From positions 5,834 to 69,833 of the forward strand of contig CAMHUC010000010.1 in NCBI GenBank assembly GCA_946188155.1: a DNA stretch of 64,000 nucleotides, in the 5' to 3' direction. This stretch comes from an uncultured bacterium (GTDB lineage: Bacteria; Bacteroidota; Bacteroidia; Bacteroidales; Bacteroidaceae). The notes under the pieces are model-generated. The model ran no database searches and was not told the origin of the DNA. It worked only from the letters and a program-made list of their open reading frames with translations. This document shows, piece by piece, positions 1-64,000 of this stretch; positions within the stretch are counted from its first letter, which is position 1; each line of letters opens with the position of its first letter. Position numbers and translations under genes: made by a program.

Positions 1-23
1 AAGAATACTTCTTGCATAACTTT

Positions 24-542
24 CTACTTGACTCGCCAGACATTAAGAATGATGCCCTTGAACTGCTGAGAGAACTCTGGGGCACAGACGAAGAGGGCAT
101 TGTTGAGCCAAGCATAGCGGCTGTCGGCAGGAGCCTCAAACTGAGGGGCTGCCTTGAAGTAGAAGGAGGGATTGCCCAGGGCATCCTTGCCGTCGTAGAT
201 GATGCCCCGGTTGCGGACGTGGATATACACACCGTCGTCAGTGCGGATGCTGTAGATGGCCTCCAGTTCCGTACGGTGCTGCGCCTTATTCACAAGCTGA
301 TAATCGGCCCCGCCGTTGACGATGGTGCCCTTGATGGCAGGCCCCTCGAAGGTGCCGCCAGTGATGGGGATGACGATGCGCTCGCCGTGCTGCGTCTCCC
401 CTACCCTATACGTTTCGCCGAGCGTCACCTTCAGCTGAAGGGCGAACTCCAGCTGCGGGGTCTCCTTAGGCTCGATAATCTGAGCGCCGGCAGTGAGGAC
501 AGAAGCCAGCAGGAGAATGGTTGATAATAGCCGTTTCTTCAT
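24..542 (-). CDS. DUF3237-like secreted protein
   Basis: Signal peptide MKKRLLSTILLLAS; IPITGGTFEG...GGADYQ...TDDG.YIHVRNRG motifs typical of DUF3237; start trimmed to the ATG at 542. Confidence 0.75.
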   Translation of the reverse strand: MKKRLLSTILLLASVLTAGAQIIEPKETPQLEFALQLKVTLGETYRVGETQHGERIVIPITGGTFEGPAIKGTIVNGGADYQLVNKAQHRTELEAIYSIRTDDGVYIHVRNRGIIYDGKDALGNPSFYFKAAPQFEAPADSRYAWLNNALFVCAPEFSQQFKGIILNVWRVK

Positions 543-624
543 ATTTATCTTTGTATTTGAATGATTTGTGGGCACAAAGATAGGCATTTTCCCGAATAAA
601 TTTGGATATTTGCCCGCGAAATCG

Positions 625-632
625 TACCTTTG
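625..632 (+). promoter_or_regulatory. Bacteroidetes sigma70 -7 element (TAnnTTTG) upstream of ychF
   Basis: TACCTTTG about 30 nt before the ATG; established Bacteroidetes consensus. Confidence 0.65.
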
Positions 633-662
633 CAGCGAAATTTAAACGTTTAAAGAAGAAAA

Positions 663-1763
663 ATGGCATTAAAATGTGGTATTGTGGGACTGCCGAACGT
701 AGGCAAGTCCACACTGTTTAATTGCTTGTCGAGCGCGAAGGCTCAGGCAGCAAACTTTCCTTTCTGTACGATTGAGCCTAACGTGGGCGTGATTACCGTT
801 CCCGATGAGCGGCTGACGAAGCTGGCCGAGATTGTGCATCCGGGCCGTATCGTGCCTGCTACCTGTGAGATTGTAGACATCGCCGGCCTCGTGAAAGGAG
901 CTTCGAAGGGTGAAGGCCTTGGAAATAAGTTCTTAGGAAATATCCGCGAGACGGATGCCATCATCCACGTGCTCCGCTGCTTTGAGGATGAGAACATCAC
1001 CCACGTAGACGGCACCATCGACCCCATCCGCGACAAGGAGATCATCGACACCGAGCTTCAGCTGAAGGACCTGGAGACCATCGAGGGCCGTCTGGCCAAG
1101 ACCGAGAAGGCCGCTGCCGCCGGCAATAAGGAGGCGAAGGTGGAGGTGACGGTGCTGAAGGCCTACAAGGAGGTGCTCGATCAGGGCAAGAACGCCCGCA
1201 TCGTGGAGTTCGAGAGCAAGGAGGAGCAGGACTGCGCCCGCAACCTCTTCCTGCTGACCTCGAAGCCCGTGCTCTACGTGTGCAATGTCGGCGAGGCCGA
1301 TGCCAAGAGCGGCAACGACTTCACGAAGAAGGTGGAGGCACTGGCCCAGGAGGAAGGTGCCGAGACGATGATCATCGCCGCCAAGACAGAGGAGGACATC
1401 GCCGAGCTGGAGTCGTACGAGGACAAGCAGATGTTCCTCGAGGAGCTGGGCCTGGAGGAGAGCGGCGTGAACCGCCTCATCAAGAAGGCCTACGCCCTGC
1501 TGAACCTCGAGACGTTCATCACCGCGGGCGAGATGGAGGTGAAGGCCTGGACGTATAAGAAAGGCTGGAAGGCCCCGCAGTGCGCCGGCGTCATCCACAC
1601 CGACTTCGAAAAGGGCTTCATCCGCGCTGAGGTCATCAAGTACGACGACTACATCCACTACGGTTCCGAGGCCGCCGTCCGCGAGGCCGGCCGTCTGGCC
1701 GTCGAGGGCAAGGACTACGTCGTTCAGGACGGCGACATCATGCACTTCCGCTTCAACGTGTAA
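663..1763 (+). CDS. ychF: Redox-regulated ATPase YchF (Obg family)
   Basis: GIVGLPNVGKSTLFN, ANFPFCTIEPN, DIAGLVKGASKGEGLGNKFL, C-terminal TGS domain ending DGDIMHFRFNV. Confidence 0.98.
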   Translation: MALKCGIVGLPNVGKSTLFNCLSSAKAQAANFPFCTIEPNVGVITVPDERLTKLAEIVHPGRIVPATCEIVDIAGLVKGASKGEGLGNKFLGNIRETDAIIHVLRCFEDENITHVDGTIDPIRDKEIIDTELQLKDLETIEGRLAKTEKAAAAGNKEAKVEVTVLKAYKEVLDQGKNARIVEFESKEEQDCARNLFLLTSKPVLYVCNVGEADAKSGNDFTKKVEALAQEEGAETMIIAAKTEEDIAELESYEDKQMFLEELGLEESGVNRLIKKAYALLNLETFITAGEMEVKAWTYKKGWKAPQCAGVIHTDFEKGFIRAEVIKYDDYIHYGSEAAVREAGRLAVEGKDYVVQDGDIMHFRFNV

Positions 1764-3394
1764 TGTATAGGCTCCTCGCCCTCTGTTGGCTGTACTGCGG
1801 CGTTGCCGCAGCCTTCGCTCAATGTCCTGAATCGAAACTGCAGATAGAGCGTCTGCCCAATCTGCAGATTCCCCGCGCCGACCCCTCCGTGTTTGTGGTC
1901 AATGGCGAGCCGACAGTGGTGGGAGGTCATACTGACGGCTTTGTGCCAACGGCCACGGCCGAATACTACAGTGACGGCGAGTGGCATCTATTGGAGACAG
2001 TCTATCCGCACGACCACGGCTTCAGTGTGCCACTACGCTCAGGACAGGTGCTCATAGGTAGCGGCCACAGCGAACCGCTTGGCATCGGCCACATCTTCTC
2101 TGTCGAAATGTACGACCCCGCCCGCCATACCTTCCGGGGCTTCGGCTGCTTAGACCGCAAGCGGTGCTTCGCCACGGGCTTAGAACAGGACAGCGGACGG
2201 GTCGTCATCACGGGCAACTGGTTCAACGGCGACGGCATAGAGCAATTCGACGGGCAGAAGTACTTCACGCATGTGAAGGATGTGTCGCAGCCGCGGGCTT
2301 GTCCCTTTGTCTTCCCTATTGCCGCTGGCGACGCCTTCATCTTCGGCAATATGGACTATCACGCCGATGCCTTCGACACCGTCATCGTTGACCGTCTGCG
2401 GGGCGAACCGCTGCACGTACCGCTGTTCGACGAGTGGAAGCCGCTAAGATACCTGGCAGAGACGCACGCCGAAGACTGTCACATCGGCAACCGAGTCTAT
2501 CTGATTCCCGTTATCAACAGCGACGGACAGGTGGCCGTCTGCCGCGTCGACTCCACAGGCTTCTCGCTGCTGCCTACAGCCGGCCAAGTACCCATGACGT
2601 ATCAGGGCGGCGCCATCAACTATTATCACAGTTTCTACACAGACCGCCAGGCGCGCCGAGCCTATCTCTTCGGCTACGGCAGCGAGGACGGTCGGCTGTT
2701 TGTGCTCGCCGTCGGCTACGACACCACGCCGGCCTCCCTGACGCTGTACTACACCGACCCGATGGAGCCCCGCGTCTGGACTCACCCCGTGCTGACACCC
2801 GACGGCAACCTCCTGATTGCCGGGGGCGCAAAGGTCAACGCTGACGGCACCGTGGATAATTTCGAACCCGTGGCCACCACGCTGTTACTGTCTTTTGACA
2901 GACCGCAAGCCGCAAACCAACCAACGACGGTTTGGCTATGGGTATTGTTAGCTGTATTGCTGTTGTTGGCAACCGCCGTTACAGTACATTTCTGGCAACG
3001 GAAGCCTCTGCCTGTCGAAGAAGATGAAAATGTGGCCGATTCCGTCGAGGATTCTGCCGCCGACGAGGCACTTCTGCAGCGCATCTGCCAACTGATGGAC
3101 GAAGATCGCCCCTTCCTGAACAGCGAACTGAAGATTGCTGACCTGGCCACCTCGCTGGGAACCAACGTCACATACATCTCCAACTGCATCAACAGCCAGA
3201 AAGGCTGTTCGTTCATACAGTTCGTCAACGGCTACCGTATTGACTACGCCAAACAATTACTGCGAAAACATCCCGACAAGAAAATTTTCGAGGTTTGGGC
3301 GGCCTCAGGCTTTGCCAACGAAACCTCGTTCTTCCGCACCTTCAGGGCCCTGACGGGCATGACTCCCAGCGAGTGGCGCGCCAAAATCGACTGA
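1763..3394 (+). CDS. Membrane-anchored AraC-family regulator with extracytoplasmic Kelch-like propeller
   Basis: Signal peptide, Kelch-like GG...AEYY and VEMYDP repeats, TM helix (WLWVLLAVLLLLATAV), C-terminal AraC HTH (SGFANETSFFRTFRALTGMTPSEW). Confidence 0.85.
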   Translation: MYRLLALCWLYCGVAAAFAQCPESKLQIERLPNLQIPRADPSVFVVNGEPTVVGGHTDGFVPTATAEYYSDGEWHLLETVYPHDHGFSVPLRSGQVLIGSGHSEPLGIGHIFSVEMYDPARHTFRGFGCLDRKRCFATGLEQDSGRVVITGNWFNGDGIEQFDGQKYFTHVKDVSQPRACPFVFPIAAGDAFIFGNMDYHADAFDTVIVDRLRGEPLHVPLFDEWKPLRYLAETHAEDCHIGNRVYLIPVINSDGQVAVCRVDSTGFSLLPTAGQVPMTYQGGAINYYHSFYTDRQARRAYLFGYGSEDGRLFVLAVGYDTTPASLTLYYTDPMEPRVWTHPVLTPDGNLLIAGGAKVNADGTVDNFEPVATTLLLSFDRPQAANQPTTVWLWVLLAVLLLLATAVTVHFWQRKPLPVEEDENVADSVEDSAADEALLQRICQLMDEDRPFLNSELKIADLATSLGTNVTYISNCINSQKGCSFIQFVNGYRIDYAKQLLRKHPDKKIFEVWAASGFANETSFFRTFRALTGMTPSEWRAKID

Positions 3395-3490
3395 CAATAC
3401 CTATATTGTTAGTCGGTTTATTGGTATTGTAAGTCCTACTTTCCACGTTTGTTGTATCTTTGCAGACAAACCTCAAATAACAACAAACGT

Positions 3491-4900
3491 ATGAAGAAAA
3501 CTCTACTTTCATTAGCGCTCCTGCTGACGGTCATGACCGCAGCGGCGCAAGACGACGGCATGTTCTACTATGCCTACGACGATGCCACCCAAACGGCAAC
3601 CGTGACTTATTACAAAACAGCTGACGGCAGCAAAAAAGGCGGCACCTACACTGGCGACGTGGTCATCCCCGCCAAGGCTCCCAACGGCTATGCCGTGACC
3701 ACCATCGGCGAAGATGCTTTTCGGAACAGCAACACGATGACGTCGCTCACCATCCCCGCCACCATCGACAGCATCGGCAGCCGCCCGTTTGAGAACTGTG
3801 ATGCCAAGCTGAAGAAGATTACCATCGAGGACAGCGACAAGAAACTGCACTGCCATATCTGGGAGGTGTATCCCTATGGCATACGCCCTGTGTTCGGCAC
3901 GGATGTGGACGTAGAGGAAGTCTACATTGGTCGCACCTACTCCGATTATGTGGAGCGTGGAGGGATTGAAGTGGCAGGACAATACACCATTTCCGTCATC
4001 TACAGCAACGAATACGTAAAGAAAGTCACCCTGGGTAACGTCTATCAGGAAGTGCCCGACGGTCTCTGCTACGGCTGCGAATCCCTACAGTCCATCAGCC
4101 TGCCCTCCAAAGTCAAGCGCGTAGGCAAAGAGGCTTTCAGCCGCTGTGAGTCACTGGCTAATATCAGTCTCCCCTCAGCCGTAGAGTCTATTGGCGAAGA
4201 GGCTTTCTATCGTTGCAACGTGCTGAAAGACATCACCTTGCCTTCATCTCTTCAGTTCATCGGCGGTAGCGCCTTCGCAAAATGCACAGAGCTTGGCCCT
4301 GTGTTTACCATCCCTGCCTCGGTAGACAGCATCGGGGCCAGCATCCTCGACGAATGTCCTCAGCTGAAGCGCATCAACATTCCCTACAGCAATAATCCGC
4401 TGAAGTACACATGCCCCAGCCAGTTCACCAACTCGCTGCGCGCCGCGGCTATCGACACGCTCTACATGGACCGCTACATCGACGGAGCTTTCAGCGACAA
4501 CCGCACCATCAAGACGCTCTATGTAGGGCCTCACGTGACGGCCATCAAGAACGAGATCTTCTCCAACTGCTACAACATGACTGAGGTGTATAGCCTCAAC
4601 CCCGTGCCTCCCACCTGCGAGGGTGCCAGCGTGTTCTACTCTGGCACGAAGAGCGAGGGCCGCCTCCACGTGCCCACGGGCAGTCTGGAAGCCTACAAGG
4701 CCGCCTTCGTCTGGCAGGACTTTTTCAACATCGACGAGCAGGATGCTGCCGTCATGGGTATTGAGGGTAAGAAAGCCGGCAACAGCACCGTTACAGCCTC
4801 CTATACCCTCGGCGGACAGCGCACCACCGGCACTCAGCGCGGCCTCGTCATCCAGCGCATGAGCGACGGCACCACGCGCAAAGTGCTTGTCAACCCCTGA
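3491..4900 (+). CDS. BspA-like leucine-rich repeat surface protein with T9SS-type C-terminal tail
   Basis: LRR_5 repeats (SISLPSKVKRVGKEAFSRC, ITLPSSLQFIGGSAF), LHVPTGSLEAYK, C-terminal YTLGGQR...GTTRKVLV. Confidence 0.88.
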   Translation: MKKTLLSLALLLTVMTAAAQDDGMFYYAYDDATQTATVTYYKTADGSKKGGTYTGDVVIPAKAPNGYAVTTIGEDAFRNSNTMTSLTIPATIDSIGSRPFENCDAKLKKITIEDSDKKLHCHIWEVYPYGIRPVFGTDVDVEEVYIGRTYSDYVERGGIEVAGQYTISVIYSNEYVKKVTLGNVYQEVPDGLCYGCESLQSISLPSKVKRVGKEAFSRCESLANISLPSAVESIGEEAFYRCNVLKDITLPSSLQFIGGSAFAKCTELGPVFTIPASVDSIGASILDECPQLKRINIPYSNNPLKYTCPSQFTNSLRAAAIDTLYMDRYIDGAFSDNRTIKTLYVGPHVTAIKNEIFSNCYNMTEVYSLNPVPPTCEGASVFYSGTKSEGRLHVPTGSLEAYKAAFVWQDFFNIDEQDAAVMGIEGKKAGNSTVTASYTLGGQRTTGTQRGLVIQRMSDGTTRKVLVNP

Positions 4901-4927
4901 CTGGAATGTGACAAAATAGCTGCTATT

Positions 4928-4967
4928 GAAAAAACGAGGCCCAATGTTTTGCGGGTCTCGTTTTTTT
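4928..4967 (+). terminator. Intrinsic terminator
   Basis: aaaaaacgaggccc...gggtctcgttttttt hairpin with T tract. Confidence 0.65.
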
Positions 4968-5005
4968 GTTGTACCTTTGTGCCCATATTTAACACCAGTA
5001 AGGAT

Positions 5006-5161
5006 ATGGCAGCAGAAGAACAAGAAAGGGGCTACGCCCTGCTGAACCTGGAGACCTTCACCACCGCCGGCGAGATGGAGGTGAAGGCCTGGACGTATAA
5101 GAAAGGCTGGAAGGCCCCGCAGTGCGCCGGCGTCATCCATACCGACTTCGACAATGTATAA
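5006..5161 (+). pseudogene. Partial duplicate of the ychF 3' region
   Basis: About 5032-5151 closely matches ychF about 1490-1609 ([38 protein letters not shown]) and then ends NV* as ychF does. Confidence 0.85.
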
Positions 5162-5182
5162 TTTCACGACTTATAATAAATT

Positions 5183-6346
5183 ATGAACAAGACACTATTT
5201 TTCGCTTTCGCGCTGTCCTTTGCTTTGACAACAGCCGCGCAACAGTCACCAGAGCGGTTCAGCGTTGCCACGCTGAACGTCGCTGGAATGCCACAGAAAA
5301 TACTCGTGTTCAACGTCAATGCCAAGGGTCCTGGGAGTGCTGGCAGTGTACATATCGGGCAGTATCTGGCTGAACGGCAGTACGACATGATCTTCACCCA
5401 GGAGGACTTCAACTATCACGACGAACTGACCCTCTTGCTCAAAAAAGACTACCAGATTGACACCTGGACGGGCAACGTGGGAATCGAAGGACACGACATC
5501 GACTTCCTGCACCCACAGAACCACCGCTTCAAGTGCGACGGGCTGGGAGCCTGTATAAAAAAAGACATCACCGTCGGGTCGGTCAGTCGCACGCACTGGA
5601 AAACCTACTTCGGCAAGTTCAGCCACGCTCTCGACGAGATGGTGACCAAGGGCTTCCGCCGCTATGACCTCACCCTCGCCTCTGGCCGTCAGCTGGTGGT
5701 CTACAACATGCACATGGATGCCAGCGACAGAAACGACGTGTACGACGGCATAGATCATAAGGACCGTCACGCTCGTCTCGGAGAGTGGATTCAGCTGCGC
5801 GACGACATCATGGAGCGGCTCGATGATCGCCCTGTCATCGTTGTCGGCGACTTAAACAGCTTCTACACTCGCGACAGCATCCAGTCCAACTTCATAGAGG
5901 CCATCAATGCCACAGGCAGAGCCAAGGCCACCGATGTATGGGTAGAATTGGAGCGCAAAGGACTGTATCCCGAACTGCGCGAGATCACTGCCGGCAAGGA
6001 AAGGGAGGAATACGAAGAGGATGGCGAGAAATTCGACAAAATCATCTACATCAACCCCACCAACGGCCAGCAACTGAAGGCCGTCTCCTTCAAGTGCGAC
6101 ACCGAGGACTTTCAGTACGACGGCAAGCCCCTGAGCGACCACGATCCCGTGAGTGCCGTATTCGAGTGGGTTGGCAGCGGCAATGTGTCGGGGGTCGAGA
6201 CATTGTCCATCTCACAGCCTGGCACCGACAGTAACACCAGCGGCGAGCTCTACGACCTGAGCGGCCGTCGCGCCAACGGAACGAGTGCCAAGGGCCTCTT
6301 CATCGAGAAAAACGAAAAAGGAACCTACAAACGAATCGTAAAATAA
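5183..6346 (+). CDS. Secreted endonuclease/exonuclease/phosphatase (EEP) family protein
   Basis: ATLNVAG, QEDF, YNMHMD, VVGDLN, DKIIY and LSDHDPV motifs; C-terminal YDLSGRR tail. Confidence 0.85.
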   Translation: MNKTLFFAFALSFALTTAAQQSPERFSVATLNVAGMPQKILVFNVNAKGPGSAGSVHIGQYLAERQYDMIFTQEDFNYHDELTLLLKKDYQIDTWTGNVGIEGHDIDFLHPQNHRFKCDGLGACIKKDITVGSVSRTHWKTYFGKFSHALDEMVTKGFRRYDLTLASGRQLVVYNMHMDASDRNDVYDGIDHKDRHARLGEWIQLRDDIMERLDDRPVIVVGDLNSFYTRDSIQSNFIEAINATGRAKATDVWVELERKGLYPELREITAGKEREEYEEDGEKFDKIIYINPTNGQQLKAVSFKCDTEDFQYDGKPLSDHDPVSAVFEWVGSGNVSGVETLSISQPGTDSNTSGELYDLSGRRANGTSAKGLFIEKNEKGTYKRIVK

Positions 6347-6355
6347 TACAGCGCT

Positions 6356-7999
6356 ATGAAGAAAAAGATATCCACACTGCTCATACTGGCCGCCATGACC
6401 ACGGCAGCCAGCGCACAAAGTGCTGAATACAAGATACTGGCCGAACGCGACACTACCATCAAGGCTGAGTATTCAGGCTTCAATTTCGGCACACGCGACA
6501 TCCACCACATCCTCTACGAGTATCCCTCGAAAGACCCACAGGGCAAGACCGTCACCATCAGCGGCGTCGTATGGGTGCCTAAGAACATCTACGACGGCAC
6601 AGACCCCTGCGACGGCGTGCTGCTCTACAACCACTACGCCCACGCCACGAGTGCAGCCACGCCTTCGGTGGCTGGCGAATTGGGAGCCAACGGCTTCCTG
6701 GCCAGTCCGCTGAAGCCAAACTACGTGCTCGTGATGAGCGACTACGTGGGCTTCGGCTCCAGTGCCGACCGTCCACAGGCCTTCCTCTGCGGCGACGTTA
6801 ACGCCCGCAACTCCCTCGACGGCCTGGTGGCTGCCCGCCAGCTGATGAGCGACCGCCAGATTCCTCAGGGCAAATACCTCTTCAACCTGGGCTACTCTAT
6901 AGGTGGCACAGATGCTATGTTCGCTGCCAAACTATGCGACAAGGAGTATAAGCAGAAGGGCATCACCTTCACCAAGACCTTCTCAGGCGGCGCGCCGCTT
7001 GATTCCGAGAAGATGTATTCCGAGATGATCGAGATACAGCATAACCCCTACCCTGTCGGCATCATAATGGCACTCGTGGCACTCAACGAGAACTACCAGC
7101 TGGGCATCGACTACCAGAAGATGTTCCGTGAGCCACTGGCCTCGCACGTCAAGGAGTGGATTCTCGACAAGAAGTACAGCGCTACTGAAATAAACAATTT
7201 CATCACCGCCGACAGCATGAAACACTTCCTGCAGCCCGAATTTCTCGATCTGGAGAGCGAGGCCACACAGGTGATCACCAGGAAGATGAAGGAGCTGAGC
7301 CTGATGGACGACTGGGAGCCCGACACACTACAGAACTACTTCCTGCTGCATGGCCGTCACGACGACTATGTGCCCATACAGTCAGGACGCTGCATCATCC
7401 CCTGGATGAAGCAGAAAGGCTTCACCCCAAGCTTAATACCTGGCAAGACCTCGCTGCAGACTAACAACGTGGTGTTCAAGCTCGACCACAATTTGATGGG
7501 AGCCGTCTGGTTCATACAGACCGCTGCTGCCATCCAGCTGTGGCCTGTGGTATACTATGAGGGCGAGCAGAACCGCTACTTCCGTGCCATAGTGAAAAAT
7601 CTGAACCTGATGAGGGTTATCCAGATACTGGAAGCCCTGGGCATCGACCTGCGCAAGTCGGTTGGCGGGCAAGGCTCGGGCAGTACCAACCTCTTTGAGG
7701 TACTGACCAAGTTCACCGACACACTGGCCAAGGTAAACCTGACCGTCACCGACCTGCTGGAGATGCTCGATGACAGCGGCATCACCACCGCCGACCTCGT
7801 GGAGGCCATTGCCTACTTCACCACAAAGCCCGACGCAGATGACGACGAGACAACTGCCAGCTCTGCACGCCTGATGACCCTCGGCGACGACATGGACTCG
7901 CCTGCCGCCCTGCTCCGACACTATGAGCAGACACTGGCCGCCTGGCTGATGATGGGTGGTATCAATGTGGAGTACAACAAGTGGGGATGGAGAAAATAG
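6356..7999 (+). CDS. Secreted alpha/beta hydrolase (secretory-lipase-like)
   Basis: SDYVGFGSS, nucleophile elbow GYSIGG, LHGRHDDYVP; signal peptide. Confidence 0.75.
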   Translation: MKKKISTLLILAAMTTAASAQSAEYKILAERDTTIKAEYSGFNFGTRDIHHILYEYPSKDPQGKTVTISGVVWVPKNIYDGTDPCDGVLLYNHYAHATSAATPSVAGELGANGFLASPLKPNYVLVMSDYVGFGSSADRPQAFLCGDVNARNSLDGLVAARQLMSDRQIPQGKYLFNLGYSIGGTDAMFAAKLCDKEYKQKGITFTKTFSGGAPLDSEKMYSEMIEIQHNPYPVGIIMALVALNENYQLGIDYQKMFREPLASHVKEWILDKKYSATEINNFITADSMKHFLQPEFLDLESEATQVITRKMKELSLMDDWEPDTLQNYFLLHGRHDDYVPIQSGRCIIPWMKQKGFTPSLIPGKTSLQTNNVVFKLDHNLMGAVWFIQTAAAIQLWPVVYYEGEQNRYFRAIVKNLNLMRVIQILEALGIDLRKSVGGQGSGSTNLFEVLTKFTDTLAKVNLTVTDLLEMLDDSGITTADLVEAIAYFTTKPDADDDETTASSARLMTLGDDMDSPAALLRHYEQTLAAWLMMGGINVEYNKWGWRK

Positions 8000-8005
8000 T
8001 AAATC

Positions 8006-8842
8006 ATGATGATGAATATACTGAACTATATCGTATGGAATCCGGACCTGGAGGCCTTCCATCTGGGGCCGCTTTCCATACGCTGGTACGGGCTGATGTG
8101 GATTATCGGCCTGGCACTGGCCTATTTCGTGGTGCAGCGGCTCTATAAGGAGCAGAAGATCAAGGACGAGCTCTTCGACCCGCTCTTCCTCTACTGCTTT
8201 GTAGGCATCCTGCTCGGTGCGCGTCTGGGCCACTGCATCTTCTACCAGCCCGACTACTTCCTGACATCGTGGAAAGGCTTCGTGGAGATGCTCCTGCCCA
8301 TACACTTCATGCCCGACGGCGGCTGGAAGCTGACGGGCTATGCCGGACTGGCCTCCCACGGCGGCACACTGGGCCTGATGATAGCCCTCTGGCTCTACGT
8401 GAAGAAAACGAAGCTGAGCATCTGGACAGTACTCGACAACATAGCCATCGCCACCGGCACCACGGCCACCTTCATCCGCTTAGGCAACCTGATGAACTCT
8501 GAGATCATCGGCAAGGTGACCGACGTGCCCTGGGCCTTCATCTTCGAGAAGGTGGATGCCGCGCCGCGCCATCCCGGACAGCTCTACGAGGCCATCGCCT
8601 ACGCCATACTGTTTATCATTATGTGGGTGCTCCACAAGCGTATGCCGGAGAAGATAGGCACCGGCTGGTATTTCGGCTTCTGCCTGACCTACATCTTCAC
8701 CTTCCGCTTCTTCATCGAGTACACCAAGGAGATACAGGAAGCCTTCGAGGCCTCGCTGCCGATAGACATGGGCCAGATACTGTCGATACCGTTCGTCATA
8801 CTCGGCGTGTATTGCATGGTGAAGGCTAAGAAACAAGTATAA
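8006..8842 (+). CDS. lgt: Prolipoprotein diacylglyceryl transferase
   Basis: [44 protein letters not shown] motifs. Confidence 0.97.
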
Positions 8843-8849
8843 ACCGAAC

Positions 8850-8886
8850 AAAAAAATCGTCTCACTTACCTGAGACGATTTTTTTG
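8850..8886. terminator. Bidirectional terminator between convergent lgt and mutS, overlapping the mutS 3' end
   Basis: aaaaaaatcgtctca-cttacc-tgagacgattttttt. Confidence 0.75.
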
Positions 8887-11483
8887 ATTTCATTCAGCTT
8901 GTTCAGCGCCTCGAGGGGCGTGAGATTGTTCACGTCGAGGCCCAGGATCTCATCGCGCACTTGGCAGAGTACTGGGTCGTCGAGCTGGAAGAACGACAGC
9001 TGCATGCCTTCGCGAGAAGCGGCGATTTCCGCCGTGGGCTTACCCGCCGAGCCCACCTGCGCATTCTCTGCCTCCAGCTGCTTCAGAATCACGTTGGCGC
9101 GCTTCACGATGCTTCGCGGCATACCTGCAATCTCGGCCACGTGGATACCGAAGCTGTGCTCGCTCCCACCCTTTTCGAGTTTTCGCAGGAAGATCACCTT
9201 GCCGTCCACCTCCTTCACCGATACGTTATAGTTCTTGATACGCGAGAAATTTTTTTCCATCTCGTTCAGCTCGTGATAGTGGGTGGCGAAGAGCGTGCGG
9301 GGGTGGCCCTTGGCGTTCTCGTGCAGATACTCCACAATAGCCCAGGCGATGGAGATGCCGTCGTAGGTACTCGTGCCGCGGCCCAGCTCATCGAAGAGCA
9401 CCAGGGAGCGGCTGCTGACGTTGTTGAGGATGTTCGAGGCCTCGGTCATCTCCACCATAAAGGTGGACTCTCCCAACGAGATGTTATCGCTCGCGCCCAC
9501 ACGGGTGAATATTTTGTCCACCAGACCGATTCTCGCGGCCTCTGCGGGCACGAAGCAGCCTATCTGGGCCATCAGTACTATCAGTGCCGTTTGGCGCAGC
9601 AGAGCCGACTTTCCGGCCATATTCGGGCCGGTGATGATGATGATCTGCTGCCGCTCGTTGTCGAGCAGGATGTCGTTGGGCACATAGCGCTCGCCCAGGG
9701 GCAGTTCCTGCTCGATGACGGGGTGGCGGCCCTGCTTGATGTCGATCACCTCCGAGGAGTCGATCACGGGCCGTATGTAGCCGTTCTCCTCGGCCGTCTT
9801 GGCGAAGCTCAGCAGGCAGTCGAGCCGGGCGATGATGTTGGCATTGATCTGTATCTGCGGGATAAACTCCTGCATCGACATCACCAGGTCGTTGAAGAGC
9901 TTGGCCTCAAGGCTCAGGATCTTGTCCTCCGCGCCCAGTATCTTCTCCTCATACTCCTTCAGCTCCTGGGTGATGTAGCGCTCGGCCTGTGCCAGTGTCT
10001 GCTTGCGCACCCACTCCGGGGGCACCTGGTTCTTATACGTATTGCGCACCTCGAGATAGTAGCCGAACACGTTGTTGTAGCCTATCTTCAGCGAGGCGAT
10101 GCCCGTCTGCTGGGCCTCGCGCTCCTGAATCTTCAGCAGGTAGTCCTTGCCGCTGTAGGCTATCTGTCGCAGCTCGTCCAGCTCGGGGCTCACGCCGTCG
10201 CATATCACCCCACCCTTCGCTACGAGCTGTGGCGGGTCGTTGTGTATCTCCTTCTCAATCCTGTCGCGCAGACTCTCGCAGAGGTTCAGCTGCTCCCCCA
10301 CCCTCTTCAGGGCGTCGTTGCCGGCGTAGAGGCAGGCCGTCTTGATGGGCTGGATGGCCTGCAGGGCTGTCTTCAGCTGCACCACCTCGCGCGGCGACAC
10401 GCGCCCCACGGCCACCTTCGAGATGATGCGCTCCAGGTCGCCGATGCGGTGCAGCTGGTCGTCGATGCACTGTCGGAACTCGGGCTCCCGGTAGTAGTAC
10501 TCCACCACGTCGAGCCGCTGCTTGATGGGGTTCTCATCCTTCAGGGGGAACACGAGCCAGCGGCGCAGCAGCCGGCCGCCCATGGGCGACACCGTGCGGT
10601 CTATCACGTCGAGCAGGCTCTTGCCGTCGTCCTGCATCGGGTGTACCAGCTCCAGGCTGCGAATGGTGAACTTGTCCAGGCGCACGTACTTGTCCTCCTC
10701 GATGCGCGAGATGCTTGTGATGTGGCCTATCTGCGTGTGCTGCGTCTGCTCCAGGTATTGCAGGATGGCCCCGGCGGCGATGGTGCCGTTCAGCAGATGG
10801 TCCACGCCGAAGCCCTTCAGGTTCTTCACGCGGAAGTGCTTCAGCAGCTTCGTCTTGGCCGTCTGCTCGGTGAACACCCAGTCGTCGAGCAGGAAGGTGA
10901 AGTAGCGGTTGCCGAAGCGCTGCTCGAAGTCCTGCTTCCTGTTGCGCTCGTGCAGTATCTCCTTCGGCGCGAAGTTGCCTAAAAGTTTCTCCACGTAGTC
11001 GTAGGTGCCCTCGCCCGTCAGGAACTCTCCGGTGGAGATGTCGAGGAAGGCCACGCCGCAGGCCGACTTGCCGAAGTGTACGGCTGCCAGGAAGTTGTTC
11101 TCCTTGTAGTTCAGCACGTTGTCGGAGAGGGCCACGCCAGGCGTCACCAGCTCGGTGATGCCTCGCTTGACGAGCTTCTTGGTCAGCTTGGGGTCCTCCA
11201 GCTGGTCGCAGATGGCCACGCGCTTGCCGGCGCGGATGAGCTTGGGCAGGTAGGTGTCCAGGGCGTGGTGGGGGAATCCGGCCATCTCGTCGCCTCGCAC
11301 GCCGGCCCCGTTGTTGCGGTGGGTCAGCGTGATGCCCAGTATCTTGGAGGCCGTGACGGCATCCTCGCAGTAGGTCTCATAGAAGTCGCCGCAGCGGAAG
11401 AGCAGCACGGCGTCGGGGTGCTTCGCCTTCAGGTCGAAGAACTGCTTCATCATCGGGGTCAGTTCCCCGTCTTTCTTTGCCAT
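8862..11483 (-). CDS. mutS: DNA mismatch repair protein MutS
   Basis: [47 protein letters not shown]. Confidence 0.99.
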
Positions 11484-11502
11484 GAGCCGTTATTCTTCAC
11501 TT

Positions 11503-11537
11503 TTCAATTATCAATTGTCAATTGTCAATTATCAATT
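11503..11537. repeat. Heptamer tandem repeat (TCAATT[A/G])n
   Basis: ttcaattatcaattgtcaattgtcaattatcaatt. Confidence 0.8.
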
Positions 11538-12173
11538 CTTCAAGTATTGCATGATGAGCTCCACGACCTGCTCCTCCGTGTGGCCGTCGGCATTGATCAC
11601 CAGGTCGTAGTTACGGGTGTCGTAGCGCGACGTGCCGGTATATTTCCTGACGTAGTTCTCGCGGCCCTTGTCCACCTCGTTGATAATCCGCTCGGCCTCC
11701 TCACGGCTGATGCCGCGCTTGCCCACCAGCCGGCTGATACGGCTCTCCCTCGAGGCCTGGATGAGGATGCTCAGGCGGTTGGGGTGCTCCCTGAGCACAT
11801 AGAAGCCGCTGCGGCCGGCGATGACGCACGACTCGGCGTCGGCGATGCCCCTGAGAATCTCTGTCTCTGACACGAACAGGTCGTCGGTGATGAGGAAGTC
11901 GGGTAGGGTAGTGGCTGCCGATGTGATCTGCGGCGCCGCGTAGCTGGGCATCAGCTTCAGACTGCGCTTGAAGTCGGCCCACCAGTTGTGCTGCTGGCCC
12001 TTCAGCCGTTCTATCTCCTCGGTGCTCAGACCGTATTTCTCCTTCAGTGCCGTGATGAGGGCCTTGTCGTAGAAGGGCACGCCCAGCCGCGCTGCCAGTT
12101 TCTCGCCGATGGTGCGGCCGCCGGAGCCGAGCTCGCGGTTGATGGTCACTACAAATTTCTCGTTCAGATTCAT
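11532..12173 (-). CDS. Cytidylate kinase-like family protein
   Basis: VVTINRELGSGGRTIGEKLAARLG, SCVIAGRSG, YDLVIN; start trimmed to MNLNEK. Confidence 0.85.
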   Translation of the reverse strand: MNLNEKFVVTINRELGSGGRTIGEKLAARLGVPFYDKALITALKEKYGLSTEEIERLKGQQHNWWADFKRSLKLMPSYAAPQITSAATTLPDFLITDDLFVSETEILRGIADAESCVIAGRSGFYVLREHPNRLSILIQASRESRISRLVGKRGISREEAERIINEVDKGRENYVRKYTGTSRYDTRNYDLVINADGHTEEQVVELIMQYLKN

Positions 12174-12195
12174 ATCGTTCTTGTTGATTATCTCG

Positions 12196-12349
12196 GCAAA
12201 GGTACGAATAAGTGAGCAGAATGCCAAAAAAAAACGATTTTTTTTTTGGCATTCTCGAACGAGAGTACCTTCGGCAAGGCCAAAGGTACGCAGAATTTCC
12301 GAAACGGCCAAATAAATTTGGCATTTCGTGTACTTATTAGTACCTTTGC
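12196..12349. repeat. Palindromic dispersed repeat carrying outward-facing promoters at both ends
   Basis: Ends gcaaaggtacgaataagt / acttattagtacctttgc; the left 22 nt have a perfect reverse-complement copy at 18825-18846. Confidence 0.7.
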
Positions 12350-12353
12350 AGCC

Positions 12354-12992
12354 GTGGACGACAAGCGTTATCTTATGACCCTCATCCGTGAGGGCGAGCA
12401 CCAGCAGCAGGACTTCAAGTATCGGGTGGCCGATGCGGCGAAGCTCGCCAAGTCGGTATCGGCCTTTGCCAATACCGACGGGGGCCGCCTGCTGATAGGC
12501 GTGCGCGACGATGGCCACCTCTCCGGCGTGCGCTCCGAGGAGGAGATCTTCATGATGCACCAGGCGGCCTACAAGTACTGCCGCCCGGAGGCCAGCATCA
12601 AGTTCGACACCTACCACGTGGAGGGCCGCACGATAGTCGTGGCCACCGTGCCGCCATCCGAGCGGAAGCCCGTCTGCGCCATCAGCGACGAGGGCCGCCA
12701 GCGGGCCTATATCCGCATCGCCGACGAGAACATCGTGGCATCACCCGTCCACCTGGCCATCTGGCGCGAGCAGCAGTCGGAGCGCGGCTCCATGATGACC
12801 TATACCGAGGGGGTACGCCGCCTGCTGCAGGCGATGACCACCGCCGAGCCCCAGCAGTTCACCCTCAACCAGGTGGTGCGCCGCTCCCGTCTGCCGCGCC
12901 CAAAGGTCGTCACGCTGCTGGCACGTCTGGTACGCTTCGGTGTCGTCGGCTGGCAGTATCGCGACCAGCAGTTCTTCTTCAGCCTGGCATGA
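12354..12992 (+). CDS. Schlafen/AlbA_2-domain protein with C-terminal wHTH
   Basis: GEHQQQDFK, SAFANTDGGRLLIGVRDDG; start is GTG 12354 or ATG 12375. Confidence 0.85.
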   Translation: MDDKRYLMTLIREGEHQQQDFKYRVADAAKLAKSVSAFANTDGGRLLIGVRDDGHLSGVRSEEEIFMMHQAAYKYCRPEASIKFDTYHVEGRTIVVATVPPSERKPVCAISDEGRQRAYIRIADENIVASPVHLAIWREQQSERGSMMTYTEGVRRLLQAMTTAEPQQFTLNQVVRRSRLPRPKVVTLLARLVRFGVVGWQYRDQQFFFSLA

Positions 12993-13000
12993 GCCACCAT

Positions 13001-13315
13001 CCGCACGCGCACGCGTATAGTAGGGATATGCCGAAAACATGTGTGTCATGTGTACCATCTGACACGCGGGGGTGTCAGATGGTACACATGGCACACTTGT
13101 TTTCCGTAAATGACAACTATAGTGCGAAACGACCCTTTTGGGGAGTCCGAAGGCTACTTCCCGTCGACAGGAGCCTACTTTCGCTCAAGGGAAGGCTACT
13201 TTCCGTCGACAGGAGCCTACTATTTCCAGACAGGAGCCTCCAAATTTTCAAGCGAAGGCTCCTATTTGGCAAGAAGAGCCTCCTATTTCCAGACAGGAGC
13301 CTCCATTCAATAGAT
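13001..13315 (+). repeat. Composite element A: hairpin (13033-13104) plus 8 x 21-nt units (13148-13315)
   Basis: Inverted repeat seen directly; units cgaaggctacttcccgtcgac, aggagcctactttcgctcaag and so on; homologous element at 49969-50343. Confidence 0.8.
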
Positions 13316-14443
13316 CCTATATATCCACATTTCCAAGAATCGGTCGGAAACACTGTAAGCCTTTGTGCGTCCCTCGTTCTGATAGGTCAGAAGTTGTTTC
13401 TCCAGTAAAGTATTGATGGCATGCTGGACGGAACTGGGGGATTTGAGTGCATGCTTTTTCACGAAAGCAACAGAAGTGACACCACAAGCTTTACCTTCTT
13501 TGGCTATGGCTATCAGTGTTTCTTTCTGCTGGTAGTTGAGCTGGTTCATCACCGAGGCAAAGGAGCGGCCCTTCTCTTCCAGAATGTCGCTTAGTGTCTT
13601 GTTTATGTCGGACTCGTCAATAGTCTTGTCGGGATCCAGATATGCAAAAGCGTTGTGGAGAACGTTGTGAACGTAATAGGTATGTCCTTCAAACATGTCG
13701 TAGGCAAGTGACACCGCTTCGGGTGAGATTTTACGTCCTGCTTTTGAAAACTGCTCTTGGGCAAAACTGGTATAGACTTCCTTCGGAATGCAATCAAGAT
13801 ATGTCTGCTCAGCACTATTGTAGAAAGGCTTTGCTGCTGAGCTGAACATATTCTCAAGGATATGACGGTTGCTGCCGGCATAGATGAACAGGCAATTGCT
13901 CATTTTTTGGATATGTGTACGCAGTATTGCCTCTACGTTCTTCTCTGGATAATCGGCAATTTGCTGAAACTCATCGATAGCAAAGATACATGGCTTGTCG
14001 GCCTGCTCCAAGTAACGGAAAATTTCCTCCAGAGTCAGCTCGGGTGTGTGAATATCGCCCAGTTTGACATCGAAAGTGGGGAATCCGGTAATAGGATCGT
14101 ATCCAAAACTGCCTGCCAAGGAATGAATGCCCGCCAAGAATTTATCAATAACGGTCTTTCCTTTGGGTACCAGAACGGTATATATCTCCTTGCTAAGGAA
14201 CAAGACCAACTCGTGCAGACTGGTGGTAGGATATATATCCGTATAGAAGGTATAGTAACTGTTCTTGATAGCGGGTTGCTCATACACGTGGCGAATCAAT
14301 TGCGTCTTACCCATTCTTCGAGGAGAAGTCAACAGGATGTGAGCCTTATTCTCAAGGGTACGAATAAACCACATGGTTTCTTTATCCCTGTCACAGAAAT
14401 AGGGTTCTGGGATGATTCCGGTGATGTAGAAAGGATTCTCCAT
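13307..14443 (-). CDS. Stand-alone P-loop ATPase (archaeal-ATPase/AAA-like) with C-terminal wHTH
   Basis: NPF..G.....YFCDR, SPRRMGKT Walker A, IDEFQQI Walker B; lower GC. Confidence 0.88.
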   Translation of the reverse strand: MENPFYITGIIPEPYFCDRDKETMWFIRTLENKAHILLTSPRRMGKTQLIRHVYEQPAIKNSYYTFYTDIYPTTSLHELVLFLSKEIYTVLVPKGKTVIDKFLAGIHSLAGSFGYDPITGFPTFDVKLGDIHTPELTLEEIFRYLEQADKPCIFAIDEFQQIADYPEKNVEAILRTHIQKMSNCLFIYAGSNRHILENMFSSAAKPFYNSAEQTYLDCIPKEVYTSFAQEQFSKAGRKISPEAVSLAYDMFEGHTYYVHNVLHNAFAYLDPDKTIDESDINKTLSDILEEKGRSFASVMNQLNYQQKETLIAIAKEGKACGVTSVAFVKKHALKSPSSVQHAINTLLEKQLLTYQNEGRTKAYSVSDRFLEMWIYRIY

Positions 14444-14580
14444 AATGCTGCTAATTTGTGCAAAAGTAAGCAAAAAGCAGCAATTATACAAATCCTATAA
14501 TAGAAATTCTATAATCAATTGCTGCTTTTCACTTTTTTTAAGGATAACGCGTTGTGGGCCAAGCCTTTTCAATTCATTTA

Positions 14581-15453
14581 CTATTTACTGCTGCCGACTA
14601 CCTTCGAGATGTCGAGCATCATGCCGTTGCCGCCTACGATCTGGGGCATCTTGCCGTCCCACTTCTCAATCATGTCCTCCTGCACTATCATCGGCGAGAG
14701 CGAGGCGGCTATCGTCTTGTTGTAGTACGCCTCGGCGTCGGCCTTGATGCGCATGGCCTTGGCGGCACCCTCGGCCTTGGCAATCTCAATCTTGGCGTTG
14801 GCCTCGGCCTCCTTCACCTGGTTCTCGGCCTTCAGGGCACTCTGTATGGCCGTGTTCTTGGCGTCGATCATCGCCGTCAGCGAGCTGGGCGGGGTAATCT
14901 TGCTGGTGAACTCCTCGACAATAAAGCCCTCGGCCATGAGCGACTTCTCCAAGCGGGCACGCACGTCGCGCTCGAAGTTGGCGCGGTTCGACATCAGCGA
15001 GTCCGACGTGTACTGGTTGGCGCAGGTGCGGTAGGCCTCGTAGATGCAGGTGCGTATGTAGCCCTCCTCCAGCTCCTTCACGCCGACGCGGTACTTGGTG
15101 AAGATGTCGCAGGCCTTCTCGGGGTTGATGCGGTAAGCTATCGTGGGGTCCATCTCGAAGATGGAGGCGTCCTTGGCGTTCACACTAAACGTCTCGTACT
15201 GCTTGCGCTGGGTGAAGGTGGGGTAGGTGAACACGCTCGTCGTGATGGGGTTGTAGAATACCCAGCCCTTGCAGGTGCCCTCCACGCCGCCATAGTCCTG
15301 CTCGGATGCCGACCACTTGTGGAACTTGATGCCCACCTCGCCGGAGTCGACCACCGTGCAGCAGACGGCGAAGAACAGCAGCACCAGCACGATGCAGCCT
15401 ACGGCATACATCAGGGGGCGACTGAGCTTATTGTCAATAAAGGATTTAGTCAT
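14581..15453 (-). CDS. SPFH/Band 7 (prohibitin) family membrane protein, copy 1
   Basis: N-terminal TM, VDSGEVGI, AE/AK-rich coiled coil, IEKWDGKMP. Confidence 0.9.
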   Translation of the reverse strand: MTKSFIDNKLSRPLMYAVGCIVLVLLFFAVCCTVVDSGEVGIKFHKWSASEQDYGGVEGTCKGWVFYNPITTSVFTYPTFTQRKQYETFSVNAKDASIFEMDPTIAYRINPEKACDIFTKYRVGVKELEEGYIRTCIYEAYRTCANQYTSDSLMSNRANFERDVRARLEKSLMAEGFIVEEFTSKITPPSSLTAMIDAKNTAIQSALKAENQVKEAEANAKIEIAKAEGAAKAMRIKADAEAYYNKTIAASLSPMIVQEDMIEKWDGKMPQIVGGNGMMLDISKVVGSSK

Positions 15454-15472
15454 AATCGAAAGGTTTTTATTA

Positions 15473-15874
15473 CTACTTAGCCCGCTTCCAGGTCTGCGTC
15501 TCATAGAACATACCTAAGTAGCCCCTCACCTTCAGCTCGCTGCCCTCAGGCCAGATGGCGCACTTGTAGGTCTTGCCATTCTTCGGGTTGTAGATCTGGC
15601 CGCCCTCCCACTTGTCCTTCTTCTTCGACAGGCCCGAGAGGATGTTCACACCCATCAGCTTGCGCGACTTCAGCTTGGCGTCCTTGTTGTTCTTGTCCAC
15701 CGTGTCGGGGCCTTTCTGCAGCCACACGATCTTGCCGTTCAGCACGTTGCCCTGCTGATAGATTTCCACCTGTGCGTCGCCCGACTCGGTGACCCACTTT
15801 CCAGTAATGCCCTGCGCATAGCCGCCTATCGACAGCAGCATGAGGGCCATGCTCAATAATGCCTTTTTCATCAT
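15473..15874 (-). CDS. DUF2147-domain secreted protein, copy 1
   Basis: GKWVT, GKIVWL, WEGGQIYNPKNGKTY, LKVRGY...TQTWKR. Confidence 0.88.
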   Translation of the reverse strand: MMKKALLSMALMLLSIGGYAQGITGKWVTESGDAQVEIYQQGNVLNGKIVWLQKGPDTVDKNNKDAKLKSRKLMGVNILSGLSKKKDKWEGGQIYNPKNGKTYKCAIWPEGSELKVRGYLGMFYETQTWKRAK

Positions 15875-16032
15875 CGTTATCATGTTTGATTCATTATTCT
15901 GTGGCAAAGGTAGTGATTTTGCGACAATCCTCCAAGCTTTTTCCGAAGTTTTAACTCTCTTTCCTTTGCCGTTTCGAATTCTTTTCGCATCTTTGCACCC
16001 GATGAGTGACCCAAAGTCTATCATAATGAAAG

Positions 16033-16054
16033 CTTGCCATAACTGTCGCAAAAC
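16033..16054 (+). repeat. 22-bp direct repeat, left copy
   Basis: cttgccataactgtcgcaaaac, identical to 18737-18758. Confidence 0.85.
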
Positions 16055-16111
16055 CCACAAAAAAAGCACCCCTCTCGGAGTGCTTCTTTTGTGAGTATAG
16101 TGTCATTTTGA

Positions 16112-18418
16112 TTAGAGGTCGCCCCACGTGGAAATTAAATCGTTGTATTTCGCTTTGACTTGTGGGACAAGTTGCTCAAGGACTTTGACATCATTCAGAT
16201 TGTAGGCATTAAGAAAAGCATGATCTGCTACTCTGATAACAGCCAAGTTCAGCATAAACTCATTTTTGAATGTTTGACCGACATGCACATAATTCTTGAC
16301 TGTTACTCCTCCTAACATGGCTAACTTCTTCAGGTCAGCATAATATTCCTTCCTGTTTAACTCTTGCTCGGCTGCGGGCCTTGCCAGTTTTATTAAATCT
16401 TCCGCCAGCCACTTCAAGTCGCCCTCTGTCGGCTCCGGCTCTCTCTTCATGGCACTTACGAAGTCGCTTCTGAGTAGGTTCGCATCTATGCGCAATGCAT
16501 TCTGGAATTCATGTACAAACGCATTCTTGTGCAGTATCGTTACAGTATTCAGCCAGTTCCTGTCGTTAATCTTAGTAGTACAATAATTCTTTTCTTTTGT
16601 ATATGCCTGGTCGAATGCAGCTGCGGTCCTCTCAACGTCACTCGTCGTGAGATTCAGGAACACCTTTTTTAGCGCTGACTTGACTGCCTGGAGCCCCATT
16701 GTGGTTGCCAAGCATGTATTAATCTTCTCAGTGGCCACTTCTTTGCTGTTGCCTAATTGCATATACAAGGATATCATCTCGTCGTAGCGCTCTCTGTAGT
16801 CACCGCCGGGCTTCTGCTCGTCGAGCAGGTTTAGCATATCCTTCACCATGCGCTCCATATTCTCCTTATTCTGCTGGTATTGGCTCTTGTGGATGTTGTC
16901 GCCAGGCTGCTGGGGGAACTTGAGCAGTGTCCAGGGGCCTGCCAGGTCGAAGGTGGTCTTATACTCTGCCAGCTCATAGCCCAGAACCTCCAGCTTGGCA
17001 CCTACCTGAGCCTGTATCGACAGGTCGATCTGTGCGTGCCAGTCGAAGCCGTTAGCACCTGCTGTCACCTCGGCTTCTGCGCCCAGACGGGGACCGACGG
17101 CGGCCTCAGGGCCTACCACATCGTAGATCTTCACCTCTGCACCCAGCATCAGACCCACGCCGGCCTCTGCCCTGAAGTTCACCTCGGGCTTGATGAGCGA
17201 GATCTCGTTACGCTCCTCCTCAAACTTGTTCAGGCTCTTCCAGCCGCTGCCCTTGTAGTAGCCTACGCCGGCACGGAAGGTGTTGGCATACTCATACTTG
17301 AGGCCAATCTGTGCGTTGCCCTCTACGCTGGCGTCGAAATTCATGTAGAGCGAGGGCTTACAGAAGATGCTGACGGGAATCGGGCCAATCATGAAGGTGA
17401 AGGAGAAGCTGTTGAACTTGTAGAGCGTCAGCTTCTGCTTCTTCTCAGGCAGCTCCAGCTTCTTGCTGAAACCGACGGTTACCTCGGGCGAGAATCCGAA
17501 CTGCCCATCGAGACCAGTCTCAAACTTCTCGACGTAGGGCACGGGGATGAATACTTTCCAGTCGATACCGCCGTCGAGCTGCAGGAAGTAGTTCAGCTCG
17601 AAGTCCACGGGAATCTTACCCTTCACGGTGATGGTGTCCTCGGTGCCTTTGCCACACTCCAGCTTATGATTGAAGTCGATGGTGTGATTGGCCTTCAGGA
17701 TGCGGCCAGTGGCACCGAAGCGGGTCTTCGTGCCTACAATCTCCTCAGGTGTCAGGTACTGATACTCGCCGCTGTTGCCACGGGTCATGTTTGCGGTGGG
17801 CTGCTCGTCGGGATAGTGACCCTCCTCATCGTAGCCGAACGGGTCGGTCAGCAGTACGATGGAGGGGTGGATCACGTCGTTCTCATCTACGTACTTGGCA
17901 GCATACTCAGGTATGTTGCTGCTGGCAGCACGGGTCTTCACGGCATCGGCGTTCTCGTTGACCATCACCTCTGTGCTCAGCATGGCCTGCTTCTTGCCGA
18001 TGAGCTCGGCCACGGTGGCCGCCTTCACCTTCAGGATATAGGTGTCGCCCACGAGCTGCTCCTCGTAGGCCTTGCGGGCGAAAGCGCAGGTGCCCTTGGA
18101 GCGCCAGATGCCGAGGGGGTGGTTGACGAACGACTCGATGCCCAGCTTGTCGGCCAGCTTCTTGCTGACGGCGATCTCGGTGGTGTCGGCGTTCAGTATC
18201 TGTACAGCGTTGTCATCGCCGTCGAAGTTGTGGAAGGTGAGTCCGTAAGGCTCAAACTTAGAGTAGTCGCCAACCTGCGTGGAATCCTGTATCTCTGCCG
18301 ACGGATTCTGGGGCTTGTCCCCTACAAACTCGTCATCGCTGCAAGATGCGAAACTGAAAGTAACTGCGGTAGCAATGCTCATGAGCACCGACTTCACCAG
18401 AAATGATTTCTTTGCCAT
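16112..18418 (-). CDS. Large hypothetical lipoprotein
   Basis: 768 aa; SPII signal FSFASC followed by acidic SDDE; beta-rich middle and AT-rich helical C-terminus. Confidence 0.8.
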   Translation of the reverse strand: MAKKSFLVKSVLMSIATAVTFSFASCSDDEFVGDKPQNPSAEIQDSTQVGDYSKFEPYGLTFHNFDGDDNAVQILNADTTEIAVSKKLADKLGIESFVNHPLGIWRSKGTCAFARKAYEEQLVGDTYILKVKAATVAELIGKKQAMLSTEVMVNENADAVKTRAASSNIPEYAAKYVDENDVIHPSIVLLTDPFGYDEEGHYPDEQPTANMTRGNSGEYQYLTPEEIVGTKTRFGATGRILKANHTIDFNHKLECGKGTEDTITVKGKIPVDFELNYFLQLDGGIDWKVFIPVPYVEKFETGLDGQFGFSPEVTVGFSKKLELPEKKQKLTLYKFNSFSFTFMIGPIPVSIFCKPSLYMNFDASVEGNAQIGLKYEYANTFRAGVGYYKGSGWKSLNKFEEERNEISLIKPEVNFRAEAGVGLMLGAEVKIYDVVGPEAAVGPRLGAEAEVTAGANGFDWHAQIDLSIQAQVGAKLEVLGYELAEYKTTFDLAGPWTLLKFPQQPGDNIHKSQYQQNKENMERMVKDMLNLLDEQKPGGDYRERYDEMISLYMQLGNSKEVATEKINTCLATTMGLQAVKSALKKVFLNLTTSDVERTAAAFDQAYTKEKNYCTTKINDRNWLNTVTILHKNAFVHEFQNALRIDANLLRSDFVSAMKREPEPTEGDLKWLAEDLIKLARPAAEQELNRKEYYADLKKLAMLGGVTVKNYVHVGQTFKNEFMLNLAVIRVADHAFLNAYNLNDVKVLEQLVPQVKAKYNDLISTWGDL

Positions 18419-18736
18419 AATATTTTTGTTTTTTTTATTTGTCTATACTTATTTATTTATATTCTCAAAACTGTGGTCCCTTTGTGTGTCAGTAAGGGGC
18501 GAAACTGATAAGAGTAAGCACCTCGGGAGAAGTGCTGCGGTCTGTACCTCTTTTATGATATTCTGTATCACTAAGTCAAAGAACGTTGTTTTGTCGGAAT
18601 CAGGTTTGACTTGCGTCGTTTGTTCTGATTGACGATGCAAAGTTACGGCGATTTATGGCTCACTCCAACAAAACAGCTGATTTCCGTCGGAGATGCATGC
18701 GGCGCTTATACGGAATTTGCGGCAGAAACGGCAGAC

Positions 18737-18758
18737 CTTGCCATAACTGTCGCAAAAC
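18737..18758 (+). repeat. 22-bp direct repeat, right copy
   Basis: Identical to 16033-16054. Confidence 0.85.
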
Positions 18759-18850
18759 AGACGAATTAACTAATGCCAAAATAGGTACTCACGCTCGGAA
18801 AAGCCAAAATAAATTTGGCGTTTCGCTCACTTATTCGTACCTTTGCACCC

Positions 18851-20140
18851 ATGCTGACAGAGAATACGATGGAGAAGCTGCGGATACTCGCGGAATCGGC
18901 GAAGTACGACGTGTCGTGCTCGTCGAGCGGCACGGTGCGCAGCGGCAAGAAGGGCATGGTGGGCAATACTGTTGGCGGCGTGGGCATCTGCCACTCCTTT
19001 GCCGACGACGGCCGCTGCATCTCCCTGCTGAAGGTGATGCTCACCAACCATTGCAAGTACGACTGCGCCTACTGCATCAACCGCCGCTCCAACGACATCC
19101 CGAGGGCCACGCTCTCCGTATCGGAACTGGAGGAGATTACGATGGAGTTCTATCGCCGTAACTATATCGAGGGCCTGTTCCTGTCGAGTGGGGTAGTGCG
19201 CAATCCCGACTACACTATGGAGAGACTGACGGCCATCGCCCGCGACCTGCGGACGGTACACCGCTTCAACGGCTATATCCACCTGAAGAGCATTCCAGGC
19301 TGTTCGCAGGAGCTGCTCACGGAGGCAGGCCGCTATGCCGACCGCATGAGCGTGAACATCGAGATTCCGAAGGAGGAGTCGCTCAAGCTGCTGGCCCCTG
19401 AGAAAGACCACCAGAGCGTGTTCCAACCCATGAAGCTGATACAGCAAGGGGTGCTGGAGAACAAGGAAGACCGCAAGAAGATGCGCCATGCACCCCGCTT
19501 CGTACCGGCAGGACAGTCTACGCAGATGATCGTCGGGGCCACGAAGGAGACCGACCGCGATATCCTATCGATGTCGTCGATGCTCTACGGACAGCCCACC
19601 ATGCGGCGCGTATACTACTCTGGCTACATCAGCGTGAACACCTACGACCCTCGACTGCCCATCCTGAAGCAGCCCCCGCTGGTGCGCGAGAACCGGCTCT
19701 ATCAGGCCGACTGGCTGCTGCGATTCTATCATTTCAAGGTGGAGGAGATCGTTGACGACCAGCACACCAACCTCGACCTGGAGGTAGACCCCAAGCTGGC
19801 CTGGGCATTGCGACACCCCGAGGCCTTCCCCGTGGACATCAACACCGCCGACTACGAGCAGCTGCTCCGAGTGCCGGGCCTCGGCACCAAGTCGGCCTGG
19901 CTCATCGTCAACTCGCGCCGCTTCAACCGCCTGACATCCTTCGACCTGAAGAAGATGGGCGTGGTGATGAAGAAGGCCAAGTACTTCATCACCTGCCACG
20001 AGCTGACCACCAACTACTCCATACCCGTAGTCGGCATCAACGAGCTGCACCCCGAGCGCCTACGCCCGCTGCTCATCTCGAAGAGCCAGCAGAAACGAGC
20101 CGCCGAGGAGATGCAGCTAACCCTCGACTTCAAGGACTAA
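18851..20140 (+). CDS. Putative DNA modification/repair radical SAM protein (TIGR03916-like)
   Basis: AKYDVSCSSSG, GICHSF, CKYDCAYC (CxxxCxxC), RENRLYQADWLLRFY, HhH motif LLRVPGLG. Confidence 0.92.
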   Translation: MLTENTMEKLRILAESAKYDVSCSSSGTVRSGKKGMVGNTVGGVGICHSFADDGRCISLLKVMLTNHCKYDCAYCINRRSNDIPRATLSVSELEEITMEFYRRNYIEGLFLSSGVVRNPDYTMERLTAIARDLRTVHRFNGYIHLKSIPGCSQELLTEAGRYADRMSVNIEIPKEESLKLLAPEKDHQSVFQPMKLIQQGVLENKEDRKKMRHAPRFVPAGQSTQMIVGATKETDRDILSMSSMLYGQPTMRRVYYSGYISVNTYDPRLPILKQPPLVRENRLYQADWLLRFYHFKVEEIVDDQHTNLDLEVDPKLAWALRHPEAFPVDINTADYEQLLRVPGLGTKSAWLIVNSRRFNRLTSFDLKKMGVVMKKAKYFITCHELTTNYSIPVVGINELHPERLRPLLISKSQQKRAAEEMQLTLDFKD

Positions 20141-20925
20141 TGACCACCTACATCTTCGATAATACCCTCGACGGGCTGCTGACAGCCGTGTTCGATGCCT
20201 TTGCCCTGCACGAGCAGCCGGAGGCATTGCTCACCGAGGGCGAGCCGTTGCCGCTGTTCTGCGACCGGCAGTATCTGGTGCATACCGACGAGGAGAAGGC
20301 CCGCCGCGTGTGGACAGGCCTGGAGAAGCACCTCGACCGCGAGGCACTGCACGTCATCTCCCTCAGCTGGCTCTCAGAACTGCGCGAACTCAACCAGCCG
20401 CTATTCCGATACATCTGCAAGGTGTTCAGGGGTGGGGCAGGAGGGGGTCACAACTATGCCGACCCCGACGTGCTCGCCGTGCGCAACATCGCAAGGAAGG
20501 TGGCCCACGAACAGCTCCGCATGAAGCAGTTCATCCGGTTCCAGAAAGCCAAGGACGGTACCTACCTCGGTGTCGTCGCCCCCGACCACAACGTGCTGCC
20601 CATCGTCGTCGACCACTTCCAGGACCGCTTCCGCGACCAGCCCTGGCTCATCTACGACGCCCGTCGCCACTACGGCTACTACTATGCGGGCGAGGAGAAC
20701 GGCGCAGACGTCACCCGCATCACCTTTGCCGACGAACAGGCCGTGCCCTTCAGTCTCACTAACGGACAGCTCAACGACAACATCCTCAGCAGCGACGACC
20801 GTCTGCTACAAGACCTCTGGCGCACCTACTTCAAGGCCATCTGCATCAAGGAGCGCCTCAACCCCCGCAAGCAGCTGGGCGACATGCCCCGCCGCTACTG
20901 GAAGTACATGACGGAGAAACGCTAA
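20140..20925 (+). CDS. TIGR03915/DUF4130 putative DNA repair partner protein
   Basis: YIFDNTLDGLLTAVF, PDHNVLP, HFQDRF, W.IYD.RR, MPRRYWKYMTE; usual partner of the radical SAM gene. Confidence 0.9.
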   Translation: MTTYIFDNTLDGLLTAVFDAFALHEQPEALLTEGEPLPLFCDRQYLVHTDEEKARRVWTGLEKHLDREALHVISLSWLSELRELNQPLFRYICKVFRGGAGGGHNYADPDVLAVRNIARKVAHEQLRMKQFIRFQKAKDGTYLGVVAPDHNVLPIVVDHFQDRFRDQPWLIYDARRHYGYYYAGEENGADVTRITFADEQAVPFSLTNGQLNDNILSSDDRLLQDLWRTYFKAICIKERLNPRKQLGDMPRRYWKYMTEKR

Positions 20926-21086
20926 GCCCGGAACAACAGCTCTAACAAAAGGACGGCTCTACTGATGATAAAAACATATACTGAAGTTGAATTTCGTTAA
21001 TAAATCAGCGGAATCTCACTTTTTTATAGACTTTCCGCTTGTTTTCTCACGAAAATGTATTATCTTTGTGGCGTAATTCAAAATAA

Positions 21087-22517
21087 ATGGATGCCATGCT
21101 AATTGGTCGGGAAAAAGAAAAACAAGTATTACAGGATGCTCTCAACGAAGAGTACTCTCAGTTTATAGCAGTATATGGAAGACGCCGCGTTGGCAAGACT
21201 TTTCTGATCAGAGAAACCTTTGAAAACCGATTCGACTTCCAATTTACCGGGGCTGCTAATTTGACGGCAAGGAAGCAGTTGGTGCGTTTCCGTCGTGTAC
21301 TCAAGGAACACGGCCAAAAAGACACGCCAGAACTGACCAACTGGGGCGATGCTTTCAGTGAACTTAAACGGTTTATTACGAACCTGCCTGAAGGGAAGAA
21401 AGTTGTCTTCCTTGACGAACTTCCCTGGATGGATGCCCCACGCTCTGGATTTCTATCAGAGTTGGAATCGTTTTGGAACGGATGGGCATCCGCACGAAAA
21501 GATATTGTTTTTGTGGTATGCGGAAGCAGCACCTCGTGGATGGTCAAGAAAATCATTAAGAATAAAGGCGGATTGCACAATCGTCTGAACCACCGCATTT
21601 CCCTCAACCCATTCCCACTGGGATTATGCGAGAAGTTAGCCCAGTCACGAGGCCTTGTATTGAATCGCAAACAGATACTGGAGGCCTATATGATATTTGG
21701 TGGTGTACCATATTATTGGAGTCTCTTACAAAAAGGAACGAGCATAACTGCTGAGATTGACAGACTGATTTTTTCGCCTGAAGGAGAGTTGCACGACGAA
21801 TTTGAGATGCTCTATGCTTCACTGTTCAAAAAGCCAGAGCCATACGTTCGCGTAATTGAGCTATTGGCCAAGAAAAAAATGGGTATGACTCGAAAAGAGT
21901 TGTTGGTGGCAGGAAAATTTGAGGACAACGGAGCATTCTCTGACATTCTGAAAGATCTGGAGTGGTGTGGATTCATTCGCAGTTACACCATGATGGGGTA
22001 TCGTACGAAATCAGATATTTTTCAGTTGATAGACCATTACACGCTATTTTACTACGAATACATAGATGGAGCACGTCAAGGTTCTAACTATTGGAAATCA
22101 ATGTTGGGAACACCAAAGTATAACACTTGGTGCGGCTTGGCATTTGAGCGCACCTGCCTATGGCATGTTGACCAGATTAAAAAGAAGCTTGGTATCAGTG
22201 GAATACTTACAAATGAATATGCATGGCGTTGCATGCCTGATGAGACCACCGGCAGGTCGGGAGTTCAGATAGACCTGCTTATAGACCGCAGCGATGGAAT
22301 AATTGATGTATGCGAAATGAAATACTCTAAGGATTCATACACCATCACTTCCGATTATGCAGATGAGCTTGCCCGTAAACGAAATGCTTTCCAGACCGTA
22401 ACAGGCACCAAAAAAGCCATTCATTCCATTATGGTTACAACAGACGGCCTGACACGAAATGAATATTGGGGCGATATTCAGGCAGAAATACAGCTGGACG
22501 ATTTATACGAACTATAA
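21087..22517 (+). CDS. ATPase with C-terminal PD-(D/E)XK-like domain
   Basis: IGREKE, YGRRRVGKT, FLDELPW, QIDLLI...VCEMK; low GC; start may be 21096. Confidence 0.88.
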   Translation: MDAMLIGREKEKQVLQDALNEEYSQFIAVYGRRRVGKTFLIRETFENRFDFQFTGAANLTARKQLVRFRRVLKEHGQKDTPELTNWGDAFSELKRFITNLPEGKKVVFLDELPWMDAPRSGFLSELESFWNGWASARKDIVFVVCGSSTSWMVKKIIKNKGGLHNRLNHRISLNPFPLGLCEKLAQSRGLVLNRKQILEAYMIFGGVPYYWSLLQKGTSITAEIDRLIFSPEGELHDEFEMLYASLFKKPEPYVRVIELLAKKKMGMTRKELLVAGKFEDNGAFSDILKDLEWCGFIRSYTMMGYRTKSDIFQLIDHYTLFYYEYIDGARQGSNYWKSMLGTPKYNTWCGLAFERTCLWHVDQIKKKLGISGILTNEYAWRCMPDETTGRSGVQIDLLIDRSDGIIDVCEMKYSKDSYTITSDYADELARKRNAFQTVTGTKKAIHSIMVTTDGLTRNEYWGDIQAEIQLDDLYEL

Positions 22518-22604
22518 AAAATTGGCATATTTCTTGCCGGTATCGGCAAAAATGAGTATATTTGCGACAGAATAGGCAAACAAAACTTGCCGATAGCATC
22601 AAAT

Positions 22605-23486
22605 ATGGAGTATATATCAGTTACGGAATATGCCAACAGACACGGTATCTCGGAGCGCACGGCACGCAACTACTGTGCTCAGGGAAAGATAGAAGGAGCC
22701 TTCTTGACAGGTAAGACTTGGAACATACCTGCGGAGGCTGCTCTGCCTCGACGCTCGTCGGCCAAAAAAGTGATGCCCCTGCTGGCCGTGCTGCGCGAAC
22801 AGAAAGCATCAAGAATGAAAGGAAGCATCTATCACCGCACACAGATAGACTTGACCTACAACTCCAACCATATCGAGGGGAGCCGACTGACGCATGAGCA
22901 GACACGATACATCTTCGAGACGAACACCATCGGCATCGAAAGCGGAGCCATCAACGTGGATGACATCGTGGAGGCAGTCAACCACTTCCGGTGCATAGAC
23001 TATATCATCGACCACGCAGAGGAACGGGTGACAGAAAAGATGATGAAACACCTGCATCAGCTGCTCAAAAGCGGCACATCCGACAGCCGGAAAGACTGGT
23101 TTGCCGTGGGCGATTACAAACGGCTGCCCAATGAGGTGGGAGGTCAGGACACCTGTCCGCCAGAGGAAGTTCACCGCCAGCTGACGGCTTTGCTGAAAGA
23201 ATATCACGGCATGCGGCAGAAATCATTTGTGGACATACTCGACTTCCACGTGCGCTTTGAGCGTATCCATCCCTTCCAGGATGGCAACGGCAGGGTGGGG
23301 CGGCTGCTGATGTTTAAGGAGTGCCTGGCCAACGGCATCGTGCCATTCATCATTACCGACGAATTGAAGATGTACTATTATCGCAGACTCCGGGAGTGGG
23401 GCCACATCAACGGTTACCTGACCGACACCTGCCTGACAGCTCAGGATCAGTATAAGGCCCTGCTGGACTATTTCAGGATTGGATAG
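22605..23486 (+). CDS. Fic family protein with N-terminal HTH
   Basis: HPFQDGNGRVGR Fic motif, SNHIEGS, N-terminal ISERTARNYCAQGKIEGA. Confidence 0.92.
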   Translation: MEYISVTEYANRHGISERTARNYCAQGKIEGAFLTGKTWNIPAEAALPRRSSAKKVMPLLAVLREQKASRMKGSIYHRTQIDLTYNSNHIEGSRLTHEQTRYIFETNTIGIESGAINVDDIVEAVNHFRCIDYIIDHAEERVTEKMMKHLHQLLKSGTSDSRKDWFAVGDYKRLPNEVGGQDTCPPEEVHRQLTALLKEYHGMRQKSFVDILDFHVRFERIHPFQDGNGRVGRLLMFKECLANGIVPFIITDELKMYYYRRLREWGHINGYLTDTCLTAQDQYKALLDYFRIG

Positions 23487-25225
23487 ATGAGATTATGACG
23501 AGTAGAGAAGTAGTCGCTCCGTATGATCCATTCCGACACATCCCATTTCTTCGAGCTGATGGTGGCTTGATAGGTGGGCGAGAGCAGTGATTGTCCAAGT
23601 CCATACCAGTCTGACTTGATACCCAAGAGGTCCAGCAGGGTTGTATAGACATCCAGTTGGTTGCATTCTCCTGTCCACATCTTTTTCTTTATCTCTGACG
23701 GGAGATTGACGATATATAGTGGAATGTCCTTGCTCACGCCACCGAAGTCTGAGCTATGCACTGGGTGATCGGCGGCTATCACGATGAGGCTGTTGTCGTA
23801 TAGCCCGGTGCGTTTCAGATGCTCGAAATACCGCTTCATCTGACTGTCGGTATAATGGCACGCATTGAGATAGCAGGCAAAGTCAGCGGGCAAGGTTTTA
23901 TCGCTTATTGGGAAGGTCGGGTCTATCTGTTTGTTATATGGCTGGTGCATAGAAGATGTAAGGATAACCGATAGAAATGGGTGACTCATGGTCTTATCTT
24001 TCTCTGTCGCCATCTCAAACACCTGGCAGTCGTTCAACCACGGCTCATGCTCATTGTGACAGCCTTCGCTGGTATACAATCTGTCGAAACCGTATCGTTG
24101 GCACATAATCCCTTGCGACCAGATGGAGGGAGCGGTAGGTATAACCATTACAGACTCCCTTTTTAATAGCTTCGGTAAACCAGGCAACGTTACTTCAATA
24201 GCCTTGGAGATAGTGATGACAGATCGCAGGGGCAGCAGTCCTGTCATGTAAATGAACTGACCGTCGGAGGACTCGCCTATTGTCACGTTTTCATTCATAC
24301 AGCCATTATAATAAACAGTTGAGTCGCGTTTTAACTTATTCAAGAACGGGGTTACTTCCTTTCCTTCGATAGTGAAGTCTGATACCACAGACATAAGCGA
24401 TTCTACAAGAATGATAATGATGTTGGATGGAGCTATATGCTCTCTTCCCGAAATGTTTTGGTTGGCAGATTCTATCCACAGCGATATTTCTCTTTGTTGC
24501 TCAGGGGTTAACTGCACATTTCTTTCTGAGTTGGCATACTCATAAAGCAGTGACCTGACGCATCCCCTGTAATATGTGGAAGTGCAAGGATTCCAGGAAT
24601 AGAGTTCCGGCGAAAGCAGATGATTTTGCAGCCGATTGATGATGAAACCAGCGTATCTACAACCAGGTGTCAACATAGCAAAGCCAATATATGAAACAAT
24701 GACAACCCCTGCGGCCACAAGCAAAGACAACAGAACGCTACGTATTGGCAGAATGGAAGTCCCGCCCCTTTTGAAGATTAAGCAGAAAAAACAAATACAA
24801 ATGGGATAATACAGATCATTCCACGACAGTCCATCAATGACGCTTGCTCTTATTTGCTTGTCAATCAGCGTTCCTCCTTGTCCTATGGCGGAGAGTGAAA
24901 GATACTGATGAAAGAACCGGGAATAGAGTACGTTTGTAAAAGACCAAACAAGCGTCACAAAAAAAGTGGCTGACAATGCGAGCCTTGACTTTCTCCAAGC
25001 CACAACAGAAAAGATCAGATATAAAACGGCTACGTCAATTACAACCGCCAATACGTTCTCGCTGATAGCGGGAATATCCAAAACAGCATCAATGTTACCC
25101 TCACTGTATAGGCTATAGTGCATCAGCAGCAGATTCAGCATACAAAGGGAAAAAATGATCCAATGTGAACCGATTCTTGGCATCAGACTTGGTGTACATC
25201 CAGTAGATATCATACAGACATTCAT
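23468..25225 (-). CDS. LTA synthase / sulfatase family membrane protein
   Basis: Several N-terminal TMs, NIIIILVES, EVTPFLN, SMHQPY, AADH, QLDVYTTLLDLLG; low GC. Confidence 0.88.
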   Translation of the reverse strand: MNVCMISTGCTPSLMPRIGSHWIIFSLCMLNLLLMHYSLYSEGNIDAVLDIPAISENVLAVVIDVAVLYLIFSVVAWRKSRLALSATFFVTLVWSFTNVLYSRFFHQYLSLSAIGQGGTLIDKQIRASVIDGLSWNDLYYPICICFFCLIFKRGGTSILPIRSVLLSLLVAAGVVIVSYIGFAMLTPGCRYAGFIINRLQNHLLSPELYSWNPCTSTYYRGCVRSLLYEYANSERNVQLTPEQQREISLWIESANQNISGREHIAPSNIIIILVESLMSVVSDFTIEGKEVTPFLNKLKRDSTVYYNGCMNENVTIGESSDGQFIYMTGLLPLRSVITISKAIEVTLPGLPKLLKRESVMVIPTAPSIWSQGIMCQRYGFDRLYTSEGCHNEHEPWLNDCQVFEMATEKDKTMSHPFLSVILTSSMHQPYNKQIDPTFPISDKTLPADFACYLNACHYTDSQMKRYFEHLKRTGLYDNSLIVIAADHPVHSSDFGGVSKDIPLYIVNLPSEIKKKMWTGECNQLDVYTTLLDLLGIKSDWYGLGQSLLSPTYQATISSKKWDVSEWIIRSDYFSTRHNLIYPILK

Positions 25226-25279
25226 AATCCGTCAGACACCCTTAATCGGACTTGCTAAATAGATGTTACGGTAACTACA

Positions 25280-25620
25280 AAAAGAAGAAGCGGGGTATCT
25301 GGCTTCCGCCTGTTCGCCGTTAAGGTCCTAGGAAAACCTGTAGAATGAACAGACAGAGTGACACCCACGCCGTTGGTATATATACAATACGCCCGTAAAG
25401 CGTGCTTGAGGACATGGTTAGCCCTCTGCACGCTGTCGGGACGGTATATACCTACCCGTAGCATCTACTTCTGCGATGTTCTTGACTCTACGTTCGAATT
25501 TCCTAGGTTCTAACGGCCAAAAACAAAGCGTCGGCGACGCATTCCCAAAATGTAGTGCTTCCTCCTCCGCTCCGGCATCCTTCAGGTGTCGGCACGGCGT
25601 GAGTTTGCGCTGCAAAATTA
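25280..25620 (-). ncRNA. Putative structured 5' leader upstream of the LTA synthase gene
   Basis: TAnnTTTG promoter at about 25613-25620; 25316-25335 pairs with 25499-25517; U-rich 3' tail; same layout as 59715-59992. Confidence 0.45.
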
Positions 25621-25690
25621 CGCAAAATAATCAGAATTTCCTCGCTTTTCGGTGAAAAGTTTAGAAAAAAGTTTAGCCTGCATTATTCAC

Positions 25691-25755
25691 GCTAACAGAG
25701 GGACGGTTCTTTTGTTATCTCGCTGAGATAACAAAAGAACCGTCCCTCTGTTAGC
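25691..25755. repeat. Perfect 65-bp palindrome (REP-like)
   Basis: 31-bp arms gctaacagagggacggttcttttgttatctc with a 3-nt loop. Confidence 0.9.
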
Positions 25756-25765
25756 ATAGCCTGAC

Positions 25766-26164
25766 TCATTTGGCGCGCTTCCAGGTCTGCGTCTCGTAGA
25801 ACATGCCTAAATAGCCCCTCACTTTCAGCTCGCTGCCCTCGGGCCAGATGGAGCACTTGTAGGTCTTGCCGTTCTTCGGGTTGTAGATCTGGCCACCCTC
25901 CCACTTGTCCTTCTTCTTCGACAGGCCGGAGAGGATGTTCACGCCCATCAGCTTACGCGACTTCAGCTTGGCGTCCTTGTTGTTCTTGTCGACGGTGTCG
26001 GGGCCTTTCTGCAGCCACACGATCTTGCCGTTCAGCACGTTGCCCTGCTGATAGATTTCCACCTGTGCGTCGCCCGACTCGGTGACCCACTTTCCGATAA
26101 TGCCCTGCGCGTAGCCGCTGATCGACAGCAGCATGAGGGCCATGCTCAATAATACCTTTTTCAT
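25766..26164 (-). CDS. DUF2147-domain secreted protein, copy 2
   Basis: Near-identical to 15473-15874. Confidence 0.9.
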   Translation of the reverse strand: MKKVLLSMALMLLSISGYAQGIIGKWVTESGDAQVEIYQQGNVLNGKIVWLQKGPDTVDKNNKDAKLKSRKLMGVNILSGLSKKKDKWEGGQIYNPKNGKTYKCSIWPEGSELKVRGYLGMFYETQTWKRAK

Positions 26165-26182
26165 ATTTCTGTTTGTAAATGA

Positions 26183-27058
26183 TTACTTGCTGTTTCCCAT
26201 CACCTTCGAGATGTCAAGCATCATGCCATTGCCGCCTACAATCTGAGGCATCTTGCCGTCCCATTTCTCTATCATATCCTCCTGCACAATCATCGGCGAG
26301 AGCGAGGCGGCGATGGTCTTGTTGTAGTATGCCTCAGCGTCGGCCTTGATGCGCATGGCCTTGGCGGCACCCTCGGCCTTGGCAATCTCAATCTTGGCGT
26401 TGGCCTCGGCCTCCTTCACCTGGTTCTCGGCCTTCAGGGCACTCTGTATGGCCGTGTTCTTGGCGTCGATCATCGCCGTCAGCGAGCTGGGCGGGGTAAT
26501 CTTGCTGGTGAACTCCTCGACAATAAAGCCCTCGGCCATGAGCGACTTCTCCAAGCGGGCACGCACGTCGCGCTCGAAGTTGGCGCGGTTCGACATCAGC
26601 GAGTCCGACGTGTACTGGTTGGCGCAGGTGCGGTAGGCCTCGTAGATGCAGGTGCGTATGTAGCCCTCCTCCAGCTCCTTCACGCCGACGCGGTACTTGG
26701 TGAAGATGTCGCACGCCTTCTCAGGGTTGATGCGGTAGGCGATGGTGGGGTCCATCTCGAAGATGGAGGCGTCCTTGGCATTGACCGAGAACGTCTCGTA
26801 CTGCTTGCGCTGGGTGAAGGTGGGGTAGGTGAACACACTCGTCGTGATGGGGTTATAGAATACCCAGCCCTTGCACGTTCCCTCCACGCCGCCGTAGTCC
26901 TGCTCCGATGCCGACCACTTGTGGAACTTGATGCCCACCTCGCCGGAGTCGACCACGGTGCAGCAGACTGCGAAGAAAATCAGCACCAGCACGATGCCGC
27001 CGACAGCGTACATCAGGGGGCGGCTCAGCTTGTTGTTCATAACAGATTTCGTTGTCAT
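26183..27058 (-). CDS. SPFH/Band 7 family membrane protein, copy 2
   Basis: Near-identical to 14581-15453. Confidence 0.9.
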   Translation of the reverse strand: MTTKSVMNNKLSRPLMYAVGGIVLVLIFFAVCCTVVDSGEVGIKFHKWSASEQDYGGVEGTCKGWVFYNPITTSVFTYPTFTQRKQYETFSVNAKDASIFEMDPTIAYRINPEKACDIFTKYRVGVKELEEGYIRTCIYEAYRTCANQYTSDSLMSNRANFERDVRARLEKSLMAEGFIVEEFTSKITPPSSLTAMIDAKNTAIQSALKAENQVKEAEANAKIEIAKAEGAAKAMRIKADAEAYYNKTIAASLSPMIVQEDMIEKWDGKMPQIVGGNGMMLDISKVMGNSK

Positions 27059-27142
27059 ATTCGTAATGGTTATTTATTCAATCTGCCGCAAAGATAGTGT
27101 TTTCGCGACAAACCGCCAAATATTATCCAGATTTTTCAGCTT

Positions 27143-28267
27143 TTAATTCTCCTGCCGCAGAAGCCAGAGGGCGAAGAACTGGTCGTAGACCAAATAGGTG
27201 CTGCCTTCCTGGGTGATAAAATCCTTGTCGAGCAAGGCCTTGACGGCGGACATCACACTGCTGGCTGACCATAGCTGATACTTCTTGACAAAGGCTCCGC
27301 CAGTGATGCTCTGAACCCTGCCTTCGCGGGCAATAGCACTGAAGACGAGGCGCTGGCGCTCTGGCATCTGACTGAAGAGCATCTCGTAATGCTCTGAATA
27401 GAGATCCAGCAGATAGCCGACGGCCTGATCAACCATATCCACCGTACACCTGCCGCCCTTGTCGGTATTCAGGAAGAGCACGTTCATCACTCTTTGCAGA
27501 CAAGAAGTGACACCGCTGAAGCGGGCATAGACATCGCTTACCACCGCCTCGTCGAGCGATTTCCCGTTCTTGGCAAACTGTTGTATGGCGAATGCAGTAT
27601 ATTTATCCTCCGAGATGGGCGACAACCCCATCGTGATAACCGACTGATAGAACGGACGTGCCGGCGAGAGGAATATCTCGCTCATCATGTGGCGCTTTGA
27701 CCCAGAGAACAGGAACGTGGCGTTGGGGCATCTCTGTATATGCGTGCGCAGGGCTGCCTCCACATTCTTATCGCCATAGTGGGTAATCTGCTGGAACTCG
27801 TCGATAGCTACCAGACAGGGCTTGTCGGCTGTCTTCAGATAGTTAAATATCTCGTCGAGCGTTATAGCGGAATTCGGCGTGTTACCCAGACCCAATCCCC
27901 AGACTGGGTTGCCGTTGATATCGAAGGAGATCTGATGCTGCAATGACTTCACGGCAGAGAGGAACTGTTGCCACGTTTTCCTGCCGAAGGATTTCAACTC
28001 ATCAAGAATGGCCTTGCCGAAAACATCCACGAAATCGCCCAGTGAGTTGGTCGCATAAATATCTATTATAAAGGTGTAATACCTCCTCTTTATCTCTGGC
28101 TGGCAGAACACATGATTAATCAAGTCTGTCTTTCCCAGACGGCGAGGAGATATGAGTGCCATATTGTTGTCGTTGGTGAGCAGTTTCACCAAGTCCTCCG
28201 TCTCTTTCACACGGTCGCAGAAATACTCAGGCCCGGCGTACCCTTTCGTCACAAATGGATTGTTCAT
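27143..28267 (-). CDS. Stand-alone P-loop ATPase, distant paralog of 13307-14443
   Basis: NPFVTKGYAGPEYFCDR, SPRRLGKT, IDEFQQI, YDQFF. Confidence 0.88.
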   Translation of the reverse strand: MNNPFVTKGYAGPEYFCDRVKETEDLVKLLTNDNNMALISPRRLGKTDLINHVFCQPEIKRRYYTFIIDIYATNSLGDFVDVFGKAILDELKSFGRKTWQQFLSAVKSLQHQISFDINGNPVWGLGLGNTPNSAITLDEIFNYLKTADKPCLVAIDEFQQITHYGDKNVEAALRTHIQRCPNATFLFSGSKRHMMSEIFLSPARPFYQSVITMGLSPISEDKYTAFAIQQFAKNGKSLDEAVVSDVYARFSGVTSCLQRVMNVLFLNTDKGGRCTVDMVDQAVGYLLDLYSEHYEMLFSQMPERQRLVFSAIAREGRVQSITGGAFVKKYQLWSASSVMSAVKALLDKDFITQEGSTYLVYDQFFALWLLRQEN

Positions 28268-28389
28268 AAGCATCTCTTCAATTTCATTTCGGCTACAAAG
28301 TTATGCATTAATTTTGGATTATGCAAATTAAATTATCGAAAACGCGATAATCATCATCATGATAATTGAAAACATAATAAACAAAGATG

Positions 28390-28424
28390 AAATCTGCCGC
28401 TAAGACAACATAACGGCAGATTTT
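28390..28424 (-). terminator. Hairpin downstream of ald
   Basis: aaatctgccg...cggcagattt. Confidence 0.5.
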
Positions 28425-28452
28425 CTTTCTTCATCAAGGGGCAGACCTCGCC

Positions 28453-29559
<1,107 letters not shown>

Positions 29560-29720
29560 AAGTCTTAAGTTTTTAGTTCACACTGCAAATATACGACTTT
29601 TCCGGCAAACCTCCAAATATTTCCTGACTTTTTCTTTCTAATCTCAAAAGCTTTTCCTATCTTTGCAGCGCACAAATAGGAGGCGAGGAGAAATGAGGTT
29701 GAATTGAGATATCCCATCAT

Positions 29721-29921
29721 TTTCTCAACACAGAGAACACAGAGGACACAGAGAACCATATATATGAAGAAGAATAAGAGTATGGCAGAGCGACCTGAAG
29801 GTCTACACAGAGAGCTGCCGCCATGTTGGAAGAGCGTAGCCTCTCTGTGCGAGGCATTATGCCTCTCTGACAGCCTCTGCGAACTGGTAAATATAGCCTC
29901 TGTGACCTCTGTGTTGAGAAA
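29721..29921. repeat. MITE-like 200-bp element with inverted ends built from 9-mers (ACACAGAG[A/G])
   Basis: tttctcaacacagag ... ctctgtgttgagaaa form a 15-bp perfect inverted repeat. Confidence 0.6.
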
Positions 29922-30084
29922 GGGGAAAGATGCAGAGCGTAAGCCAACCTTAGAAATCAGGTAGAATGAATTTGCACTATGTAAGGGGGCGTCGATGAAG
30001 ATTTTACTTCTTTTAACGTTTGAGGACGCAGTATTTCCGCCGTTCCGCCATTTATCTGGGTAGAAACAAAAACACCAGAGAACG

Positions 30085-31407
30085 ATGAAAAAGAGAAATT
30101 ACCTGTGGCTGGCCACCGCCCTAATGATGGCCGTGACAATGACAGCATGCTCTGTCAACAACGACAACGAGAAGGAACCCGAGGTAGTGATCTGTCCCGT
30201 TGAACCCGGTGACATCGATCCCAAGGACGTCGACCCGAAGGACAACCCGTTGAGGCTCATCGAGCTGACACGCACTGAGCGGCAGCTGGTGGAGGGCAAC
30301 AACGACTTTGCCTTCCAACTCTTCCGACAGTCGAGCGACCCCCAGAAGGACCAGATTGTCTCGCCCATCAGCATCACTTACGCCCTGGGTATGCTCAACA
30401 ACGGAGCTGCCGGCGAGACCCAGGCCCAGATCAACAAGACCCTCGGCTTCAGCGACACAGGGGCCGACGGCATCAACGCCTTCTGCCAGAAGATGCTCAT
30501 CGAGGGCCCCAACCTCGACAAGCTGACAAAGGTGATGATAGCCAACACCATCTTCATGAACAAGAACTACACGCTGAAGCCCGACTTTGTGAAGAAGGCC
30601 AACGACTACTATCTGGCCCAGCCCGAAACCCGAGACTTCGGCGACGGCAAGACCCTCGACGTCATCAACCAGTGGGGCAGCGACCACACGCTGAAGATGA
30701 TTGAGAAGGTACTCAGCCCAGACGAGTTCAACCCCCTGGCCGTCAGCTACCTGCTGAACGCCATCTACTTCAAGGGCACCTGGGCACAGAAGTTCGATGC
30801 CAACGAGACGCAGATGGAAATCTTCGAGCACGCAGGCCCTGAAAAGTACCTGTTCGAAGCGCCGATGATGCACCAGAAAGAGCACTTCCCCTATACCGAG
30901 AACGACCTCTGCCAGGCCGTAAGCCTGCCCTACGGCAACGGGGCCTTCGCGTTGACCCTGCTGCTGCCCCGCGAGGGAAAGCAGGTGAGCGACGTGCTCA
31001 ATACGCTCACGGCCGAGACTTGGCGGAGTAACTATCAATACATGGGTATAGCCAACGTAGACCTGAAGCTGCCACGCTTCGAATCAAATACCAATCTTAA
31101 CCTCGTTGAGATTATGAGCAGCCTGGGCATGCCCAATGCTTTCATCGATGGGTTGGCAGAGTTCCCCAACTTCTGCGACGCATACACCTACATCGGACTG
31201 ATGAAGCAGGTGGCGCGCATCAAGCTCAACGAGACAGGCACAGAGGCAGCCGCCGTGACGGTGATTGGAGTAGACACTGCTGTCGGACCCGAGCCAGAAC
31301 CGAAAAACGTGGTGCTGCACGCCAACCGTCCATTCCTCTATGTCATCAGTGAGCAGTCGACAGGCACCATCTTCTTTATCGGACAATACATGGGCAACCG
31401 TAATTAG
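30085..31407 (+). CDS. Serpin-family lipoprotein
   Basis: SPII signal MTACS, NNDFAFQLF, SPISI, LLNAIYFKG.W, hinge ETGTEAAAVT, ANRPFLYVI. Confidence 0.93.
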   Translation: MKKRNYLWLATALMMAVTMTACSVNNDNEKEPEVVICPVEPGDIDPKDVDPKDNPLRLIELTRTERQLVEGNNDFAFQLFRQSSDPQKDQIVSPISITYALGMLNNGAAGETQAQINKTLGFSDTGADGINAFCQKMLIEGPNLDKLTKVMIANTIFMNKNYTLKPDFVKKANDYYLAQPETRDFGDGKTLDVINQWGSDHTLKMIEKVLSPDEFNPLAVSYLLNAIYFKGTWAQKFDANETQMEIFEHAGPEKYLFEAPMMHQKEHFPYTENDLCQAVSLPYGNGAFALTLLLPREGKQVSDVLNTLTAETWRSNYQYMGIANVDLKLPRFESNTNLNLVEIMSSLGMPNAFIDGLAEFPNFCDAYTYIGLMKQVARIKLNETGTEAAAVTVIGVDTAVGPEPEPKNVVLHANRPFLYVISEQSTGTIFFIGQYMGNRN

Positions 31408-31423
31408 AGGTAAGAGGTAAGAG

Positions 31424-32002
31424 GTGAGAGGTGAGAAGTTGGAGGTGACAGAAGAGCAGCTACTCGCAGAGCAGCTTCGCCACAACGAGCGTGGGGCGAT
31501 GCGCGACTTCTATACCCTCTACGCCCGCCGACTATCAGCCGTCTGCTCACGCTACATCACCAACGGCGAAGACCAGAAAGACGTGCTGCAGAATGCCCTC
31601 GTCAGCATCTTCACCCACATCCAGGACTTCAACTACCGTGGCCCGAGCTCACTACGGGCCTGGGCCACGCGCATCGTTGTCAACGAGGCCCTTGCGTTCC
31701 TGCGACAGAAGCATCAACAAGAGTGGCAGGAACTGGATGATGACATCGCCGAAGAGCCTCCCGCCGACGACCCGCCCCTGAGCGATGTGCCTCCGGAGGT
31801 GATACAAGGGCTTATCCAACAGCTGCCCACGGGCTACCGAACGGTACTGAACCTCTACGTGTTCGAGGACATGAGCCACCAGGAGATAGCACGACTGCTC
31901 GACATCCGCGAGCGCAGCTCAGCCTCTCAACTCAGCAGAGCCAAAAACCTGCTCGGAAGAATGATTAAGGAATATCTCACGCAAAACCACCACCCACGAT
32001 GA
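31424..32002 (+). CDS. ECF RNA polymerase sigma-70 factor
   Basis: DVLQNA, WATRIVVNEAL, LPTGYRTVLNLYVFEDMSHQEIA...SQLSRAK; start uncertain and within a heptamer repeat. Confidence 0.9.
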   Translation: MRGEKLEVTEEQLLAEQLRHNERGAMRDFYTLYARRLSAVCSRYITNGEDQKDVLQNALVSIFTHIQDFNYRGPSSLRAWATRIVVNEALAFLRQKHQQEWQELDDDIAEEPPADDPPLSDVPPEVIQGLIQQLPTGYRTVLNLYVFEDMSHQEIARLLDIRERSSASQLSRAKNLLGRMIKEYLTQNHHPR

Positions 32003-33306
32003 AAGAGACTTGGAGACAGCAATTAAGACAGAAGCTGGCAGACTACGAAGAGCCTGACCCTCTGCTGTCGTGGGAAGAAGTGGAGGCAGCGCTCGACCAG
32101 AGGCAGCCTTCGAAGGTTGTACCCCTCTGGGGTCGTCGCGTAGCTGCTGCTGTAGCCTTTCTGCTTTTAGCGGGAGGAGCTGTGCTATACTTTAATCATA
32201 GAGAGGGAGCGCAGGAGACTGATGGGCAGGTGGCTACTATAGACACAAAGAAGAAAGACGGGGACCGGAATCACGGGGACAGTCTCCATAATCTTCGCTC
32301 CGCTTCTATCACGGGGACAGTCCCCATGATTCCTCGGAGGCTTGCTCAGACTGTCACCGATGAAGCTAAAACGACGGAAGAGCCCGTAGCAGAACTATCG
32401 GAGACAGTTACTGCCGACACGATGAAGGCTGAAAAGCCTGCCGCCCGGCCATCAGCTACTGAATCCCAGCAAGCCTATCCCCAGCACGAGAGCTACGGCA
32501 AAACCTCGAAGAGTGCCGCAAAGCCGCTGACGGCCAAGCTCTATTTCTCTAACACCATCGGCGGAGGAGGTTCACTACTGGCAGCTGCAAACACGCCACA
32601 GATGGACTATAGCTCAAATACACCTCTACCCGCTGACGATCCCAACAAGGGACAAAAGTCTAGTGATGTTGGTGACGGTTCGTCAGATACACCAGGCTCA
32701 GAAAGCTCATCAGACGATAAAGACAAGGACAAAAACGAGGGCAAGCAGGCCAGAACACGCAGAGAGAGCGTCGGTCAGGCAGCCACTACCGACGGCCAGG
32801 CCAGTCAGGTGTCGGAGCACGCTAACCATCGCCAGCCCCTCCGTTTCGGCCTGCTGCTGCGCTATCAGCTCAGCAAGCGCTGGGCCCTGGAGAGCGGACT
32901 GACCTATACCTGCCTATCTGCTGACATCACGAGAATAGCCGACGGCAAGACCGTAGCCACGATAGACCAGAACCTCAACTACATCGGTATCCCGCTCTCG
33001 GCCAGTTACCTGATCTATAAGAACCGCCACCTGGGATTCTATGCCTCAGGAGGCCTGCTGGTGGAGAAGATGGTCTACGGCTCCCGGACGGAGGCTAGCA
33101 GCCGTCAGCGCGTCAGCATCGGTCCCCTGCAACTGTCTGTCAACGCAGGTCTCGGTGCCGAATGGCGCTTCATCCCAGCCCTGAGCCTCTTCGTGGAACC
33201 GGGACTGGGCTACTATTTCGATAACCACAGCACCATCCCCACCTTCTATCAGGAGCATCCGCTCAGCTTCAATCTCAACCTCGGACTCAGGTTCAGCTTC
33301 GAGTGA
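31999..33306 (+). CDS. Anti-sigma factor with TM, disordered linker and C-terminal OM beta-barrel (Dma/Reo-like)
   Basis: N-terminal W...LRQKLADYEEP..W, TM AAAVAFLLLAGG, S/D/K-rich linker, barrel LESGLTY...NLGLRFSFE; overlaps the ECF gene. Confidence 0.75.
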   Translation: MKETWRQQLRQKLADYEEPDPLLSWEEVEAALDQRQPSKVVPLWGRRVAAAVAFLLLAGGAVLYFNHREGAQETDGQVATIDTKKKDGDRNHGDSLHNLRSASITGTVPMIPRRLAQTVTDEAKTTEEPVAELSETVTADTMKAEKPAARPSATESQQAYPQHESYGKTSKSAAKPLTAKLYFSNTIGGGGSLLAAANTPQMDYSSNTPLPADDPNKGQKSSDVGDGSSDTPGSESSSDDKDKDKNEGKQARTRRESVGQAATTDGQASQVSEHANHRQPLRFGLLLRYQLSKRWALESGLTYTCLSADITRIADGKTVATIDQNLNYIGIPLSASYLIYKNRHLGFYASGGLLVEKMVYGSRTEASSRQRVSIGPLQLSVNAGLGAEWRFIPALSLFVEPGLGYYFDNHSTIPTFYQEHPLSFNLNLGLRFSFE

Positions 33307-33409
33307 TTGTCATGAAAACTTAACTAAAAAAGTAGTCCTGAAAAGTTGCAAACTAGAAAAAGAGGAGACACAAAAAATCAAAATAACGGACAGAATAGGG
33401 CCGATTATG

Positions 33410-33545
33410 AGTTTACCGGCACTAAACTCGGACTTTCCCGTAAGCAAACTACCAGTTTCCTTACGGCAAACTCCCACTTTGAAGGCCTGTTTCTCGCCGT
33501 CTGAAGGCTGTTTTTGGCCGTCAAGAAGCTCTTTTTCGGACTCGG
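33410..33545. repeat. Degenerate 21-22-nt period repeats
   Basis: agttt-N9-aaact x3 at 22-nt spacing, then gaaggc/gaagc x3. Confidence 0.5.
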
Positions 33546-33792
33546 AAAACACGTAAAAAATCATAAGAGCCACTATATCAATAATTTACGTTTTCGGTCA
33601 AAACTCGCGTATTCAGCAGCCAACGGCCCGTTGCTGACTTTCACACGAAATATAAGCAACGGTTTGTCAGGAAATATTAGATAAGCCTTTTACGTAATAA
33701 CGTAAAAACAAAGAAAAATGTCAGCGTTTTCGGAAAAATATTCGTATCTTTGCAGCCTAAATTGCAAATAACTGATAAAAAACAAGAATACA

Positions 33793-36666
<2,874 letters not shown>

Positions 36667-36699
36667 CAAATAGTAAATCAGTAAAAAGTAAATAAAAAA

Positions 36700-38256
36700 G
36701 TGACTGAGCGTCATAAAATGATCTGGAGCGAGGTCAAGGACTATCTCTTCATAGCCCTTGGCCTCCTGCTCTATACGATAGCCTTCACCGTGTTCCTGAT
36801 GCCTTATCAGATAGTGGCGGGAGGCGTCACCGGCCTGTCGGCCATCATCTACTACGCCACGGGCTTCCACTTAGAGAACACCTACATCATCATCAACGGC
36901 CTGCTACTGCTGATGGCCCTGAAGATACTGGGCGTGAGGTTCCTGATGAAGACCATCTTCGCCATCTTCACCCTCTACTTCTTGCTGATGTTCGCCCAGG
37001 AGCTCATCCCCAAGCAGGCCAACGGACTGCCTTTCAAGCTGATGGGCGAGGGTCAGGACTTCATGTCGATGATCATCGGCTGCGTCATCACGGGTGTCGC
37101 CCTGGCCACCGTCTTCACCCACAACGGCTCAACGGGAGGCACCGACATCATAGCTGCCTCTGTCAATAAGTTCCATCCCAACGTGTCGTTAGGCAATGTG
37201 CTCATAGCTGCCGACTTCTGCATCATCGGCTCCTGTATGTTCTATCCGCAGTTTGGTACGCTGCTGGAGCGTGCCCACAAGGTGATGTTCGGCTTCTGCG
37301 TGATGGCTATGGAGAACTATACCCTCGACTACGTGATGAACGCCCGCCGACAGTCGGTACAGTTCTTCATCTTCAGCCGCAAATGGCAGGAGATAGCCAA
37401 CGCCATCGGTACACAGATGAACCACGGCGTGACCATTCTCGACGGTCACGGCTGGTACACCGGCCAGGACATGAAGGTGCTCTGCATCCTGGCCCGCAAG
37501 AACGAGAGCGTGAATATGTTCCGACTCATCAAGATGATCGACCCCGCTGCCTTCGTGTCGCAGTCGAGCGTCATCGGTGTCTACGGCGAGGGCTTTGACG
37601 AAATGCGAGTAAGAATCAAGGAAAAGAAGAAGAAAATGAAAATAGTATTTGCTACCAACAACGACCACAAGCTGTCGGAAATCCGCAGCATACTGGGCGA
37701 CCGCTTCGAGGTGGTGTCGCTGAAGGATATCGGCTGCGAGAAGGATATCCCCGAGAACGGCCAGACGCTCAAGGAGAATGCCCTCATCAAGGCGCAGTAC
37801 GTATACGACACCTACCACATCAACTGCTTTGCCGACGATACGGGCCTGGAGGTGGAGGCCCTGGGCGGTGCGCCCGGCGTATACTCAGCCAGGTATGCTA
37901 GTATTACTAGTCAGACTAGTTCAACTAGTACTACTAGTCAGACTAGTATCCCCAGCCACGACTCCAATGCCAACATGGAGAAGCTGCTCCGCGAGCTGGA
38001 GGGCAAGGAGAACCGCCGTGCCCGCTTCCGCACCGTCATCGCCCTGATTATCGACGGACAGGTGAAGACGTTCGAAGGCATCGTCAACGGACAGATTATC
38101 CGTGAGCGTAGGGGAGGGGAGGGCTTCGGCTATGACCCCATCTTCCAGCCCGACGGCTATCACCAGACCTTTGCCGAGCTGGGTCTCGATATCAAGAATC
38201 AGATCAGCCACCGCGCCAGGGCATCGAAGAAACTGGCCGACTATTTGAATAAGTGA
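36700..38256 (+). CDS. rdgB: YitT-family membrane protein fused in frame to RdgB/HAM1 non-canonical purine NTP pyrophosphatase
   Basis: GSTGGTDI and [12 protein letters not shown] (YitT), then [38 protein letters not shown] (RdgB); internal ATG at about 37636. Confidence 0.88.
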
Positions 38257-38390
38257 TAAGTGATGAGTGATAAGTGATAAGTATTATGAAGATATACCAG
38301 TTTAGGAGATACATGATTTGTAGGGCATCAGCATGTCTTTCACCCCATATTGTGGCATTACTTATCACTTATCACTTATCACTTATCACT
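38250..38390. repeat. Inverted heptamer arrays (AGTGATA)n ... (TATCACT)n
   Basis: taagtgataagtgatgagtgataagtgataagt ... acttatcacttatcacttatcacttatcact. Confidence 0.85.
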
Positions 38391-40253
38391 GCCATCGCCC
38401 AGACCGGCACGTGGCAGAACCACCTGGCCTACCACGACGTGCAGAACATCTGCGAGGCAGGCAACTACCTCTTCGTACTGGCCTCAAACGACCTCTACCA
38501 GTACAATAAGAACGACCAGAGCATCGTCACCTACGACAAGGTGAACGGCCTCTCCGACACCTACATCACCCACATCGCCTGGAACCCTACAACCCGTCGG
38601 CTCATCGCCGTATATCAGAACTCCAACATCGACCTCATCGATACCAACGGCAACACTACCAACATCTCTGCCCTCTACAGAAAGACAATGACTGAGGACA
38701 AGACCGTCACGCAGATCACCATCGACGGTATCTATGCCTGGCTCCACTGTGCCTTCGGCTACGTGAAGGTGAACATGCAGGCAGCGGAGATTACGGACAC
38801 CTATATGCCCAGACACCCGCAGTACCCACAGAGCCTGCCCTCCTACGACGAGTACCAGGACCTGAAAAAAAACCGCACCCTCGTGGCAGCCCTCAACCCC
38901 GACGGCCCGAAGTACAACTATTTCTACGAGTCGAAATTCCTCGGTGGCAAGCTATACACCACCGGAGGCTACTTCCTCTCCGCCTTTCCCGACATGGTAT
39001 ATCCAGGTACGATACAAGTATACGACGGCGATAACTGGACCATCTACGAGGATGAACTACAGAACACGACAGGCTATGACTACGTGGACATCAACTGCAT
39101 CGACATAGACCCCACGGACGAGAACCACGTCGCTGCCGGCGGGCGGTGCGGACTCTACGAGTTCAGGAACGGCAAGCTGGTCAATTATTATAATAAGGAC
39201 AACAGCCCCTTAGGCGGTGCTTACGACCGTAATAATGAACTGGGAAACAACTATGTGCTGGTTCACGGTGTGAAGTTCGACAGCCAGGGCAACCTGTGGG
39301 TGCTCAACAGCCAGACAAAGGACGTGAACCTGCTCTGCCTGAAAAAAGACGGACAGTGGGAAAGCCACTTCCAGCAGCAGCTCGCCGACAACCAGAACAT
39401 CGGACTGGTAGGCATGAGGAACATGTTCTTCGACAGCCGCGGACTGCTCTGCTTTGTCAATACCTCGCATACCGACCCGATGATCTGCTTCTACGACACG
39501 GCAGCCGACCAGCTCGTGGTCTGCAACAGATTCGTCAACCAGGACGGCACAGCCTATAACATCACCTATATCAATAGCGCCTGCGAGGATCAGGACGGCA
39601 ACATCTGGGTAGGCACCAACATCGGACTCTTCTACATCGACAAGAGTGAAGTGGGAAAGAGCAATGCCACCTTCTATCAGGTGAAAGTGCCACGCAACGA
39701 CGGTACCGACTATGCCGACTACCTGCTCTCAGGCATCAACATCAATCACATAGCCATCGACGGCGGCAACCGCAAGTGGGTATCAACCACCAGCTCCGGC
39801 ACGTTCCTCATCAGTGCCGACAACATGACCCAGATCTACAACTTCACCACGGAGAACTCCAAACTGCTCTCCAACTCCATCAAGTCGGCTGCCATCAACC
39901 CTCAGACAGGCCGCGTATACTTCCTTACCGACACAGGACTCTGCTCCTATCTGAGCGATGCCACGCAACCCGTAGAAGAGATGTCGAAGGACAATACCTA
40001 CGCCTATCCCAACCCCGTCACTCCCGACTATACTGGTCTTATCACCGTTGTAGGCCTGAGCCTGAATGCCGACGTGAAAATCGTATCGCCAAACGGGGCC
40101 CTGATAGCCGAGGGCCGCAGCAATGGCGGCTCCTTCACCTGGGATGGTAATGACAGTAGCGGCAACCGTGTAGCCTCGGGCGTATATATGGTTGTTGCTG
40201 CCACCAGCGATGGCAAGAAGGGAACGGTCTGCAAGATAGCCGTCATCAACTAA
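38286..40253 (+). CDS. porZ: T9SS component PorZ-like (beta-propellers plus CTD)
   Basis: GTWQNHLAY, GLSDT.I..I, IAIDGGNRKW, YAYPNPV, FTWDG...GNRVASGVY; start uncertain. Confidence 0.8.
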   Translation: MKIYQFRRYMICRASACLSPHIVALLITYHLSLITAIAQTGTWQNHLAYHDVQNICEAGNYLFVLASNDLYQYNKNDQSIVTYDKVNGLSDTYITHIAWNPTTRRLIAVYQNSNIDLIDTNGNTTNISALYRKTMTEDKTVTQITIDGIYAWLHCAFGYVKVNMQAAEITDTYMPRHPQYPQSLPSYDEYQDLKKNRTLVAALNPDGPKYNYFYESKFLGGKLYTTGGYFLSAFPDMVYPGTIQVYDGDNWTIYEDELQNTTGYDYVDINCIDIDPTDENHVAAGGRCGLYEFRNGKLVNYYNKDNSPLGGAYDRNNELGNNYVLVHGVKFDSQGNLWVLNSQTKDVNLLCLKKDGQWESHFQQQLADNQNIGLVGMRNMFFDSRGLLCFVNTSHTDPMICFYDTAADQLVVCNRFVNQDGTAYNITYINSACEDQDGNIWVGTNIGLFYIDKSEVGKSNATFYQVKVPRNDGTDYADYLLSGININHIAIDGGNRKWVSTTSSGTFLISADNMTQIYNFTTENSKLLSNSIKSAAINPQTGRVYFLTDTGLCSYLSDATQPVEEMSKDNTYAYPNPVTPDYTGLITVVGLSLNADVKIVSPNGALIAEGRSNGGSFTWDGNDSSGNRVASGVYMVVAATSDGKKGTVCKIAVIN

Positions 40254-41238
40254 GCTCCAGCATCCTGTTGATGGGCTTCACGGCCTCACGGGCTATCTCG
40301 GCATCCACCTCTACCGCAGGCCAGCCGTACTTCAGCGTGTTGTACACCTTCAGCAGCGTGTTCATCTTCATATACTGGCACTCGTTGCACGAGCACTCCA
40401 GCCCGCTCTCCGAGATTTCCGGGGGCACGGGGATAAATTCCTTGTCAGGGCACGTACGCTGCATCTCGTGCAGAATACCGGCCTCTGTGGCCACGATAAA
40501 CTGCCGGCGGTCGCTCTGTTGAGTATACTGCAACATCGTTGCAGTACTCCCCTTCACATCGGCCAAGGCCAGCACAGGCCCCTTGCACTCCAGATGAGCC
40601 ATCACTACGGCCTCAGGATATTGCGCCTTCAGCTCAAGTATCTTCTGCACCGAGAATCGCTCATGCACATGACAGCCGCCATTCCAGAGCAGCATCTCTC
40701 GACCCGTCACCTCGTTGATATAGTTGCCCAGGTTATAGTCTGGGCCGAAGATGAGCTTCGCATCCTTAGGCAACTGGTCCACCACCTTCTTCGCATTGCC
40801 TGAGGTGACCACCACGTCAGTCAGCGCCTTCACGGCAGCCGTCGTATTCACGTAGCTTACCACCTGATAGCCCGGATGCTCCTCTTTATACTTACGAAGA
40901 TCCTCAGCCCTGCAGGAGTCGGCCAGCGAGCAGCCGGCATTCAGGTCAGGGCAGAGCACCGTCTTCTCCGGCGAGAGCAGCTTGCACGTCTCTGCCATGA
41001 AGTGTACGCCGCACATCACCATCACCTTGGCATCCGTCTCGGCAGCCTTACGGGCCAAGGCCAGCGAGTCGCCTATGAAGTCGGCTATGTCCTGTATGTC
41101 ACCAATGGTGTAATAGTGGGCCAGGATGATGGCATCCTTCTCCTTACACATCCTACGTATCTCTGCCTTCAGGTCGATACCTTCGGCGGCGGGTTCATCG
41201 ATGAATCCCTGTTCTGTCCATTCCTTTTTCAACATCAC
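40246..41238 (-). CDS. nadA: Quinolinate synthase
   Basis: ILAHYY, GDSLALA, CGVHFMAET, AGCSLAD, YVNT, CHVH, CNECQYMK. Confidence 0.97.
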   Translation of the reverse strand: MMLKKEWTEQGFIDEPAAEGIDLKAEIRRMCKEKDAIILAHYYTIGDIQDIADFIGDSLALARKAAETDAKVMVMCGVHFMAETCKLLSPEKTVLCPDLNAGCSLADSCRAEDLRKYKEEHPGYQVVSYVNTTAAVKALTDVVVTSGNAKKVVDQLPKDAKLIFGPDYNLGNYINEVTGREMLLWNGGCHVHERFSVQKILELKAQYPEAVVMAHLECKGPVLALADVKGSTATMLQYTQQSDRRQFIVATEAGILHEMQRTCPDKEFIPVPPEISESGLECSCNECQYMKMNTLLKVYNTLKYGWPAVEVDAEIAREAVKPINRMLELS

Positions 41239-41339
41239 ATTATCTTATTATTATTATTTCTTTTTTCTTTTAAAAATAGAATGAGTAGTATGATATGCCG
41301 TGAATATGTTGGCAACTTCTGCCTGTTTTCCTTGCATAT

Positions 41340-41610
41340 TTCGTTATTCACTGTTCACTATCCATTATCCACTCACGCTGTGGATTCTTTCTGCCTGATA
41401 TAGAATAGCTAAGGCCGTTTATCCACAATTTCCGTTTCCGTTGCAAAATTAATAAGTTTATATCTTTTTTCGGCAAAAATCGGTGGAAATCTTTCGTTTT
41501 TCCTCGGAATAAACCTGTGGATATCCCCATGTCGGCTTTCCGTCGTGGGTTATTGGATGGTTATTCACAGTATTATCCACACACTTATCCACAGTTTTTC
41601 CACAATATTA
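41340..41610. other. oriC: Probable chromosomal replication origin (DnaA-box cluster)
   Basis: TTATCCACA at 41419, 41573 and 41585; variants at 41365, 41379(-), 41516(-), 41561 and 41596; AT-rich flank at 41240-41290. Confidence 0.8.
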
Positions 41611-41673
41611 TTTGGTCGTTTGACGTTTTAATTGTAACTTTGCCATCAAATTGGCAATATAATATAATAAGGT

Positions 41674-42306
41674 ATGAAAAAGCTATTGACTACGATTGCC
41701 CTGATGGCAGCAGCGCTGACTGTCCAGGCACAAGAGCACGAAGAGGGCGACTTCAGCATCCAGCCCCGAGTAGGTATCTCCTTGTCCAATCTCTCTGGTG
41801 ATGGTGAGAAGTGGAAGACAAATGTGGCATACGGCGTGGAGTTCGAGCGGTTCTTCAGCGAGCGGTTCAGCCTGGCGGCAGGCGTGCTGTTCACCAACCA
41901 AGGCACGAAGTACAAGGACATCTACGACTTTGAGACCAATCAGAAGAACGACCTGACGATGAACATCTACTACGCCAATATCCCCATCACGGCCAACTAT
42001 TATCTTCTGCCAGGCTTGGCCCTCAAGGCAGGACTGCAGCCCGCTTTCCGTGTGAAGGCTCAGGCCAGGATGGGTAGCACGTCGTACGACTACGACCGTA
42101 TGCTGGATCTCTGGAAGTCGTGGTTCGACGGCGAGACGCCTGAGGTGACCAAGTTCGACCTATCCATTCCCGTGGGTCTGAGCTATGAGCTTGCCCGTGT
42201 GACGCTCGACGCCCGCTACAATATTGGTCTGCTGAAGGTCATCAAGGGCGAGAGCGTTCGCAACAAGGCGTTCGTGTTCACCATTGGCTATAAGTTTGGC
42301 AACTGA
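41674..42306 (+). CDS. Outer membrane beta-barrel (porin/PorT-like) protein
   Basis: Signal peptide, IQPRVG, YANIPI, IPVGLSYE, DARYNIGL, C-terminal IGYKF. Confidence 0.85.
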   Translation: MKKLLTTIALMAAALTVQAQEHEEGDFSIQPRVGISLSNLSGDGEKWKTNVAYGVEFERFFSERFSLAAGVLFTNQGTKYKDIYDFETNQKNDLTMNIYYANIPITANYYLLPGLALKAGLQPAFRVKAQARMGSTSYDYDRMLDLWKSWFDGETPEVTKFDLSIPVGLSYELARVTLDARYNIGLLKVIKGESVRNKAFVFTIGYKFGN

Positions 42307-42309
42307 CCG

Positions 42310-42843
42310 TTGAAGAAGCTTCGCACGATAGAGATGCAGCGGCTCACGGTGGAGGAGTTCCGTGAGGCTGAGAAGCTGCCGCTGGTGGTGGTGCTCGACG
42401 ATGTTCGCTCGATGCACAACGTGGGCAGCGTGTTCCGTACTGGCGATGCCTTCCGCATCGAGGCTGTCTGTCTCTGTGGCATCACCTCTACGCCTCCGAT
42501 GGCAGAGATTCACAAGACGGCCCTGGGAGCCGAGGACAGTGTCAGTTGGCGTTATTTCCCTACGGCGATGCAGGCCCTTGAGTCGCTGAAGGCCGACGGC
42601 TATGAGGTTTATTCGGTAGAGCAGGCTCATGGCTCAACGCTTCTTCAGCATTTCGAGCCTGTTGTTGGGCGAAAGTATGCTGTTATTTTGGGCAACGAGG
42701 TGAAAGGCGTTCATCAGGAGGTTGTTGATCGGAGCGACGGCTGCCTGGAGATTCCCCAGTTCGGCACGAAGCACTCCATGAACGTCTCCGTCACTGCCGG
42801 CATCATCATCTGGCACTTTGCCCAAATGATAATAAATAAATAA
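42310..42843 (+). CDS. SpoU/TrmH-family RNA methyltransferase
   Basis: VVLDDVRSMHNVGSVFRT, LGNEVKGV, IPQFGTKHSMNVSV; TTG start. Confidence 0.93.
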   Translation: MKKLRTIEMQRLTVEEFREAEKLPLVVVLDDVRSMHNVGSVFRTGDAFRIEAVCLCGITSTPPMAEIHKTALGAEDSVSWRYFPTAMQALESLKADGYEVYSVEQAHGSTLLQHFEPVVGRKYAVILGNEVKGVHQEVVDRSDGCLEIPQFGTKHSMNVSVTAGIIIWHFAQMIINK

Positions 42844-42871
42844 GGTGGCCCGTAAGCCACCTTATTTATTT
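42834..42871. terminator. Bidirectional terminator
   Basis: aaataaataaggtggc-ccgtaa-gccaccttatttattt. Confidence 0.8.
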
Positions 42872-42873
42872 TG

Positions 42874-43038
42874 TTACTCATCAACGGGTGAGAAATCGCC
42901 CTTGCCTACTCCGCATACGGGGCACACCCAGTCCTCGGGGATGTCCTCAAATGCTGTGCCGGGAGCGATGCCGCCATCGGCGTCACCCTCTGCGGGGTCA
43001 TACACGTAACCACATACGTCGCAAACATACTTTTTCAT
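42874..43038 (-). CDS. Rubredoxin (54 aa; absent from the ORF track)
   Basis: Manual translation [54 protein letters not shown]. Confidence 0.95.
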
Positions 43039-43052
43039 ACTCTGTACTTGTT

Positions 43053-44108
43053 TTAGGGGTTATTAATAATGGAAACTATTCTCTCTACAATCCGCTCGGG
43101 CGGAATGTTGTTCAGGCAGGCGTAGTCGCCCCGCTGGCAGGGCTTTTGTCCGTAGATGCTGCACGGACGGCAGTCGAGTTCGAGCTGTATAGTGTTCTCC
43201 TGTGGCTGGTTGTAGCCCATGAATCCTGCGTAGGGATGCGTTGCTCCCCACACGCTGACCACGGGTATGGCAGTGAGCGATGCGAGGTGCATGTTGGCGG
43301 AGTCCATCGACAGCATCACGTCGAGATGGCTCATGATGATAAGTTCCTGGTAGAGGTTCTCGCAATGGCGCGTGGCATTGATGCACTGTCGGTATTGTGC
43401 TCCCCAGATGTCGATGTATTTGTCCTCCTGATGGCCTTTTCCGAAGAAGAAGATACGGCACTGTGGATAGTGCTCCTTGAGCTGGTGTATGACCTGCTCC
43501 ATGAGCCGTGGCGGATAGATTTTTCCCTCGTGGGCAGCAAAGGGTGCTATGCCAATCCACTTCTCGAAGTTCTTCTTGGGGCCTATCTCGCGGGGCAGCA
43601 GGTTGAGGTTGCCGCCTTCGGGTGGGAAGATGGAACGGAACTCGTTGATGTCGACACTATAGCCCAGCTGCTCGAACACTTTGAGATAGTTCTCGAAGGA
43701 GGTGGGCAGCTGCTTTTTCACCTTATGCTTATAGGATACCAGCTGCCTGCGGTCGTGGCGGTGCTTGTTGATATGCTCCACGCGATAGTGGCCCAGGTTG
43801 AAGCGCATGCGCAGGTATTCGGAGCGCAGCACGTTGTGCAGGTCGGCCACCTTGGTGAACTGCTTGGCTGTGAGTCGGCGGTAGAGTGCGTTGAGGCCGC
43901 GTATGCCGTGGTATTCTGTCTTCAGGTCGGCCTCCATGAAGTTGACGTTGGGAGCCAGGTCTTCGAAGAGTGCCCGGGCGTATGCTCTGCTGAGCACGGT
44001 GATGCGCACGTCGGGGTAGCGCCGTGCCACAGCCCATACTACGGGTACGGTCATTGCCACGTCGCCGAGCGAGGAGAATCGTATGACGAGTATATGTTCC
44101 TTCTTCAC
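43053..44108 (-). CDS. Glycosyltransferase family 9 (heptosyltransferase-like)
   Basis: [33 protein letters not shown]. Confidence 0.92.
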
Positions 44109-44707
44109 TTCTTATACAGGATAGGGTTCGTAGCGGGGTCGTTGTACATCTTCATCTGGCGGTACACCTTCATGTAGATACGGCCTGCGGCTATGTCGTC
44201 GAGCAGCTGGTCGATGGCCAGTGAGAGGTCTTTCTGCTGCTCAAGGAGCACGGCGAGCCTGGCGCTGCACTTCTGTTTGTGCTCAGGTGAGGCATCCTGT
44301 CGTTCGGCCTCCTGCTGCATGTGGTAGATTTTCAGTGCCAGGATGCTCAGCCGGTCGATGGCCCATGCCGGGCTTTCCGTGTTGAGGCGTGCCTGTGGCA
44401 GCGGATTGACGTCGCTGTAGTACTGTCGGAAGTAGGAGTCAATCTCTTCTACGAGGTCAGTACGGTCCTGATTGCTGTGGTCGATTCGTCTCTTGAGTGC
44501 CAATGCCTCTACGGGGTTGATGTGCGGGTCGCGTATGATGTCCTCGTAGTGCCACTGTACGGTGTCAATCCAGCATTTCTGATAGAGCTTGTACTCTATG
44601 GTGCCCCGCGTGTAGGGGTTGCGGATTGGAGTGTCCACATTGTCTGTCAGATGGTAGTCGGCGATGACCTGCCTGAAGATCTGATTGGCTTGTTCGGTAA
44701 ACGACAT
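44105..44707 (-). CDS. DUF4254-domain protein
   Basis: QWHYEDIIR, KRRID.SNQDRTD, NTESPAWAIDRLSILALK; start trimmed to MSFTEQ. Confidence 0.85.
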   Translation of the reverse strand: MSFTEQANQIFRQVIADYHLTDNVDTPIRNPYTRGTIEYKLYQKCWIDTVQWHYEDIIRDPHINPVEALALKRRIDHSNQDRTDLVEEIDSYFRQYYSDVNPLPQARLNTESPAWAIDRLSILALKIYHMQQEAERQDASPEHKQKCSARLAVLLEQQKDLSLAIDQLLDDIAAGRIYMKVYRQMKMYNDPATNPILYKK

Positions 44708-44982
44708 ATTCGGAATAATGATTTGTTTGACGTGCAAAGCTACAGAAAGTTTTTCAAATAGCCAACTAATTAATGATATTTTTGCATTTTTCCCATTGGT
44801 AGCGCACACAAAAGGGCTGTTTTTATGCACAAATACACCGTAAATGTGCAAAACGACGATAGTTTTTCATCAAAAAGTTTGCGTACGTGAAAGAAAATGT
44901 GTTACTTTGCACCCTGAAAGCGGCGAAGTGCCGGTTTCTTAGTATTGCAAATTCATTATTAACACTTTAAAGAAAGAAAATT

Positions 44983-45219
44983 ATGTCAGAAATTGAAAGC
45001 AAAGTAAAGGCTATTATCGTAGACAAACTGGGTGTTGATGAGGCTGAGGTTAAGCCCGAGGCAAGTTTCACAAATGATCTTGGTGCTGACTCTCTCGATA
45101 CCGTTGAGCTCATCATGGAGTTTGAGAAGGAGTTCGGTATCTCTATCCCCGACGATAAGGCTGAGAAGATTGGCACCGTGGCTGATGCCATCGCTTACAT
45201 CGAGGAGAACGCAAAGTAA
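44983..45219 (+). CDS. acpP: Acyl carrier protein
   Basis: [20 protein letters not shown]. Confidence 0.98.
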
Positions 45220-45236
45220 ATATTGTTATATAACAT

Positions 45237-45266
45237 AGGGGTTGCTTCGGACTCGAGGCAACCCTT
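45237..45266 (+). terminator. Hairpin between acpP and fabF
   Basis: agggttgcttcg-gact-cgaggcaaccct. Confidence 0.55.
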
Positions 45267-45284
45267 ATGCTTTAATTTAAGCTT

Positions 45285-46547
45285 ATGGAATTAAAAAGAG
45301 TTGTTGTAACGGGTCTTGGCGCAGTGACGCCAGTGGGCAACACTCCTGATGAGACATGGAAGAACCTGCTCAACGGAGTGAGTGGTGCCGCCCCCATTAC
45401 ACTTTTCGACGCATCGAAATTCAAGACGCAATTTGCCTGTGAGGTAAAGAACCTCAACGTGAATGACTTTATAGACCGTAAGGAGGCCCGCAAGATGGAC
45501 CGCTACACGCAGTTTGCCGTGATTGCCGCCAGGCAGGCTGTTGAGGACAGCGGCATGGACTTGGAAACGGAGGACAAGAACCGTATCGGTGTGGTCTATG
45601 GCGTGGGTATCGGCGGTATCAAGACTTTCGAGGAAGAAGTGTCCTACTACGCCTTGAACCAGGAGGCAGGCCCGAAGTTCAACCCCTTCTTCATCCCCAA
45701 GATGATTGCCGACATCGCTGCCGGCCAGATTTCTATCATGTACGGCTTCCACGGCCCCAACTATATCACTGCCTCTGCCTGTGCCTCGTCGTCGAATGCG
45801 CTGGCTGATGCCTTCAATCTGATTCGCCTGGGTAAGGCCAATGCCATCGTTGCAGGTGGTGCCGAGGCAGCCATCTGCGCTACAGGCGTGGGCGGCTTCA
45901 ATGCCATGCACGCACTGTCCACCCGCAACGATGAGCCGGAGAAGGCCAGCCGCCCGTTCAGTGCCAGTCGCGACGGCTTCATCATGGCCGAGGGAGCCGG
46001 TTGCCTGATCTTAGAGGAGCTGGAGCATGCCAAGGCGCGCGGAGCGAAGATCTATGCCGAGATGGCAGGTGCCGGCATGAGTGCCGACGCTCACCACATC
46101 ACGGCCTCTCACCCCGAGGGCCTGGGTGCCAAGCTGGTGATGGAGAACGCACTGGAGGATGCCGGCATGAAGCCCGAGGACATCGACTATATCAACGTTC
46201 ACGGTACGTCGACTCACGTTGGCGACATCTCCGAGGCCAAGGCCATCAAGGAGGTGTTCGGAGAGGCAGCCTACAAGCTGAACATCTCCTCGACGAAGTC
46301 GATGACGGGCCACCTGCTCGGTGCTGCCGGTGCCGTGGAGGCCATGGCTACGGTGCTGGCCGTGAAGAACGACATCGTGCCGCCCACCATCAACCATGAG
46401 GAGGGCGACGAGGACCCAGAGATCGACTACAATCTGAACTTCACCTTCAACAAGGCCCAGAAGCGCGAGGTGCGTGCCGGACTGTCGAACACGTTCGGCT
46501 TCGGCGGCCACAATGCCTGCGTGGTATTCAAGAAGTATGAAGCTTAA
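45285..46547 (+). CDS. fabF: Beta-ketoacyl-ACP synthase II
   Basis: RVVVTGLG, SACAS, NVHGTST, TKSMTGHLLGAAG, NTFGFGGHN. Confidence 0.98.
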   Translation: MELKRVVVTGLGAVTPVGNTPDETWKNLLNGVSGAAPITLFDASKFKTQFACEVKNLNVNDFIDRKEARKMDRYTQFAVIAARQAVEDSGMDLETEDKNRIGVVYGVGIGGIKTFEEEVSYYALNQEAGPKFNPFFIPKMIADIAAGQISIMYGFHGPNYITASACASSSNALADAFNLIRLGKANAIVAGGAEAAICATGVGGFNAMHALSTRNDEPEKASRPFSASRDGFIMAEGAGCLILEELEHAKARGAKIYAEMAGAGMSADAHHITASHPEGLGAKLVMENALEDAGMKPEDIDYINVHGTSTHVGDISEAKAIKEVFGEAAYKLNISSTKSMTGHLLGAAGAVEAMATVLAVKNDIVPPTINHEEGDEDPEIDYNLNFTFNKAQKREVRAGLSNTFGFGGHNACVVFKKYEA

Positions 46548-47580
46548 TAATATCATCGACCGAATAAAGCTCCCTTTCCGCAAGGAGAAGGAGCTTTTTT
46601 CTTCTTTGTATGACATTCTCGGCTTCTATCCCCGTGAAATCAAGTACTACAAGCAGGCCCTGCTGCACAAGAGCATCGGCAAGCTCAACGATAAGGGCAA
46701 GCCACTGAACAATGAGCGGCTGGAGTTTCTCGGCGACGCCGTGCTCGATGCTGCCGTGGGATACGTGGTCTACCGTCACTATGAAGGCAAGCGAGAGGGC
46801 TTCCTGTCGACCACCCGTTCGAAGCTGGTGAGCCGTGAGACGCTCGGCCGACTGGCCAATGAGATGGGCCTCTCGCAGCTGATACTATCGGCAGGCCGCA
46901 GCACGTCGCACAACAGCTACATGAATGGCAATGCCTTCGAGGCCCTCGTGGGTGCCATCTATCTCGACCGTGGCTACGATGCCTGTCTGTGGTTCTGGGA
47001 GAATCGCGTGCTGGGTAAGTACATCAATATCGACAAGCTGGCCTTCAAGGAGGTCAACTTCAAGTCGAGGCTGCTGGAATGGAGCCAGAAGAACCGTGTC
47101 ACCCTGGAATATCGCCTGACGAAACAGAAGAAGGACGACAAGGGGTCGCCCGTGTTCAGCTTCGTTGTGCTGCTGGAAGGCATCGAGGGAGAGCGCGCCA
47201 CCGGCTATTCCAAGAAGGAAGCCCAGCAGACGGCATCAAAGAACACGCTGCAGCGACTCAGGCGCGAGCCGCAGTTCATCGATGCCATCTTCCAAGCCAA
47301 GTCGGAGCGTACGAAGATGGAGGAAGAGCCCACCATGCTCGTGCCTGATACGGAACAGGAGGAGCATGACTTCATCATCACGTCACACAAGCCTCACCAC
47401 TTCCCCGACATGGAGGAGGAGGAGCAGCCGCTGCCCGCTGCCGGCAAGCCCTCACCTCCTCAGGCTGACGATGACGACGACGATGAAGAGGAGTTCGACC
47501 TCTCCGATGTTTCCCACCGCGACTCCTCGCGTGAAGACATCATTGCAAAAGCAGAGGCAGCAGCCTTCGCCGATGCGTAA
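46537..47580 (+). CDS. rnc: Ribonuclease III with acidic C-terminal extension
   Basis: NERLEFLGDAVL, AFEALVGAIYLD, dsRBD FKSRLLEWSQ...GYSKKEAQQ. Confidence 0.95.
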   Translation: MKLNNIIDRIKLPFRKEKELFSSLYDILGFYPREIKYYKQALLHKSIGKLNDKGKPLNNERLEFLGDAVLDAAVGYVVYRHYEGKREGFLSTTRSKLVSRETLGRLANEMGLSQLILSAGRSTSHNSYMNGNAFEALVGAIYLDRGYDACLWFWENRVLGKYINIDKLAFKEVNFKSRLLEWSQKNRVTLEYRLTKQKKDDKGSPVFSFVVLLEGIEGERATGYSKKEAQQTASKNTLQRLRREPQFIDAIFQAKSERTKMEEEPTMLVPDTEQEEHDFIITSHKPHHFPDMEEEEQPLPAAGKPSPPQADDDDDDEEEFDLSDVSHRDSSREDIIAKAEAAAFADA

Positions 47581-49369
47581 ATTTATTAGCAACATGAAAC
47601 AACTACAGACGAGAAACTCCTTCATCGTATCGAAGGCACTGAAGAATTTCGTATTTGCCGCCGTACTCACAGCCGCCGCTGCGCAGCTGGCTCATACGGC
47701 CGACTCCATGATTGTGGGCCATATCGTAGGCCCCGATGCCGTGTCGGCCATCAACCTGGTACTGCCCTTAGTGGAAGTGCTCAACTGTATGGGCTTCCTG
47801 ATATGCTTCGGAGCCAATGCCATGTGTGCCCAGGCCATTGGCAGCGGCGACAAGAAGCGGGTGGCCAAGGTGTTCTCGTCGACCATACTCACGGTGATGA
47901 CGCTCGGACTGGCCGTCTCGTTGGCCATCTGTCTGTTCAGTTACCAGATTGTCGACATCATGTCCGACGAGCCGCGGCTCGACCAGATGGCCTACGACTA
48001 TATCCATACCTACGCCATGGGCGGATGGCTGCAGATGCTCTCCTACGGGCTATGCCTGTTTGCTGCCACCGACGGGCGTCCACGCATGGTGACGAGGGCC
48101 GTGGTCCTGGGAGCACTGGGCAATGGACTGGCCGACGTGCTGTTCATCTGGCTCCTGGACATGGGTGTCAAGGGTGCTGCCATCGGCTCGCTGACCATGT
48201 TTGTTGTCAACGTGCTCTTCCTGGCCAACTACCTCAGGCGTTCCAGCTCCTACAGGCTGGCATGGCCTGGCAAGGACTTCTTCAGTATCTTCGGGCATAA
48301 TATCCGCGAGGGTGCGCCCGTCACGCTGAGCAACTCGCTGATGGCTGTCACCATCATGCTGCTCAACCACATCGTGCTCACCTACCTCGGAGCCGACGGC
48401 CTCTTCCTCTGGTCGGTGTGCCTGCAGATGCTGCTGCTCACCTACGTGTTCATCGACGGACTGATAGAGTCGCTCTTCGCCGTGGGTGGCATCCTGGTGG
48501 GCGAACGCGACCTGCGCGGGCTACAGATTCTGGTGCGCCAGGCACTCATCATCATCTGTTCGCTGGTGGCTGTCGTCATCGTGCTGATGTATATCCCCGG
48601 ACTGGTGGGCATGCTCTTCGGCGTCACCGACCCCGCGCTGTCGGCCGAGCTCGACCGTGTGCTTCGCATCTTCGCCCTGATGCTCATACCCTTTGCCGTG
48701 TCGCAGATACTGCTCAACGCCTATCAGCTGGTGGGACATCAGGTGGCCAGTGCCGTCACGGCAACGCTACAGACGGTGTTCATGGTCGTCATGGTGTGGG
48801 TCGTGGCCGAGGTGGAGGGCATCGAGCTGTGGTGGGGCTTCGCCATCGGCTGTATGCTGGTGCTGCTCTCACAGCTGCTGTTCACATTCGTCAGCAGCAG
48901 GATGGCCCGCGGCGAGGTGTCGTCGCTGACGCTGATACCCCAGACCAACAAGGGCTACACCTTCGACCGTTCCGTCACCTATCAGCCCGACGATGTGTAT
49001 GCCGCCCTCAACGAGATGGACGCATTCCTGAAGAGTACGGTGGCCGACCATTCCGTACGCTTCGAGGTGAACCTCTGCTGCGAGGAGCTGATGACCAATA
49101 TTGCCAGCTTTACCACGAGCCGTGTTGCCAGCCATTCCTTCGACGTGCATATCTGTGTCAACGACGAGGGCATCTACGTCACCATCAAGGACGCAGGCCG
49201 ACCCTTCGACCCCATACGTGCCGGAAAGATGGCCGATGCCAACATCGGTACCAAGGAGCATGAGCACTTGGGGCTGCGACTGGTGACGAACATCATTCCC
49301 GATATCACCTATAAGTATATGTACGGCCAGAACACGGTGTTTATATACAGAAAGAGCCCATCAGCATAA
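47573..49369 (+). CDS. MATE-family transporter fused to a C-terminal HATPase (RsbW-like) domain
   Basis: ADSMIVGHIVGPDAVSAIN, MGVKGAAIGS; tail CCEELMTNI, IKDAGRPFDP, HLGLRLV; start is 47573 or 47594. Confidence 0.85.
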   Translation: MRKFISNMKQLQTRNSFIVSKALKNFVFAAVLTAAAAQLAHTADSMIVGHIVGPDAVSAINLVLPLVEVLNCMGFLICFGANAMCAQAIGSGDKKRVAKVFSSTILTVMTLGLAVSLAICLFSYQIVDIMSDEPRLDQMAYDYIHTYAMGGWLQMLSYGLCLFAATDGRPRMVTRAVVLGALGNGLADVLFIWLLDMGVKGAAIGSLTMFVVNVLFLANYLRRSSSYRLAWPGKDFFSIFGHNIREGAPVTLSNSLMAVTIMLLNHIVLTYLGADGLFLWSVCLQMLLLTYVFIDGLIESLFAVGGILVGERDLRGLQILVRQALIIICSLVAVVIVLMYIPGLVGMLFGVTDPALSAELDRVLRIFALMLIPFAVSQILLNAYQLVGHQVASAVTATLQTVFMVVMVWVVAEVEGIELWWGFAIGCMLVLLSQLLFTFVSSRMARGEVSSLTLIPQTNKGYTFDRSVTYQPDDVYAALNEMDAFLKSTVADHSVRFEVNLCCEELMTNIASFTTSRVASHSFDVHICVNDEGIYVTIKDAGRPFDPIRAGKMADANIGTKEHEHLGLRLVTNIIPDITYKYMYGQNTVFIYRKSPSA

Positions 49370-49381
49370 AATGAATTGTAA

Positions 49382-49951
49382 ATGACTATACAGGAATTCA
49401 GAGACTACATGGCATCGGGCAAGCCCGTCATTGGCGGAGGCGAAGTCCACATGATGTTCCACAAGTTATCGCAGGAGGCACTGAAGATAACGGCAGAGAT
49501 TAATGGTAAGTACCACACTCCCGGCGAGCTGCACGCATTGCTGGAGCAGCTTTGGGGCAGAGAGGTGCCCACGACGGTAGGCATGTTCCCGCCGTTCCAT
49601 ACCGACTGCGGCAAGAACACCGTCGTTGGCGAGCGGGTGTTCATCAACATGGGCTGCAAGTTCCAGGATCAGGGAGGCATCACCATCGACGAGGGCGCAC
49701 TCATCGGCCACAACGTGGTGCTGGCCACCATCAACCACGACCTTGCCCCAGACCGTCGTCAGAGCATGTCGTATGCTCCCATCCACATCGGCAAGAACGT
49801 CTGGATAGGCGCCAATGCCACGGTGCTTGCTGGCGTGACCATCGGCGATGGAGCCGTAGTAGCCGCTGGTGCGGTGGTGACCAAGGATGTGGAGCCGAAC
49901 ACGATTGTCGGCGGTGTTCCTGCAAAAGTTATCAGGAGAATAGAGCAGTAG
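49382..49951 (+). CDS. Hexapeptide-repeat sugar O-acetyltransferase
   Basis: [51 protein letters not shown]. Confidence 0.92.
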
Positions 49952-49968
49952 CTACCAGCCGTCCTTTC

Positions 49969-50343
49969 GGAAGGCTCCGTAGGATCGTAGGAAGGCTCCG
50001 TAGCATCGCAGGAAGGCTCCGTAGCATCGCAGGGAGGCTCCGTAGGATTGCAGGGAGGCTCCGTAGGATTGCAGGAAGGCTCTTTTGCACTGAATTCTCT
50101 AGAGAATTCGCGCTGTGGAGACTGCTGTCAGCTGCCGGGGGCATTGCTCGGAGTGCAGTGGGCTTTGTGTCAGATGTCAGGTGTATGGTTTTCGGCTTTA
50201 TCTCCATCCTCGCGCGCGTATATATATTGCTTTTGACAGAAAACATGTGTACCATCTGTACCATCTGCCACCCCGCCGTGGCAGATGGTACAGATGGTAC
50301 ACGTGTTTTGGCTGATTCACTCCTATACGCGTGCGTGCGCGCG
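49969..50343 (-). repeat. Composite element B: hairpin (50240-50309) plus about 5.5 x 21-nt units (49969-50085)
   Basis: Homologous to 13001-13315 in the opposite orientation. Confidence 0.8.
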
Positions 50344-50490
50344 AAGAACGGTTTGTAGCGCACTTCTGCCCATTCCGTGTGCCGCCTTCTTCCGACTTCG
50401 ACGACTGGCCCTTCCTATGGGGACAGAACGAGGGGACGATAGCCGGCAACACGCAGTACGTCATCTTCGGCTCGTCGTTCAAGAACCTGG

Positions 50491-51060
50491 CTAAATAGAA
50501 GCGAGGTGGGTGAGGAGAATCTTCACCCCGATGCCTATCAGTATCAGCCCGCCGAGAAGCTCCGGCTTCAGTCGGCGGGTTATCATCTTGCCGAAACGGC
50601 GGCCCAGCTGATAACCAACGATACTGAAGAGGAAGGACACGAGGCCGATGATGAGCAGGGGGAGGGCCAGCTGCTCCAGTCGGTCGTAACCTGTGCAGGC
50701 AAAGGATATGCCGACGGCCAGCGCGTCGATGCTCGTGGCCACGGCCAGCAGCAGCTGCGTTCGGAGCCGACGGGGGTTGAAGTGATGCTCTTCCTCTGGC
50801 CGGAAGGATTCCCACACCATCCTGCCGCCGATGAAGGCCAGCAGCGCGAAGGCTATCCAGTGGTCTACCGCCTCCAGATAGTTGCTGAAGAAGCTAATGC
50901 CGGCCCATCCCGCCAGGGGCATCAGGGCCTGGAAGAGTCCGAAGAGGAGCGCCATGCGGAGAGGGCGCAGGTCGCGGGCCAGTACGCCGCTGACGATGGA
51001 CACCGTCAGGCAGTCCATCGCCAAGGCTATCGCCAGCAGTATGATGTCCAGTAAGCTCAT
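50491..51060 (-). CDS. mntP: Manganese efflux pump MntP family
   Basis: ALAMDCLTVS, FGLFQALMPLAGW, DHWIAF, ATSIDALAVG, GGLILIGIG. Confidence 0.93.
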   Translation of the reverse strand: MSLLDIILLAIALAMDCLTVSIVSGVLARDLRPLRMALLFGLFQALMPLAGWAGISFFSNYLEAVDHWIAFALLAFIGGRMVWESFRPEEEHHFNPRRLRTQLLLAVATSIDALAVGISFACTGYDRLEQLALPLLIIGLVSFLFSIVGYQLGRRFGKMITRRLKPELLGGLILIGIGVKILLTHLASI

Positions 51061-51104
51061 TGCACTGTAAAGTTACAGGCGCGTACCCCCGCGCCCCGGT
51101 GATT

Positions 51105-52676
51105 CTAATCCTCTACGATGGTGATACGCCCCTGTGGCTTGGCATAGGCGTTGCCGAGGTCGCCGCCCAGCTGCTCTTCCATGTACTGCGCTATGACGTC
51201 GCGGCTGAGAGCCGACGAGGCCTTCCTGACGCGGCAGTCCTTCAGCACGTTGTTGAAGCCGCCGCCTTTATAGTAGGCCGTCAGGGCCACGGTGTAGGTC
51301 TTGGCCGGGTCGATGGGCTCGTATCGGTCGCCCCGGAGCACCATCACGTTGCTCACGCTGTGCGAGGCGGTGTGGATGGTGTACTTCAGTCCGGAGCATT
51401 GCGGGAAGTTACCGTCGGGAGCCGGTGTCTGGGCGGTGCTCACGCGCAGGGCCTCCACAATCTTCGCACCCGTGGCCTCAATCATGTACACCTGCTGGTC
51501 GTAGGGCGAGAGGGCGGTGACGTCGCCGTAGGTGATGGGGCCTGCCGCTATACCGTTGCGCAGTCCGCCGCCATTCTCCAGCGCTATTTCGGCACCCATC
51601 AGCTGGCGATAGGCGTCGGTGGCCAGGTCGCCGGCATTGGTCTCACGGCAGCGCACCACGAAGATGTCGCGCTCGTCGGTAATCTCCAGTGGATAGCTGC
51701 TTCGGCAGATCACGCGGCTCACCGTCTCGTTCATCAGCGTCTTCACGCTGTCGGTGGCTGCTTTCACCTGCGGGTTCTCGTAGGGGATATCCGACGAGGG
51801 CATCAGCATCGTCGTGAAGCGTCTGTCCTTGATGAGCAGTTTGCCTACATAGGCAAACTTTGTGCCTGTCTGGCTGATGCCGATGCTGTGGCCATCGCTG
51901 TTGGCCACTTCATCGTGAGGGATGACGGAGTGGCTATGGCCGTCGAGCACCACGTCGATGCCTTTCGTGGCGGCTATCATGCGGTGGGAGTCGAAGCCCA
52001 TCGACTGCGTCTCCTCGCCGACGTGGGATATCAGCACCACGTAGTCGGCCCCGGCCTGTCGCGCCTCGTCGACAGCCTGCTGCACAAGGCTGTAGAACTC
52101 CTCGCGCTTCAGGGTGTAGGCCAGCCGGTCGTGGTCATCATAGAAGGCGTAGTTCTCCAGGATCATGGTCTCTGGTGTCACGACTCCCACGAAGGCGACA
52201 CGCTTGTCGCCCAGCTGGTGGATGACGTAGGCAGGGAAGTAGGGCTTCGGCGCTCCCACATCGTAGAAGTTGGCACACACCACGGGGGCCTTCACCTTCG
52301 AGAGCAGCTCCTTCATGCGCGGCACGCCGTAGTCGAACTCGTGGTTGCCTAGCGTGATGGCCTGGTAGCCCACCCGCTGCATGATGTCAACGATGTACTG
52401 CCCACGGGAGATGGCTCCGCTGGTGCCGCCCTGCAGGAAGTCGCCGCAACAGACGACGGCGGCCCAGGCCGTGTCGCTCTGGTTGATGGCATCGCGCAGT
52501 CCTGCCAGCTTCGCATAGCCGTCGATGCCGCAGTGGGCGTCGTTCTCGTAGAGGATGACGATGCTCTTGTTGTCGTGCTTAGGCACGCTACTTGTCTGGC
52601 GCTGTTTCAGCGAGGCACAGCTGCCCAGCGCCAAAGTCGCTGCGGCGGCTATAAGGATAATTGTTTGTTTTCTCAT
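51105..52676 (-). CDS. Bifunctional metallophosphatase/5'-nucleotidase lipoprotein
   Basis: NDAH, GDFLQG, LGNHEFDYG, DGHSH, NGGGLR; SPII signal LGSC. Confidence 0.92.
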   Translation of the reverse strand: MRKQTIILIAAAATLALGSCASLKQRQTSSVPKHDNKSIVILYENDAHCGIDGYAKLAGLRDAINQSDTAWAAVVCCGDFLQGGTSGAISRGQYIVDIMQRVGYQAITLGNHEFDYGVPRMKELLSKVKAPVVCANFYDVGAPKPYFPAYVIHQLGDKRVAFVGVVTPETMILENYAFYDDHDRLAYTLKREEFYSLVQQAVDEARQAGADYVVLISHVGEETQSMGFDSHRMIAATKGIDVVLDGHSHSVIPHDEVANSDGHSIGISQTGTKFAYVGKLLIKDRRFTTMLMPSSDIPYENPQVKAATDSVKTLMNETVSRVICRSSYPLEITDERDIFVVRCRETNAGDLATDAYRQLMGAEIALENGGGLRNGIAAGPITYGDVTALSPYDQQVYMIEATGAKIVEALRVSTAQTPAPDGNFPQCSGLKYTIHTASHSVSNVMVLRGDRYEPIDPAKTYTVALTAYYKGGGFNNVLKDCRVRKASSALSRDVIAQYMEEQLGGDLGNAYAKPQGRITIVED

Positions 52677-52745
52677 CTTTAATAATAAAGTGTGTCGGCC
52701 TGCGCGTCTCTCACTAGCACATACCATGCTGCAAAGATAATCAAA

Positions 52746-52826
52746 AGTTAAGAGTTAAGAGTTAAGAATTAAGAAAAAATGACTGATGGAAGCAAATTTT
52801 CTTAACTCTTGACTCTTAACTCTTAA
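52746..52826. repeat. Inverted heptamer arrays (AGTTAAG)n ... (CTTAACT)n in a divergent promoter region
   Basis: gttaagagttaagagttaagaattaag ... cttaactcttgactcttaactcttaa. Confidence 0.8.
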
Positions 52827-52861
52827 TAAATTTGTATATTTGCAAGCAAAATCAGTAAGCT

Positions 52862-54463
52862 ATGGCAGAGAAGAGAGGTTACGGCATAGGCCTGCAGTGG
52901 TTCCCCGACTTCATCAAGCGCGGGGCCATCTATGTGGACAAGACGGAGTACGTCTACAAGATGGCGCATTCGAATGCGAAGAATTTCTTCCTGAGCCGCC
53001 CCAGGCGGTTCGGCAAGTCACTCTTAGTGAGCACCCTCGAAGCCTACTTCAGCGGGCGCAGGGAGCTGTTCAAGGGGCTGGCCATCGACAGTCTGGAGAA
53101 GGAATGGGTGGAATATCCCGTCATCCACCTCGACCTGAGCAGCGGCAAGTACTACGAGCTGGCGCGGCTCCACGGCACCATCAGCAATATGCTAAGGCAT
53201 GAAGAGGAGAAATGGAACATCGCCAATGTGGAAGACCCCTATAATTATGATGCGCGCCTGAGCAACCTTATTCTGGCTGCTTACAAACAGACAGGCCGCG
53301 AGGTGGTGGTGCTCATCGACGAGTACGACGCGCCGATGCTCGACAGCATCGCCAAGCCCGACCTGCAGGACCAGATACGCGACCGCATCCGCAACCTGTT
53401 CTCACCGCTGAAGGCACAGGCGCAGTACCTCCGCTTCGTGTTCCTGACAGGCATCTCGAAGTTCTCGCAGCTATCAGTGTTCAGCGAGCTGAACAATCTG
53501 AACATCCTGACCTTCGACCCCGAGTACGAAGGCTGCTGCGGCATCACCGAGGAGGAGCTGCTGACACAGCTGAAGCCCGACATCGAGTGGCTCAGCGAGG
53601 CATCGGGGCTATATGGTGGCAAGAAGTTGGACTACGACGAGACGGTGGCTGCCCTGAAGCGGAAGTACGACGGATACCACTTCTCCAGAAGAATGACCGA
53701 CATCTACAATCCCTGGAGCCTGTTCTACGCCTTCGATACCGGTGAAATCGGGAATTACTGGTTCTCCACCGGCACCCCGTCGTCACTTATCAACCTGATG
53801 CGGGTGAAGCAGTTCAACATGTCAGAGCTGGAGGGCTTTGAGGCAGACTTAGACAGGTTTGACGCGCCCACCGAGCGCATCAGCGACCCGGTGCCTGTGC
53901 TCTTCCAGAGCGGCTACCTGACGCTGAAGGGCTACAACCCCGATACGGAAAACTATATCCTCGGCTTCCCCAACGAGGAGGTCTACAAGGGCTTCGGCAC
54001 TTCACTCTACCAGTACTACTGCGCCGACTATATCGGCAGCCGTAACCAGATGAACAATGCCTACCAGTATATGCGCCTGAAGAAGATCAGCTTCGAGCAG
54101 TTCCTCGAAGCCGTGCGCAAGTGGTACGCGGGTATACCATACTCTATCACCAGCCAGAACCAGAACGAGCAGTTCTACCAGTCGCTCTTCTACTCGCTGA
54201 TGGTGGGCGTGGGGGCGGACGTGCATGCCGAGGAGCAGACCAGCGACGGGCGGATGGACATCTCGCTGAAGATGCAGGATGCCATCTACATCCTGGAGTT
54301 CAAGTACGACAAGACCACCGAGGAGGCCATGGAGCAGATCTGCCGCAAGGACTATGCCGTGCGCTTCGCCGCCGACCCTCGCCCCGTGTATGCCGTGGCC
54401 CTGAACATCGACGCACGGCGGCGCACCATCGACAGCTATGAGATAGTACGCCTGGGAGAGTAA
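52862..54463 (+). CDS. AAA-ATPase-like plus PD-(D/E)XK nuclease (DUF1703-type), copy 1
   Basis: YVDKT, RPRRFGKS, LIDEYD, YNPWS, FQSGYLT, PNEEV, GRMDI...ILEFK. Confidence 0.92.
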   Translation: MAEKRGYGIGLQWFPDFIKRGAIYVDKTEYVYKMAHSNAKNFFLSRPRRFGKSLLVSTLEAYFSGRRELFKGLAIDSLEKEWVEYPVIHLDLSSGKYYELARLHGTISNMLRHEEEKWNIANVEDPYNYDARLSNLILAAYKQTGREVVVLIDEYDAPMLDSIAKPDLQDQIRDRIRNLFSPLKAQAQYLRFVFLTGISKFSQLSVFSELNNLNILTFDPEYEGCCGITEEELLTQLKPDIEWLSEASGLYGGKKLDYDETVAALKRKYDGYHFSRRMTDIYNPWSLFYAFDTGEIGNYWFSTGTPSSLINLMRVKQFNMSELEGFEADLDRFDAPTERISDPVPVLFQSGYLTLKGYNPDTENYILGFPNEEVYKGFGTSLYQYYCADYIGSRNQMNNAYQYMRLKKISFEQFLEAVRKWYAGIPYSITSQNQNEQFYQSLFYSLMVGVGADVHAEEQTSDGRMDISLKMQDAIYILEFKYDKTTEEAMEQICRKDYAVRFAADPRPVYAVALNIDARRRTIDSYEIVRLGE

Positions 54464-54523
54464 AGTACGGATTGCAGGCATGTTGTTCACAAAGGTCTGA
54501 CACTTTGTGTACACCTCATCGTT

Positions 54524-55261
54524 TCAATACCTTTCAAAACGGTATGTCAGGCCAATTTGGAGATTCGTGTTTGATCCTAAGCCGAATTCTAAGAATCCTC
54601 GCACTTTCTGCTTTCCTATCTCCCAGCCAAACGGTGTCGCAAGATACGCGAACCGCAGCCTCCTCTCATCCAAATCATCATCGCTCTTCAGAGGAATCTT
54701 TTCCACATCGGCTTCCTTTTGCTGATAATGCAAACCGACAGACGCCTTCATATATAGACTGCACCAACTGTTATTCAGCCATGACCATTTCAGCGATGGC
54801 ATTAGGAAGAAAGATTTTTCCTTTATCTCGCCAGCAGAAATATACTGCGTTGTATATTCGGTCTTATAGAATACTTTCGTTGTCTGTTCTTTACTGTCCC
54901 AGTATTCATAGGAGGTTTCAACTGGGATTCTATAATCATTCCCAAGCGATGAGTGGTATGTGGTAAAAGCAACCATTGCTCCTATGGCAATCCGATGATT
55001 CAGATGGTAATAGTAGCTTATCAATGGTCCGCTTGATGAGGGTCCGAATAGACTGTATCTGTTGTCGTGATCTGGTTTGTAGACCATAGCCTGATATACT
55101 TTTTTCTCATAATCATCCCATTGGCTACGTGGCATAAACATACCTGTTAGACTTACATTCACCTCGTGCCTATAGTATCGTGTCTTGCTCTCCTCGGGTT
55201 CATCAGCAAAAGCATAAACTCCGCCAATCAGCACCGTGATTAATAAAATGGTTCTCTTCAT
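54524..55261 (-). CDS. Hypothetical outer membrane beta-barrel protein (low GC)
   Basis: Signal peptide, alternating beta strands, C-terminal GLTYRF. Confidence 0.7.
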   Translation of the reverse strand: MKRTILLITVLIGGVYAFADEPEESKTRYYRHEVNVSLTGMFMPRSQWDDYEKKVYQAMVYKPDHDNRYSLFGPSSSGPLISYYYHLNHRIAIGAMVAFTTYHSSLGNDYRIPVETSYEYWDSKEQTTKVFYKTEYTTQYISAGEIKEKSFFLMPSLKWSWLNNSWCSLYMKASVGLHYQQKEADVEKIPLKSDDDLDERRLRFAYLATPFGWEIGKQKVRGFLEFGLGSNTNLQIGLTYRFERY

Positions 55262-55340
55262 ACGCTCAGACAACTGTTATCGTGTAAAATTATTGTTCCT
55301 AGACACACAAAGGGTTAGACCCTTTGTGTGTGCTATATCA

Positions 55341-55900
55341 CTAAAGGGTACCATAAACTTTTCCGTCCCCACCACACGATGAACACTTTCCATTATGATT
55401 TGCGCATGCGCCACATAATGTGTGCTTCATGTGATTCTGGATGCCAGTGCCGTTGCATATCCTGCATTTCCCGCTACCCATGCAGAGACGACAGTCCTTG
55501 TAGCCATATTGGATTTTGGGTGACGAGCTGCTTGACCTGGATGATGATGAAGAGCTTCTGTAGATGATGATGACCCCGACGAGGAACTGCTACCGCTGTT
55601 TTTCATCATCTGGATAGCCTGTCCTTTTTCAATTCTGAACTGATCCAAAGTCAAGTTGGGTCGATATTTCTTTGCCGCCTGATATTCCTGCTGCTCCTGG
55701 TTCATCACCTGCTACATCGCATATCGAGGGTCAAGAAGATAGTCCATACTCGTGTTGCGAACGAATCCACCAGGCATCACCTGATAGCCACCCATACCGT
55801 AGCCACCACCCATACCCTGGGCCATACCTTGCAAAATTGTGTCGCATGAGGTGAACACTGTCACGCAAGCGACAAATAATAAAGAAACTATCTTACTCAT
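55341..55900 (-). pseudogene. Disrupted lipoprotein with DnaJ-type zinc finger
   Basis: SPII signal FTSC; in-frame TAG at 55712-55714; frameshift near 55560 in a Ser tract; alternative frame reads CRLCMGSGKCRICNGTG...CGAC...CSSCGGDG. Confidence 0.75.
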
Positions 55901-55999
55901 TTTCTTATACTTTTAGTTAATAATAATATTGTATTTCCCGATCTTACGAGAAGAACTAATCTTAGTAGCCCATAGAATCGTCCTGACTATTTAGTATCA

Positions 56000-58273
56000 T
56001 TATCTAATGACTATTTTATAACTATCGCCATTTGCTTTTTTTACAATATAAACTCCCTGTTGTATCTTTGTTGATTTCCCATGATAAGGACCTATGTATA
56101 ACCCGTGTATATTATATAAGTCCCCCTCAACAAAGTCGTTATACATACTGCAAACCGAAGATACTTCTTCTTCATTGTAGAGCTGCATGTTATCAATAAA
56201 AACTCCACCAGACTGTATCTGTCCATATAGTTTGTACCTGAACGTATTATCTGCAAAAACCAAAGGAACTTCTATCGTATTCCAAGTTTCGGTTCTATCC
56301 TTAAAGGTATAGATGTTATATTCACCATATTGATCTTCTACATACAGTGTAAACTTTGGTGTTTGTGAATTTGCAACAGCTGTACAATAAATATCAAATG
56401 AGAGATAGTAATTCTTTCCTGCCTCCACCTCAATATCGGCACTGATTGCTTCTGACTCACTAAATGACTTATCCTTTCCAGAAAACAACATAAATATGTT
56501 TGCGCCATCTTTAGCATTGGGAATCAGGTCAGCATTCATGACAAAATCGTTTCTTTTGTATGCTCGCCATACCGCTTTTCCCATAATCGACGAAACAGAA
56601 ATCGTTGAATTCTGTCTTGATTCAAAACTCTCTTTGTAATACAAATTCTTTTCCGTATGGGTATTGGGTTTCTCTGGGTCAATAATAGTCTCCCCAGACG
56701 TAGTAAAAGAAATAGTTCCTTCCGAAATGTTTGTGGTTATGGCAGAAAGTGACACTTTTGACGAACTTCCATCCCACGCAACCGCAGCGGGGGATGTTGT
56801 CGGCGAAAAGGAGATGACTCTCTTACTTCCAGGAAACGGACATTCTGGAGAGTTTATATTACCATACTTCTTTTTTGATGGTTCTGAGCCTGATGCACAT
56901 ACAGGATAAAGCCCCTGTGGATGTGATGCATTAACGGTATTGGTCTTATTATATAGTTCGATGTTGGGATGAATATGATAAACCATCAAGCCAGCCCCTG
57001 GAAGTGCTGCATCAAAATAATATTGCTGTCTGTTCTCCAGCAAATAATAATCACCCTCACTCCCTGTGTCAATTCTGTATACCAATGTCTCTGTAGGGTT
57101 TTCTACCTCAATGCGTGGCATTACTATCTGCTGGTTTTCTTTTAGAACGACTTCACTGTTCCATCCAAATATATGGCATCTAACGTACGGGTTGAAATTT
57201 GCTGGCGAACGTCCGTCATCATTCCAACTGCCGCTGGCCATGATATCCCATTGTCCTGTTCCAAAATATTCACCACCAGTGCCGTAGTTGGTATCATAGT
57301 AATCCATTGCGCCAAGGGCATGGCCAAGTTCATGGCAGACAACTCCTATGTTTGAAATTTCGTTGCCACGATTCCCACGTAATTCAGGAGAGCATGAATA
57401 ACCAGCAAGTGTGTAGCCGATTTCATTCTTCAACATTATGCGATGTGGGTATTCGTGAGCCCAAATTGCATCAGAAGATGCTCCAGCTTCTTCACCATAG
57501 CCGGCAAAGATGATATGCACATTGTCTATCAGACCATCATTGTCGTTGTCATAAAGGGAATAGTCTATGTCTTTGGGAAGGCTTAGCATTGCCTCAATAC
57601 AAAGATCTACTGCATGGGTATCGTTGCCACCAGCACTACTATTCCTGCCATAATAGCTCATGGTGTTCTTTGAAGTGTATGGGCCATACACGTCTGTGAT
57701 GAAATCCAGCTGTCCTTGGGATGCAAATCTATAATAATCTCTTACACTCCCTATTGCTTCGTTCTGGTGATAGTCAAGTTCATTAATCAAAGCGTCAAAT
57801 TCTTCATTTGTTTTCTTGAAATGAAGGTCCTTATATTGCATTAAGATTACTAATGCCCTTCTTTCTCCAATGATGGGTGATGCAGAAGCCACTCTTTGCT
57901 GACCAGAAGCACGCCGCACATCATTATTGACTCTAACGGGTACTATTCCTTTAGGGCATATTTCTTTAAAAGCTTTTAGCTCGTTTGACTCTTCATCTGC
58001 CGACATTAATTTGAACTCCGACTTTTGAACTTCCCCGCTTTCGGTGACTTTTGCATACCACCAACCCACGGAGTCGCTCAACAATGAATAACCATCTGGA
58101 GTTATAGCATATTTATGATTTTCATCTCCTCGCATAAATATATCTACCTCCTTCCCATTTTGAGTTATAACTTTAACCTTATATGGATAAGCAGACACCG
58201 CAAACGTGCTATTCGCTATATGTAGGAGGGCTGCAATTAAGAGTCCTGCTCCAAATCCAAAGACATTCTTCAT
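56000..58273 (-). CDS. M6 family metalloprotease (immune inhibitor A-like) with T9SS-type tail
   Basis: RGDE, GSVRDYY, YDNDNDGLID, IWAH, CHELGHALG, WDIMASGSWN, YYLLENRQ; low GC. Confidence 0.9.
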   Translation of the reverse strand: MKNVFGFGAGLLIAALLHIANSTFAVSAYPYKVKVITQNGKEVDIFMRGDENHKYAITPDGYSLLSDSVGWWYAKVTESGEVQKSEFKLMSADEESNELKAFKEICPKGIVPVRVNNDVRRASGQQRVASASPIIGERRALVILMQYKDLHFKKTNEEFDALINELDYHQNEAIGSVRDYYRFASQGQLDFITDVYGPYTSKNTMSYYGRNSSAGGNDTHAVDLCIEAMLSLPKDIDYSLYDNDNDGLIDNVHIIFAGYGEEAGASSDAIWAHEYPHRIMLKNEIGYTLAGYSCSPELRGNRGNEISNIGVVCHELGHALGAMDYYDTNYGTGGEYFGTGQWDIMASGSWNDDGRSPANFNPYVRCHIFGWNSEVVLKENQQIVMPRIEVENPTETLVYRIDTGSEGDYYLLENRQQYYFDAALPGAGLMVYHIHPNIELYNKTNTVNASHPQGLYPVCASGSEPSKKKYGNINSPECPFPGSKRVISFSPTTSPAAVAWDGSSSKVSLSAITTNISEGTISFTTSGETIIDPEKPNTHTEKNLYYKESFESRQNSTISVSSIMGKAVWRAYKRNDFVMNADLIPNAKDGANIFMLFSGKDKSFSESEAISADIEVEAGKNYYLSFDIYCTAVANSQTPKFTLYVEDQYGEYNIYTFKDRTETWNTIEVPLVFADNTFRYKLYGQIQSGGVFIDNMQLYNEEEVSSVCSMYNDFVEGDLYNIHGLYIGPYHGKSTKIQQGVYIVKKANGDSYKIVIR

Positions 58274-58370
58274 TAAATGATTTGACACTTTTTAATAAGG
58301 TTCCCACCCTCGGGATAGACCTGCCAATCAGACTTGATGCCAGCCAAGGGTGGGAACGCACAAATATCTG

Positions 58371-59633
58371 CTATCTAAAATACTTTCTTGCATGCGCCTC
58401 TTCTTCAGAACGCTTTAGAATGACAACGCCATCTGTTTGTTTCGGGGAAGAAAGTCTTTTTGGAGCATTTGAACCACTTACATCCCACTGGCCACCACTC
58501 ATATCAGATGATTCTGTTCCATCTTTAAACACACCCCTTGCAAAGATAGTGATAAGTGGATTAACAGCAAGAGGAGTAGATGTGCGGTAAGAGAAAGTGT
58601 GCTGATTGGGATAATTGGTAACTATTTCCATATCCCAAATTTCCGCGAACCAATGTTTCTTTTTATGTTTAGCATAATAATTAATCTCAAATGCAAATGC
58701 AACAGCAGGTTTTCTTTCAGAGGAAGGTAAATTACCGTATATAACATGATATGAATCACTTAAACCTTCTTTGACAGCGGTGAACTGGAAACCATCAGTT
58801 CCATATCTCATGTCGTCTGACGGGAAGCTCACCCATGCATCCGTGTCTCCATTCTTATAAGCAGGAGTTGTGACTTTTTCCTTTACTACTTCACCACGTT
58901 TGTTTTCAACATCAAAAGCAACCGTGCAAATATAATAGGTTGTAGCCTCTGTGATACTATAACCGTTAATATCTTTTGAGGGGAAGAACATGTAATCATC
59001 GACATATTTGTTGGCATCCCTTTTCAGCAGTGCATCAAGTAGTTCCATGTCTGTCATGCGGTTCAACTCTCTTTCTGAGATACACAACCAATGGAACGTA
59101 TTTACTTTGCCTGTCTTTTCCAAGTCCCAACCGATTTGATTGTAAAGGGCCACCAAGTTAGATGGTGTGACTTTTACATTGGTTAGCACATTCCCCTGGT
59201 TTATAATAATACTTGCAGTAGCCCCACTACCCGTCAAAGTAATTGTAGCTGAGCGTTCGGTAGACGAAATGTTTTCATTGGTTGGATAAATCGTCATTTG
59301 CACAGAGCCTTTACCATTTGAAGGAGATACGCTTAACCAAGAAGGTACATTGCCAATGTTCCAATCTACATTCGACGTGACGGTTAGCGTTTGCTTGTAG
59401 TCAATACCGCTTTTCCCATCAAATCCGCCTTGGAAAGTCAGATTGGTCGATTCGCTTCCATTGACTTTAATATAAGGCGATTCACCCCCCTGAGGGACGT
59501 TTGGAGTTGGAGTTGGGGTAGGGGTCGGCGTTGGTTCTGGCTCATCATCATCACCGCAAGATACCAATCCAACACTCAGCACGCTAACCAACACAAAGGC
59601 CAGCATGCTCCAAAGAAAATCCTTTTTCTTCAT
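58371..59633 (-). CDS. BACON-domain lipoprotein with (PT)n linker
   Basis: LVSCGDDDE, PTPTPTPT, VTSNVDW..WLSVSPSNG..ERSATITL; low GC. Confidence 0.82.
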   Translation of the reverse strand: MKKKDFLWSMLAFVLVSVLSVGLVSCGDDDEPEPTPTPTPTPTPNVPQGGESPYIKVNGSESTNLTFQGGFDGKSGIDYKQTLTVTSNVDWNIGNVPSWLSVSPSNGKGSVQMTIYPTNENISSTERSATITLTGSGATASIIINQGNVLTNVKVTPSNLVALYNQIGWDLEKTGKVNTFHWLCISERELNRMTDMELLDALLKRDANKYVDDYMFFPSKDINGYSITEATTYYICTVAFDVENKRGEVVKEKVTTPAYKNGDTDAWVSFPSDDMRYGTDGFQFTAVKEGLSDSYHVIYGNLPSSERKPAVAFAFEINYYAKHKKKHWFAEIWDMEIVTNYPNQHTFSYRTSTPLAVNPLITIFARGVFKDGTESSDMSGGQWDVSGSNAPKRLSSPKQTDGVVILKRSEEEAHARKYFR

Positions 59634-59714
59634 AACTGTAATTTTTTAATTGTGATACATAAAGTTTGTTAGTTCATTTACCAGTATGTTGAAAGAGGAT
59701 GCAAAAGTCAGGGC

Positions 59715-59992
59715 ACAAAGAATGGCGTGGCTGTTCTTATGCACTTGACCTAAGGGGCGAGCCTGAGAAACTTTAGAACCCCTCACTACATTTATAAGAA
59801 TGCTACCACGCCAAATAGGCGCGTGCATAGCTAATGCCTGTAGTGAAGGGAACGCCACTCCCGGCTTCCCCCTGCTATCTTAAATCGGACTATTCTAAAA
59901 ATTAGTTTCTCAGGCTACTTCAGTCAAGTGCGATATAATAAGCTATTGCATCAATGAAACCGGATTTCTCCCCGATTCCGTCTGCAAAGATA
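59715..59992 (-). ncRNA. Putative structured 5' leader/attenuator upstream of the BACON-M6 cluster
   Basis: TATCTTTG promoter near 59985-59992; helices 59741-59772/59904-59931, 59779-59789/59839-59850 and 59723-59740/59794-59813; U-rich tail. Confidence 0.55.
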
Positions 59993-60219
59993 AACAATAT
60001 TTCTGAATAAAACGCAACTTTGGCAAAAAAATTTTTAAAAAGAGTGAGATATTAGCTATTTCACATAAAAACTATGCCAAACGGGGGCAAATTACGGAAG
60101 AAATGCCCAAATGGACATACTTCGTGGGCTTTTGTTATTAGCCTTGCTGAAAATTGGAACGTAATATTCTTTGCCGTTTGAGAATTATTTCGTATATTTG
60201 CACGCAAAATCGGAAAGCT

Positions 60220-61821
60220 ATGGCAGAGAAGAGAGGTTACGGCATAGGCCTGCAGTGGTTCCCCGACTTCATCAAGCGCGGGGCCATCTATGTGGACAAG
60301 ACGGAGTACGTCTACAAGATGGCGCATTCGAATGCGAAGAATTTCTTCCTGAGCCGCCCCAGGCGGTTCGGCAAGTCACTCTTAGTGAGCACCCTCGAAG
60401 CCTACTTCAGCGGGCGCAGGGAGCTGTTCAAGGGGCTGGCCATCGACAGTCTGGAGAAGGAATGGGTGGAATATCCCGTCATCCACCTCGACCTGAGCAG
60501 CGGCAAGTACTACGAGCTGGCGCGGCTCCACGGCACCATCAGCAATATGCTAAGGCATGAAGAGGAGAAATGGAACATCGCCAATGTGGAAGACCCCTAT
60601 AATTATGATGCGCGCCTGAGCAACCTTATTCTGGCTGCTTACAAACAGACAGGCCGCGAGGTGGTGGTGCTCATCGACGAGTACGACGCGCCGATGCTCG
60701 ACAGCATCGCCAAGCCCGACCTGCAGGACCAGATACGCGACCGCATCCGCAACCTGTTCTCACCGCTGAAGGCACAGGCGCAGTACCTCCGCTTCGTGTT
60801 CCTGACAGGCATCTCGAAGTTCTCGCAGCTATCAGTGTTCAGCGAGCTGAACAATCTGAACATCCTGACCTTCGACCCCGAGTACGAAGGCTGCTGCGGC
60901 ATCACCGAGGAGGAGCTGCTGACACAGCTCAGGCCCGACATCGAGTGGCTCAGCGAGGCCTCCGGGCTGTACGGAGGCAAGAAGATGGACTACGACGAGA
61001 CGGTGGCTGCCCTGAAGCGGATGTACGACGGCTACCACTTCTCAAGGAGAATGACCGACATCTATAACCCCTGGAGCCTGTTCTACGCTTTCGAGAAGGG
61101 TGAAATCGGAAATTACTGGTTCTCCACCGGCACCCCTTCCTCGCTCATCAACCTGATGCGGGTGAAGCAGTTCAACATGCCCGAGCTGGAGGGCTTTGAG
61201 GCAGACTTAGACAGGTTTGACGCGCCCACCGAGCGCATCAGCGACCCGGTGCCTGTGCTCTTCCAGAGCGGCTACCTGACGCTGAAGGACTACAATCCGG
61301 ATTCGGGAAACTATATCCTGGGCTTCCCCAATGAAGAGGTCTATAAGGGTTTCGCCTATTCGCTCTATCAATACTACTGTACTGACTACTATGGCAGCAG
61401 TGACCAGATGAACAATGCCTACCAGTACATGCGCCTGAAGAAAATCAGCTTCGAGCAGTTCCTCGAAGCCGTGCGCAAGTGGTACGCGGGCATACCATAC
61501 TCTATCACCAGCCAGAACCAGAACGAGCAGTTCTACCAGTCGCTCTTCTACTCGCTGATGGTGGGCGTGGGGGCGGACGTGCATGCCGAGGAGCAGACCA
61601 GCGACGGGCGGATGGACATCTCGCTGAAGATGCAGGATGCCATCTACATCCTGGAGTTCAAGTACGACAAGACCACCGAGGAGGCCATGGAGCAGATCTG
61701 CCGCAAGGACTATGCCGTGCGCTTCGCCGCCGACCCGCGCCCCGTGTATGCCGTGGCCCTGAACATCGACGCACAGCGGCGCACCATTGACAGCTATGAG
61801 ATAGTACGCCTGGGAGAGTAA
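60220..61821 (+). CDS. AAA-ATPase-like plus PD-(D/E)XK nuclease, copy 2
   Basis: Near-identical to 52862-54463; start trimmed to MAEKRG. Confidence 0.92.
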   Translation: MAEKRGYGIGLQWFPDFIKRGAIYVDKTEYVYKMAHSNAKNFFLSRPRRFGKSLLVSTLEAYFSGRRELFKGLAIDSLEKEWVEYPVIHLDLSSGKYYELARLHGTISNMLRHEEEKWNIANVEDPYNYDARLSNLILAAYKQTGREVVVLIDEYDAPMLDSIAKPDLQDQIRDRIRNLFSPLKAQAQYLRFVFLTGISKFSQLSVFSELNNLNILTFDPEYEGCCGITEEELLTQLRPDIEWLSEASGLYGGKKMDYDETVAALKRMYDGYHFSRRMTDIYNPWSLFYAFEKGEIGNYWFSTGTPSSLINLMRVKQFNMPELEGFEADLDRFDAPTERISDPVPVLFQSGYLTLKDYNPDSGNYILGFPNEEVYKGFAYSLYQYYCTDYYGSSDQMNNAYQYMRLKKISFEQFLEAVRKWYAGIPYSITSQNQNEQFYQSLFYSLMVGVGADVHAEEQTSDGRMDISLKMQDAIYILEFKYDKTTEEAMEQICRKDYAVRFAADPRPVYAVALNIDAQRRTIDSYEIVRLGE

Positions 61822-61877
61822 AGTACGGATTGCAGGCAACAAAAAGATAATCAAAAGTAAAAGTTAATAGGAAAGCT

Positions 61878-63479
61878 ATGGCAGAGAAGAGAGGTTACGG
61901 CATAGGTCTGCAGTGGTTCCCCGACTTCATCAAGCGCGGGGCCATCTATGTGGACAAGACGGAGTACGTCTACAAGATGGCGCATTCGAATGCGAAGAAT
62001 TTCTTCCTGAGCCGCCCCAGGCGGTTCGGCAAGTCACTCTTAGTGAGCACCCTCGAAGCCTACTTCAGCGGGCGCAGGGAGCTGTTCAAGGGGCTGGCCA
62101 TCGACAGTCTGGAGAAGGAATGGGTGGAATATCCCGTCATCCACCTCGACCTGAGCAGCGGCAAGTACTACGAGCTGGCGCGGCTCCACGGCACCATCAG
62201 CAATATGCTAAGGCATGAAGAGGAGAAATGGAACATCGCCAATGTGGAAGACCCCTATAATTATGATGCGCGCCTGAGCAACCTTATTCTGGCTGCTTAC
62301 AAACAGACAGGCCGCGAGGTGGTGGTGCTCATCGACGAGTACGACGCGCCGATGCTCGACAGCATCGCCAAGCCCGACCTGCAGGACCAGATACGCGACC
62401 GCATCCGCAACCTGTTCTCACCGCTGAAGGCACAGGCGCAGTACCTCCGCTTCGTGTTCCTGACAGGCATCTCGAAGTTCTCGCAGCTATCAGTGTTCAG
62501 CGAGCTGAACAATCTGAACATCCTGACCTTCGACCCCGAGTACGAAGGCTGCTGCGGCATCACCGAGGAGGAGCTGCTGACACAGCTGAAGCCCGACATC
62601 GAGTGGCTCAGCGAGGCCTCCGGGCTGTACGGTCGTAAGAAGATGGACTACGACGAGACGGTGGCGGCCCTGAAGCGGATGTACGACGGCTATCATTTCT
62701 CTGACAGAATGACCGACATCTACAATCCCTGGAGCCTGTTCTATGCCTTTGAAAAAGGGAAGATAGGGAATTACTGGTTCTCCACCGGCACCCCTTCCTC
62801 GCTCATCAACCTGATGCGGGTGAAGCAGTTCAACATGCCCGAGCTGGAGGGCTTTGAGGCAGACTTAGACAGGTTTGACGCGCCCACCGAGCGCATCAGC
62901 GACCCGGTGCCCGTGCTCTTCCAGAGCGGCTACCTGACACTGAAGGATTACAATCCGGATTCGGAAAACTATATTCTGGGTTTCCCCAATGAAGAGGTCT
63001 ACAAGGGCTTCGGCACCTCACTCTACCAGTACTACTGCGCCGACTATATCGGCAGCCGCAACCAGATGAACAATGCCTACCAGTACATGCGCCTGAAGAA
63101 GATCACCTTCGAGCAGTTCCTCGAGGCCGTGCGCAAGTGGTACGCGGGCATACCATACTCCATCACCAGCCAGAACCAGAACGAGCAGTTCTACCAGTCG
63201 CTCTTCTACTCGCTGATGGTGGGCGTGGGGGCGGACGTGCATGCCGAGGAGCAGACCAGCGACGGGCGGATGGACATCTCGCTGAAGATGCAGGATGCCA
63301 TCTACATCCTGGAGTTCAAGTACGACAAGACCACCGAGGAGGCCATGGAGCAGATCTGCCGCAAGGACTATGCCGTGCGCTTCGCCGCCGACCCTCGCCC
63401 CGTGTATGCCGTGGCCCTGAACATCGACGCACGGCGGCGCACCATCGACAGCTATGAGATAGTACGCCTGGGAGAGTAA
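61878..63479 (+). CDS. AAA-ATPase-like plus PD-(D/E)XK nuclease, copy 3
   Basis: Near-identical tandem copy. Confidence 0.92.
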   Translation: MAEKRGYGIGLQWFPDFIKRGAIYVDKTEYVYKMAHSNAKNFFLSRPRRFGKSLLVSTLEAYFSGRRELFKGLAIDSLEKEWVEYPVIHLDLSSGKYYELARLHGTISNMLRHEEEKWNIANVEDPYNYDARLSNLILAAYKQTGREVVVLIDEYDAPMLDSIAKPDLQDQIRDRIRNLFSPLKAQAQYLRFVFLTGISKFSQLSVFSELNNLNILTFDPEYEGCCGITEEELLTQLKPDIEWLSEASGLYGRKKMDYDETVAALKRMYDGYHFSDRMTDIYNPWSLFYAFEKGKIGNYWFSTGTPSSLINLMRVKQFNMPELEGFEADLDRFDAPTERISDPVPVLFQSGYLTLKDYNPDSENYILGFPNEEVYKGFGTSLYQYYCADYIGSRNQMNNAYQYMRLKKITFEQFLEAVRKWYAGIPYSITSQNQNEQFYQSLFYSLMVGVGADVHAEEQTSDGRMDISLKMQDAIYILEFKYDKTTEEAMEQICRKDYAVRFAADPRPVYAVALNIDARRRTIDSYEIVRLGE

Positions 63480-63531
63480 AGTACGGATTGCAGGTACATT
63501 TAAAAAACAGAAATCAAATAATACCAACGTA

Positions 63532-64000
63532 ATGAAAAGAGAAATAGCAAAACTGTGTATGCTGGGAGCAGTACTGATGGGTGCTTCGAGCGTGATGACG
63601 TCGTGTAGCAATGACGACAACAACGTTTCGCCGACTCCTGTGGAGCCAGTGGTGACGAGAAGCGTGAAGCCCGACTATCTGAAGGCTGGCGACAAGGTGG
63701 CCCTGATATCCCCCTCCTACTACACGCCGATGGAGAATATCGAGAAGACGGCCGATGTGCTGCGCGGCTGGGGACTGGAACCCGTCATCGGTCCGAACGC
63801 GGACAAAGTGGTCGACGGGCGCTATGGCGGCACCGTGGCCGAGCGCGTCAGCGACATCCGCTGGGCCCTTGGCGACCCCAGTATCAAAGCCATCATCTGC
63901 AATCGTGGCGGCTATGGCACTATCCAGCTGATAGAACATCTGACGCTGGCCGAACTGAAGGCTTCGCCAAAGTGGCTGGTAGGCTTTAGCGACATATCTA
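63532..64000 (+). CDS. LD-carboxypeptidase (peptidase S66) lipoprotein, truncated by the window end
   Basis: Manual translation MKREIAK...MTSCSNDD...LKAGDKVALISPS...AIICNRGGYG...KWLVGFSDI. Confidence 0.9.
   Translation, partial: MKREIAKLCMLGAVLMGASSVMTSCSNDDNNVSPTPVEPVVTRSVKPDYLKAGDKVALISPSYYTPMENIEKTADVLRGWGLEPVIGPNADKVVDGRYGGTVAERVSDIRWALGDPSIKAIICNRGGYGTIQLIEHLTLAELKASPKWLVGFSDIS

Follow-up and report, generated by a model that had tools for sequence, protein, structure and literature searches.

Two hairpin-array loci in a Bacteroidales contig are probable gene-less copies of an origin-like module linked to a VapE/Rep-type helicase gene

Two loci in a 64,000-nt stretch of DNA (the window; G000:C10:5834-69833), each combining a long hairpin with an array of 21-nt units, belong to a genuine, lineage-restricted repeat family, best read as orphan origin-like modules associated with VapE/Rep helicases. 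We consider it probable that loci A and B are gene-less copies of the hairpin and array of a VapE gene on another contig (C4) of the same assembly, that the module is likely an origin-like docking site in double-stranded DNA, and that the copies likely spread non-autonomously, served in trans, although they are accompanied by no transposase or integrase gene. This account builds on a sequence family with a single gene-bearing member, on other genomes in which hairpin and gene are paired likewise, and on two empty sites. The source assembly, G000, comprises 3.93 Mb in 144 contigs and is 88.7% complete; G, C, L and X numbers denote genomes, contigs of a genome, loci and sequencing runs, respectively.

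An earlier sequence-only reading of the window had described the head, arms, 6-nt loops, number of units and exact 21-nt spacing of both loci (Table 1), all of which we confirmed, along with three paired arm differences between hairpins A and B and the convergent orientation of the genes flanking each locus. The same order of parts that it reported was seen at both loci as well, but this agreement is partly an artefact of locus B having a head-like motif at each end. Folding of the arms gave z-scores of -8.7 to -11.1, and none of 200 shuffles was equally stable. The array core of locus A is quasi-palindromic, with the centre AG(G/C)CT. At locus B, the array, the 18-bp palindrome and the long linker resemble the head-side arrays of other copies. 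The palindrome has 21 matches in the genome and is common to other VapE-linked repeat families; accompanied by flanking cores, it also lies apart from the three families examined, at G000 C8:79742, C9:1165, C19, C22:9327, C35:20830 and C53:11731.

Table 1. Features of loci A and B (window coordinates).
Feature	Position	Strand	Remarks
Locus A	13,001-13,315
Head	13002..13020	+	CG-alternating run and TATAG
Left arm	13034..13065	+	Tandem 9-bp repeats, iteron-like
Spacer	13066-13071		6 nt
Right arm	13072..13103	+	Inverted
Tail	13110..13122	+
Array	13143..13310	+	8 units of 21 nt, tail-side type; 8 cores from 13151 to 13298, spaced exactly 21 nt
AAA ATPase gene	13307-14491	-
1606-nt block	12986..14591	.	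Hairpin, array and AAA ATPase gene; missing in G008 and runs X16 and X18
Locus B	49,969-50,343
Array	49964..50089	-	Homogeneous, mean unit identity 0.80; 6 cores from 49972 to 50077, exactly 21 nt apart
18-bp palindrome	50092..50109	.	CTAG centre; in phase with the array
Second head-like motif	50211..50226	+
Arm	50240..50271	+	9-bp repeats
Spacer	50272-50277		6 nt
Opposite arm	50278..50309	+
Head	50323..50343	-	Head named in the sequence-only reading

The element had been described as present twice. An iterated profile search of the genome found 24 hairpins, which represent 23 contexts since C6:21027 and C103:404 have common flanks. Each arm consists of two to three tandem 9-bp repeats and lies between the CG-alternating head and a conserved tail; three minor repeat types also occur in G000, and other genomes hold minor types too. 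Genome-wide, the core recurs at 21-nt spacing in 38 arrays, against none when it was placed at random 10 times, and the spacing distribution peaks at 21, 42 and 63. A strict 21-nt array lies within about 250 bp of 23 of the 24 hairpins, on either side and never on both, and the remaining hairpin has a degenerate one. With this co-occurrence, hairpin and arrays cannot be called independent, and the earlier suggestion of a phased protein-binding array fits the evidence; helical phasing of array against hairpin was not significant (period 10.5, p about 0.15). As for the 15 arrays outside the 23, three adjoin hairpins with the same head and tail and other 9-bp repeats, seven lie inside two further inverted-repeat families, one precedes a long VapE gene, one is at a contig edge, and three look like coding repeats.

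Two traits of loci A and B did not extend to the family. The loops vary across it instead of being generally G-rich, and the flanking genes, as called by a crude gene caller, are convergent at seven copies and probably at an eighth, divergent at five and tandem at 11. A terminator role was dropped because flank orientation is mixed. An AAA ATPase gene lies within 700 bp of five of the 24 copies (0.6 expected; 36 AAA ATPase loci); besides the one in the window, these neighbours are on C16, C6, C2 and C13 of G000.

The window also contains repeats of other kinds. A REP-like palindrome family with 30-bp arms, distinct from the 24 hairpins, is represented at about 25690-25760 (G000:C10:31522-31590) and by 47 other arms. 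Upstream of the leucyl-tRNA synthetase gene is a short imperfect 21-23-nt repeat that has a similar core and no hairpin (33481-33531), and intergenic 7-nt tandem microsatellites are numerous (11497-11537, 31406, 36668, 38249, 38360, 52746 and 52800).

The one gene-bearing hairpin copy in G000 is C4:7526-7627. There, an M15 peptidase gene is followed by the gene of a 57-aa zinc ribbon, whose 3′ end (last codons) is the head motif, then by the hairpin, and then by a tail motif that runs into the start codon of a 457-aa VapE-family gene (PF05272). The VapE gene itself holds the 21-nt array in frame, in a disordered loop. The gene linked to hairpin and array is a VapE/Rep helicase gene, located on another contig than loci A and B. 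VapE homologues carry a heptad insert at the array position that is variable in length and sequence. We collected 35 VapE loci from genome contigs, of which 22 are short-type with upstream DNA and 11 are long-type; two were omitted from the neighbourhood counts (L047, a fragment, and L020, with no upstream DNA). Short-type neighbourhoods include the zinc ribbon in 21 of 22 and the M15 peptidase in 19 of 22, compared with 0 of 11 long-type loci, and no integrase or transposase common to the cassettes was found within 5 kb of the 22 short-type loci. In the short-type loci displayed, the hairpin precedes the VapE start codon, and the 9-bp repeats differ between loci. When 31 hairpins representing several repeat types are compared, both partners vary in 26 of the 27 pairs. 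The in-frame insert is 21-nt periodic in 22 of 23 short VapE genes, with amino acids varying freely. Its palindromic core was significant in only three of 22 in-frame arrays by a crude test, and we therefore do not claim it as a general feature.

A structural model of the VapE protein (74 sequences; pLDDT 77) matched SaPI1 Rep (7pds) over its full length (E 4.6e-14, TM 0.59), with NrS-1 and D5-type helicases as the next fold matches; an earlier, poorer model (pLDDT 57) had produced no fold match under E 0.001. A profile match with an E of 1.6e-6 stands beside the fold match to SaPI1 Rep. For the last 50 residues, two helices and a beta hairpin in a winged-helix layout are predicted. The model predicts the 457-aa VapE to be a ring helicase of the SaPI Rep type whose C-terminal domain is a winged helix. 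Its Walker A motif has His where Gly is usual, and the short gene does not include the BT4734-like primase part of the long paralogues. The dN/dS of its core ranged from 0.05 to 0.23 in seven pairs (crude method), indicating purifying selection. In L013, L034 and L041, near-identical recognition helices accompany different 9-bp repeats, which makes strict helicase-repeat pairing doubtful. Furthermore, one 9-bp repeat type occurs in three clades, and the repeat types have a few fixed positions in common. One degenerate site, with shared descent and homogenisation per genome, explains the match between cassettes and copies equally well.

The cassette of M15 peptidase, zinc ribbon, hairpin and VapE recurs in rumen Prevotella. 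Searches with the hairpin of each genome's own cassette detected about 22 sites in G414, 16 in G416, 25 in G418, two in G413 and about 11 in G008; the same searches gave few or weak matches in other genomes, and G419, a genome close to both G414 and G418, matches as well. Arrays with the genome's own core adjoined 12 of 13, 13 of 16, five of six and one of one of the copies examined in these genomes. Elsewhere, the hairpin family was found only by a model tolerant of other repeat sequences. BLAST with the G000 hairpin retrieved nothing from 30 relatives or from 400 genomes of the genus (best two candidates per genome in the 400), the exact hairpin pattern had no match in viral contigs or genome contigs, and no short VapE relatives were found in viral contigs. 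With the tolerant model (best 22 candidates scored per genome, each per-genome count being an "at least"), the hairpin was present in all six of the 150 genomes of the genus that have a short VapE at E below 1e-200, and in two of the 144 without one, namely G078 (two sites) and G127 (one weak match). This is a co-occurrence among kin, with four of the six positive genomes having supplied sequences to the model.

Locus L123 (G008:C43) is a cassette with hairpin and array that retains no more than a few VapE codons; this genome has another short VapE at the edge of contig C98, so the remnant does not show VapE loss. Beyond an mntP homologue in G140 (L157) lies another element of inverted 9-bp repeats, which combines a head motif with a 21-nt array whose core is of the same type. 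A literature search outside subscription papers and supplements turned up no account of these repeats, nor of VapE elements bounded by repeats. No Rfam family reached the gathering threshold in the window, and eight other copies had only sub-threshold matches to microRNA hairpins. The label of an unannotated element class is consistent with these searches.

Comparison with other lineages revealed that locus A can be absent. The 1606 nt are missing from runs X16 and X18 and from G008, whose AlbA gene is 92.7% identical; in all three, the AlbA gene is joined directly to a Band 7 gene. Locus A had been noted to abut an AlbA-type gene and an ATPase gene; the ATPase gene came or went with the locus, but the AlbA gene is not part of the element, being joined to another gene in the empty allele. 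A second empty site was found in G114, where the genes flanking C11:821 are about 75 bp apart. Searches at C5:7520 and C20:2632 (two of the four tests) and at locus B encountered no synteny. In DNA runs of the same species (X5, X7 and X8), the sequence passes from AlbA to the hairpin and differs in head and loop, and no empty site within the species was found in DNA runs. Since the empty alleles are from other lineages, they give no direction, gain versus loss. No sharp element ends were found and no target-site duplication was detected, direct repeats in the flanks measuring 4.95 nt compared with 5.21 nt between unrelated copies. The two empty sites fit the earlier suggestion of a non-autonomous mobile element.

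The sequence-only reading had also offered the hairpin and array as a structured leader RNA plus a mini-array cut into 21-nt guide-like RNAs, an explanation that we now regard as very unlikely. The very stable hairpin, the conserved core with its variable remainder, and the compensatory arm changes speak for it, and the covariation is real: nine of 32 pairs change on both sides, a level that none of 500 shuffles reached. However, the arm mismatches comprise 13 G-U and 13 A-C, which favours DNA symmetry over structure at the RNA level. At one position of the stem, 13 of 23 copies lack pairing; this position and the mismatches would be expected of a pair of degenerate binding sites subject to occasional homogenisation. 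An array may lie to either side of the hairpin and in either orientation, the master array is coding sequence, and the same variable parts turn up at different loci and originate by tandem duplication; run X14 has a 42-nt unit skip in the array. In addition, the cassette contains no Cas-, Nop- or Argonaute-like gene, and RNA contigs (contigs only, low depth) gave no sign of a separate transcript, two of the four RNA runs carrying the empty allele. Two-helical-turn spacing and a division into constant and variable parts are known from plasmid iteron arrays and CRISPR/TIGR-like arrays. In contrast to those, the core here is palindromic, and there are no unique acquired spacers and no linked RNA-guided effector. 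Least probable of all is that the loci encode short heptad-repeat proteins. The two ORFs on which this rests, 12989..13408 and 50363..49932, exist, frames are open in 13 of the 24 copies (2.6 expected from base shuffles), and the RSL frame has one stop in 480 codons. But the unit consensus alone predicts 2.7 stops, the frames are on either strand, 11 of the 24 copies have none, the gene-bearing copy reads another frame, and there is no Pfam match; conservation of the heptad ORFs thus did not hold up.

Long VapE genes have repeat families of their own. At C4:44939-47362 of G000, a long VapE gene is enclosed by inverted 9-bp-repeat ends, with no transposase. Ten short paired copies belong to this family; they have its ends, a related palindrome and an array in which the same core occurs in three units. 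One derivative (C70:1617-1998) is a clean internal deletion that retains the start and stop of the gene, and in another (C6:831-873) the two ends are joined as a hairpin. By the example of these joined ends, the 24-copy hairpin of loci A and B is plausibly the collapsed form of such inverted 9-bp-repeat ends. The flanks of the other four long VapE genes of G000 also have dispersed matches. The complete chromosome of G056 carries five cassettes of zinc ribbon, repeats and long VapE (L118-L122), four of them 92-96% identical and one copy rearranged, in the order M15 peptidase, 357-aa unknown protein, Toprim-DnaB primase-helicase, zinc ribbon, repeats and long VapE. G000 has yet another family of inverted repeats, combining 21-nt arrays with an inner palindrome, at C3:76031, C55, C63, C74, C87, C118 and C71:16563; no parent gene for it was found in this 88.7% complete assembly. 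Taken more broadly, and only as a tentative proposal, rumen Prevotella might harbour mobile elements free of transposase and integrase, in which Rep-type (primase-)helicases copy repeat-bounded DNA from origin-like ends and each gene keeps its own gene-less miniatures, able to carry neighbouring genes; loci A and B would be such miniatures.

The nearest functional parallel is the rep-ori pair of SaPIs, in which iterons of opposed orientation flank an AT-rich centre downstream of rep and are bound by the C-terminal winged helix of Rep, according to the accessible parts of two reports (PMC9371898; bioRxiv 10.64898/2026.10.17.759575). The predicted model of VapE, encoded on C4 outside the window, likewise shares the helicase fold over its full length and the C-terminal winged helix, and opposed tandem iteron-like repeats, at least two per side, lie beside the gene here as well. 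Unlike in the SaPI origin, the repeats are 9 bp long and upstream of the gene, with a mixed spacer of 6 nt (up to about 40 nt) that is not AT-rich. SaPIs and PICIs also differ in that here an extra 21-nt array lies inside the gene, dozens of gene-less copies are chromosomal, no shared integrase lies within 5 kb of the 22 loci, other island genes are missing, and no relative was found in viral contigs. Organisation is closer to that of REPIN-RAYT systems and TIRtrons, which, in the sections of PMC3733652 available, also combine one retained gene flanked by the repeat with genome-specific dispersed hairpins. However, the gene here encodes a helicase instead of a tyrosine (HUH) transposase, the arms are made of 9-bp tandem repeats, and a phased array is present at every copy (compared with the same parts of PMC3733652). 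A dispersed extragenic hairpin family, as in REPs and REPINs, is present, but no cognate RAYT is flanked by the repeat. MITEs are short inverted-repeat elements that lack genes and arise by deletion from a parent element that has one. Gene-less inverted-repeat deletion copies occur here too, most clearly in the C4:44939 family, but the parent encodes a helicase and no transposase, and no sharp termini or target-site duplications were detected. By analogy, the module would work like a SaPI rep-ori pair and be organised like REPIN-RAYT, while the differences set it apart from both classes and from MITEs.

The long VapE paralogues are of the BT4734-like primase-VirE helicase kind (PF08800, PF05272 and DUF3874), a kind treated in part in PMC11724360, whose available text describes priming and microhomology end joining by AgaPP, a PrimPol with a BT4734-like motif, and describes no repeat ends or dispersed copies for such genes. 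The short VapE differs from these in having no primase part. VirE-family ATPases have been predicted to be helicases of mobile elements (PMC5862659, in the part available). Drawing on these parallels, we propose that VapE would use its winged helix to attach to the opposed 9-bp repeats and to load the helicase ring. The palindromic cores, two helical turns apart, would be occupied by a second, dimeric factor, such as the zinc-ribbon or an HU-like protein; the core-plus-palindrome module, which is common to several families, may be the site of some other factor. Local over-replication, for which the host or the long VapE paralogues would supply a primase, could then yield spare copies that would re-enter the chromosome by end joining or recombination, sometimes carrying along a neighbouring gene such as the AAA ATPase gene.

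A different account would have a REP/REPIN- or MITE-type repeat moved by an unlinked transposase, the adjacency to VapE being one old insertion. Long hairpin doublets in intergenic positions, genome-specific families and arms homogenised within copies would suit this account, and G000 possesses a single Y1 transposase gene and classical REP-like palindromes. Yet none of the 24 copies lies beside the Y1 gene (C4:82401), whereas VapE is the gene with a matching hairpin in every displayed short-type locus, the array falls within its coding sequence, families derived from their own flanks accompany five other VapE genes, and no target-site duplication was detected; we consider an unlinked transposase unlikely. 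Also improbable is that the copies no longer move and form a host-adopted network of protein-binding sites for chromosome organisation, replication restart or local amplification, with the single-copy cassette kept for the host. Such a network would accord with a cassette that is single-copy, under purifying selection, without an integrase within 5 kb and with neighbours kept in some clades, as well as with a locus A that is filled in other strains and a core-plus-palindrome module common to several repeat families. On the other side stand its restriction to six of 150 genomes of the genus, a copy number ranging from two to 25, sites that differ between sister species, and the presence of deletion derivatives. 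A host network is compatible, as a later state, with the reading that we prefer, namely non-autonomous copies served in trans by VapE.

VapE/BT4734-like helicase genes are common in Bacteroidales. To our knowledge, they have no accepted role. Our findings connect VapE genes with particular cis-acting DNA as well as with dispersed copy families, and this link makes their function directly testable with a 130-bp substrate, a 457-aa protein and natural variants that have different repeats. Spread that needs no transposase or integrase would be categorically new. If the copies do move by replication alone, this would be a way of spreading within a genome that belongs to none of the transposase, integrase and HUH classes, and it may be a route by which the abundant AAA-ATPase genes change place.
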